A DNA stretch of 59,042 nucleotides, filler included, from Porpidia crustulata (taxonomy: Eukaryota): assembly GCA_964255105.1 (NCBI GenBank). It is 7 parts of 7 records of this genome, joined end to end, with 100 filler letters (N's around TTAATTAATTAA, not from the genome) between each part and the next. Parts side by side here need not be neighbours in the genome. Positions count along the whole stretch, not along the records: positions 50,723 to 59,042 come from CAXUWE010001136.1; 6 more parts are not named here. One strand, written 5' to 3'. The notes beneath the pieces were generated by a model. The model saw only the letters and a program-made list of their open reading frames with translations, ran no database searches and had not been told where the DNA came from. The position numbers and the translations under genes were made by a program. This document shows, piece by piece, positions 1-59,042 of the stretch; the first letter of the stretch is position 1; each line of letters starts with the position of its first letter.

Positions 1-113
1 GTGTACAACTGCGGCGAATGCCGCGCTTGAGGTCCTCGGAGGAAAGTATAGTGGCGCGTGGGCGCAGCGGGCCCAGCCTCCGATATCCCTTACCGCGGCT
101 CTACCACGCCGAT

Positions 114-2141
114 TCACAGTAACCCATCCGCCCTCAACAATGCCTTTATAATGGTCTCAAACAAAGGCTTCGCCATGCACGGTGGCACCGCATTGCCAAT
201 CTGCTTCGTGATGCCTCTTTCCCCAAACTTGTGTTCCAGCGGAAACTTCTGCAGACACGCATACTCCCTGTGCGTAAGGCTTCGGGTACCGCTGGGATGG
301 ACCATGCCGTCGCCGCTTGTAGTCATGGTCCTGGCAAGGCGGTCGCCGGTTTCGGCCGGGAGGTTGCGGGAGCGTACGCGGTTGGGGTTGTGGTTCGCCC
401 AGCCTTCGGGGATGGATTCGATGGCTTGGTTGATTGTGATCCAGGGCAAGAGTCCTGTTGGAGGATCGGATGTGTGGGGGGGTTTGGGAAATGGGGGGAG
501 AACTTCGCCGGGGCAAGAGGCTATCATGATGAGACGGGATCGTCGCTGGGGTAGCCCGAAGTCGGCCAGATTGATGACTTTCCAGCGGACACTATAGTTG
601 TGGGAATTGAAAATATGGATGACAGAGGCGAAGAATATAGGATGTCTGGAAGGTAGACCGTCTGTTTGCTCAAGAGTCACGATTCGTGGTTTGGCCCTGA
701 GCAGAATTTGAGCAATGGCGAATAGGGAAGCCTGATTTCTTTCATCATCTTTTCCTTCCGTGGTGTGCGCAGGCGAGTATGGTTGGCAAGGTGGCGAAAT
801 ATGTGCGATGTCAACCTTCAATTCGTGATTCTCTGACAACGAAAGCACTTCGTCGGCCCACAGATTGTATATCGTGCTGTTTTTGAAGTTCCGGGCGAAC
901 GATTTACAAGCCGCCGAGTCCGAATCAAAACCCCATTTCACATTGAGACTGGCCATGATCGCTCCTCGTGACGTTCCACCAGCTCCACAGAAAGAGTCTC
1001 CGAAGGTGTACCGATGACCGTCGGTACGACTGCGAGCCCGAGCGTCATAAAGCATAATGGGCTCAGTCGCGGTGCCGGAACCTGTGCCGATGGAGTGACT
1101 AGACCTTGAACCAAGTTCGAGTCTTGGAGCTTGAGACCTTCTCTCATTCAATACGAAAGCTGATGCTGATTGTTTCGTCACAAGATTTGCCACCTCACCC
1201 CCGTACATTGATGTCGTTGGCCGACCATACGGAGTGACTAGTACAGGAGGACGTCGGCCTTGATGATCTTTGCTTTCCAATCTCAAGAAGTCTTCCTCCC
1301 CAGGCGTCCAACTCTCACAGGCGCCACCCTTGATTGTAGGACCTCTCCAAATTTCTTGAAGTATACCGTCAACTGCGGCCTCGGAGCGTTGATCGCACTC
1401 AGAGGCTCGTAAACGCTGATACATCTGCTCTGATGGACGGTTGCGCTCTCTGTCTTGCGCAGTTTCGTAAATTCGTACATACTTGACTCGGCAGACCAGA
1501 ACATGCTGGGAGACTATGACTTCCTCGCTTTCTCCACTCACATCATCTCGATAGCTCAGATCAGGAAACGAACGATTAGTCAATATTATCCGTCTTCTTT
1601 TAACGACTTCGTCGATTGATCTAGTTTCCATGCCTTGCATCTTACAGTCTCTTGTGTCATCTTGATCGACATGCATTATCCAGCAGACTTCGTTTGTCTT
1701 CTTTTCCAACTGGTCGTTCATGTCCTTGGTCCGTCTGAACAACCAGCCGCGGATAGTGATAACCATCGTATTGACATCCTGAATGACGTACACGATCCTC
1801 ATGAAACTTCCGTCAAGCAACTCTACGTTGGCTTTGGCATTGATCTTTATGTTGTTGTGCAAGCAGAAATCCAAGCTGATGTAAGGTGCGGAAATCGGAA
1901 GGTTCCTCGCGATCCTGATCGGATGACGTTGGTCTGTAATTCCAGGTGAAGGCGGCCGCTCGATACGTGTAATCCAGAATTCGGGCTCTTCGGCAGTCAG
2001 ATCTACAAATTCGTCTTCGTCGCTCTCGGTTATGTCCAGAATCGAATGGGCAATAGGGAGTTCGTCTTTATTATTTCTTCTCTGAATGTTGCTGCCCTGG
2101 GCGGGAAAGTTACCCTGTGAGGTACGGAAGTTGTATGCCAT
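114..2141 (-). CDS. rid: C5 cytosine DNA methyltransferase, RID/Masc1/DmtA family
   Basis: Uninterrupted 675-aa ORF with motif I FCGAGG, motif IV SPPCQ (catalytic Cys), motif VIII PQRRSR, motif IX REYACLQKF and motif X QIGNAVPP. Motif VI reads LEQT instead of ENV, which is diagnostic of the Masc1/RID clade. Confidence 0.92.
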   Translation of the reverse strand: MAYNFRTSQGNFPAQGSNIQRRNNKDELPIAHSILDITESDEDEFVDLTAEEPEFWITRIERPPSPGITDQRHPIRIARNLPISAPYISLDFCLHNNIKINAKANVELLDGSFMRIVYVIQDVNTMVITIRGWLFRRTKDMNDQLEKKTNEVCWIMHVDQDDTRDCKMQGMETRSIDEVVKRRRIILTNRSFPDLSYRDDVSGESEEVIVSQHVLVCRVKYVRIYETAQDRERNRPSEQMYQRLRASECDQRSEAAVDGILQEIWRGPTIKGGACESWTPGEEDFLRLESKDHQGRRPPVLVTPYGRPTTSMYGGEVANLVTKQSASAFVLNERRSQAPRLELGSRSSHSIGTGSGTATEPIMLYDARARSRTDGHRYTFGDSFCGAGGTSRGAIMASLNVKWGFDSDSAACKSFARNFKNSTIYNLWADEVLSLSENHELKVDIAHISPPCQPYSPAHTTEGKDDERNQASLFAIAQILLRAKPRIVTLEQTDGLPSRHPIFFASVIHIFNSHNYSVRWKVINLADFGLPQRRSRLIMIASCPGEVLPPFPKPPHTSDPPTGLLPWITINQAIESIPEGWANHNPNRVRSRNLPAETGDRLARTMTTSGDGMVHPSGTRSLTHREYACLQKFPLEHKFGERGITKQIGNAVPPCMAKPLFETIIKALLRADGLL

Positions 2142-2451
2142 CGTAATCAGCGGCTAGCACGATACTGAGATTTGATGAGACGTATAAGTGACTGATAATG
2201 AAGTGAGATGCGACAGAGAACGGGCAGCTACCACTTAGAGGAGAGAAATGCGATTGAGATCTTGCCGGTTGGATTTGAGATGACCAAAGAAAGCCAGTAC
2301 TGCGTTTATGAACTAAAGGAAAGGCTTTGATAGGAATCCGATCACTTCGTCGAAGTAACAGGTCCTACCTTCAAGGAAGTATACAATGATCTTTAGGCAA
2401 GGATAACTTGGCTTGGACATAAAACATTTGACCAATCTGAGTGTGACAGAG

Positions 2452-2538
2452 ACAGAGGGTTGTGTTTGCAAGATCGATCAAGTGTGTGAGGGGAAAAAAC
2501 AGAGGGCTGTGTTTGCAAAATCGATCAATTGTGTGAGG
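2452..2538. repeat. Direct repeat, 2 x 40 bp (2452-2491, 2499-2538)
   Basis: ACAGAGGGTTGTGTTTGCAAGATCGATCAAGTGTGTGAGG vs ACAGAGGGCTGTGTTTGCAAAATCGATCAATTGTGTGAGG; 37/40 identical. Confidence 0.85.
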
Positions 2539-3418
2539 TCTTTTCACATTCACATATGAGGTCGCCGCACGTTGGGCTCTCTATCGCAGGATTGGGATTA
2601 TTGGAAAGCCATACTTCGTCAATGGGCCATCGTACCCATGACTAGGCTTTACCTTCTCAGGGTACGGTGGCACAGTGGACTGTTGAGGAGACAATGTGAG
2701 TTCCTCTACGGAACATGACGTATTCAAGCATCTTTTGACGTTCATCCGACGAGAATGAGAGTTTGTAGTTTCAGCCACGGTTCAATCCACGAGACCAGCA
2801 GTGACTGATCTTGATGTCTTTTCAGTGTTTTAGAAGACTTGAGACGAGAAAGGCAGTCTTGCAGTCTTTTCGTACGGAGACGACAAAGGATATGATTGGT
2901 CAATGGAATGTGATGCTTAGCGCGAAGCATTAGCTTCATGGACTGACGGTGGGAGAAATTCTTCTTGATTTAATTACGCGTGCTGCAGGCAGTAAGGCTT
3001 CGTCAAGCAGATCAACGATTGAGAGTTCCTCTATCGGTCCTTTCTCAAGGACTGAGCAGATCTTTTACCTGTCGCCAGACGAGACCTGCAAGTACACTCT
3101 GACACCCCACTTTTGCAACACCGGAATATGGGGATACCCAGCTATACCTCTGCTCATTTGCTTGGATGATCACAATTGGAGCGTAAATCTAACAGCTAAA
3201 GGTATGGCATTATTGTGAGAAATTATCTGCCCTTCTATAGCAAACCATTGTTGAGATGAATGTTTTTATTACTTTTAGATGTTAGACTGCTGAGACCAAT
3301 CCTGCGGAGACAAGTCATTCTGAACAGCTTAATACTGAGCATATTATTCTCAAGCCCTTTGCCCGTACTGATTGCTTACTGAAGTCTGGAGACAGGACCC
3401 CGAGCCACACTCTTCAAC

Positions 3419-5171
3419 ATGTGCGGCATCCTTGCCCTTATCCACGCCAATGCGTTGGAAACCTTTGCTGCTAATGAGCTCCACGAGGCTCTTTACCTAC
3501 TTCAACACCGTGCTCAAGATGCGTGTAAAATAACTACCTGTGCCTCTGGTGGTAAGATCTATCAGTGCAAAAGGAATAGCCTGGCATCCAAAGTTTTTGG
3601 GGACGACGGCGCTGAGGAGAGAGATTACCGGATATAATGGGCATTGGGCATTCGAGGCGTCTTACAGGGGGGAATATTGCAAACGCCGAAGCACAACCAT
3701 CCTGTATTAACAGCCCTTGTGGAATTCGCTTTGCACATCGAAAGCGACTCGGAGCTCATCTCTAATATGTCCGCAAATGAGATGAACGTTATAAGAAAAG
3801 CACGTGTAGATGATACAGCCATCTTTACAGCTCTGGAGAGCACAGTGTATGCAGTGTGAGGGAGCTTTGGCTTGTACAACTATGTCTGCTGGTTTCGGCA
3901 TCGTAGGATTCTGTGACGTCTATGGAATCCGTCCATTGGTATTGGGTTCTCATGTAGTAGATTATGGGCATGGTATGGATTATATGATGACCTTTAATCC
4001 GTCGTACTAAAGTAATTGGGTCACAGACACATCATCGATATCGAAACTGGTCAAGCTGTAACCCAGAAAAACTCGAAGCCAGTCATGTTCTAGGCCGATC
4101 CTCGGAAAACCAATCTCTGGGTTTCTTCGAGTAATTCTACTTCATACGACCAGATTCAACAATAGATGTTACCCACATCAGCCAGAGCCGGGGAAACATG
4201 GGCTACAAACTGCAGAACCCATTGAGACGACCTTTTCCTCGACGCCGAAACTCTTGAAAGACGTTGGCGTTGTAATTAGAATTTCAAAAACTTCCATCGC
4301 ACCAGCTCCTTGAGTAGCAGCGTAGCTCAAGAAGCCTTTCCGTCAGAGCTGTGTAAAGACCCATATTGTATTCCGGACATTCATCGTGCCTGGTGAGACA
4401 GCACGAGAAAAGGGTGATGGAAATTGAATGCGATGGATGATGAATTTGCTGGCAAGAGTGGGCTCCTTGTCGACGATAGCACTGTCTGCGATAACACATC
4501 TCGCGAATTATCAACATTGTGCGCGAAGCAGGAGCTCGCAAAGTCTATTTCGTCAGTTGTGCTCCACGAATAACGTAAATTACGCAAGTACGTTACGAAG
4601 GTCTGGACTGATCACAAATGAAGAAAGGCGCACATTTATGGCATCGACCTCGCCTAACCATCAGAGCTTATTGCATATGAGTGGGACGATGAAGCCATCG
4701 TAGAACATGAGCGCTGATAAAGCCATCTTCCAACTGCTCGAGGACCTCGAGAAAGCCTGCACTACCGTAGCATTCCCTGGCACTGAGGCCTAACGGGATC
4801 CAAAGTTCGAAGTTGGCATCTTTGACGAAAAAATATTACTGCTGTGTATGAGGACTACTTTAGGCACTTGAAAAAGGTACGTGGGGAGCCAAAAAGGATG
4901 AAGGTTATGGAGAGTGCGCTGTACGCCGTAGCCAAGGGTTCCGCAGGCAAGAGCGATATCCAAATCGCGACGAATAGTGCTACAGTCGAAGTCGACGGCA
5001 AGGTTATTCATGCTTCGCTACATGAGGGTAAAGGCGAAAGCAGGCCGCTTCAGAACGAAACTTCACATTGGGATGATAGGACGAGGAAAGGGGAGTGGAC
5101 GAGGGCGAGGATCTGACTCCAAGGACTGGATAAATTTTAGTCTACATAATTTCAACGACGAGCGCGAATAA
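3419..5171 (+). pseudogene. ade4: Amidophosphoribosyltransferase (ADE4/purF) pseudogene
   Basis: Colinear fragments in changing frames: [88 protein letters not shown]. Multiple frameshifts and stops (e.g. TAA 4013-4015). Confidence 0.9.
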
Positions 5172-5501
5172 TGTTTGGGTTTTCGACTTCTTGATCGGGT
5201 GTACTTCTAGTTACTGCACGTAGTAATTTGCATGAGCTACTTGCTTGCGAGCTTTGTTATATACTTTCCAACGTAGGTCTTTCCCTAGCTTGTCAGCGAG
5301 TGATGTTGATTGAATGACGCACCCTTTATAGAGGCAGAACATGAGCTCTATGCACTAGGTGAAGACTCGAAGAATTGATATTGACAGACTGCTCATACCA
5401 CATCTAAAAGCTGGGAACCGTCCGCTATGCCCGGATGGGGTCTACGCCTCGTAAGGCGTGCCCTGCAGGGTCTCCGTACCTGCAGCTCGCTTATCGTAGT
5501 G

Positions 5502-5816
5502 ACGCGTAAAGCCACGGTAAGATCGAGCCCGTCATGCCTGTCAACGTCATCGTCCTTGATCTGAAAAGATGCGCTATCGATAAACTTGAATCAAAAGCTG
5601 GTAGGATATGATAATTTCATCGTAAACATCATCAAATAAATGTAGACACATATTGTATCTCAGAATGAACGCGGAATCAAATCGGAGAAAAACTACGTCA
5701 TAAGTTAACGCAGCGCCATATTTCCACATTCACTCTTGCTTTATCGGACAGCTCATGGTCTCCACGTATTTCTCTGTTCAGATCACAGTCGCCTGTATAG
5801 TATACTCATTTTCGCG
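5502..5816. promoter_or_regulatory. Possible MCB (ACGCGT 5502-5507) and SCB-like (CGCGAAA on minus strand, 5810-5816) elements upstream of the glycosylase
   Basis: Exact short-motif matches, typical of G1/S-regulated DNA repair genes, but short enough to occur by chance. Confidence 0.25.
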
Positions 5817-6000
5817 TATTGCGAGTTAATCCTTTCATCACGTCTACCGTTCTGAAAGTTGCCGTGCGACCTTTGGTAACAACAAGTGCTGTCCTTGCGC
5901 GGAGAACTCAGTAAGTCATACGGTCATGCCTATCAATTGAGAGATTACTAAATTTTCCAGAGCGAGCGCAAGAATCGCCGTGCTCAAGCTTCCAGCAACT

Positions 6001-7836
6001 ATGCCTACCCGTGTCACTCGCGGGGCTGCAGCCAAAGAAGCGTCCTCCTTGGCTGCTACTCTGAAGGGCCATGCAAGTAATCCAGCACAAACCAGGCAAA
6101 AGTCCGAACCTGCAAAGAAAGTGTTGTCAAAGACAGAGCTTCTTGAAGAAGACAAAACTGGAGCAAAAACTCAAAGAGACTTGCCACCAGCACCTACCAC
6201 TGTAGCAAAGAAGCGCAAGAGGGTGACTCCGAAAGTCGAAGAAGACCCCAATGAGTTACCGCATAACCTTGGGAATGTTGACGCTCCTGCAGCTACCGAC
6301 GTAAATAGAGTGAAAGGCGAAGATGAGTCGCCGCTGCCGAAAAGGCGAGGCATCAAAAAAGCCTCCGAGAAAGGTCACAAAGTCGACGATGCCGCTCAGA
6401 TCATCAAAAGTAATACCACCAAAGTTGCAGCTAAGTCACCGAGGAAGAAATCCACCAAATCGAAAGACAATCCTTACAGGTTGACCCCAGGGGTGACTCC
6501 ATATCCTGATTGGCCCCATCCCACGGCAGAGGAATGCTACGAGGTCAACGATGTATTGTCCAAGCTTCACGGTAAACAAGGAATGCCACCAAGTATTCCC
6601 CCTCCATCACTTACAATTACTGGATGTGGTGAGGTGCCTTCCATTCTCGATGCGTTGATCCGCACTCTACTGAGTGGAAACACGAGTGGCCGCAATTCAG
6701 CTGCGGCAATGAAAGGTCTCGTGGCAAAGTTTGGCATTCTACAAGAAGGTATTGGCAAAGGCAGTCTGAACTACAACGCCATTCGAGATGCTACATTGGA
6801 TGAGGTAGTCGATGCTATTAAAGAGGGCGGGATGCAGAATAGAAAGGGCAAGTACATCAAAATGCTGCTGGACATCGTCAATGATGAGAATCAAGCGCGT
6901 CGTGACGCTCTTCTCACCGTCAAGAGTGGTCTTGAATCTAGCGTGCCGAAAGGAGCGGAGAATGAGACTCCTAAACAACAAGATGCAGAAATTTCTCAGG
7001 CCGAGGAAAATATCCTGTCTCTTCAACATATTCATTCAATGGAAAAAGACGACGCTATCACCACGATGACCAAATATCCACAGATTGGTGTCAAGACTGC
7101 TGCGTGTGTGGTACTATTCTGTATGCGCAAACCTTGTTTCGCGGTCGATACACATGTCTTTCGTCTTTCCAAGTGGCTCGGATGGATTCCTCCAGACGTC
7201 GGAGCGGACCCAATAACCACTTTCCGTCATCTGGAAGTGATGATCCCAGATGAGCTCAAGTACTCACTGCATCAATTACTCATCAAACATGGAAAGCAAT
7301 GTCCAAGATGCAGAGCGATCACGGGACCGAATAGCGGAGGCTGGGACGATGGATGTGTCATCGATCATTTCGTTAAGAGGACTGGACCGATGAAGGAAGG
7401 ACTTCCCAGAACAAAGTCAGGGAAAGGTAAGAAGGGGAGAAAGGCAGACGGCAGTGAGGATGATGAGTTGGACGAGGAAGATGACCTCGATTCGGAGAGC
7501 GATGTGTCATACTCCGGGAAGAAAGGTAAAGAAAATGCCGATGCTGGTAAAGGAGTCAAAACCGAAAAGAAAGCTAGTCCGATCAAGAGAGCCAAAGGTC
7601 AGAAGACCACAACCCCAACCCTTGACAAGGAACCCAACGAAATCGAAGACGCCGCCATGGAAGCCGTCGCAACCGACATCGCCAAAAACCTACCCAAACC
7701 CAATGCTCACGCAAGTGCATCAAAAACCTCCAAGGGAAAAACAAAGTCAGGCCCGAAAAGCGCCAGAAACTCGACAAGCAACCAGGAGCAGGCAAAAACG
7801 CCAAAGTCCGCCAACGGGCGCGGGCGTAAACAGTAA
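6001..7836 (+). CDS. HhH-GPD superfamily DNA glycosylase (endonuclease III-like base excision repair protein)
   Basis: HhH motif PQIGVKTAACVVLF (Lys kept), FAVDTHVFRL (catalytic Asp), partial Cys cluster HGKQCPRC..GC, K-rich low-complexity termini. First ATG at 6001. Confidence 0.9.
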   Translation: MPTRVTRGAAAKEASSLAATLKGHASNPAQTRQKSEPAKKVLSKTELLEEDKTGAKTQRDLPPAPTTVAKKRKRVTPKVEEDPNELPHNLGNVDAPAATDVNRVKGEDESPLPKRRGIKKASEKGHKVDDAAQIIKSNTTKVAAKSPRKKSTKSKDNPYRLTPGVTPYPDWPHPTAEECYEVNDVLSKLHGKQGMPPSIPPPSLTITGCGEVPSILDALIRTLLSGNTSGRNSAAAMKGLVAKFGILQEGIGKGSLNYNAIRDATLDEVVDAIKEGGMQNRKGKYIKMLLDIVNDENQARRDALLTVKSGLESSVPKGAENETPKQQDAEISQAEENILSLQHIHSMEKDDAITTMTKYPQIGVKTAACVVLFCMRKPCFAVDTHVFRLSKWLGWIPPDVGADPITTFRHLEVMIPDELKYSLHQLLIKHGKQCPRCRAITGPNSGGWDDGCVIDHFVKRTGPMKEGLPRTKSGKGKKGRKADGSEDDELDEEDDLDSESDVSYSGKKGKENADAGKGVKTEKKASPIKRAKGQKTTTPTLDKEPNEIEDAAMEAVATDIAKNLPKPNAHASASKTSKGKTKSGPKSARNSTSNQEQAKTPKSANGRGRKQ

Positions 7837-8375
7837 AGGGCCGGGGAGTATCAGTAATGATAATATCGATATGAACATCCCTGCACTAAAGGCATCGAAA
7901 TCCACGAGGGAACCCAGCGCAAAGGAAAATTTTGACGGCGAGAGCAACACAAGCCCAAAAGAGACCATAGAAGTGAAGTCGAAGTCGCATCCAAAACTTA
8001 GCCCCTCTATAAAAGAAAAAAAGGCCCAAAATCCATCAAAGCTCCCAAAAAGATCTCAAAGACTTTACAATAGCGAACGCGATTAATCCAGACAAGCCCT
8101 AACAATTCCCCCGACCAACACACAAACCCTCCGTTTCATCTTCATTCATTCATTTATTGATCCTTCAATCTCGATACAACTCCTAAGCGCAGACCTCTGT
8201 TGTTTTTGGAGAGAGCGATACGCGGAAATTCTGCTCCCTACTACTCGTTTGTGGCTGTAGGCGTGGCCTTGGGTGTGTATTTATATTTGCTATGAGGATG
8301 TTTCAATGGAGGTATTGATGTTGCAAACTAGACGCACATGAACATCTCCACGAATCTCGTCGCGCTTTCCTATAC

Positions 8376-8475
8376 NNNNNNNNNNNNNNNNNNNNNNNNN
8401 NNNNNNNNNNNNNNNNNNNTTAATTAATTAANNNNNNNNNNNNNNNNNNNNNNNNNNNNNNNNNNNNNNNNNNNN
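8376..8475. other. Artificial contig linker
   Basis: 100 bp of N with central TTAATTAATTAA (stops in all six frames). Confidence 0.99.
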
Positions 8476-9346
8476 CACCCGCATCCCTCCAACTAGGTAT
8501 CTAGCGCCGGGCCTCCCGGTACAAACCTTCCCAAACCTTACCAACCCTTCAGTGCCACAGTGCCTTCCACCTTCCTACCCTTCCACCCTTCCCTAGCTAC
8601 CTTATCCTTCTATCCAGCCTTCCGTGCAGATTCGACAGCCCAAGTAATTAATATAATAGGTACCTGAACAAAAAAGTACTACCCACCTACCTACCTACCC
8701 ACCCATCTACCTACCCATGGAGTTTAGAGGATTAGGTAGGTACTTATGCACTTCTGGCAGCAACGGCCGTTATTCCGCTTTATCTCAACCCCGGAACCGT
8801 CAACTCATGCTAATTGCAATCTGGAAGTCCGCCGGTAACTGATGTCTGCGTTGGAAAATTTGCGATTATCCAGGTTGGGAAGGTACTGGTTTTATTTTCT
8901 CAATGTCCGGTTTGTTCTCTTCATGGACCGAGGGCGATAGAGAGAGATTGTGCGAGATTATGCAAGATTCGCAGGCCTCGAGGGGAAGGTTAAGGAGGCA
9001 GTGTTCCGTTTGGACTAGTTCGCTGTAGTGTACGGAGATTGTTGTGTATGACTATCATCATTTCAAAGGCTTGTGGATGTGTCATGCCCATGGAAATAAA
9101 TAGGGTCTAGCAAAACCCGGAGACGAAATCCTCGACCGACGCCAGTACATGCAAGGAAGAGCTTATCCAAAACTCTCGCTTGCGCAAAAACACCGTTGGA
9201 TTCTCGAAGCGAGCCCAATCCCTACATCTCCGGATCCAACCCAAAAGAAGCCTTGTCCCTTTCTCCAACCGATTGGCCCCCGTGCAACCAGCGATGCTTC
9301 TGATTCCTTATCGTCCAGGTGATAACGGTCGCCCCTGCAGTTTCAC

Positions 9347-10871
9347 CTAGGATGTTGCCCCCGGCGGATCTCTCCTGAACCCTTCTTCGCTTCCCTCGGC
9401 GCTTCTCTCCAGCTTCTCGCCCGTATCACGAGCCCTGCCATCTTTGGCGGGGCCAAATGTAGCCCATGCAATCACGCCTACCCATGTAATCCAGACCAGT
9501 GCCGCAAGAACACCGTATGCAATCTCATACGGCCTGTCGGCTTCGGTCAATCGAAGGCCCAATCCACCGTTGATGATGCCCAGGGTAATTATGATGCGGC
9601 CGACCCATACGTGAGAAGCGGTCCAGAATGTTCTGCGGTCGTATTGTTTGAACATGTAATGGTGGACGAGACCGAGGATGGGTTGAAAGGCAAGACAGCC
9701 GATAACGACGAGACCAATCACCGGGTGATACGAATCAATCTATTTGTGATTCGCGTAGTTAGAAACATGCGAAGTAGCTTAGGGATTTTGGGAGGTTGCG
9801 TACAACGTAATCAGGTTTGATAGCAAGCCATACTCCAAGTCCCAAGCCCGCTAGTGCCAGCACGTATCCAAAGATCTGAGTGGCGGCATGCCACCAAATC
9901 AAGCCTCGGAACGAGAGAACCCGCATCGCGATCGCACCAAGAGGGAAGAAGGCGACAAAGGCGACGCCCAACAAGGCTCCGTGTGCAAATACAGCTTGAT
10001 GACGTCCAGGTATGGGTGGGGGATCGCCTCCCGACGCTGTTCCTGAATTGTCCCCAGACGATGCTCCCGAGCTGTCCCCTGACGACCCAGTGGAATTGCC
10101 CCCGGAACTGCTGTCACTACTACCGGAAGGACTCTGAGCAGAGGCGGCAGCTGTGGGCGATGAACCATCTGCTGCAGTGGCAGTAACAGCGGCGTTGACG
10201 AAAGGATCGGGTGAGTTTCCTCCTTTGGCTTTGGACAGGTCGAGGTTGAACGATCCCGCCTGGGTGTGTTGGTGGAGTTTAGTCGATACATCGCTAGAGG
10301 CAATGGCAGGACCATCTTTGAGGGCCCATATCCACGAGCTTTGACTCGATGAGAGGTCCATGGTACCACCGGCCCACGATGAACAATTCGAACCTGAAAG
10401 TACAAAGGTGAGTGTTATGGTCTCTTCGTGCAAATTGCAACGACTTACATCGCACGTTGGCCGTCATTGTGCCATTAGCAATGCTCGACCCTTCAAGTAC
10501 GGTAATCTGGGTACCGCTAGGATACACCGGCATCACATTGCCCACGCCTTTCCGGGGAGAAACGGTGACGTTGTTCCCGCTGGCATCAGCATAGACAAAG
10601 AAGATATTGGCGCCAGCCATTTGGCTGCCTTGACCTAAGCCTATCCATTGGTATGTCGCCGGCCCCTGGACCTGAAAGAATAGATCGCCAGTGTTACTGC
10701 CAGGCACGTTGACGCTGTAGCAAAGGCCGTTTGCTTCAGACGGACAGTATTTTGTTGTTTGTGCGTATACTGAGGCAACTGCAGTAGCGGTTAGCTGAGG
10801 CTTGGGAGTTTGGTAGACAATGCTATGAACCTACCAAGCCCAACAGCTGCAGCCAATCTTAGTGTTATCAT
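9347..10871 (-). CDS. Membrane DOMON (CDH-cytochrome-like) + cytochrome b561 domain protein, multi-exon
   Basis: Signal peptide MITLRLAAAVGL/VASVYA, DOMON-like WIGLGQGSQMAGA..VTVSPR..HQH, Ser/Gly linker, b561 helices with His ligands (AHGALL, WWHAATQ, LVHH, SHVWVGR). GT-AG introns. Confidence 0.85.
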
Positions 10872-13669
10872 CGTCACTCAGCTCCGGTAATTTACGAGAT
10901 AGTCAAAAGAATATGTGCCAAGACGGGACGACAGCCACATATATATTAAAGATTTCGAGAATTAATATGACGAGAACAATCGGCGATGAGTAGAAGACTC
11001 GGGGCAGTTGTGACAGTGACAGATACTTTGATTGGGACGCAGGAAAGGAGAGTGTGCGACGGGGATGTTAGCGAGCAAGGGAGATATGGAGATATGGAAG
11101 AGCGGAGAGACAGGCACAATGGAGGTTTAGCAATATAAACAGCATGACGCTTTAATTCCGAACGAGTAGGTAGGTAAGGTAGCTAGATAGGGACGTAGGT
11201 AGTTAGGTAGGTACCTTGGACCTTATAACGGGCATCGGTGGGGCGGTCGCGCTCCTTCGCTTCCCTATCAGACAACTTATCTCCCGGCCTGTTCGATGAC
11301 GCCTTCCCTTTGAACCTTGGTTCAATATTTGAATGCCGGGGGGAGAGGGGGGCGGTAGTTTCATGGGCAAGACTGGGAGTCGAGAATGTTGTCGAGGGTG
11401 TGCACAGATGTACAGTGGTGGGACAAACAACCAGTGATACAAGCGGATCCGGGGTGAGGATGCGTTCTGGCGTTCTCCAGCTTGTTGACCGCATGGTGCG
11501 GTGTACGTACATTGTAGTCAGTCCTGACTACAATTACGTGCAGTAGCCTGTCGTCCATGCATTTGACGTCGGTGTTGATTATTCTCTTTCTAAGCAGAAC
11601 GAATGCGACAGTTAGACCGTTGTACGTGTTCACCGCTACTACCGCTACTGTATTAGAACTACAACTGAGGTGAATTGCTAGGGATACTGGTGTGACCGGG
11701 CAGGTATGGACCGGCGCAGCCCCAAGCGTGCCTTAGTGATTCGTTGGTTTACAGGTACGGGGATTGAATAGGCAATATGGAATTGTCTCATCGCCGTAAG
11801 TTGCATGTGCCAAAGTCCCTCAAATTGTGAGAAGCTTAGATAGGTCGCATCCCCCTGTGATTTCGTGATAATGATCCCAAACATCGCTACGCACAAACAT
11901 CACTTCTTTTGCCGTTGCTGTACTCTACTGTACAACCAAGGAAATGGGAAGGCCAGATCTAAACTATGATAGGTGGATGATAGTGCCAGATGGCTGTGAT
12001 CAAGCTTTTGATTAGATACGGGTGGCTGAATATCGTCAGAGTCTAGTCTCAACTCTAGTCGTTACGTCAACGACCGAATGACGCCATCTCCGTGTTCTAG
12101 CTCAAATCGACTCGACTCCCAGTATGCGTGTACGCCTATGCCTTGCGTACTCTTCAGCGTGTACACTGCGCACTCTTTGACGATACCGCTATCCTTACCT
12201 ACCTTACGTGCTTATTAGCGCTGGCTGTCACATCTGCGCGACTCAACACCGAGCAATTCCGCCGTTCCCGTGACATGAACAGAAAGACATTGAGTGGCCT
12301 TTGCAAGTCGCACGGATATAATTACATTGCATGGTAGAAAACTTCCATCGTCGCGGGTACTGACATCCTGATCGTGGCCGTTGCTGCTCCTTCAGTACAA
12401 TAGTACGAGGACATGCTTCATTTTTTCTGTGATTGCCATTGGACTAAGCGGGAATATTTGGGTGACATCCTGTAACGCAGGACCGTCGTAAGAATCAGAA
12501 AACTCGCGAGGGAGGACGTAAGTGGAGCCGTGGTCACTGATGCGTCTCTATAAAAGTTTTCAATAGCTAGTACTCTACAACAACGACGCTCTGCAAATGA
12601 CTGAGGCATTGGTGGCATGTGCTATGTATGTAGGAGGATGTCTGCCGTCAACTGCTCTCTCGGCAGTATTGTCACGCGCTGCGAAAAAGTATCTCCCAGA
12701 TCACTTAGGCACGGATTCTGCGCTGCTAGGATATGATGGCCGTCAACTATCTCAAGCTCTATATAGTAAGATGAGTATTCTGTAGTGTTGAAGGATCGTC
12801 TGGATATATCATGATTCAGCGAAGACACCGCAGTACAACAAAAAGCAGGGAACATCGGGGAGATCTGATGTACAGAAAGACTTCTACAATGCATCATGAT
12901 GCATTTTCCGTCAGAGTGTATTCAGGCTTCATCTGTATTATATCAAAATCTACATCTTTCCACCTAACAGTCAGACGATCATGAGGATTTTCTGCGAACA
13001 TACCTTCAAATCCCTAATATTCAAACCCCGTTTCTAGATCCTCAGGTATCGGTCGTAGCAGTCTGCGTATCTATCTAGGATAAAAGCCATCGCTGAAAGT
13101 ACGGAGCCTGATAATCCTGATGGCCTTGGGATATCTAGATAGAATAACCACAGCAAATCATTTCCTGAATGATTAGTGTTGGTTTCGCCTGCTATCTTCA
13201 ACCCTGTTTGGTTTCATATTTTTACAGCTACGCCTTGACGCCCATTAATTAAATACATTGAACTTTCCTCGCAAGCAATGAAACCTCACACGGCTGCAGC
13301 GTTTGAATCGACAGCCAAACTCGTCAGAGACCGGAACTAACAGCGCCTTTTTGTTTCAGTGTACTTGAACAACAGCGAAAGCACGTCAACCAATTAAATC
13401 TAATGTGCGCTTTGTAGATGTTCTGATTGTTCGGCTTTCAATGCATTGGCGTTCAAAGCTCTGGTTATGTTAGGTTTCAAACGTCAGCCTTGATGCAGGG
13501 AAAGTGTCTAATTTGGACCCTGGCACGCCTAGAAGCCAGCCATAGTGTACGCGAAGCGAACGCGCCTCAAGCGCTGTTCAATCGCAGATAGCTTCCCAAG
13601 CAATAATTAATGTTCATTGATGTAAATACCGAGACTAGCTAAGCACTGCTTCTTTGACCGAAAGGCATC

Positions 13670-15328
13670 ATGGCAGCCACAGTGACCATAGAAAGAGTCT
13701 ACTTTGAGACTCTGCTTCGTCGGTGAGTCGATTCATCGCCAGCTTCCTAATGAAGCTACCCATAAAATTACACTGATGAACTCTGCAGAGCTGAATTTGT
13801 GAGTTACCTTCCCGAGATCCGAGATGAAGTGTTGATGCTTCCACTTCCAGGTCGCTCACGTTACCTGTAGGATGTTTCGGGTGCAAATTTGACTACTCCA
13901 GTAGATCTACCTACTGTGAGCATCCCAAAGATCGACCATGACAACCTTGTGAGTTCATCCCGGAGATTTATGATCCACCACTAACGTCCAACGTTCAGAT
14001 ACGTATATCGCAAGAGTACAGTAGGTACCTTGTTCCCTTCTGGGTATATATTGTACCTAGCATCATCCAGCGGCCTTCGGCTGCCCGATACTTTTGCTCT
14101 ATCTGACATTATGTTCAGCAAGCCTAAGGGAGGCTTTGTATCGTGGAGGCATAGCGCCCGAGACGCTGGAGGTATTCCGAGTTTTCCTATGGGAGAGGTT
14201 TTACGGTGCTTACACATTCTCAGATCCTTCTACGCGGCAATATAGTCACGCAACCCCAAGCTGACGTCTACGCCGCGAGGGGTGGCCCAACAAGATCAGG
14301 CGCAAATTTGTTGAGCCCTCCTCAAAACGCTTCAACAAATCTTTCTCGCTCTGCCAATGCTGGAGATCTCACAGAGTCAGGGTGGCCGTCAACATTCCAG
14401 TTTGGAGCGGGTCATTTAAGGGACAAAAATGGACTTTACAATCGGCAATACAGCTTTATTCAGGACGATAGCTCGTTTCTCTCTGAACCAGAAAAAGATG
14501 AGCAATGGATTCCCATGCCAAGAAATGATAAGCCGCAGTATGCAAGAAATGAGCAGCGAACCATTCTTGTCAGAAATCTCTCAGACCGTGCAACTCACAA
14601 GGATTTTGTCGATATTGTTCGTGGCGGTCCTGTCTTGGATATCTTTCTTCGTCTGAATGAGCGAAGTGCTAGCGTTTCGTTCCTCGAAGGATCCGCTGCG
14701 CAGGATTTTATGAACTATGTCAGGCGAAACGACATTTACGTTCATGGCAAACGGGTAGGCAAACAGAGTCCATTGTTGAACAGGCCTCGCTGACGTAAAT
14801 CTATAGCTCGAATTTTCTTGGAATGATCGTCAATTCATCCTACCAGGCCACGTTGCTAATAAAATCGGAATTGGCGCTACGCGAAATCTGGTAGTACGTG
14901 GCGTGCATCCGAACATTACTGATGAGCGTCTTCGTGAAGATCTCGATCATATCCACAACCTTGTTATAATTAGCATCTCGTTCCAGAAAGGTGATGCATT
15001 CATCTCCTTGAATTCCATCCACAACGCCCTATTTGCACGCACCTGTATGATGTCTCGAGCTACCTACAAAGGTATGAAAATCGAGTGGTATCCAGACGAA
15101 TGTACACAGCCTCTACCAAAATCACAGTCTACGCCTAAGAGCGAGAACGCACAGCAACCATCTAAGAAGTCCCAGTCTATGGTGAATCGTTTCCAGATGC
15201 TCAACATCGATGGCACAGAGGATGGCTCAGAGGAAGACGAGGAAGACCGGACTGCGGTAAGCGCAGCATTCTCAGGCTTTAGACTGGACCACCGCTCGCC
15301 ATGGAATGTTAACAGCATTGCGGCCTGA
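13670..15328 (+). CDS. RRM-domain RNA-binding protein (Nrd1-like, Pezizomycotina), multi-exon
   Basis: Spliced reading MAATVTIERVYFETLLRR..IRISQEY..LREALYRGGI; RRM-like RTILVRNLS..SASVSF and ATRNLVV..AFISLNSI. Confidence 0.75.
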
Positions 15329-15892
15329 TCGCTTGCTCTTCATGGTACATCCACCTCTTCGATTATGGCGTACATGGCGTCGCTGTCAATCATATATCTT
15401 TGCCATCTGGGGGCGCACTGTACATGGCTTGTTATGATGACGAAAAGAAAATCGGGCTCACTTCTTTGGTCAAGGGGTGGAAAGGATGAGGATCATGCCA
15501 GTATTCAGCATACATTTTCACGCTATTGTGACATTTTTTTTATCATACCCCTTTTCCTGTAGTGATTGTATGTAGATACCCCTTTTTATGTACTTCGCTA
15601 CTTGTTACATTGGGTTTCATGAGGAACCAGGGGGAATTTTCAAGGCATGTCACGAGTCAGGACTGGAACGGCGAAAGAATATTAATGTGAAGTCTCAATT
15701 CTTCCATTTCTCAAATCTTTTATTTTATTGTCAAAGTACTTGATTCATAGCCGCTATGTTGAGGCTTCAAGCCTTATATCGTCCCGCCATTGGCAAAATC
15801 CAGCGTGCTAAGAAACTTACAGTCTTCCCAAACATATAGCCACACGAGATATCCACAATCCATTTTCACAATCTGTTTCTCCGCCAAGCGGT

Positions 15893-16849
15893 CTATAATT
15901 TTGCCGCTCGATCTGGCCCCCCATGCCGATACTCATAGTGCCAATCGTTACCTGCCATATCCTCTCTTACCTTATATTGCCGCTCTGCCTCATCGACCAA
16001 TCGCATGTCAAGGTCTACAATACTCATGCCTTCCTCATGGGTATCCTTTGTCTCGCTACCCAGCGCTCCAACAAATGGAACCGCGACCCGACTGAGACCA
16101 GCATACGGCGAATCCTGCGATCCCTGCAGCCCGCCAGCATTCACGAATACAACGGCGCAGGTATTTTCGAACGCGCGGGCGGTCACCGCCGTTTCCAGGA
16201 AGAGAGCTTCGGCCCTGGGGTTTTGGGAAAGGCCGTACGGGGAACAGTCGTTCAGGGTCCAGAATGTGGGGATGATGATGATTTTTGCGCCTCCGGCGAT
16301 CAGCTCGCGGAACGCTTCCGGGAACGCAAGATCCCAGCAGATGAGCATTCCCACCGGACCGAGGGGGGTGGAAATGGCCATGTGAGGGTCGTGGGTGCTG
16401 GACGTGAGGTGTGGGCGTTCGGGATGCCTGTCGGATCGAAGAGGAAACCTTAGCGACATCGTTTGGAGACGCGGGGGAATGATCGTAAAGGAAGGTAGAT
16501 GCGCATACCAAAGATTTTTCTTCTCATACCGCCCCAGGATCTCACCATCATTCCCGATGAAGTACGCCACATTAATCAACCGATCCTCCTCCGTCGCCGC
16601 ATCCTGATGCCTCTCCACGATCGTCCCCGGCACAATGCATATCTTGAGCTCCTTCGCCAACGCCCTGTACCTGTCGAGATACAATTCCCATTGATCGCAA
16701 ATTTTGCCGAACTCAGGATCGTCGGGTACCCAGTTCGGGAGGTGATATTCGGGCAGCACGGCGAGTTCGGCGCCGCGCGAGGCGGCGTCGGTGATGAATT
16801 GGGCGGCGCGGGCGTAATTGGACACGGGTTGCATGGGCTGCGGGGGGAG
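15893..16849 (-). CDS. Carbon-nitrogen hydrolase (nitrilase superfamily); 5' end at contig edge
   Basis: Glu-Lys-Cys triad: VLPEY, YEKKNLW, LICWDLAFPE. One in-frame intron near 16430-16505. Confidence 0.9.
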   Translation of the reverse strand, partial: LPPQPMQPVSNYARAAQFITDAASRGAELAVLPEYHLPNWVPDDPEFGKICDQWELYLDRYRALAKELKICIVPGTIVERHQDAATEEDRLINVAYFIGNDGEILGRYEKKNLWYAHLPSFTIIPPRLQTMSLRFPLRSDRHPERPHLTSSTHDPHMAISTPLGPVGMLICWDLAFPEAFRELIAGGAKIIIIPTFWTLNDCSPYGLSQNPRAEALFLETAVTARAFENTCAVVFVNAGGLQGSQDSPYAGLSRVAVPFVGALGSETKDTHEEGMSIVDLDMRLVDEAERQYKVREDMAGNDWHYEYRHGGPDRAAKL

Positions 16850-16949
16850 NNNNNNNNNNNNNNNNNNNNNNNNNNNNNNNNNNNNNNNNNNNNTTAATTA
16901 ATTAANNNNNNNNNNNNNNNNNNNNNNNNNNNNNNNNNNNNNNNNNNNN
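16850..16949. other. Artificial contig linker
   Basis: N run with central TTAATTAATTAA. Confidence 0.99.
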
Positions 16950-17409
16950 GACGAACGGCGGTACCGAGGTCCCGCAAACAACGGTTCAAATCCAACGCAT
17001 GCCGTTTACCCGTGTCCGCGGCCACGACGACGAACAATTTTACCTGGAAGTGATGCCCGGGACTTCGGTCACTGTGTCCGCGCCGTTCGGTCGGGGCAAC
17101 ACCGTGCGTCCGCGGCCGCGAGCGGTGGTTGAACGGGGTTGGGAGGTCGATGGGGATGGTAATAAGCTTGGGATACGCCGGAGTCGCCAGGTGCAGGGTG
17201 TGGATGGGCTGGAAGCTGGGCATCGGTATCGGTTGGATGTGGTGGCGGGGAAGTTGGCTGGAGTGTGGTGGCGCTGGGGCAGGAAGGATGATGTGTTGGT
17301 TGATCATGAGAGCGCTGCGGCCGATCGGATGCTGTATTCGTTGCCTTCGGAGGTTGTGCCGTTGGAGTTTGAGCCGATTGAGGGGATTGAGTTTGGCGTA
17401 GAGGATTGA
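16950..17409 (+). CDS. 3' part of a hypothetical protein
   Basis: Open frame running from the contig edge (..VDGLEAGHRYRL..WWRWGRKDDVL..) to a stop at 17409. Confidence 0.6.
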
Positions 17410-17660
17410 CTATTGCAAAGATATCGAATCTGAGTTGGGACATTGGTTTGCTGGCCGCCGTCAAAGTCTGTGAATGTATAAATCTTCAAAAGTGTTGCCC
17501 CGACACGCTTGAAAGAAGCAGCAAAATGACGAGTCAGTATATGAGATTTTGCTAGTAGGAGAGAAGTTCAGAGCGACTGTAATGAGCTTATGTAGATTTT
17601 GAAGTTTCCATGGTATTCCCAGCCCAACTTTTTCAGCGCATTTGTAATTCACGCAGAGAA

Positions 17661-19353
17661 CTAAGCAAACCTACTCTCGGCGCCCTTAATGCAGCTCATA
17701 TTAGCCTCTAATTTGTTCATTGTTTCCAGCCACTCATCGTATGGGTCGCTGTCAAAGACGATCCCGCCTCCTGCCTGTAGGTAAGCATTTCCGTCTTTGA
17801 TAACCATCGTCCTCAGCGCGATGCTTGTATCCATAGCTCCTTCCCCTTCCCTACCTTCACTATCAACATTACCATATCCAAAATACCCAACAGCCCCAGC
17901 GTACACCCCTCTCTTTTCCTTTTCCAACTCGGCTATGAGCTGCATGGCTCTCACTTTCGGTGCGCCCGAGACAGTTCCGGCAGGAAAGATGCTGCGGAAA
18001 GCATGAAAGCGGGTTTTATCAGGCCGGAGGACACCTGAGACTTGAGAAACAAGATGTTGGACATGGGAGAATTTCTCCACTACCATTAGTCTGTCGACAC
18101 GGGTCGAGAGTGGATCGCAGACGCGATTGACGTCATTGCGGGCAAGATCTACGAGCATGACATGCTCTGCCCTGTCCTTTGTGGAGTTCAGTAGTTCGCT
18201 AGCCAGCTCCTCATCTTCACTCTCAGTCTTCCCACGCTTGACAGTGCCAGCAATCGGATGAGTAATGATTCGCCCGGCCTCAGCTTTAACAAGAAGCTCG
18301 GGGGAAGCGCCGACAATCTGAAAATTGCCGCAATCGACGTAGAAGAGGTAAGGAGAAGGGTTTACAGTACGAAGGTGGCGATATATATTGAAAGGGTGGA
18401 GGGAGGTTGGACGGGTGAATCGCTGGGAAGGAACTGCTTGGATGATGTCACCATGAGTGATGTGGGCTTTGAGGGTCCGTACATGAGTCTCGTAACCGCA
18501 TTGGCCGATGTTGGAAGTATACTGCTGGTTCGGTTTTATTGGCGGTTGGATGGGAAGCGGGACTTCAGGAGACTGGAGAGTCGAGATTGTGGACAACAAG
18601 GTCAGGCATGCGGTATCATATGCGGTAGACAGTGCCTCAGGAGAGATGGGTGATTGGGGTACATGGAGGTAGGTGATTATCTGAAGCTTCTTGTAGAAGT
18701 GATCGAAGGCGACGATGGTGTTGTAAAGCATGAATAGCGATTCCGGGACTTCGAGGACGTCATTCATGGGGCGCGCCGTTTTGGGCTCGAAATAACGAAC
18801 ACAATCATAGCCCACATAGCCAACTGCTCCTCCAGTAAGAGGCGGGAGACAAAGACCTGGGATAACGGCTTCGCGATACTGAGCGAGCTCCTTTTGAAGA
18901 ATGGTGAGGGGATCAGCTTCAGGACCGTAGCCAGGACCTGTCTTCAGCACCTTCCTAGGATCTTGTAGCTTTTAGTCAGATGCTGATAGTTCGGGATATG
19001 CCGCGCATCCCACCTGCACCAACAAAGCTGTATCTTCCTATCGATGTAGGAGATGCCGCGCTTTCAAACAGGAAAGAGAGCCTAGATTTGGTCCTGGGTT
19101 CCGTTAGAAGGCTTCACATAATCGTTGCAATTTTTTCGCGCACTTTGCTGACAGCTTCAGGTATGCAGTCTCAGGCGTTAGGAAATCAGAAGGTATTGTA
19201 GCACAGAGAGGTACGAGGTTCGGGGGCTTGGGTAGCTTTTCTGATGATGATAGAACTTCTTTCACTGCTTCCAAGGAGGGTCGAATGTTGAACTACATCT
19301 CCGTTAGCCTCTGATGGCAAGCATGTAAAGACACGACTGACTTCGGGGGCCAT
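17661..19353 (-). CDS. TRP2: Anthranilate synthase component I, multi-exon
   Basis: GGAVGYVGYD, GDIIQAVPSQRF, NPSPY, KDRAEHVMLVDLARND, FPAGTVSGAPK, QAGGGIV. 5' exons MAPE/FNIRPSL. The exact 3' end is uncertain. Confidence 0.95.
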
Positions 19354-19661
19354 CTCTTCCTTGGAACCTTATACAAGACCGATACACGATGAAAGTATCT
19401 GCATTCCCTAGAGAGAAGCGACAGGGTTGAACAATGGCCTCCAATCGGATGTCAGCCCTACACGGCTATCGTTACCCTGATCCACACCAGGATTATGACA
19501 CTTTCTGCCCAGATGGCCCTGAACCCCACATTTAGCCTCAATTCAAGCAACAGCCAGACAATTGCGTACAACTGCTTTACTCGCAACAACGACGTCAAAT
19601 TCAAGCCGATTTACTCAAAAGCTTACAGCGAACTTGGAAATACGTCGTAGTTGAGTTTACA

Positions 19662-20580
19662 ATGAGCGTGTTACCCTTAATCGGCCTGCGCACCTCGGCG
19701 CATACGTTGTCGCATACCTCGCAACCACGATCTTCCTCATCCGACTACTTCACACAATCGACAAATACTACAGGAGCTTTGGGAGACCCACAAGCGCAAT
19801 TGCTGGAGCGATGGAAAGCCTTGGGATCATGCATCTTCACAGAACGCATCTCATGGAAGACGGTTGTGAATTTGAACCGCAAACTTGACCAGGTAGAAAA
19901 CATATTGGAAGAGGCGGTCGTTGAGAAAGGGATAGTACATGAAGTCAAGTACGAGCCTGGATTGGGCATTTGGGACACGCTTGACAGCAGACAGCCTTTA
20001 AAAGCGACTGGGGAGGTGACGCCGCCCGTGTCGGAGCAACCTGGTTCATCGATCGAAGATAATCCAACCTCTCAGTGCGACTCGGCGCTGATCGAACGGA
20101 TTACGCGTGCCGTAGAGCAACTCCGACAGAGACAGCGAGAGTTCAAGGTTTGTGACCAGGAGCAACTCTGGTGATACGTAGAAGCTGATTCATGGCAAGC
20201 ACTTCCACGATATCGCGATAGCCCAGACCAATGAGGACGCTCGACAGCTCTCAGTACTAAAGACGCAAAAAGAAAATCTGTAAGAATCAACCCCTGAAAT
20301 TATTCGTCTGTAGTGGAAATTGTACCGCTGACTTCATGCAATGAAACGCAGGCAGAAAGACGTAGTGGACGACGAGGCCGAACTTACATATCTCAAGCTG
20401 AAACTGAGAATCATCGAGATCCAAACACTGCCGTACGTCCCAAGGAAGGACCATAACGATCTATCAGTGGGAATTGAAAGATGGAAACTTGATTGGGCAG
20501 ATGTTGATAAGCGATATCGCAAACGAAGGTGGAAAAGAGATGTGGTTGTCAACGAGGACAGACTGAATGGGCCAATATGA
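19662..20580 (+). CDS. Hypothetical coiled-coil protein, multi-exon
   Basis: 170-aa and 79-aa ORF segments separated by likely introns; helical motifs LNRKLDQVE and EAELTYLKLKLRIIE. Confidence 0.6.
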
Positions 20581-20852
20581 AAAGCGATCGGCGAAGGTTA
20601 GACTGACAGCTCCCACTAGCTACCTTGAAAAGGTGGTCTCTGCTTGGCCTAGAACATGATCAAACCTCGTAGGCAGAGATGACTAAGTTGTAACAGTGAA
20701 CGACCTTTCCCCGTTCTTTTTCGTGCCAGCGGAAACATTTCACAATATTCTGTTTCGCGCAGCTTTCCTTCAATACATGTTCTCTCAATAACCATCTGAG
20801 CACAGCGGTATCTACTCCTGGCCGTGAGGTCCAAGATAGCGCTGTGTGGGTT

Positions 20853-21596
20853 TCAGAAAAGGATCTCTCCGGCGTGCTCGACCTCAAATCCCAGATCTTG
20901 AAGCTTGCTGTGTCTCATCTTGTCCGATTCTTTCCTATCTTGAGCTTCTTTCATCGATAGCGCATGCACTTCCTCCGGAGATGCCCTTCGATAGGGTTCC
21001 GGGATGTAATCGTCTTTGTCAAGATCCTTAAACGAGGAAGAATTAGTGAGGTAATTATGCCAATAGTGACGTTCAAAGGCCTTACTATTTCTCCCAGCAG
21101 CAGAACATTCTCTCCTCTAACTAGAAATATCCCTCTCGAGATATCGGCATAGAAGTCTTGTACAAATATGCGTTCAACGGTGTCTTGTAAGACTAGGTTG
21201 GCTGTTTGGTTGAAAGGCATCAGTCTGGCTTTTGCGGAGTGTGAAGCGCCTGTATGAGTATACCAAATTGATCCCAGCTCCTCAAAACACCAATCAGCTT
21301 CCTTCCATCTCGGAGAACGAGAACAAGCTTCTCTGCATATTGCCCAACGTTGGTCCCACGGTCAGTACACCAGATCTCTCAGGATAATATTTTTTAGGTT
21401 CTTATGCGGTGAGTCTCACTGTCCGTCAAGTCTAGTAGTTGGGCAGCGGTTGTAAACATCTGCCCAGTCAATGATTGTGATTGTCACGGACTGCGATATC
21501 TCATACCTGCGGAGGCAATTGCGGAGGACCCCCGGATGGGTACACATTGTTCGGTCCTCCACCTTGTGGATGGTCTTGTAGAGACAAATTCTCCAT
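20853..21596 (-). CDS. LSM1: Sm-like protein Lsm1, multi-exon
   Basis: Spliced [80 protein letters not shown]. Confidence 0.93.
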
Positions 21597-22330
21597 GACA
21601 TTGGAGATCTTCCGCGTATACAAACGAATCAGCTTCTTTCTCTTTTTACAGCCATAGATCGCGAGATCTCATCGTGTCTGGTATGTGATGAGGTTATGAG
21701 GCGGGTCGCAGCGTTGTTTGTGTGCAGTGAATTACTTCTTCCGGTAAAGCGCCGACTAGAGTAGAGTAGTCTGCAGCTCGCCGCCTCCGCATTCTGGTGC
21801 TTCTTCTCGCCTTGATGAAGCACTCGCATTACTATTTTACTCATGACAATGCTTCGCATATGGTATAAGATAGGCCTTTTGGCCCTTTCACAGTGTCTAG
21901 ATGGCTTTGCAATGATTTACAAAGATCACAGCCTCGCGCATTAGGTACTCCAAGGCTTGTATTACACCCATTGGTGACGACATTGTGGCATCATCAGAAC
22001 AAAAATCGGCTGATTGCAAATAACATCAGAGCTGCGTCTCGAGAGCAATTCTCGAAATATAAACGCAGAGCTCACGATTGAGCGACCAAAGTCGCAGTGG
22101 ACTTTAACAAAGGCCCATGAGCATCACTGAATTGTATCTAGCTAATGATGAATTATCTTCCCTTAGAATGTAAGTCCTCAAGATCGCCGAGTCGATAGTT
22201 TGCATGTGGACATGTTTCATAATAGGCCTTGCGCGGGAATAATTCGAGCTTAATTGCAGCTACGAACATGTGTGGTGGCTGGAATAGGCAGCTAAGCACC
22301 CACAGAACGAACCTTTGATCTCAATCTAGC

Positions 22331-23059
22331 TCAAAGCCGTTCGATGATCTCTACAAGACTCGTCATGTCCTCCAAGAAGAAGTCGTTCTCCTTTTTCACT
22401 ACCTCCATATCTTCATTAATGTCGTCAGTCCACCTATGGATATACACGGTCTTCATTCCGGCGTCTTTTCCCCCTCGAACATCGGATGCATGCGCAGCAA
22501 CCATAACGGACTCGTCTGGCTTCACGTTGACCAGCTCTAATGTCTTACGATAGCTCTTTGGAGCAGGTTTATACACTCCCAGCAATTTACTCGAGAACAG
22601 CATGTTAAATCGCAAGCCTGACGACTTGCAGAGGTCAAGCTGCAATCGGGTTGTACCATTCGCAAAGACGAAAACCTCATAACCTGCGTCCTTCAGCTGT
22701 TCGATGACTGGAGGGACTTCCGGCCAGGCTGGCATTGAGTGCCATGCAGCTACACACTGATGCTTGATGCCGTCGTCGAACAAATATTTGTGTTCTGGGT
22801 GCTTCTCCAGCAACTCTTCTAGAGTCTTGCGGAGCGTGATGTCGATATCTTCAGGAGGCTCATTGGCGGCGAGGCGGGCAGTATTGGCATCAAAGTAGTT
22901 ATGACGCCACTCCAAAGCCAGGGCTGATCTCTCGCTTTCAGCAATTGATTGTGGTAACACTTTGACTGCTCCACTATGCCAGTCTAGGCATGTGCCCATG
23001 AAGTCAAAGAAGACTGCTCTGATCTTCTTGTTTGTCATATTTTCGTGCTGCCCTGACAT
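22331..23059 (-). CDS. Haloacid dehalogenase type II (HAD superfamily)
   Basis: VFFDFMGTCLDW, FANG, YKPAP, MVAAHASD. Single exon. Confidence 0.9.
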   Translation of the reverse strand: MSGQHENMTNKKIRAVFFDFMGTCLDWHSGAVKVLPQSIAESERSALALEWRHNYFDANTARLAANEPPEDIDITLRKTLEELLEKHPEHKYLFDDGIKHQCVAAWHSMPAWPEVPPVIEQLKDAGYEVFVFANGTTRLQLDLCKSSGLRFNMLFSSKLLGVYKPAPKSYRKTLELVNVKPDESVMVAAHASDVRGGKDAGMKTVYIHRWTDDINEDMEVVKKENDFFLEDMTSLVEIIERL

Positions 23060-24084
23060 TAACTATGCCGGATTCGATGAGGCAATTGTAACCTGAGATA
23101 CAATCAACATTGCTAACTTTACTAGGCGTTGTCTACCATCGTGTTGAGGTTAATTAATATCGTAAAGGTATCTCAAATTGTACTGACACAGGGGTCCACT
23201 CCGATCACCGAGGATATTTAGAATTATAATCAAGAATTGAATATCATGAACCTACGTGATCGTTAAGAGTATATAAACCTAGTGATCCCCAAATGAAACA
23301 GGGAGTGGCTAACCCTATTACTACAATTGATCTCAGGGAGGTTTTCTGACAGAGTCGTGAAACGAAGCACCTACAGCAGGAAGCAACAGCCAAGGTTTTG
23401 AAACAGGAAAAATGGGGAGAGGAGAGGTAAGTAGACATTAACGATGGAGGCTCTATTCCGCTTGATGCAAATAGATATTTTAAGCAACAGATTACTCAGG
23501 CTGAATTAATAATGAGTGCGCACGTTAGCAAGGATCCTTAATGTACACTTATAAAAAATAGCCTTAGTGGCCGCGCTGAGATTTTGGGAAGTCTCATTGA
23601 ATCGGAATATCTCGATAGCCAGTCGTCAAATACCTTTTTCTGAAGATTAATCACGACCATCAGATTTATTGCGTGCGACAAATTAACTTTAGGCATTGAG
23701 CCCCGCCCTCCGCTTCTGCTGATCTTATCCCCGGGGTTTGGCTTCTGTCACTACACGCTCGAATGCTCCCAATACATCTTTATATATTACTCTTCTTGTA
23801 ATCTTTTGCAATGTCTTCATATATAGCGAACTTCATTCATGCTCTCATAGAGCCAGACGAAGCTATTGTTCAAGAGGACATTCGGTTCATTGAAGATCTT
23901 CTAATCTTTTCTCACTTTCTCTTATTTTTCCTTTTTTCTCTGATCTTCTCGTCAATTTCAGACTTTATCTTGCAGCTCGCAGGCGATTTTCATTTATCTT
24001 CAGTCTATTTTCGACATCGATCTCTCATCATTACAATGAGCGTTTCTGCATTTTGATGACGCGTATTCTAAAGCAGCCAATTTC

Positions 24085-24401
24085 TTGACGAATGAGAGCC
24101 ACAACGAACAGACGGATTCCGATATCGACTTTGAACACTTTTCATTCTATGCTGGCCACAGTACAGAGCTTGCGCATCGATTGGCGCAGCACGACAGCAC
24201 TCTGTATCGAAGCAAGTACCCTAGCTTACGTTACTGGGATTCGAGGATAAATTCACTGACTATGTCATCCCCGCAGAAAATATTTCAGTAAGTGGATATC
24301 AATCTAGGATCCTTCACATCCTCGAGATGTTTGCAAGTCTGACCTCCCAGAGACTTGATCCCAAGGACCTTAAAAAATACCTTCCCGAAGATGAGGGGTA
24401 A
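24085..24401 (+). pseudogene. Degenerate GIY-YIG-like nuclease-domain gene fragment
   Basis: FYAGHSTELAHRLAQH..YRSKYPSLRY resembles the YxGxSxxLxxRxxQH core. A second block LHILEMFASL..KYLP lies in another frame after a stop. Confidence 0.4.
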
Positions 24402-25308
24402 TTTCTACGATTTTGTGGGCTCAACATTGCGCTTCCTTTTGTGGCAGTCATCCCCCGACAGGAAGCCTACTATGAGTATTTGGCATCGATTTGAATCCAG
24501 TCTTCTGTCGCCGTCTTCTGACTCAAACGATTGCGAGTTTTCAGAAGTCTCACAACATCTTATTCATATGAAAGGATATCATAAATTTCTAAGGGAGCGT
24601 CTTTGTAATCTATATTTTTTAATTTTAAAACCCTAGCCATAGAGCCTATTATCACAAGGGGAAGCGAAGACAAAATTATTCAGCGAGTGCATCTAGGACA
24701 GCCAAGACTCGCCGCGAAGTTTTACTGGGAGCGCGCAGGGAGGTCAAGCCATACCGTTGCTAGACCATCCCTGGAACATATCCAGTTCGACGCTGTGTTT
24801 TCATTGGTTCTTTCTGCCTTTTCCGCTGTTTAACATTTCTGTGGGCTCGTTGAGCCGGGAAAGCACACTCTAAACCCGAAATCTTACCATAGCCCCTCAC
24901 GGTCATGAAAGCAACGCCAGATAACCCAGCCGTCCGACATGGCAATTCAAACATGTGTAACAAAGACTCTGGGAAGATGCCATATAACTCTGGTTACAAT
25001 CGAAAATACTTTAGTCGATGAATTAGAGAGGAGAAGACAGACGGAGAAATCGAGCGAACACCCGCGTGCACTGGATTCGCAAAAAATTGAGACGCGTAGA
25101 AGATTGAAAACCGTCTTACACATAATTTGGGTGGGAAGACGCACGGGCGATATAGGTCGAGAACAGGAAAAACCAAGTCTTTTAGGCAACGATTAGACCG
25201 ACGTAAAGAAAAAACTCATCAGAAGACTGCTCCTATTATCATGCAAAACGACACCAACCTTCCAACACAAAAGTCTCTTTCTAACATCCCCCCCCCCAAA
25301 TCTCAAAC

Positions 25309-25408
25309 NNNNNNNNNNNNNNNNNNNNNNNNNNNNNNNNNNNNNNNNNNNNTTAATTAATTAANNNNNNNNNNNNNNNNNNNNNNNNNNNNNNNNNNNN
25401 NNNNNNNN
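25309..25408. other. Artificial contig linker
   Basis: N run with central TTAATTAATTAA. Confidence 0.99.
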
Positions 25409-25549
25409 CGCGCATCCCGCGTAGCCTGTGTCCTGGGCTAGTGTCCCTAGCCTGGGGCTAATAACGGGTCTGATGGGTGAAATCTCTGAACTATCATTTT
25501 TTTCTTCATCCACGTGCTAGGCACTTAGGCACTCAGGCGCGTCAGGGTG

Positions 25550-25638
25550 TCAGGCTAGTTTTTAACGTCTGGACACAAAAAGATTGATTTTAGGCTTCAA
25601 TTCTCGCTTCCGTGTCCGAAGACTAAAAACTAGCCTGA
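25550..25638. repeat. Inverted repeat (MITE-like or transposon-end-like)
   Basis: TCAGGCTAGTTTTTA (25550-25564) is the exact reverse complement of TAAAAACTAGCCTGA (25624-25638). Inner GGACAC (25571-25576) pairs with GTGTCC (25612-25617). Confidence 0.8.
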
Positions 25639-25713
25639 ATATAAGAGAAGACGGCGCTTTACCAAATAGAGCCTTCCTATTGCTACCTGGGGATGTCATG
25701 CAACTGAGACCCA

Positions 25714-26713
25714 TTATTTGATTAGCAATTGAAGTCTCGCAATCATCATGCCAGGTGCAATAACGCTTACCGCAAAACGGCTGAACAGCTCAAACTCCAT
25801 TCGTTCCGCGGCTTTTGGGCCTTCACGTATTTCACCTAGCATATCCGAGCCAGGCGGGAAATCTATTTCGAAACTTGGCTCTCCAGCACCTCTCATATTT
25901 GTCAACACAGCTTGTCGAAAATGCCATCGAAGAAGTTCATCAGGGGGCCTTTCAGGATCATTGCGGAACCTCTCATCAAGAATTTTGCCTCCGATATTTC
26001 TTCCATCGTGTGAAAAGTTAAAAACTTTGTAATTATCCTGCTAATATCAGTAGCTGAAAATTTACAAGATAGCGTCTGCAGAATCATACGTCAGGATTAA
26101 TTGAAATATCATAAAGATCAAAGAGTTCATGAATATCTGTTCTTAACAACAGCCCGTTTTGCTTCGAGTTAATGTTATCTCCATTAGAAGCCGGAATAGT
26201 AATCCAGCGAGGGAAGTTTTGCTGGGTCCAATGTCCTTGATATGCAAGGGGAAATATATGCGTAGCCTGGAATCCTCTCCAATAGTCGTATTGAGCTCCT
26301 TGTGCTATTTGGCCTGTAATAAGACATCTACCGTCTCGTCTCCGAACTTCGTCGCGGAATGATTTGAGTCGACTACCTGAGGATAATGACACCGTTCGCG
26401 TAGGACAAGGCTCATTACTGACTGTAAATGACCCTGTAGACTATGAATCAATCGCTCATATTAAAATTAGAGCCCAAAGCCTACCGAAAATGTAATACTT
26501 CCCGTCGACTAATGGCTCTTCGTTCCTCTACAATTGAGCGGCGGCCTCATTCTCGATATAGAAGGATGAGGCGAAGAGAAGCCAAATTTCTACCATCGAA
26601 TAAAGATTCGACTTGGTAATACCATTGTTTAGTATTAGACCACCGAGTAGCTTTGAACGGTCTTTGGCATCATATGAGTGGACATTAAGTCCGAGTGATC
26701 TATCAGCCATCAT
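25714..26713 (-). pseudogene. Fungal HNH endonuclease-domain gene with one in-frame stop
   Basis: Three exons; FRDEVRRRDGRCLITG, QATHIFPL, NGLLLRTDIHELFD, RWHFRQAVLTNMRGAG. Exon 1 reads CAA TTG TAG AGG AAC GAA (stop at 26528-26530) and then continues RNEEPLVDGKYYIF to a GTAGGC donor. Confidence 0.8.
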
Positions 26714-27127
26714 GAAGATATGGAAGTTGTAATCCGTGAGTGAGGTGAGTAAAGATACTATTTCTCGTTCTCATCCCTCAATGGAATAACTAGTGAGAAT
26801 AGCCCCAACCCTAGGTCTGCCGTTCCGTTGAGGGGTGAATACGAGTACGCGAAAACGATCGCCGCGCCAATTTCCGCTTACTCATTCTTAGTGCCAACCT
26901 TAGCGGACTTACCCATGTTGCCTTAATCACAGCTGATCTTGAACGGCCTCCCACTTTGACTTCCAAAGATAGGTCAGTCCGTGGACTTTGTACATTAACA
27001 GGGACAGCGCTTCATCCGAACGCCTGCACGATGACGGAATACCCTTGAATCTCCAGCTTCAATACCGCTGAAAGACCCCATTACCTAAACCTCACCAACG
27101 CGCCTGTCTTAAGCCCCCTATGCAGTA

Positions 27128-30100
27128 ATGGCGCCCTTGACCCCTCCGACTCGACGATCATCAAATCCGCGCATTAGGACCCAGCGCAGATTGCACCTAC
27201 ATGCCTCTTCATTTGATGGTGACGCGGCTTCGGAGCCCTCTCGTAAAAGACGAAAATATGTACCAGGGGGTCCTGGTGGTGGAGGAAGGTACGTGGACGA
27301 CGATGGCACAGAAATACCAGTGGGTGGCACAGGCCCTGGGGGATATAACTATGTCGGGCCAAGAGGTAGGATAGGACGTGAGAATGCCGCCAATGGGCTC
27401 CAACCCATCGTTTATACACGCCCGCGTAGAGAACCCAGTCGTCGGGAAAGGGTTCCGGCGAGGCCGCGATTCAGTTCTGCGGCCGCCGCTGCCGCCGCTG
27501 TGGTTCAAGGCGACGGTTTCAAGCCTAGAGAAGAAAGAAGCTGGGAGGAATTTCACCAGGACCTGAACATTGAGATGAAATTCCCTATCTTCAGTGCCGA
27601 TGAAGTCGATGGGGTGCAGAGGATGGATTCTACACCCTCAGTGGAGATACATACTGACAGAAGTCCCACTGCCGAGAATTACGTGAACATGCACATAAAC
27701 CAAAGTGCCTTGCAACGCAAAGAATCAGAAGAGGGTGAAGATATCCTGGGAACTCCACCAAAGAAAGGAGTGGTAGATCATAGTACCTCGACATCTCTGA
27801 AACGACGTCCTGGACGACCGCCACGCCGGACTGATTCAATACTCAAGGGGATTGGCACACCTGACGTACCTAAGGTCATCCCTCTGCCGGGTCCAAATCC
27901 ACGAGAAAAGCTCACCTTGCCTAAACCGTTGTTTCGCTTGGTGGATCCGTTTGTCGCATACGAACAGAAAGGAGTTGAACAATTAAATTACGTGGACCGA
28001 ACAATGGCCAATGTTGGTTACCAGGAAAGCGATATCTATATCCGTCCAGAAAAGATGTTGATTCGCGTAACTGAGGGCACAATTGAAGAGGACTTAGACA
28101 TTGCTTCGGGCGCAAAAATGGATGGTGAGGGCAATGCAGCCATTGGCGGTAGTGGGGTGGGTCGAGTGGAGTATGATATGGACGAACAAGACAACAAGTG
28201 GCTCGAAGAATATAATGCCCAAAGGAAAGCCGAGCAGATTGAGCCTATTAAGCCCGCTGTGTTCGAGATAACAATGACCAAGATCGAAAAAGAATGGCAT
28301 GCCCTTGAGAAGAGGATACCAAAGCCTAATCCCAAACCCCCGCAAACACATCGCCCACGATCAAGTTCTGCAGCAGCCGTGAATGGTGAGCTCGCTGCTC
28401 CTGGCGAAGAACAGGACAGTAAGTGCGCCATCTGCGATGATGGAGACTGTGAGAACACCAACGCCATTGTGTTTTGTGATGGTTGTGATCTCGCGGTGCA
28501 CCAAGAATGCTATGGGGTACCATTCATCCCAGAAGGACAGTGGCTATGTCGCAAGTGCCAGCTTATTGGTCGAGGAACACCGACTTGTATATTCTGTCCA
28601 AATACGGATGGTGCCTTCAAACAAACCAACGCCTCGAGATGGTCTCACCTGCTTTGTGCAATCTGGATACCGGAAGTATCTTTAGGCAATAACACGTTCA
28701 TGGAACCGGTGATGGAAGTAGAGAAAGTACCTAAGCAGAGATGGAAATTAACTTGCTACATCTGTCGCCAGAAAATGGGTGCCTGCATCCAGTGTGGAAA
28801 TAAAAACTGTTTTGTGGCTTTTCATGTCACATGTGCCAGACGGGCTAAATTGTTCCTCAAGATGAAATCTACTCATGGAGGGCCGTCAAGCTTGGATGCT
28901 AGCGTACTTAAAGCGTATTGTGACAAGCACGTTTCAGCGGATTGGCGTAGGGACAACGATGTCGATGCTGCAACATCCGACGCCATCGAATATTATCACT
29001 ACACAATGCGCGGCAGATTATGGGCAGATAGCCAACAGGCAGCCCTGACGATGAATGCAACACACTCTCACGAAGCCGTAGCTCCCGAGCCGACCGGAGA
29101 AGGTACACATTCTAGAATGGACCTCCTTACGAGCGTCAACAAACGCAAACGTAGCCAAACACCAAAATCAATATGGCGACTGCCCTCAGGAGCACCAGTA
29201 ATACCGCTTGCTGTGTATAATTCCGTCGAAACTTCACTTCAAAGATTTACCATGCGTAGGCGTAAGGAGTATGCTGCGGAAGCCTGCAAATATTGGACGC
29301 TCAAGCGAGAGGCCCGACGAGGAGCGGCTTTGCTGAAACGACTACAGCTACAAATGGAGACGTTCTCCTCAATGGAGATCACACGTCGCAATTTTGTAGG
29401 CATGGGAGCAGCGGGTAGGGTTCGACTACAGCGCCGTATCGACTTCGCGGAAAAGCTTCAACACGACGTTGATAATCTACGACTGTTATGTGAACTTATC
29501 AAAAAGAGAGAGCAAGAGAAGCTCAAAGATGCAGAGATGCTGAAGGACATTGTTGATACTGTCTATTTTCCAATCGCACCTCTCCTGTGGCCGATACTTG
29601 AAAAGGCTCAGGGGTAAATTCTTATCCCGTACATCCACGTTGCAATCTCATAGCTAACATACAATCGTAGTCTCGACGGCCGGGGTACTTTCCAAGAGGG
29701 CTTTGCCAGGATTAGGGAGAAGCTTATCGATCGCTTCTACACTTCGGTCTCCACTTTCTCCACTGACTTTGGTGCTGTCATAAGTACTGTTGTTGGGCTC
29801 CCAGTCGCGGCTGATACGGCCGGTGTCCAAGCCCATATTAATGGCGAGGCCTTATCGAAAGACCTTACATCCGAGTACAAGGAGAAGAAAAAGCTAGCAA
29901 AAAGAATCATCAAGGCCGTGCAAGGATCACTTGAGGATGCAATGCGAAAAGAGAGCGAGATCTGCCAAAAGCCGTTTGAGAAAGAATTACATGCTTTAGA
30001 TCTTCTTCTTGAGAACAGTCTATTCTCTAGACGCGATTCTTTGAACGGTTCGGCAGTGGCCGATGTCAGCGATGCTGAGGACGAGCTGACCACATCTGTT

Positions 30101-30781
30101 CAAAACGGCTGCCACAGCAGCGCGGAATCGGGTATTGAAGAAGCTCTTCGAGACGAGGTTTCCACTAGTGGATGTGGGGAACAAAAGATAAATGGCATTC
30201 CTTTAGGCGAGATCGATTCAATTTCGGCAATTCTCAACTCGACCTCCAGACATCCTCAAACAGCGGATTTAGGCTCGACACACGAAAGCGGTATCGATCC
30301 AGTCTCCGTCCAGCAATCAGCGGCCCATCAACATCCTACGCCAGAAGATCTTACCAATACCCCTCCAGGATTACATGACTTAGGCCATCCCACTCAAAAG
30401 CTCAGTGGCGCAATCCATGACACTGTCTCACACAAGGCCATCGGAGCCATCCGTGATGTAGAGCCACCAACGCCTCCTTTGAGCTCTGGAGGCGATATAC
30501 AGCCACTATCGAATGGCGGGATCCCGTGGTACATGGATCCCTTTGATCCAGACGGTACAACTATTGAAGAGGAGCGTTGGACGGGTCGAGAGCTGGTGCG
30601 AGGCATGAGCGAAGAGCTCAGTGACATGGACGAAGAGGAACTGTCAGGATTAGTAGACGGCGACGTGGCAGACACTGCGCAAAATTCAGGAATTGTGACT
30701 TTGAATCCTGAAAACGCAGGGGTAGTAGCTTCTCGCCGTAAAGCGGCTGCGAAGCGTAAAAGGTGGCGTGGCTATCGATGA
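27128..30781 (+). CDS. NTO1: NuA3 histone acetyltransferase complex subunit (EPc-N + PHD + zinc knuckle-PHD), one intron near 29614-29670
   Basis: EYDMDEQD, PHD CAICDDGDCENTNAIVFCDGCDLAVHQECYG, second PHD CYICRQKMGACIQC..FHVTCA, YWTLKREARRGAALL. Confidence 0.93.
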
Positions 30782-31179
30782 TCGAGAATTTCTTAGGACA
30801 AGCTGGTGCATTGTATCACAAGGTTGAGGGATGCAAAGATCTTCAGGGGGATCATGTACTATTACAAATTCTGAGGCAAATTCTACTACGATAGTTGTGT
30901 AATGCTCCGACCATGAAGTACTGTGAGTACGTGGTTACATTGAAAGGGGGACTATCTGGCTCACGTGACAACCTGTCAAGGCTTAGCGTCAAATAAGCTT
31001 GCCTCGTCGCAAGAAATTCACGTTACGCTGTTAACTTCACAACATTATCAGCCTCACCTTGCCTTGTCTACTATCCAAAGCTCCTTTGACATCTCCTCAT
31101 CCTTCTAGTTCTCCGACCTACTCACAACTACCTCACAACGAATTAACAATTCCATCTTGATCCCTGCGATATTCCTATC

Positions 31180-32291
31180 ATGGCTACCATGGACTACGAA
31201 ACTGAAAATGGTCGCTATGAAGGTAAGCATTCCTTTATACACAATCACTGACTTCGCTACATCATCTTTCGACTGGTTCATTCTGCGGCCGCACAAGCTG
31301 ACAGTAACCACACGTAGAGGAGCAACGCTACGACCGTGATCGCAGTGCTTCGCCTCGCCCATCAAAACGCGAGGATGACTACCCAGCGAAGCGCGAAGAT
31401 AGCTACCGTGGTGGGCGCGATAGGAGTGCCTCACCAAACGGGCGTGTGGATTCTCGGTAAGCTGATCAATAGTTATACAATTTGAAGATCTCTACTGAAT
31501 CCTCATGCAGTGGCCCTCCTGCCGACAATCGTGGTCACGATGATCGTGAGGCAGCTGCGCGTAATCCTGGCTCTAACCTTTTTGTCACTGGCATTCATCC
31601 ACGCCTTTCAGAAGGGGAGGTCTCCCGTCTATTTGAGAAATATGGTGACGTCGAAGGTTGTTCGATCATGAAGGATCCTCATACTCAAGAGTCTCGTGGC
31701 TTCGGGTTCGTCAAAATGGTCACTGCCGAACAGGCTGATGCTGCCAAAGAAGGGCTTCAGGGTGAGAACATCGAAGGCCGTACTCTCAGCATTGAGAAAG
31801 CTAGACGAGCCCGTCCAAGAACACCAACACCTGGCAAATACTTTGGTCCACCAAAGCGAGGTCAGTACCTTCTTTATCGAGCCCCTAAATTACTGAATTT
31901 CTTATTAGAGGACGAATTTCGTGGCCCGCCCCGTGGAGGTCGTTTCGATCGGTATGATGATCGTCGTGGTGGTTACGGTGGAGGTGGTCGTTACGAGGAT
32001 AGCTATCGTGGATCTTCACGTTACGATGACCGTGAGCGTCGTTCTTATGGGCGTCGTGATGACTATGGCTCTCGTGGTATCGATCGTTATGCTTCTTCTG
32101 GTCGTGACGATCGCTACACCAGCCGTGGAGATGATCGTCGCGGTGGTTACGAGTCTTACGGCCGAGATGGTGGCCGATCCAGCCATAACGCGGCTTACGG
32201 AGAGTCTGCGCCTTCCAGGGAGACTCGAGATCCCTACGGTGGAGGTAGAACCCAGAACGACCATTCTAACGATAGGTACTCTCGTCGATAA
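31180..32291 (+). CDS. SR-like (Tra2-type) RRM RNA-binding protein, multi-exon
   Basis: RNP2 NLFVTGI, RNP1 SRGFGFV, ARPRTPTPGKYFG, RGG/RD/RY-rich tail. First exon MATMDYETENGRYE followed by a GTAAGC donor. Confidence 0.88.
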
Positions 32292-33762
32292 GTTGCGGTC
32301 TGCTAATCTACTCAGGTGCGGAGCGCTCTGCGAAATAATGCGCCCCTGAACCTGCCAGGTCCTACAGGACCCAGCATCGCCATCGCTGACGCTTTATTGA
32401 CGGCGGATCAGCTTAGTAGTGGGGATTTTTCTACTCAAATCAAAAGTGTCAGCTTTTTCATTTTTCTGCGGCTCGGCAAGGCTAGGATGGATCGCACAGT
32501 CAACTTTCAGCTTGGTCGAACGTTCTATGCTGGCTTGTGTAGCTCAGCAGCCGTCGACCTATCTGCGGGCTTTCTTTTCATCATCGGTTGTCAGGTTCGA
32601 TTTCGGCACCTGGCGCGTCGAGGCAACTTGCTACACACGTCTCCCAGGGGCCGGCCTTATCAGCTTGCTCATTGACTGTAATACTATCGCCCATCAACTT
32701 CGCTTTATTCGGCTACATCTTCTCAAAGTAACCAGACGCGAGCACTATTTCGATCGATGCTACGATTCTTCAATACCACTGCAGAAGTCGCTCCACAATG
32801 ATCTCGCCTTGCTATATATCGTAGATACCACCAAATTCTTACGCAGCTATTCTCGCCAAGTTTTCACAGTAAATCGAACGGCAGTGGTACAGTACCGTGC
32901 CTGACTCAGAAACCTCAATATAATTAGCCAAACCCCGTCTCAAATCCACAGATTACTCTACGAGTTTCCAAGAGTAAGTTGTTTGCGATCTGGAGGCGAA
33001 GTATGCTTCAGAAGGGGATTCTAATGACACTTGTTTGGCTAGATAAGACTGGAATGTGGTGCCATGGTATCAGGAGCTCTACTTGATGACTACTGTTTTG
33101 GGACTGGCAGTATTTCCACGCCACCTGCAACAAACTGTTCAGTGACAACTGGGACACTCTCACAAATCCGTTATCCAAAGCCTCCTTTCAAAATTATCGC
33201 ATAGTTTGCAAGGCTTCCATCTTTTCCATTCATCTAGGTCGACAACGTAGATGCCACATACGACTTGGAAACCTGAAACAGCATTTCTGAGACAGTCTTT
33301 GTTAAGAAGGCCTGCTAATAGCACCTCGTTCGCACCCGTGTGCTTTTTCGCCATCCATCATCCCACGAGCACTTCACCATCACACCTCTTACACCCCATA
33401 GAGCCATCACAGTCAACTGCGATCCAAACCCGGGCAGACGACATGTTCATCTTACGAGAATATTTCGAGGTAAGTCGTTTCCTTGGTCTTGGACTATCGT
33501 CTGATTTTGGCTCTCGTGATCCTCACTCTCGTCCTCGCCTATCTCACATTTCCACGAGCTTCAATCATTTCCTCTCTCAGAGACACCAACAGTCGAGTTT
33601 CGCGCAAAGCTTTCGGTCTCCAACTGCCAAACGCTCCCCAGGAAACAAGATCGAAGCACCTATATCGCCCGAGCGACAGCAACACTGTTCTTGATTGTTA
33701 TTTCCTTGAAAAGCACACCACGCTTGCCATCGCCGTCTTCTCCCTCCCCATCTTCCCACGTC

Positions 33763-33862
33763 NNNNNNNNNNNNNNNNNNNNNNNNNNNNNNNNNNNNNN
33801 NNNNNNTTAATTAATTAANNNNNNNNNNNNNNNNNNNNNNNNNNNNNNNNNNNNNNNNNNNN
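33763..33862. other. Artificial contig linker
   Basis: N run with central TTAATTAATTAA. Confidence 0.99.
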
Positions 33863-34521
33863 GATGAGATGGAGAATGAAGCAGAGAATGAAGCAGAAAG
33901 TGAAGCAGAGAGTGAAAATGAAGATGAGCATGAGGAAAAGATCAGCAGAAGGAAAAGAACGAAAGGAACAGAGAAAGAAAATAAGGGGAAAAGAAGAGAG
34001 AAAGACAGTATCAAACGAGAAAAACGAATAACGAAAAAGATTGGAACTGCGGGCTACAATATACATACATGAACGCGTTAGGTATTCACCCCGACTGAAA
34101 AATATCCAAAGCGAGCTGACGAGGAGAGAAGCATTCTCAAAAACCTAAAGCTTGGCTGGTTCTTTGCGACGTTAAACCTTAACAAGAACCAACTGAACGA
34201 AAACAGAAAAATCAATTCTCCTGCAAAGGGGACACAAAAGCCAAGATATTTGTATTTGGATATGATGGTTGTTGCTACAGAGGCGAAGTATATACATGAA
34301 TTGACATACAAGGGGGAAACAACGCCAGGATCAAATTGTGGAGATTGTAGGTGAAAGTGCTGGTTGAGCACGCACGCCTGAAAAGCGTCTTGAGCCTTGA
34401 CTACCAATCCGGAGATACGCGGCGTTGGCGCTGTGTCACTAGCGCACACTCTGCATTGGCGGCGGCGTAGGTCCTCTATTGCCTTCTTAGAAGTGAATGA
34501 ATTTAATTTCCCGGGTATGAC

Positions 34522-35719
34522 TTACGGAATCTCATCCATACTCTTGACATGAATCTCACTGGTCCCGTTCAGCTTCCGCCGCAACGCACTACTTGCTGGG
34601 TACACGGTCCGACGCAGCCTGTTCGGCGACCCAAGCGGCTGCATGGTCTTGAGCCCCAGCCAGGGATCAACACGGAGACGGTCCTCCCAGAAAGCCTTGA
34701 GCTCGTAATTGAACGAGTCCTGCTTGGGCACCACGAGCTTGGCCACGGTTTGCCAGGGGTACTTCTCGGGATCCCAGACCTTGCCGGCGTATTCGACGGG
34801 CTGGTCGTCGAGGTTCTCGCAGAGTTGGAATTGCAGGAGGTATTCGGCGTCGTGAGTGGCGTGGAAGTTCTTGAGCCAGTTGCTGAGGATGTCCGAGTCG
34901 TGCTTGTCGGGTTTGACAGTGTCTTCGTATTGCTTTCGCTGGGTCTCGGAGGAGGGTACGAGGCAGTATTTGGCGACGTAATCGCCGAATCGGTAGGCGG
35001 TCTGCGAGTATTGCCTGGTTGACTCGAGATGAGTGTTTCGTACTGTGTCTCGGAATTTCTGCAAATCCGTATCCTTTCTTGCCTCGAGGTGTTTATACAA
35101 CTCTTTCTGATTATTCCCATACTTGATCCTTAAGTCAATAATCTCTCGCGTGGTTTTGGCATTAGCTAGATCCAAGGCTGGGGTAGAATTGAATTCAATG
35201 TCGTGGGTTGGGATGTCTCTGCCAGCTTCGAGCATCTCGCCTTCAACATTAAACACCTTCATCGCGAAGCCGCGAGGTTGTGGGATGCGATCCTGCTACC
35301 ATTTAGTCGCCTGAGAATCATGGTATTCAAGGCAGACTGACATCGAGACCGGGGTCTCCTGGCTCGCTGCTGTATCGACAAACAACAGGGTATTCTCCAC
35401 CGTGAGCGAACATGCTCTGCTTAAGGTGTTTGGGAAGGTCGTCCGACACAATCAGCTTGCCCTTGACCAAGCCCTGTGTTCGTGCATGTGTGCCTGTAGA
35501 TCTGTCAGAGCCCGCGTCTTTCGTTCCGTATGTTCGCTTACCTGAGAAGCAATGACGATGACTGTTCCACTGTGCCTTTTGAATAGCATTGATCATGTCT
35601 GCAACGGCCTGAATATCCTCTTGCTCATTCTCCGGGATTTGTTCGACACCCTCGTCGAAGCGAATGTACTTCCTATCGGCCAGCGCAGTCGGCTTCTCTG
35701 AACGGTTGGAGATATTCAT
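34522..35719 (-). CDS. Small heme catalase-like protein, multi-exon
   Basis: Distal His GTHARTQG, RYSSEPG..PRGFAMKV, YSQTAYRFGDYVAKY, PLGSPNRLRRTVY (proximal Tyr). Confidence 0.88.
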
Positions 35720-36931
35720 AACGTAGTAAAGTCGTCTATGGGCGATTGCCTTTGGAGAGAATAATGGCGGAGTTGGGGGTCCTGCCCTACCTTTAACCCA
35801 GCTCGAGGACTACCACAACTTTATCCCAGGGAGGGGTATTCTTAGTCCATTTGTGGGAAGGCAAGCCAATAGTCATGGCGATCAGACAGATCAAGAACGG
35901 CGTTTAGACTTGGAGACCCGGACGGCAAGATCTAGACGACCATGGGGGATGCGGGGCCCCGCACTGGGATACTTATGACCCGATGGACTTGCAGGTGATG
36001 CTGGAAATCGGGGCTGGTGGTTTTACTTGGAATTGATTCTACGGGTCTTAGATGGCATGGAAGATTTCGGGTGAAGGGGCACGAGGGGCTTCATAGACTA
36101 TCTAAGAGAGGAGAAAAGTAGAGGAAGAGAAGATGCGGGCAGAAATAATACGGAGATCGACAATGATAGGAGAATGCTACTTTATACGGTTATCAGATCG
36201 TTTCACTTTCACATTTACAATTTACAACTTCCCACTGCAATGTTCTCTAGTTTGACCTAACAAGGCTCGTGTCTCGTGAGGTTCACGAGAGCAGAAGTTC
36301 TAACAATCCCCTGACGCATCTCATTGTGGCTCGCTTTGGGATGTTCAGCAGTGCCACCTGGCACGATGGTGCTTAAGAGGCTTAACAAGGATTTTCAAAT
36401 TCACCCACACGAACCGATATCGATCTTTGCGCTCTTCGCTGGACACATCGGGCCAGCTGTAAATCTGTGTCTGGCCCGCAGCACAAAGAGAGATCACACG
36501 TCTCATATGAAATATCGGGGAAGCTTGCCAGCTTGTAGGACCTCCTGTCCGTACCCGATATGCAAGCTTATCAGATCAAATGTGGTACCATCGCTGAAGT
36601 TTGTTCCTTTGTTATAGCTCAATCGCTCAATCGCTCATCAACTTTGAGAGTCAAGAGAGAGCGGAGTTTCCTCTGCCCTCGGCTTTCTTCTAATTACTTA
36701 TGACTTCATGAATTTGCGTGCATTTCTCTACTTCCTTAAACGTTCTAGTCAAACTCTCTGTCACACTCGGCTGAAGTTGTGGCATCCTGATAATTGCCCG
36801 AGCATCAATGGAGCTGCTACCCCTGGACGACGGTGATGAGGAACTAAGTCTCATGTACTCAGTCAGCGGGAACAATTGCACATTGGGATCAAAGTCAATG
36901 CTGGACCCATCTTGTCTAGGATAAGCGCTTA

Positions 36932-38470
36932 TCAGAGGCTTGAGAAATTAATATACTCGGGAGCCATAGCAATATGGATTCCCGGTTGAATTAACATCCT
37001 AAGCGAATGGATGCTGGGTTGTTCCTCTTCATACTGGAAAATTAGCACTTGGATCGGATCAAGAACTACTGTCATCGAAGATATGAGCACATGTATGGCA
37101 TGCTGAGACATAGGACTCACTTGCTTACTATTCATGGATGTGAAAATCGCATGACATGTCTGTTAACCGCCAAGCGCAAATCGCGAGACACGAGCGTATA
37201 GCCGCACATCGCATAAACCTTTAACATAAACATTATGGCTATGCTATTAAACCCCACATGGAGGAACATATCACTGGTACTGGAGTCCTAAGGTTGAAGA
37301 AGCTTGTCGTCGGCGTAGGGGTCTATCTCCCACCCAGATCAAAGACTGCCAAAATAAGTCACATGGGTTTCTTAGAGGCCATTGGGCAACTACACGGCTT
37401 GTCTAACCGTAGACGCGACTGTCGCAATAAAACGGTACAGCGCAAGCATTGATTTATTTTGGGCACCGATGAAGCTGATCTTCCGAAGAAGGCGCCAGGC
37501 GTGCAAGCTATTCCCGCCCAAGTACTTAAGCAGAATCTCCTATACTACGGCCATCGCTGAACGTCAGACCTGTCCAGAACTCAAGCATAGTTTATGATTG
37601 CCTATTATTCTCACTCCATCCTACGTCATTATTACCCTGTCCGCTGTCAAAGTCTAAGGTGCGGTTTCTTGGGTCGTCGCCATTGAGTTCGCAACAACCC
37701 AGTCAAACGCTTTGAGGTTAACATCGTGTAGAGCTCTGATTAGTCACTATGAATCTTACTATCATCATGGGTCTCTTTGCTGGCCTAGGTCTGGCATCGA
37801 CCTTCCGCAGAGACGCTTCGTTTCCAGAATGTGGTGTTCGTACCGTCCCGATTACCTTTGTGGGGGAGTCTCGGCATTAATATTGACTAAACACGCAGAA
37901 AGCATGTGTTAATGCAAAGCTTCAAAAGACGACCACAACGGGATGTGCCGCTGGTGCTTCAGCACTACTGTGTCTCTGCTCGTCGGTCAATCTAGAGAAT
38001 GAGGTGCTCAGCTGTATGAAAGCTTCCTGCCCCAGGAAAGTCGATGCCCAAGCTGTTTCTGCCTTTTTGGACCTCTTTTGTCAAGGTTAGTCGATTCTGA
38101 TCTGTATCATCTGGAGAGAAACAAATGATGACCTTTGTCGTGCAGGGGCATATTCTGAGGACGCTGCGCGCGCTGACGGTGAATATGGGAACGGATATCC
38201 TGCGAGTGTGGCGTCTTATTCCTCATACGCAAGCGCGACGGCACGCTACACAGTTAGTACGCCAGCAGTGTCGACAAGCTTTAGGAATTTTTGATCACAA
38301 AATCTGCCTTGGTAGTCTGAAAAGTCTAGTTCAAATGAATAGGCTATTCGCCCTGCTCTTTTCGACATCAGATGCCGGAAAGGCTTCATTTGGCTGTTCC
38401 ACAAACACTGCTGGGATGAGTGTATCTTATCGCACTGGATATACCGGGACATGACATTGTGGAATGAATT
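36932..38470 (-). pseudogene. Possible heavily decayed Zn2Cys6 transcription factor relic
   Basis: Frameshifted PQCHV/RYIQCDKIHSSQQCL resembles CxxC..KCDKxxPCxxC. Downstream there are only weak fragments and many stops. Confidence 0.25.
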
Positions 38471-39167
38471 GGCGAAGTTCTAAAAGCTATGGCTGCAGGA
38501 CCTCGGAACCATGCGCCATCTCCCAGGGATTGGTTGCATTAGGTAGTTGCGCATCATGATGATATATGGATCCGAAGAGACTTTTGATGCATGCATGTGA
38601 CCTCGCGACACCATCCTCAAAAACAGGTACCTTGCTTCATCATTCGAGACCCCTACCGTCTTTCAAGGCAAGGAAAGAAGTCTCTATGTCTCTTAATTTA
38701 CCGAAGCTTGATAATAAAGCTTGGTTTGATTGATAGGTTGAGGGTGGGCTTCCTATGCAACAACGGCGTTGGCGGTAAGCACTAAGGCAGCACTAACATG
38801 ATTCGAGAAGGTGGTTCAACTTTCAGGAACAACACCTTGCTCGACGAGAAGCAATAGTTCGTTCCGTTACATCATGTTATCTGCACTCTCCGAGCTACAT
38901 TGCACACAAGCTCCCTCTTGATTTACATCAATGAAGCCACTTTCGCTACTACTACTTCTTACGGATTTCCGTGCTTCCCCTCACTTGAAGGCGCGGTGAA
39001 CATGTCGATGCTCCGAATCATGGCTTCTCCGCAGCTCATGGAGTATATAGCAGGCTGTCCGCACTTTCTGCTATGTGTCTGTAATTGCGCTTCGAGGGCT
39101 GTCATTCCCCGCACTTCTTTCTCTTGCCTTTTCCTCTCGCGATCCAAACTCGTGGTCACTTGACATC

Positions 39168-41066
39168 ATGTTAGGACGTTCCGTGTGTGCAGCTTTTGCC
39201 GCTTGCGCGGTTTTCCTCGATGGAACATCTGCCCATGATTACGGCCGACTTGGCCAAATTGCTCGCAGAGGACCAGAACGGGCCGCCAAGCTGGCCCAGG
39301 CCGAACAGGCAGAAAGAATGAAGCCTCGCGCCAAAGACTTTCGATTCAACAGCGAAGCTGCTGCGAGTCAGTCTAAGAGCCATTAGGCTGCAGATACAAT
39401 CGCTAACGGGTGTTACTTTATCCAGAGTACCGCGTCAGTTCCTTGCCCGAAGTTCCTTTTGACATCGGCGAGATGTACTCGGGTTTGGTGCCCATTGATA
39501 TGAAAAATGCCTCCAGGGCTTTGTTCTTTGTCTTTCAACCAAAGACTGAAGGGCCACCAGTTGATGAGATAACTATATGGTATTCAACTGGCCTGATCTG
39601 GCGCAGTCCGTGTCGCGTTGAAGCTAACCATCGAATAGGATGAATGGTGGTCCTGGATGCTCATCTATGGAGGGATTTTTCCAGGAAAATGGCAAGTTTC
39701 TTTGGAAACCTGGAACTTTCCGAGTAGGTCTATATATTCCAGCTTTCTCCTGATGGCAGTCCTAATTCGACTCGATGATAGCCTACAGTAAATCCATATT
39801 CCTGGACCAATCTTACCAATATGCTTTGGGTTGAGCAGCCGGTTGGAACTGGATTCTCGATCGGAGAGGTCACTGCTACCAGCGAAGAGGAAATTGCGCA
39901 AGACTTTATCAAGTTTTTCAAGAACTTTCAGGTGCTTTTTGGAATCAAGAAATTCAAGATTTACGTTAGCGGCGAATCGTACGCAGGACGGTATGTTCCA
40001 TATATCTCTGCTGCCATGCTGGACGCAAAGGACAAGAACTACTACGATGTCCAAGGTAAACCCTATTGTCGTTCTGTGAATCTTGGTCGAGCTAATTATT
40101 GTAACGAAGGTGCTCTTGTTTATGATCCTGTAATTGGTCAATTTGTCTACGCCCAGGAAGAAGTCCCTATTGTGCCCTTTGTCCAGGCAAATAACAACAT
40201 GTTTGGCTTCAACCAGTCTTTCCTGGCCGAGCTTGAAAGCCTCGATAAGTCGTGCGGATATGCTGCCTACCGGGAGAAGTACTTTACCTTCCCCGCGTCC
40301 GGTGTTCAACCGCCGGTGTATTTTAATTACACCAGCCAAGCTGCGTGCGACGTTTTTAGCATGGTAGATCAATTCGCCTTTGAGACAAACCCATGCTTTG
40401 ACGTCTACGAGATAAATCAGCAATGGCGAGTTCCATCCTTCTTACCCCAACGACAGCTTGGACTAGTCGCTAACAAGAGATGCCAGTCCACTTCTATGGG
40501 ACGTCCTCAGCTTCGTTACCCAACTCGTCTACACCCCCGATGGTGCAGACACCTACTTCAACCGCGCCGACGTCAAAAAAGCCATGCATGCCCCTGCATC
40601 CGTCACTTGGGCCGAATGCTCCGTCAAACCTGTTCTCATCGCGGACGGCGGGCCCGAACAAGGAGAAGGCGATTTTTCCGCCGACCCCATCCAAAAGGTC
40701 CTCCCCCAAGTCATCGAGGCTACCAACCGCGTCCTCGTCAGCAACGGCGACTATGATATGATCATCTTGACCAATGGGACCCTGTTGGCCATCCAAAACA
40801 TGACATGGCATGGCACGCTGGGCTTCAAAGAGGCGCCGTCGCAGGTGATCGATATCAAGACTCCCGACCTAGAGTACCCCGCGGTTTTTGCGGCGAACGG
40901 GGCGACGGGGTACGATGGTCCACAGGGGATCATGGGCATACAGCACTATGAGCGAGGCCTCATGTGGGCACAGTCGTATCTGGCCGGGCACATGCAGCCG
41001 GAATTCCAGGGACGGCTTACGTATCGCCATATCCAATGGGTGTTGGGGCATATTGAAACCCTCTGA
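39168..41066 (+). CDS. Secreted serine carboxypeptidase (peptidase S10), multi-exon
   Basis: Signal peptide, [26 protein letters not shown] (Ser), NGDYD (Asp), AGHMQP (His). Confidence 0.93.
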
Positions 41067-41647
41067 GAAGCTAGCGTAGGATCAGCCGCCTGACGAGTCC
41101 CGATGTCATACAAGCACTGTCGCTGTCACCGGATGTTATGAAAAAACCACTCACCCCATCTAAAGTCCTATGCACCTCTTGGTGTGGTATAATATCGACG
41201 GTCGAAAAAAGAGATCCAAGTTAGTGATAATAAAAATTTGTAAACTAAACTAACACATTACTTAATTCGAGTTACGCAACGAAAGCTAGTAACCTCTTCA
41301 CCCCTTTAAAATACGAGCAGATAAGGAACACTCAAGTCTCACTGTAGCACGAACATCAACCAATACGCCCAGTCTTATGATACCTCGCCTCAATTGACCA
41401 GTAATTCTCTGACGCCAAGCGTATCGCGTCTCTCGTCTCTTAATCTTGTGCAAGATTCTCTTTCTCGGTCTGGCAACTTCGTCGGAGTGAGCCTCGGTCG
41501 CTCTTCCCCTGTGTGTATTCCTCTCTAAACCATGTGCGCCATATCTTGCCAATCCCTTGGCTGTCCTTTATTTCACTGTCTATACATCAGTCTACGAATT
41601 CCTCTTGATCGCCTCTACGTCTGCAATCCCTCCGTCCGGAAAAAATC

Positions 41648-42200
41648 ATGCGTCTCTTTACTCTTGTTCTACTCCTTCTCCCGGCCGCCATTACGGCGCA
41701 GTCTACACCTTTGACAGCATGTCTTGCTCGCTCCTCTATCCCATTCTCCTCTCCATCGTCCCCGAATTTTCACAATCTCAGCCAACCCTACAATCTCCGT
41801 CTACCCTATAGGCCTGCCGCAATCGTCCTGCCCACGATTCCCGTCCAGATTTCTGCCACTATTAGATGCGCCGCAAGTGCGGGCGTGAAAGTGCAGGCAA
41901 GGAGTGGGGGACATAGTTATGGGAGCTTTGGGTTGGGAGGGGCGAACGGAGCTGTGGTTGTTGATTTGAGGTGGGTGAGCTTGGAGTCCGTGTGATTGTG
42001 GGGTTTGTCTCTGAGATATGGGGAATATGAAACGATTTCTCTGTCGAGATATCTTGATAACCAAATATTCCAATTCAAGACGGCAATGCTAATTCGCTTA
42101 CATGTAGCTCGTTTCAGAGCATCTCCGTCGACGGGACGGGCGTTGCGAAGGTGGGAGGAGGTGTGAGATTGGGGAATTTGGCCCTGGGGTTGAACAATTC
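41648..42200 (+). CDS. Secreted FAD-linked oxidase (BBE-like/AA7-type), 3' truncated
   Basis: Signal peptide, PAAIVLP, ARSGGHSY covalent-FAD motif, then KVGGGVRLG after an intron. Confidence 0.85.
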
Positions 42201-42300
42201 NNNNNNNNNNNNNNNNNNNNNNNNNNNNNNNNNNNNNNNNNNNNTTAATTAATTAANNNNNNNNNNNNNNNNNNNNNNNNNNNNNNNNNNNNNNNNNNNN
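42201..42300. other. Artificial contig linker
   Basis: N run with central TTAATTAATTAA. Confidence 0.99.
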
Positions 42301-42374
42301 CCCCTATCCCAACCCTAACCATATACACGTGAAAGATCATTGTGACAAACGCCCCCAGATCACACAATTCCTTT

Positions 42375-44038
42375 TTAGTGGCCGCCAATTTGACCTTTGG
42401 GGATGGGTTTGATCCAGCTGAGCCCGAGGTTGATGGCGATGGTGATGACGCCGATGATCCAGAATACCTTGCCGTAGTTCTTGCCGTTGTATCGGAAGAT
42501 GATGGCGAAGATGATTCCGCCCAGGTTTCCACAGGCGCCGGTGACGCCGGATACGATTCCTGAAAAACATGGGTCAGCTGAATATTATGCAAGCCGCGCA
42601 GTGGGGAGGAGCATACCGTTGGCGTGCGGGTGCACATGCGGCACGAGGGAAAAGTTAGCGCCGTTGCCGGCTTCGAGGAAGAGGGCCATGCCTGCGACCA
42701 GGCCGAACATGGTGCTTTTGTTGTGCGAGTCGGTGAGACCGATAGCGATGAGGAACGCTCCGGTGATGACGGCGAGGCCATGGATGAGGTATTTCTTGCC
42801 CCACACGCTGGTCCTCTTGTAGAGGAAGTCGGATGTAACACCGCCAAAGGGCCGGAAGAAGATATTGAGCAGCCCGAACATTGCGGCCCAGTTGCCGGTG
42901 CCGGTCTGTCCGAGCTTAGGGAAATTCTTGATGTAGTATGCGCCGAGGATGGAGTTGACTGCCAACTCGGCTCCGAAGGAGCAGAAATAGCATCCAGCGG
43001 TCACGAGTGTTTGCAGGGAGAAAACCACGGTCATTGCTTCTTTGAAAGTGGGCTTTACGACGATCTCACCACGAGCAGTCTCCAGCATTGCCTGCTCGCC
43101 AATCTGAGCTTCGTGGTCAAAGGTACCGGCAGTCTTGGCACTAGCGTCAAAGACCATTTTTCCTTGGGTGCTCTCGTGCGATGGGCTTTCCGATCCCGGT
43201 GAGTGGCTTTTCTTGTCAGTGAATTCACCCGGAATATCGACGACATCTCCGGTGATTCCATGAGATTGAAGGTTGTGCTGCGCTGCCAAATGTCGCTCGC
43301 TCCATTTACCGGTGGGGGTGTCAGGGCACACTATCAGCATAGCAATCGCGGTGACGGTAATAATAATGAACGGTACGATAAAGGCCACCCTCCATGCAAC
43401 ATGGGGCGTGAGGTGACGCTTTTGTACAAGAGAGTCGAAGATGGCAGGCATCAAAAAGTAGGTGATCCCACCTCCCGAATTGCCAAAACCTCCGGTCAAG
43501 GCATTCGCAGTCCCGACGATATTCTTGTCGAAGAATCCAGTTGACCAGACCTGACATGGCACAAAACTACCACCGAGTATACCAACGAAAAACCGAAGAG
43601 CCATCAATTCTCTCGCGTTGTGGATTGTGCCCGCGAGCGCGGTAGGAATCGAGCCGACAAGAAGGCATCCCGCAAAGGTGTATCGAGGTCCAAAGCGATC
43701 GCAAGCCGGCCCCGCTACCAGTCGCACGAGAAGTGTGGCCACGAGGGAGATGATGTTGGAATTGGCGATGTCAGTTTGCGAAAGCTTCAAGTCTTTGGCG
43801 ATGGTAACACTGAGCTGTTTGCGGGATTAGACTGAGGTTTCGTCACACTTCAAGGTGCTGAGGATCTTACCAATGGTGGAAACGCATACCATGACCAAAA
43901 CGCGACAAAGAAACCAAACCAGGCGAACGAGAACACACGGCCGTACATATTGATGGGGTTGAAGCCAGGAATCGATCGAGCCTTACGGTTGACCGGGTTG
44001 ACCTCAGGGGCCCTCCATAGGATTGTAACATCAAACAT
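42375..44038 (-). CDS. nrtA: High-affinity nitrate transporter (NRT2/NNP family), multi-exon
   Basis: [18 protein letters not shown]-terminus, nitrate signature [14 protein letters not shown], conserved Arg in LVRL and FFRPFGG, GNGANF; ends IPKGQIGGH*. Confidence 0.95.
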
Positions 44039-44277
44039 GATGGGCAGAATATAGACAGATAAGAAGTAGCCCAAGGAATCGACCACAGGTAGAGTCAAAC
44101 AACGGAATGGAAAATATATATGATGTACTGAATTGCAGGGAAGTGGGAAACACGCGGAAAGTCGAGATGGTTATATAGAGAAGATGGTGTTTCGAATAGC
44201 ACGGGCCCCACAGGCATGAAATGCTTCTCCGACGATCCTCTCAATCCCGTGCAAGACGTCCCATATGCACAGGAAGT

Positions 44278-45300
44278 TTATCCGCGGACGATCTCTTGAT
44301 TAGTTCCCCACACACCAGAATAGGACGATTTAGAGGCCCATGGTGGACGAATGAGTTAGTCGCTTGGCCTGATAAGGGTAGCTTCACACCATCGAGCGAC
44401 TTGTGCTTGCTAAAATAGACGACCTTGATTTGAAATTTCGAATATTTAGAGTAACAACGTGGGCCTCGATCTGTGCATGAGCGCACCGCACGGAAATCTG
44501 TGCGATGATGATGATGGCATGCGCGGAGAAGCTTCTAACCTGCATATATGTGCACATTGGAGGCTTCGAGCGGCGGAGCATGACAGGGTGACAGGGTGGA
44601 TGTCGTGTCCCGAGTGCGTGTGGCAGCTGTGCACGCCAAGGTCTCAGTCGAGACCCAAGTCAAGGGTAAAAGAGGACAGTCAGCGTGAACAGACGGCCAA
44701 TCAATGTGAATAGACTCTTATCAGTCCACTTTGTCGATTCGCGCCAAGACCCAAGATTTCATTCGTTGCGTGTTGGGGGTTGGGAAAGTCTTATCTTTCG
44801 ATGGGTCGAGGGTCGTCCCGAAATGGATATCAGGCCTGTATCTCTTATCAGCAACCCGGTCGATATTTTCACGTCAGCCTGTTCCTCTTGCCCACTCTCC
44901 CACTCTGCCGCTCTATCTATATGTATCTCCGGTGTCCCGCGGACAGCGACGGTCAAGTACTGATGAGGAAGACATGAGTACAGTGTCTCGACTCCGTACG
45001 CAGTTAGTAGCCCTTCGTGCGGCGGCTGTATGTCCTTTTTTCGCGCATGCTTTTCTCCGAAGCAACTGGCAGTTCACATGCAAGGTACCGAGTGCTTTCT
45101 GTTCATAACCGATCTTGACGCATGATTGAATCTGGCGAAGACGGCGATCATCCACTCGATCGGAATTTCCATGATGTCGAAGAGCAATAACAGATGTGGT
45201 AGGCCGACGACCTACACGACTATCGTGTGGTTGAGATAAGGGAGTCGTTGGTTAGCCTAAGCGTCGCCCAAACCGGCTCGGCCCATCCTCCTCTTATCTT
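44278..45300. promoter_or_regulatory. NIT4/NirA-type and AreA/NIT2 GATA sites upstream of the nitrate transporter
   Basis: TCCGCGGA at 44281-44288 and a near match CCCGCGGA around 44936-44943. HGATAA sites on either strand near 44370, 44718, 44791, 44845, 45234 and 45294. Confidence 0.65.
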
Positions 45301-45715
45301 TCGCCAAGCACGCCAATAAGACAAGACCAACATCAAAAACAAAGCATTTTAGTCCACCCACCTATTTCCCGACACAATGGCAATCAGCTGTCAGGAACGA
45401 ATGGATGAGATCTCTACAGATCGATCGCTCGAGGTTACCGATGTTAGTGGCGTTGTGGAATCGGGCTTTGACTGAGTGGGCTTCTGGGTTACGACAGATC
45501 TATGACCGGTGTTGTCGAGCACTAAGTCAAGTTGGGTTTTACCACCGTTGTTTCCCACGGGCACCATACCATTGGGTTATAGACACTTTTCCACTCTGGA
45601 CTTCCCGTGCTGTCCTCGGGTCGTGGGCTTATCGCAGTGAAGTCACTTGATTGAGATCATAGACACGCTGTGATGAGGGCATTCGAGAGTCCTTCTGGGC
45701 CGGGAGTTCGACCTT

Positions 45716-47495
45716 CTACCAACCGCGCCATCTCACCCACACGTCTATAATCTCATCCTTGCGACCTTCTGGTAAATTCGAATCTACAACGAGATACCAT
45801 CCGAAACCTGCGCCTGCTATACACGCATGGTTTGGCCATATCCTGATCTTCTGTCCAACACCCAATTTCTCGGGGTTCGGGGCATTCGGTGATAGAGTTG
45901 GATCATGCCTGGCATTCGAATCTTGTGTCAAGATTCCATGCTCCTGGCTGATCCTTCCCACCTTCCAGCCGGATGGCCCATCACTGTTCTGAAGAGCCAT
46001 ACCCCAGTTGCTAACAACTCCCCAGCCATCGTAGGTCCTGCATGGCTCGCGACCGAGTGCCAAAGAACCGGCCGCAATCAATGCTTCCGGGACTTCTCGA
46101 TCATTGTATATGCTCGCTACCTCAGCAAGGACAGTCAGTGCTATGTCAGCTGTTGACAAGTCCTGTTGCATATCCATTATGGTGTTGATCCTTGCTGAAG
46201 GGCTGGCATGCGTTGACACCTGCTGCATGTCTAGTATGGGGTAAACTCCCGCGTGGATTTCAATCGTGTGTGTCCCTTTCACGTATTCAATATAATTTTG
46301 AAGCTTCACTGATTGCTCATCCGCGGTGTTCCCTTCCTCGTTGCCGGCCTTCATACCCAAGTTCTGGATCGAGGTTGCAGTAGGTGTCGCGCCAACGGAG
46401 AGAAGGTACCGCCTGTCGGATGCCCCTATCTTCACGTCTCTTACTTTGTCTGCGGCAGCCTTTAGTCCTTCGATTTCCTGTATCAGTAATGACATGGCGG
46501 CATCTGCGGATGTACCACCGTAACTGTGACCGGCCTTGCAACATTCCAGCGTTAGAACTGCTTTCCCAGAGTCGAGCTATGAAACACGGATCTCGCCTGG
46601 AAATTAAGTACTACTGCAAAATGCATAATATCTCATGATTCTCCGGATGTATGAAATATGAGTCACGCACATGGCTGTAAAATCCACATAACTTGCCATC
46701 GCCAACTGGTTCAACTTCTTCTAAGATACTCTTCACAAGTGCTTGAAACTCGGGTGATGCAGTCGTTAGCCCAGCACGGCCATACCCTGTGTCAATCTTC
46801 ATGAAAATTTTGCAGCTGAAGCCAGCAGTTTCCCTGAAGCTGCGGAGTGATTGCAGCTGAGGGACACTGTCAATTAGAACGCTTATGCTTCCTTTACCTA
46901 GACGTTGTCCCAATTGACCTAGTCGCCCTGCCTGTGACGGAGGTAGAGGGATTCCGTGGAGTACCTGGTACGCTTGTGAACCACAACCCGGGATTTGATG
47001 CATACAAAGATACAGGCCGTACATTTACAGTATTCCCTCGTTCCTTGCACTGAAGAAGATAATCCTCAAGACGTTTCGCTTCAGCAACGGTTGAAACAAT
47101 GATGTTAACCTCACGAGTAGATTCTCCCACTTGTAACTGGGTAACCTCAACGGTCTTGAGTCCAAAGTATTAGTCGGACGGCAAGGTTCATGCCCTGCAA
47201 ATCTCATGAGGGTGATGAAATCATAAATCGTCATTCAACGAGTTGAGCAAACGATAATCTCTGAATCGTTTCTAAGAAAAGCAGGAAAATCTACCTTGTG
47301 TGTTTTTACATGAGGTCGAAAGTTTACACCGAGAGACTCGCATGCCTTAAGCATCTGTGTACAATTACCCTTGATGATGGCTTGATCGAGGACTGCAGCC
47401 GGCGACGGCACGTCTCTCAAATTCTTCCCCACAAACGCATCCTGCAAAGATGCCTTGGAAGGACAGGGAAAGAAATCGTTGATGGTTGCAGCCAT
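45716..47495 (-). CDS. DSD1: D-serine dehydratase (fold-type III PLP enzyme), multi-exon
   Basis: FRPHVKTHK (PLP Lys), KIDTGYGRAG, FYSH, SVGATPT, EIHAGVY, SQEHGIL, WPNHACI (Zn His/Cys). Confidence 0.9.
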
Positions 47496-48355
47496 AATCT
47501 GTTCTTCTAGATCTAGCTATTGAGCTTTTCAGTAATTTCAAGGTCTAAATGTAGAGATTCATCGTCTGAGTAACTTACTTGACTTATTACCCCAGAGTTT
47601 GCGGGTGGTATTGCGGGCAAGGGCCCGTGGAGGACTAGAATGACGGGCCCTGGCTGTCGGAACACTGCACCATTAAGCAACCACGGCTCTTGTTCAAATG
47701 GTATGTCCTACGTTTGTGTCCATGTAGCGTTTCGATTCCCGAATGCTTGTCCTGAAGTAGACAGCCGTTGTCAAGCTCACCTGCAGTAGTCCTCGCCGTT
47801 TCCTGCGCTGAGCCGAAGAGAGCTAGGGTCCAGGCTATTTGGGGATTAGCGTCATCGGGTCCCTCGCTCTAATCTAATCAATCAGGATCAGGCTGTGTGA
47901 TTACTCGAGGGACTTACTGTTGGCTTCCATTTGGGGGCTGTAAACTGCCTCGTTGTACCTGCATTGGTTTCTTCGTGTTCATTACTCTCCATTCGTATAG
48001 GGGACACTTATGATATTTTGATTGTTAATGCTTCATAATCCTGCGCTATTGGCTACCAAAGTTGAAGGTGCATTCGAATGAAAACGCTTCGCTGTCGCAT
48101 CTGGCGACGCATCTCCAGCTTCAAACAAACGCGATGACATTGGTACTGGTCCGCTTGGTCATTTGAGTTCTTGACCATCACCACCCAGTATACGAAGGAT
48201 AATTGACTTGAATTTATCACAACAAGAACCAAGCAATTGTTCCCATTCCCCTTCAATCCGGAAGACACCATCACGGCATTGTCTTAGCAGCTCTGCAGCC
48301 GGCATCTGAAACAAAGAACCTGTGCCGCACAGCTAAGAGGGGAAACTAATTCAAC

Positions 48356-50622
48356 ATGGCCATTTCTATTCCATCGAACACCGAGTGGCATTCTTCCACC
48401 AGAATGTCAGACGTCGACAGCGATCCAGATTGCGAAATGGACAAGCCGCCAGTGCATCCGGTTCCGACCATGCAAGGTGCCTTTGAAGAGTCCATGTTGG
48501 AGACCATGAACGAAAGCGAGGATCCTGACTCTCAGGATCGTTTCTCCAAGGTGGACTCGGTAAGCAGACGCAAGATGCTCCTAGAGCAGGAGCAGTACGA
48601 GCGGACTGTTGCAGGCAGGTGGAAGCAGAAACCTGGGGAAAAATTCCATCCGCTCTGGAAACTTGTGGCGCAAATCTCATTTGGAATGCATCTTTTACAG
48701 CAACAGCTCGCCAAATCGGATGAAGAGGTCATCAAAATCCTCCAGACACATGTGGATGAGGTCGATGGCTTCCTGGAACGGACGACGGAAGATTTTGATC
48801 TAGGACAAAACGACATTGATGAACGGATACGATACTTGCGGTTGCCACTAGAGCATGGTCAAGTATTCGACCAGATGCTCAACGACCGTAATTTTCGAGT
48901 GGCAATCGTGGAAGGAAATGAGAAGATTGAGCACATCATTGATCGGACAGCGGCTGCTATGAATGACGCACTGAAAGATGTACAAAAGGGTTTAGATGCC
49001 ACGCGAGAGCTCGCTAAATACCTGACCAGGGTGGACAAGAAATGGGTCGACCGAACAGAAGAGCATGAGTCCGTATACCTAGCTATGATAGGGAACACCG
49101 AGGGGTGGACACGGGCATTCTTGACCCTTCAATCCAAAGGAAATACTCTGCGCAAAGCACTAGTCCAGCTTGGCACGATCGTGGCTGAAATGCAAAGAAG
49201 GGCAGGGGCAGCAAGTCGAAAGAATCTGGTGAGTTTAGTCCTGCGCGCGTTTTGCATCACATGACGTCTAAATGATGGGCAGGCTCCTCAAAGGTCGGTC
49301 CAAGGCAGATACTTCGTGAGCTCGCAGCCTGCGAGCCCTAACCCCCGGATGACTCCGCCCAGATCTCCGAACAAACCGTTACCGTACGCCCCGGAGAGAA
49401 ATGCACGACCCGCAGCGACGCCTGCAGCGCCTCAGCAGTATGCAAGAGCACGGCAAGCAAAGTCTCCCAATGGTCCGAGGCGAGTAGAACCCCCGACTCG
49501 GTTTGCGGAACGGCCTATGCAATCCAATAGGGTCGAAGAACTGAGGCGGACTGAAAGTCCGCAGCCAGCCATGCAAGCCCAGAGGCTAGTGTCAGAGCCA
49601 CGGATTCAGAGCTTAGAGCAACCAGTCACACGAAACCAAAGCCCACAGTCAGATGTCGCGCGAGCTCAAAGCCCAGCCTTAGTGGTACCCTTGAAGCTAG
49701 AGCACGAGCCAGAACCAAAGCAGGAGCCTGAGAAAGTTGAGGAGACGGAGGCAGTCGTAGTGGACAAACCACCAATTCCTGTCAGATCGTCTTCGCGCCG
49801 TGTATCATTCACTAAGCGCACCCGTTCGCTCACTCGCAGATTATCTTCAAAGGACCCTGATGAAAAGAACTCGTCGAAAGATGATCTTCCCATACAAGGC
49901 TCGTCCACTTGGCATTCCTCATCAGAGCGTTCGATTACCCCTACTCAAAGCCGTCCTTTCACGCCCCTACACCGACGGCTGTCATCCCGGAAAGCTCTGG
50001 GCATGAGCATGTCAACGTATTCTCAAAGCCCGGGTGAACCCCTCACTCGCGAGAATAGTCCACAACTACACTTTCCAACGGGAGGACCACTTCCCTCACA
50101 CAACTCATACGGGTCGATCTCGTTCCTACCGTTGCATCCACTACTGGCATCCTTACAGGATCCTTCAGACGTACTTGATGAGAGAGCACGACAGAGCGCG
50201 CATCAGAGATCAATGAGTGCCGAAACTACAAAGGAAAATCGATGGGTTTCACACACACGGCCAAACTCGGCGGAGAGCCCACGAAAGCCTCCAACGCCGG
50301 CGCCGCCTGTGGAAGAAGAGGACACCGAAGGAAGTGTCAATACCTCCCATCCCCTGCTACTCGAAGCCCGGCATACCAGATTCGCATCTGCACGGACGAA
50401 CCCGGGTACACCCGCGAGGATTCCTGGCAGGGATCTCCCCCTTCGTCACTACCACAGTCAAGACACCCTCGACTCAAATCGCAGATCCCTAAATGAAAAG
50501 GAGGTTTTCATTCCACCAAAACGGACCAGCTCTCTCCTGGAAAGAAGTAGTACCCATTCCCCACCGCCGACCGACTCCCTCTATCAAACGATAACCCAAT
50601 CTTCCACTACCCCCGCACCCCT
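48356..50622 (+). CDS. Hypothetical protein (N-terminal helical domain, Pro/Ser-rich tail), 3' truncated
   Basis: 302-aa and >430-aa ORFs joined by a GTGAGT..CAG intron near 49229-49282. Confidence 0.75.
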
Positions 50623-50722
50623 NNNNNNNNNNNNNNNNNNNNNNNNNNNNNNNNNNNNNNNNNNNNTTAATTAATTAANNNNNNNNNNNNNNNNNNNNNN
50701 NNNNNNNNNNNNNNNNNNNNNN
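50623..50722. other. Artificial contig linker
   Basis: N run with central TTAATTAATTAA. Confidence 0.99.
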
Positions 50723-51102
50723 GGTGTAGACGGGTTTCGATTGGGGGTTGATGGATATGTCGGTATCAGCTTCTCGGATCGAGATGCTGGAAACGGTTCG
50801 GGGGGGGAAGGGACATTGTAGACGGGATGTCTGTGGCATCGGGACGGTGCAGAGCAGTGCAGCATGGCGACGAGATTTCTCGTTGAGTTCGGGAGTTCCT
50901 TGCCTCCGCATGATTGGGAAAGAATCTTCCTCCTCTAATTAGGATATTATATATAAACATTATGGAATAGAAAATCGATCAAAGGGTATCGCTGATACGC
51001 ACGCGCTTCCAGAAGGGTATAGTGCTAATTCAAAGTTTCAGACCAGGTGACTTGCGACGAGAGTATTAGAATTAAATTGGTAAGAGATTCAACGTGGTCG
51101 GA

Positions 51103-53457
51103 TCACATCATCATCAGCCGGGTGGTTCTCCTCTCCGGGTGCCTGCGCCCAGGTCCGAGCATGGAGGTCTGTTGCGCGACGCGGTAGGCGTGTTGCTCGC
51201 AATAGGTTTTGCCGTTCATTTCGAAATAGTCGTCACGGAGGATCTTGTGGCAGTCCTGGATCAAGAATCAGTAATCGTATTTTCAAATATCATGGTCATT
51301 TTGCCATCACTTACCTGACAGGTGAAGCAGTGCGGATGGCACTTCTGCTTCGAATCTGTTTCGACGTACTGCCCCTCGATGCCTCGGTCGCACTGCTTGC
51401 ACAGCGAGCCGTTGAGCTGATGGTAGTGCCGGTTGCAATACGGATGGTTGCCGAGAACGTAGAAATCCGCCGTTGGGAAAGGCGCTCTGCAGGTCTTACA
51501 GACAAAACAGTCCCGGTGATAGCGTCCGGACAGCTGACCGTCCTTGGAACTGACGGACTTTCCTTTGATGAGCTCTCCACAGCCTCGGCAATTACCTTTG
51601 TTGGCTGTCGTAGGTCTTCGCACTGGAGACGAAGGGGCACGAGGCTGGGCGAAAGGCGCGGGGGATATTCGAAGACTATCAGGAAGCGGAGGACTCGAGA
51701 GGAACGATTCTGGTGGTGATCCTACGGGTGAAGTACGTCCACTCTGGACGGCCGGATCCGTGTGTACATCTGGTGCAAGTAAGACTGGCTCACGCTGCGG
51801 TGGCGGATCCATGGGCCTCGAGTACATTGGTCTACTAAAACTTGGCGGCTGAGCACGACGTCTAGAGGCCGGCTCTTCAGCCGTCGGGGCAGTACGTATG
51901 CTCTTCGGGAAATTGTCCATTGGATCCGTACCGTCGCGCGCGTCAGAAGATTTTCGTTCAGGTGACCCAGGCAGCGGAGGTGTTGATCTCGAGCTGCCAC
52001 TCTTACGGTCCGAACCAGAAGATTCATTTGATGACGTTGATTCGTTTGGTGTATGGTATGGATTGCCAACGCTGAACTCGAGCGCGCGAGTAGGCAAAGG
52101 TAATGGAGGCGCATCTTCGAATCGCTGATCATTCTTGGCTCCTGTCCTACTGGTACTTCGGGAAGATCCAGTGTCGAATTTCTCAGGCGAAATTGAGTTT
52201 GCCCTGCCTCGACTGGGTTTGAAAGAACTTGTGCTTCCAATCTCGTGAAGCGGCCTGTTAGCTGCAGCTACAGAAGGCGTTACTCTATGAGAAATGCGTC
52301 CAGGTTCCGAGGGTCTCCTTTCCTTGGGAGCCTTTGTGGAATCTGCAGGCTCCGTTCGATTGTGTCCGTCCGTAGGGTAAGTATGTGATCGGTTTTCTTG
52401 CCGCAGCATTTCAAATTGATGTTCCTCTTGGCTATTCGGATTAGATATCGGGGGTTGATCGTTAGGCTGGGAAGGTCTGCGAGGTAAGGGGAGAGCAGGT
52501 ACGGCGGGCGGATCAAGTCTCTCCCGGTCAACAGTGCTTCGAGGGCCCCCGGAGATACTCGAAAGGGATGGATTTCGCGTATAATTTGAACTTGATGTTG
52601 ATGGCCGCTGAACATGGTTCTTCCCACTGGCGGAACTTGATGGGCGTACATATTCGCCATGGCTACTCATCGTGACCGTTCTCTTAATTCCCGAATGACG
52701 AGAGTCTCCCTTATCCCTTACGTTGAAAGGTCCTGGTGCGATAGTATTCATCCTTTGTAACACGCTACCTCCTCCATTCCCGCGAGGACTGAGAGGCGCA
52801 TATCTTTGATCTAACTGAGCTTGTCCTCTCGGATTTACATCGTCCGGTGTGAAAGGACGTTTTATCTCTGCAGGAGTTGTTGGGGTAGCGCTACGTGATT
52901 TAGCTATTGGGAAGGGCGGAAAAGCGCAGTCCTGGGGTAGCGAAATATCTGGTGACGGAGGCCGAGAGGGTAGTGGAGAGGTTGCACTCCTAGGCAGTGC
53001 CCGACGAATTGACTTTCGCCCATTTCCATACGGAATCGGGGATGCACTCCGGGGATTGCTGGTACTGCTGCGAGGTGAGAATTGACTAGGAGGTAACGGG
53101 TACCCCTTATCTACTATAGTCAGTATAAAACTTCCATCTTTTTAACGCTTGTTTCACATACTGCTAACTGATGCATCAATCCGAGGCGGCGGTGGCATCT
53201 TGCGAGATTTCAAAAGCGATGGACCGTTTGCGAGCGAAGCGGGCGGTGCGAACGGTCCATGCAAAGCTTGCAAACGGGTCTCCGGGAGAGGAGGGACTGC
53301 AATGTCTCAGTAGCTATCAACAGATGAGGAAACTATCAAGCAGTAGCGTACCGTTCGAGCAGGCGTGATCACCCATCAGAGAAATCTCAATAGACGCATT
53401 ACAATTGGAACATTTGATGGTTGGCAAGAAGCTCGATGAGCGAGTTAAGGAATCCAT
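51103..53457 (-). CDS. LIM-domain protein, multi-exon
   Basis: N-terminal KCSNCNASIEISLMGDHAC; C-terminal LIM fingers CRGC..YHRDCFVCKTC..YCNRH and CKQC..HPHCFTCQ/DCHK..YCEQH; ends RRTTRLMMM*. Confidence 0.88.
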
Positions 53458-53809
53458 GGTAATTACCAGCTGCCTTCCGTGCTCTTCCCAATCCAAAAGT
53501 TCCGATGCAGAGGTGAGGACATGCAGCAATGCAGTAAACCGTGTTTATTCCGCGTTGATCCCGAATTCCATGCGAACATCAAGTTCGTCTCGTATAGCCC
53601 GCGCTGCTGGAACAAAGAGCAGGAAGTTGAGAATTTGAGTCAGGGCTAGGGGAATGTACCATTGACTTGCTGTAGACGCCGGATCGTGTAGGTTGTATCG
53701 TTGATCGTTCATTCGGCAAATCCAATGAACTACCGTTGCGGTGGGAAATGAGGTCGAGCTTCAAACCCCTGACTCTAGAAGCGCAGGGATTGGGCAGAAG
53801 CTATGCTAT

Positions 53810-53859
53810 GTGATCAGAGGACCGTGATCAGAGGACCGTGATCAGAGGACCGTGATCAG
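53810..53859. repeat. Tandem repeat, 14-bp unit GTGATCAGAGGACC, about 3.6 copies
   Basis: Three exact copies plus GTGATCAG. Confidence 0.95.
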
Positions 53860-55053
53860 GAATTAGGCCAAGTCCAGGATTGAATATCATTTATCATTAT
53901 TGACCAATAATCCATATGCATTCGTCGATGTGGTATTCGGACATGTGGACTGACGGTGAGGATAAAGATGGAGGAAGCCGGCGATATGTTCGCTGTCAAT
54001 GCCTTAGGCACATTTCACAATTCTGATACACGTCTTGTTCTCGACCAGATTCGCGGCTAGTAACATTAGTGCCAAATCTACGCCTGTAACATACCATTTC
54101 AATTGGTACGCCAGATCTGGACGCCCGCAATCGGACGTCTTTGATAAGCCAAAAGCCACCAGGATATTTAAGCATTTTCATTCCCATTCTCGTTCCTTGC
54201 CATATAACACACGTCCTCCAACGTCGAACGCCTGGATGCTACATTGCTATCGTACACACCATGAATCTGTATTCGGTGGTGGTGGTGGTTTGCGTGGTTT
54301 ATTGATTCCTGCGATTTCTCAAATTTCAATCCCTATCAAACGTCAGGGCGAGGAAGGCTTTTAGCCCCTTATGATAGATCCCCTGTCGATCAATTAATTA
54401 CATAACCCCAATTACCGATGCCCTAAATCGACCTCCAAGGTGCCAAGGCAATTGGGTGAAATGATATTAAAACCGCGATTGAAGAATTAAATGTATCATT
54501 ATATTTATCACTTGGTGATACCACGGTGCCATCCCACAATCATTCTACAAGGAATCGGTAGTGTCCACTTGGCTGTTGACAGCAATGGGTTTTGCGAGGT
54601 AGCCAAATTAGCTTCTACGTTCCCCTGTTCTTAACCTTCAACTAGGGTTGTACAAATCGACCGTGCATGAACTTTGATACCTCTGGGGAGCCGAATGCAA
54701 ATGGAAAAGCGCGAGCATTGCTCATTGGGGTGTGGGGCCCACCTGAATTGCATTTCAGTTTCAGCGGCCATGTTGATGTACTCAGGCGCCGGAAAGTAGT
54801 AAGTGACCTTCGATACTTTTACCTACCTACCTCGTAATGGACTAAGGTACCTTAACACGTTAAGTGCCTACGACCTACCTACTGATAAGGAGAAGTACTA
54901 GCAGTGGGGTATCGGTAGTGTGCCCTAATGAGATACGCGATTTTGGTGGGGTTATGCTACTAACGGAGTACAAATTTTCTCGAGTCCCCCCAACATCCAA
55001 CTTCTACAAAATATACAACACCAAAGTCTTACCAAATCTACATTGTATCCTGA

Positions 55054-55260
55054 ATGTATTCGAATACACTCAACTCGTAAGTCAACCAGAATCTGTAATG
55101 GCAGGAGAGCCTGGCTTCCCTGTCGGCATTGAGAAACAAGGGAGAGCCACTATTCAATCAGCATTTACTGATGAAGCATATCAGTATACACCACCCCTTC
55201 AATCACGGACGTAAATCCTCTTCCGGCGGCGACTCGAGTAGTTTTCCAAAGACGAGATAA
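55054..55260 (+). promoter_or_regulatory. Intron-split upstream ORF (32 aa) in the INO1 leader
   Basis: ATG at 55054; intron 55077-55184 (GTAAGT..ACTGAT..CAG); spliced peptide MYSNTLNSIHHPFNHGRKSSSGGDSSSFPKTR*; stop 60 nt before the INO1 ATG. Confidence 0.65.
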
Positions 55261-55320
55261 TTAGATTGCTGAAAGGCACGCAAACAATCCAATTGACTCT
55301 ATAATTCATACTCAATCGCT

Positions 55321-57034
55321 ATGGCTCCTCACGCTGAAGGTCCTAATGGTTCTATGAATGGCTCAAGCCACGCAAACGGGAACAATGACACCAAGGAGCT
55401 GTTCACCGTCATTTCTCCAAATGTCATCTACACGGAGAACGAGATCAAAACCAAGTATGTGTATCGCACAACTTCGGTAGCCAAGTCTGGCGATGGGAAG
55501 TACGTTGCTACACCGAAGGAGACTATTTATGACTTCAAAGTGGAACGTAAAGTTGGGAAAGTAGGTATGATGCTAGTGGGCTGGGGTGGCAATAATGGTA
55601 CCACTGTCACTGCAGGCATTATAGCTAACCGTCGTGGCCTCGTCTGGGATACTCGCGAAGGACAGAGAGCTGCAAATTACTATGGATCTGTTGTTATGGG
55701 GTCTACGATGAAGTTGGGAACAGAGGCAAAGACGGGAAAAGAGATCAATATTCCTTTCCATGATGTTCTACCAATGGTTCACCCCAACGATCTCGTAATC
55801 GGTGGGTGGGATATCAGCGGTATGAATATGGCTGCGGCCATGGATAGAGCTGCTGTATTGGAACCTATTTTGAAAAACATGGTCAAAAAGGAAATGGCCG
55901 AGATGAAACCTCTTCCGAGTATCTATTACCCTGATTTCATAGCTGCGAACCAAGAAAAGCGTGCAGACAATCTTCTCGAGGGATCTAGGGCTTCGATGGC
56001 TCACGTCGAAAAACTCCGCAAGGACATTCGGTAAATCTTTCTATTCCCAGGTAGATACTACGCTGACTTATGATAGCGACTTCAAGGCGACCCATGGCCT
56101 CGACAAGGTTATTGTTCAATGGACTGCCAATACTGAGCGTTATGCCGACATCATTGAGGGAGTAAATGACACTGCGGACAACCTTATGAAATCGATCGAG
56201 TCTGGACACGAAGAAGTCTCCCCATCAACCGTATTTGCTGTAGCTTGCATACTCGAGAACGCCCCATTCATCAATGGATCCCCTCAGAACACCTTTGTAC
56301 CTGGCGCCATTCAGCTTGCCGAAAAGTATGGCTCTTTCGTTGGTGGAGACGACTTCAAATCTGGACAAACCAAGATGAAATCCGCCCTTGTGGACTTTAT
56401 GATTAATGCTGGGATCAAGCTTACCTCGATTGCAAGCTACAATCATCTTGGCAATAACGACGGAATGAATCTAAGCTCTCAGAGGCAATTCCGCTCCAAA
56501 GAGATTTCCAAATCCAATGTGGTGGATGACATGGTGGAAGCCAACAGCGTGCTGTATAAGCCAGGAGAACATCCTGACCATACTGTGGTGATCAAATACA
56601 TGCCTGCTGTTGGGGACAATAAACGTGCATTGGATGAGTATTATGCAGAGATCTTTATGGGTGGCCATCAGACAATCAGCTTGTTCAACGTCTGCGAGGA
56701 CTCTCTGTTGGCGTCTCCACTCATCATCGACCTCGTGCTTATTGCCGAATTGATGACTCGGATCACCTGGAGGGCTAGTGCTACGGACGGGACGGCTACT
56801 AAGGACTACAAGGGATTCCATAGTGTACTCAGCATCTTGAGCTACATGCTGAAGGTATGTTCCTTATGATTTCATTATTACTGTTGCTGACTTTCGCAGG
56901 CTCCCTTGACGCCTCCAGGTACACCTGTGATTAATGCTTTGGCAAAGCAGCGCGGGGCTCTGACCAATATCTTCCGTGCATGTGTAGGTCTTCAGCCAGA
57001 GTCTGACATGACCCTCGAACATAAGCTTTTCTAG
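55321..57034 (+). CDS. INO1: myo-inositol-1-phosphate synthase, multi-exon
   Basis: [53 protein letters not shown]; ends LEHKLF*. Confidence 0.97.
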
Positions 57035-57493
57035 GTATCGTAGACCTTGGCTTGATGTTCAGCTCATTGAACCTGGTATCTAAGATATGCACTCGTCGTT
57101 TGGGCCAATTTGCAGATTTGATAGGTAGAGACCTTTTTATACGCTCATTAATGAAGAGTCTCACTTCTTTGTCGCATACAAAATCTTCTGAAATATGAAA
57201 TGTGACGTGGTTGTCTTGTTCACCTCCCTCTTACTCTAAATTCCTGTTCATCTCCGACAGCTATCAGAGATTCCATCGAACAGCCATATTTCTACTATTA
57301 TCACGGGGATAGTGCTATCTGGCTCCAACATTTAACTTGAATGCGAAATTTAGATGTGGAGAAATGGGATGGCTGTTTACATATCAGATCATTCGGCACT
57401 AGCCGGACTTCCATTGTAAAACTTCACCATTATTACCTACCCTCTCGATGTTCAGCTCTATTATTCATCCTGATCCATTTGTCGAGTCTAATT

Positions 57494-59042
57494 ATGTCGC
57501 CCCAGTTTCCATCAATCCAGTCGTTTTTCCAACCTGAAATTTCTCCCACCAAAAAGCCAGCAATCGCCAATCCACCATCCGAATGTGGTGATGGATTCAC
57601 CGCCGAAGAGGTTGAAGCAACCCTACAGCCAAGGCTTCATAGCTGGCAGCCACGAGGTTCTTATGAAAATGTTGAGATCGGAAGCTTAGTGCCTGGACCT
57701 GGCTGCGTTGCATTGATGGGCAGAGTGGTGAATTTCTACGACCAGGCAACCCCAAGCAAAGCGCCACAGGCTGCAAAGGGATGTTTAAAGGTCATAGTCA
57801 AGGATGATTCGGGGGCTATCATGGTCTCACACTTACCAATACTACATTTGCTACTGTTAATCCATTTGGGTAGGTCAAGCTGTGGTACTCAAAAGTCGAT
57901 TACCACCTGCGTATCGGTCAGCTGGTATCACTTTGGACACCACACGTCTCAAACTCGGAATCGAATTCTTTGACTCTGCAGCATACTTCGATTGTGACCT
58001 CGATATTTCCCGAGCGAGACAATAGCTGCTACTTCCTGGTGCAAGAAAAAAGCGACGAAGGAGTCCTGTGCAAGACGCCACTGGGATACAAAGACGGGAA
58101 ACAATTAAATGGTCTCATCACGCTAAAGAACTTCGTCGACGGAGGCCATGAAGTAGCAGCAGCAAAGATACTGGTCTGTGTCAAGAGCATCGGAGGGAGG
58201 AAGAAATGTAGGTATGCCTTCATTTTGAAACAGAGCAATTTAGTTAACAACGAACAGTCACAACGAAGAAGGGCAACCCAGCAGAGAAAGCTGAAGTGAA
58301 TGTATTCGATGATACCCTCGAGGCCACACTTACACTATGGGGCCAAGCGGCTGCCTCTGGCAGCTCCTGGAAAGTCTCGGATACCATTCTCTTACTCTCA
58401 AATCCCACCTTCAAAGAGGGAAGAAAACCGACATTGTCTATCGGTACCGAGACCCATGTTGATGTCGACCCGCACATGGCCGATGCGTACTGGCTAAGGG
58501 GATTTGCGCAACGACTGACTAAAAGGGAGCACGTCAACCAGCCATTTCCAGAAGATGGTGCTCTTGTTTTGATTCCCCTCAGATCACTATTTACTGACTC
58601 ATTTAGTATTTGACGTTGAAGAGGCCGCATCATCTGAAATGCGAATACTGTTTACTTTGGGTGATATTGATGAATTGTACGGAAATCCTTCCTCGATAAA
58701 AGTAGCATCACTGACATCGTTTCTAAGTGTTCGAGCGGCTCCTGCAGGTACTTGTGTACAACAACTCCAGTCCTCAGTCACTCACAGCGGGTCAGAAAAC
58801 TTCGTAGGCTATCTTAGCCTCATTATCCTCGAGCTGAACATCACAACCCTCCACCAACGCAATATGCTTCTCTGCACCGAATGGTGATCCCCCCCAGCAC
58901 ATCCCCTAGACCACATCTCAACGACCCCAACAGCTGCGGCGTCCCCCTCCTCGCCAACACCACAACCGCGAAATGCAAACAATCTGAAACCGAAATCCCC
59001 CTCCGCATAAACCCTCGTCTGGTATCCTATCTCCCTTCTACC
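57494..59042 (+). CDS. MEIOB-like OB-fold ssDNA-binding protein, multi-exon, 3' truncated
   Basis: OB folds GRVVN..KVIVKDDSG..KLW and KILVCVKSIGGRKK/TTKKGNPAEKAEVNVFDDTLEATLTLWG..SWKVSDTILL, which parallels the MEIOB block as recalled. A Cys-containing CTE/CG segment begins at the contig end. Confidence 0.7.

Follow-up and report, generated by a model that had tools for sequence, protein, structure and literature searches.

INO1, the gene for myo-inositol-1-phosphate synthase, is preceded in filamentous ascomycetes by a short upstream open reading frame (uORF) that is almost certainly a functional conserved-peptide uORF (CPuORF). As far as the sequences tell, its start is always weak, being either an ACG in optimal context or an AUG with U at −3. 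We describe it here from its copy in Porpidia crustulata, which lies in a stretch of 59,042 nucleotides (from assembly GCA_964255105.1; "the window" hereafter means this whole stretch), and from relatives of that locus. The features are collected in Table 1.

Table 1. Features of the INO1 leader and gene in the window.
Feature	Position	Strand	Remarks
TATA-like TACAAA	54969..54974	+	found by eye; close relatives L003/L004 have TATAAA here
Hairpin position	55014..55053	+	no stable stem in the window; 55 nt fold at −0.3 kcal/mol
uORF exon 1, 23 nt	55054..55076	+	AUG start, where the family has ACG
Leader intron, 108 nt, phase 2	55077..55184	+	GTAAGT donor at 55077, CAG acceptor ending at 55184
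Intronic AUG ORF, 38 codons	55098..55214	+	incidental, not conserved
uORF exon 2 to TAA	55185..55260	+	HHP[FY] block conserved; C-terminal half clade-specific; TAA ends at 55260
Spacer from uORF to INO1, 60 nt	55261..55320	+	AUG-free
INO1 (myo-inositol-1-phosphate synthase) main ORF	55321..57034	+	predicted introns near 56031–56077 and 56855–56899

The downstream gene is identified as INO1 by its Pfam domains (PF07994/PF01658) and by 85%–86% identity to INO1 proteins of Lecanoromycetes lichen fungi, its best protein matches, and it is the single such locus in the P. crustulata genome. In a tree of Ino1 proteins, the window groups with L003 and L017 among the Lecanoromycetes (support 99), with no placement at the level of order. 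A preliminary description of this DNA had reported the uORF, its intron, a 32-codon peptide in the spliced form, a 60-nt distance to INO1, and the unspliced alternatives; all of these, re-derived from the sequence, are correct. The AUG of the uORF has U at both −3 and +4, a poor context, and the AUG of INO1 (55321) has G at both positions. A branch-like ACTGAT (55166–55171) is found 18 nt before the 3′ end of the leader intron, and a reading that ignores the intron ends after eight codons. A comparable spliced AUG ORF arose in five of 1,000 dinucleotide shuffles of the 340-nt leader. The exon 2 frame has no Pfam match. Two other ORFs were set aside, one of 86 codons from the ATG at 54954 because it begins upstream of the TATA-like site, and one of 29 codons from the ATG at 55171 because it starts within the leader intron.

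Relatives point to splicing of this leader. Contig L057 has an intronless 538-codon INO1, a uORF joined at the same junction, and 162 nt upstream of the ACG; we read it as mRNA-derived sequence, with the caveat that intronless INO1 is known in genomic loci too. In a representative protein library, 22 of the 23 matches end in the joined uORF peptide, its start codon read as T, and one further match came from a separate search. The 14 gene models whose names were seen are all "hypothetical" or "uncharacterized" fungal proteins, and in Purpureocillium the locus tag of the uORF gene model adjoins that of INO1. Library match P0126, an unrelated repeat protein, was discarded. The one sequencing run that matched, X1, consists of a single unspliced contig, perhaps the source of the DNA studied here, and speaks neither for nor against splicing. 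From the relatives we infer splicing of the window leader at 55076/55185.

Homologues were sampled by anchoring on Ino1, the uORF not being used, in a metagenome scan from which only the best 80 of 170 confirmed stretches were kept, so that the sample is biased to close relatives. Six loci cut inside the leader were excluded (L021, L022, L028, L072, L075, and L031, the last with exon 2 only). Candidate uORFs were scored by similarity to the window peptide, with L029 and L040 recovered in a relaxed second pass. Among these best 80 of 170 stretches, the uORF is present in 73 of the 74 INO1 loci with a full leader and absent from L030. Counting the window, there are 74 copies, with 52 distinct coding sequences and 43 distinct peptides. 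The uORF-bearing clades of the Ino1 tree contain named proteins of Lecanoromycetes, Eurotiomycetes, Leotiomycetes, Sordariomycetes, and Dothideomycetes. The exception, L030, is a Podospora-like INO1 locus (INO1 AUG at ~2941) with neither the uORF intron nor exon 2. An exon-1-like stretch in which ACA replaces ACG lies ~90 nt before its main AUG, and is possibly a decayed copy of the uORF.

The preliminary description had staked the uORF on conservation of its peptide across Pezizomycotina, and the peptide is indeed conserved in 73 of 74 loci, with an omega of 0.21 in a codon model (lnL −2343.0 when free versus −2469.3 at omega 1; kappa came from a coarse grid and the tree was built on the same data). 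The constraint is concentrated in the first half, omega being 0.07 for aligned codons 2–17 and 0.56 for codons 18–32. Pairwise dN/dS is 0.26 in frame but rises to 1.3 and 1.6 when the frame is shifted (the pairs are non-independent), third-position bias is 0.55 versus 0.31 and 0.26, and indels are exclusively in-frame. The fixed intron position that had also been looked for is found as well, exon 1 being 23 nt long in 73/73 genomic copies, including the window. The whole uORF is 32 codons long in 44 copies, 31 in 29, and 28 in one (n = 74). N4, L6, S8, and H10 are unchanged in 43/43 distinct peptides; G15 is found in 39/43 and D27 in 35/43, both being altered in the AUG clade to which the window belongs. 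The C-terminal residues are the least conserved, the peptides having neither a PP nor a PS-stop motif in common. A dN/dS below 1 across distant taxa and a place in 73 of 74 INO1 leaders, unfused to the main ORF, are properties of a CPuORF. Its stop lies 34–202 nt upstream of INO1, in all three frames, so neither the length nor the frame of the spacer is conserved. A read-through fusion of the uORF and Ino1 was ruled out, as the spacer frame varies and stops follow.

Within the AUG clade the uORF is under continued constraint rather than decaying. The window differs from L003 by 11 synonymous and two non-synonymous changes, and from L017 by 13 and four (Fisher p < 1e-6), and intron and spacer are only 52%–54% alike against the same two loci. 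In the C-terminal half, 16–18 of 18 residues match inside the clade and 6–8 of 18 match ACG relatives, which match one another at 12–14; it would seem that this half was remodelled once and thereafter frozen. HGRKSSSGGDS, which the preliminary description had singled out for conservation, is a feature of this clade because of that remodelling and subsequent fixation, and the core of the family is instead residues 1–17.

The start codon occupies one shared position, with ACG in 61 of the 74 copies and AUG in 13. The ACG forms have a near-fixed context, with A at −3 in 47/47 distinct sequences, and the AUG forms have U at −3 in 5/5; U at +4 is found in all distinct forms of both kinds. By comparison, the main AUG of INO1 has a purine at −3 in 50/52. 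Fungal Kozak context is marked by a purine at −3 in the available text of PMC7049704, and poor context is defined as a pyrimidine at −3 combined with a +4 base other than G in that of PMC8892498. At the level of sequence, then, both forms of the start are leaky, the ACG (A at −3) as well as the AUG (U at −3). Among the 52 distinct forms, none starts with an AUG that has a purine at −3, a combination that would be expected to silence INO1.

AUG forms are found at three places on the Ino1 tree (the window clade, L037, and L039/L041), that is, by three changes. A single AUG clade is rejected (AU p ~1e-9, 38 locus rows), in a test that excluded every named protein and 14 rows that were gappy or near-identical, and that was made with the FastTree topology already viewed. 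On this tree, which has no outgroup root, the parsimonious older state is ACG. U makes up 26%–29% of the leaders, and its occurrence at −3 three times has a probability of ~2% by composition alone. The three AUG origins by themselves lend limited support, and the contrast with A in 47/47 ACG forms is stronger. A repeated exchange of two weak start types would be comparative evidence for selection on leakiness itself.

The two start types also differ in what precedes them. Folding of the 55 nt before the start beats that of shuffled sequence (z < −2) in 23 of the 44 distinct ACG leaders and in none of nine AUG leaders; control windows reach this in 3/52 and 1/49 cases. A stem of eight pairs is 97% paired in 23 loci (22 with ACG, plus L039), with changes on both sides at four pairs and many G-U pairs. 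It scores above 500/500 shuffles and every slid control, statistics that are inflated because the 23 loci were hand-picked by eye and are related. The 3′ end of the hairpin lies mostly 13–15 nt upstream of the ACG. Among the AUG forms, L039 retains six pairs, L003 and L017 have a small stem against the AUG, and the window has none; nor does the window have a stem 3′ of the start codon (−1.8 kcal/mol). The hairpin matches no Rfam family in the four loci scanned. Conceivably, it re-forms once the scanning complex has passed and keeps that complex on the near-cognate codon, and would be needless for an AUG. Other, shorter hairpins of differing sequence are seen ~10–22 nt before the ACG in L035, L061, and L062, and likewise shorter ones of other sequence at a similar place in L049, L052, L071, and L076.

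We think it probable, from these comparisons, that the uORF throttles INO1 translation through a leaky start combined with a stalling peptide gated by a metabolite, inositol. By default, most scanning ribosomes would bypass the weak uORF start and Ino1 would be made. When inositol, or something made from it, is plentiful, the nascent peptide would halt its ribosome on the uORF stop codon or close to it, and a queue would form back to the weak start, the start–stop distance of 93–96 nt corresponding to about three footprints. A queue over the weak start would raise uORF initiation and lower Ino1 synthesis, with the mRNA possibly passing to NMD. In the lichen-fungus clade, a single C-to-U change would have turned the start into AUG; the context would have become poor, the upstream hairpin would have decayed, and remodelling of the C-terminal half would have been followed by renewed fixation. 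Inositol is inferred as the signal solely from the identity of the downstream gene. AAP, AZIN1, and HOL1 provide precedents for weak start, stall, and queue in the available portions of PMC11550727 and PMC2811004. Counting against a stall of the ODC/AZIN kind, the C-terminal residues are the least conserved ones of the INO1 uORF, and in ODC/AZIN uCCs they hold the stall motif, according to the accessible text of PMC2811004.

A bolder form of this reading, possible but doubtful, is that filamentous ascomycetes have an undescribed inositol-sensing nascent peptide whose initiation is held narrowly weak by interchangeable solutions: ACG with an optimal context and a covarying hairpin 13–15 nt upstream or, at least three independent times, AUG with U at −3 and the hairpin reduced or lost. 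The natural start variants would offer a ready way to probe ribosome queuing and the role of a 5′-side hairpin in near-cognate initiation. On the main reading, inositol synthesis in filamentous ascomycetes would be under translational control by a peptide that annotation misses or calls "hypothetical"; to our knowledge, few metabolite-sensing nascent peptides are known in eukaryotes.

The peptide might also act as a brake without answering to inositol, being constitutive or responding to eIF1/eIF5 start stringency, carbon or phosphate status, or ER stress. Both start types would respond to stringency; the conserved poor-context uORFs of Hox mRNAs sense global stringency in the available parts of PMC8892498. 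We nevertheless regard such a brake as improbable, as neither an omega of 0.07 across 16 codons nor a fixed length is needed for sensing stringency, and the characterized uORFs of this type on biosynthetic genes respond to the pathway product in what is accessible of PMC2811004 and PMC11550727. Distinctly unlikely, too, is action through a partner protein, for instance a lipid regulator or Ino1 itself, which the peptide would meet at the tunnel exit or once released, instead of through a small-molecule pocket in the ribosome. Residues 1–17 would sit near the tunnel exit with the ribosome at the stop, and the C-terminal half resembles a spacer, but the strict position in cis, the fixed length, and the enforced weakness of the start are what one would expect of a cis device, and a weak start would yield little free peptide.

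We give very little credence to regulated retention of the leader intron as the switch, an NMT1-like swap of uORFs that the preliminary description had invoked. Neurospora NMT1 is spliced under a TPP riboswitch and has upstream AUGs in its leader intron, a feature common to the INO1 leader. The INO1 intron is invariant in position and contains AUGs in 44 of 51 loci, and unspliced RNA stops after eight codons in 34/51. However, that stop is missing from 17/51, occurs wherever the donor letters provide it, and is a by-product of the donor sequence, and the ORFs opened by the intronic AUGs share neither place, length, nor peptide. The intron itself is 48–467 nt long across loci and only 53% identical even within the AUG clade, with no Rfam match in 4/4 loci scanned. 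Unlike NMT1, the INO1 leader has an unconserved intron with no riboswitch match in the loci scanned, and it is the spliced form of its uORF that is conserved and selected. Beyond the uORF start, the spliced leader is free of further AUGs in 50/51 loci; the remaining locus has one immediately ahead of the main AUG. In L049 and L056 the best-scoring acceptor of the leader intron is AAG, giving an intron of 48 nt. The chance that the reading frame is accidental, or that an RNA or DNA element mimics coding (exon 1 in relatives lies between a conserved RNA hairpin and splice signals), is negligible, being refuted by the third-position bias, the frame-specific dN/dS, and the in-frame indels.

The inositol-gated stalling peptide that we favor would have parallels elsewhere. 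The sequence of the arginine attenuator peptide (AAP) is not known to be related to that of the INO1 uORF peptide. AAP (Neurospora arg-2, yeast CPA1) is likewise a short conserved fungal uORF with a leaky start on the gene of a biosynthetic enzyme, in the available text of PMC11550727. The INO1 uORF lies before a different gene, INO1 rather than arg-2/CPA1, and mostly starts with ACG, and its ligand and stalling are here proposals. The uCCs of ODC/AZIN1 share with it a conserved, mostly non-AUG start in good context, and show peptide-dependent repression and queuing, in the accessible parts of PMC2811004 and PMC11550727. Their conservation is C-terminal (PP, PS-stop), whereas that of the INO1 uORF is N-terminal with no such shared ending, and no ODC homologue lies downstream of it. 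In our assessment, the INO1 uORF would work like AAP or the uCCs yet belongs to neither family. The uORF of plant GDP-L-galactose phosphorylase (GGP/VTC2) is also conserved, starts with ACG, and precedes a biosynthetic gene; it differs in kingdom, gene, and peptide.

The uORF family itself is quite possibly already known, because there is reportedly work on an "inositol regulatory peptide" of Neurospora inl, which would be an orthologue. A literature search covering mainly freely accessible papers found no description of an INO1/inl uORF and no match to the phrase "inositol regulatory peptide", and the word inositol does not occur in the papers whose text was searched. The new part would then be the start-codon swap and the hairpin; even if the peptide has been described, we know of no report of an AUG/poor-context swap or of the hairpin for the inl uORF. 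Natural alleles with the two kinds of weak start make the queuing model testable.

Upstream, the position of the TACAAA suggests a transcription start before 55054. A block beginning with GTGGGG (54946–54966) is conserved upstream of this TATA-like site in the AUG clade (window, L003, L004, and L017), with a further GTGGGG copy in the window at 54904; we take the block to match SYGGRG, the CreA site motif. Across loci, promoter motifs have no fixed place, TATA being seen in 15/45, SYGGRG in 24/45, and E-box-like motifs in 11/45, at scattered positions. The intergenic region upstream of INO1 also holds a perfect 14-bp tandem repeat of 3.6 copies (53810–53859), and a LIM-domain protein gene (51261–52751, − strand) is divergent from INO1.
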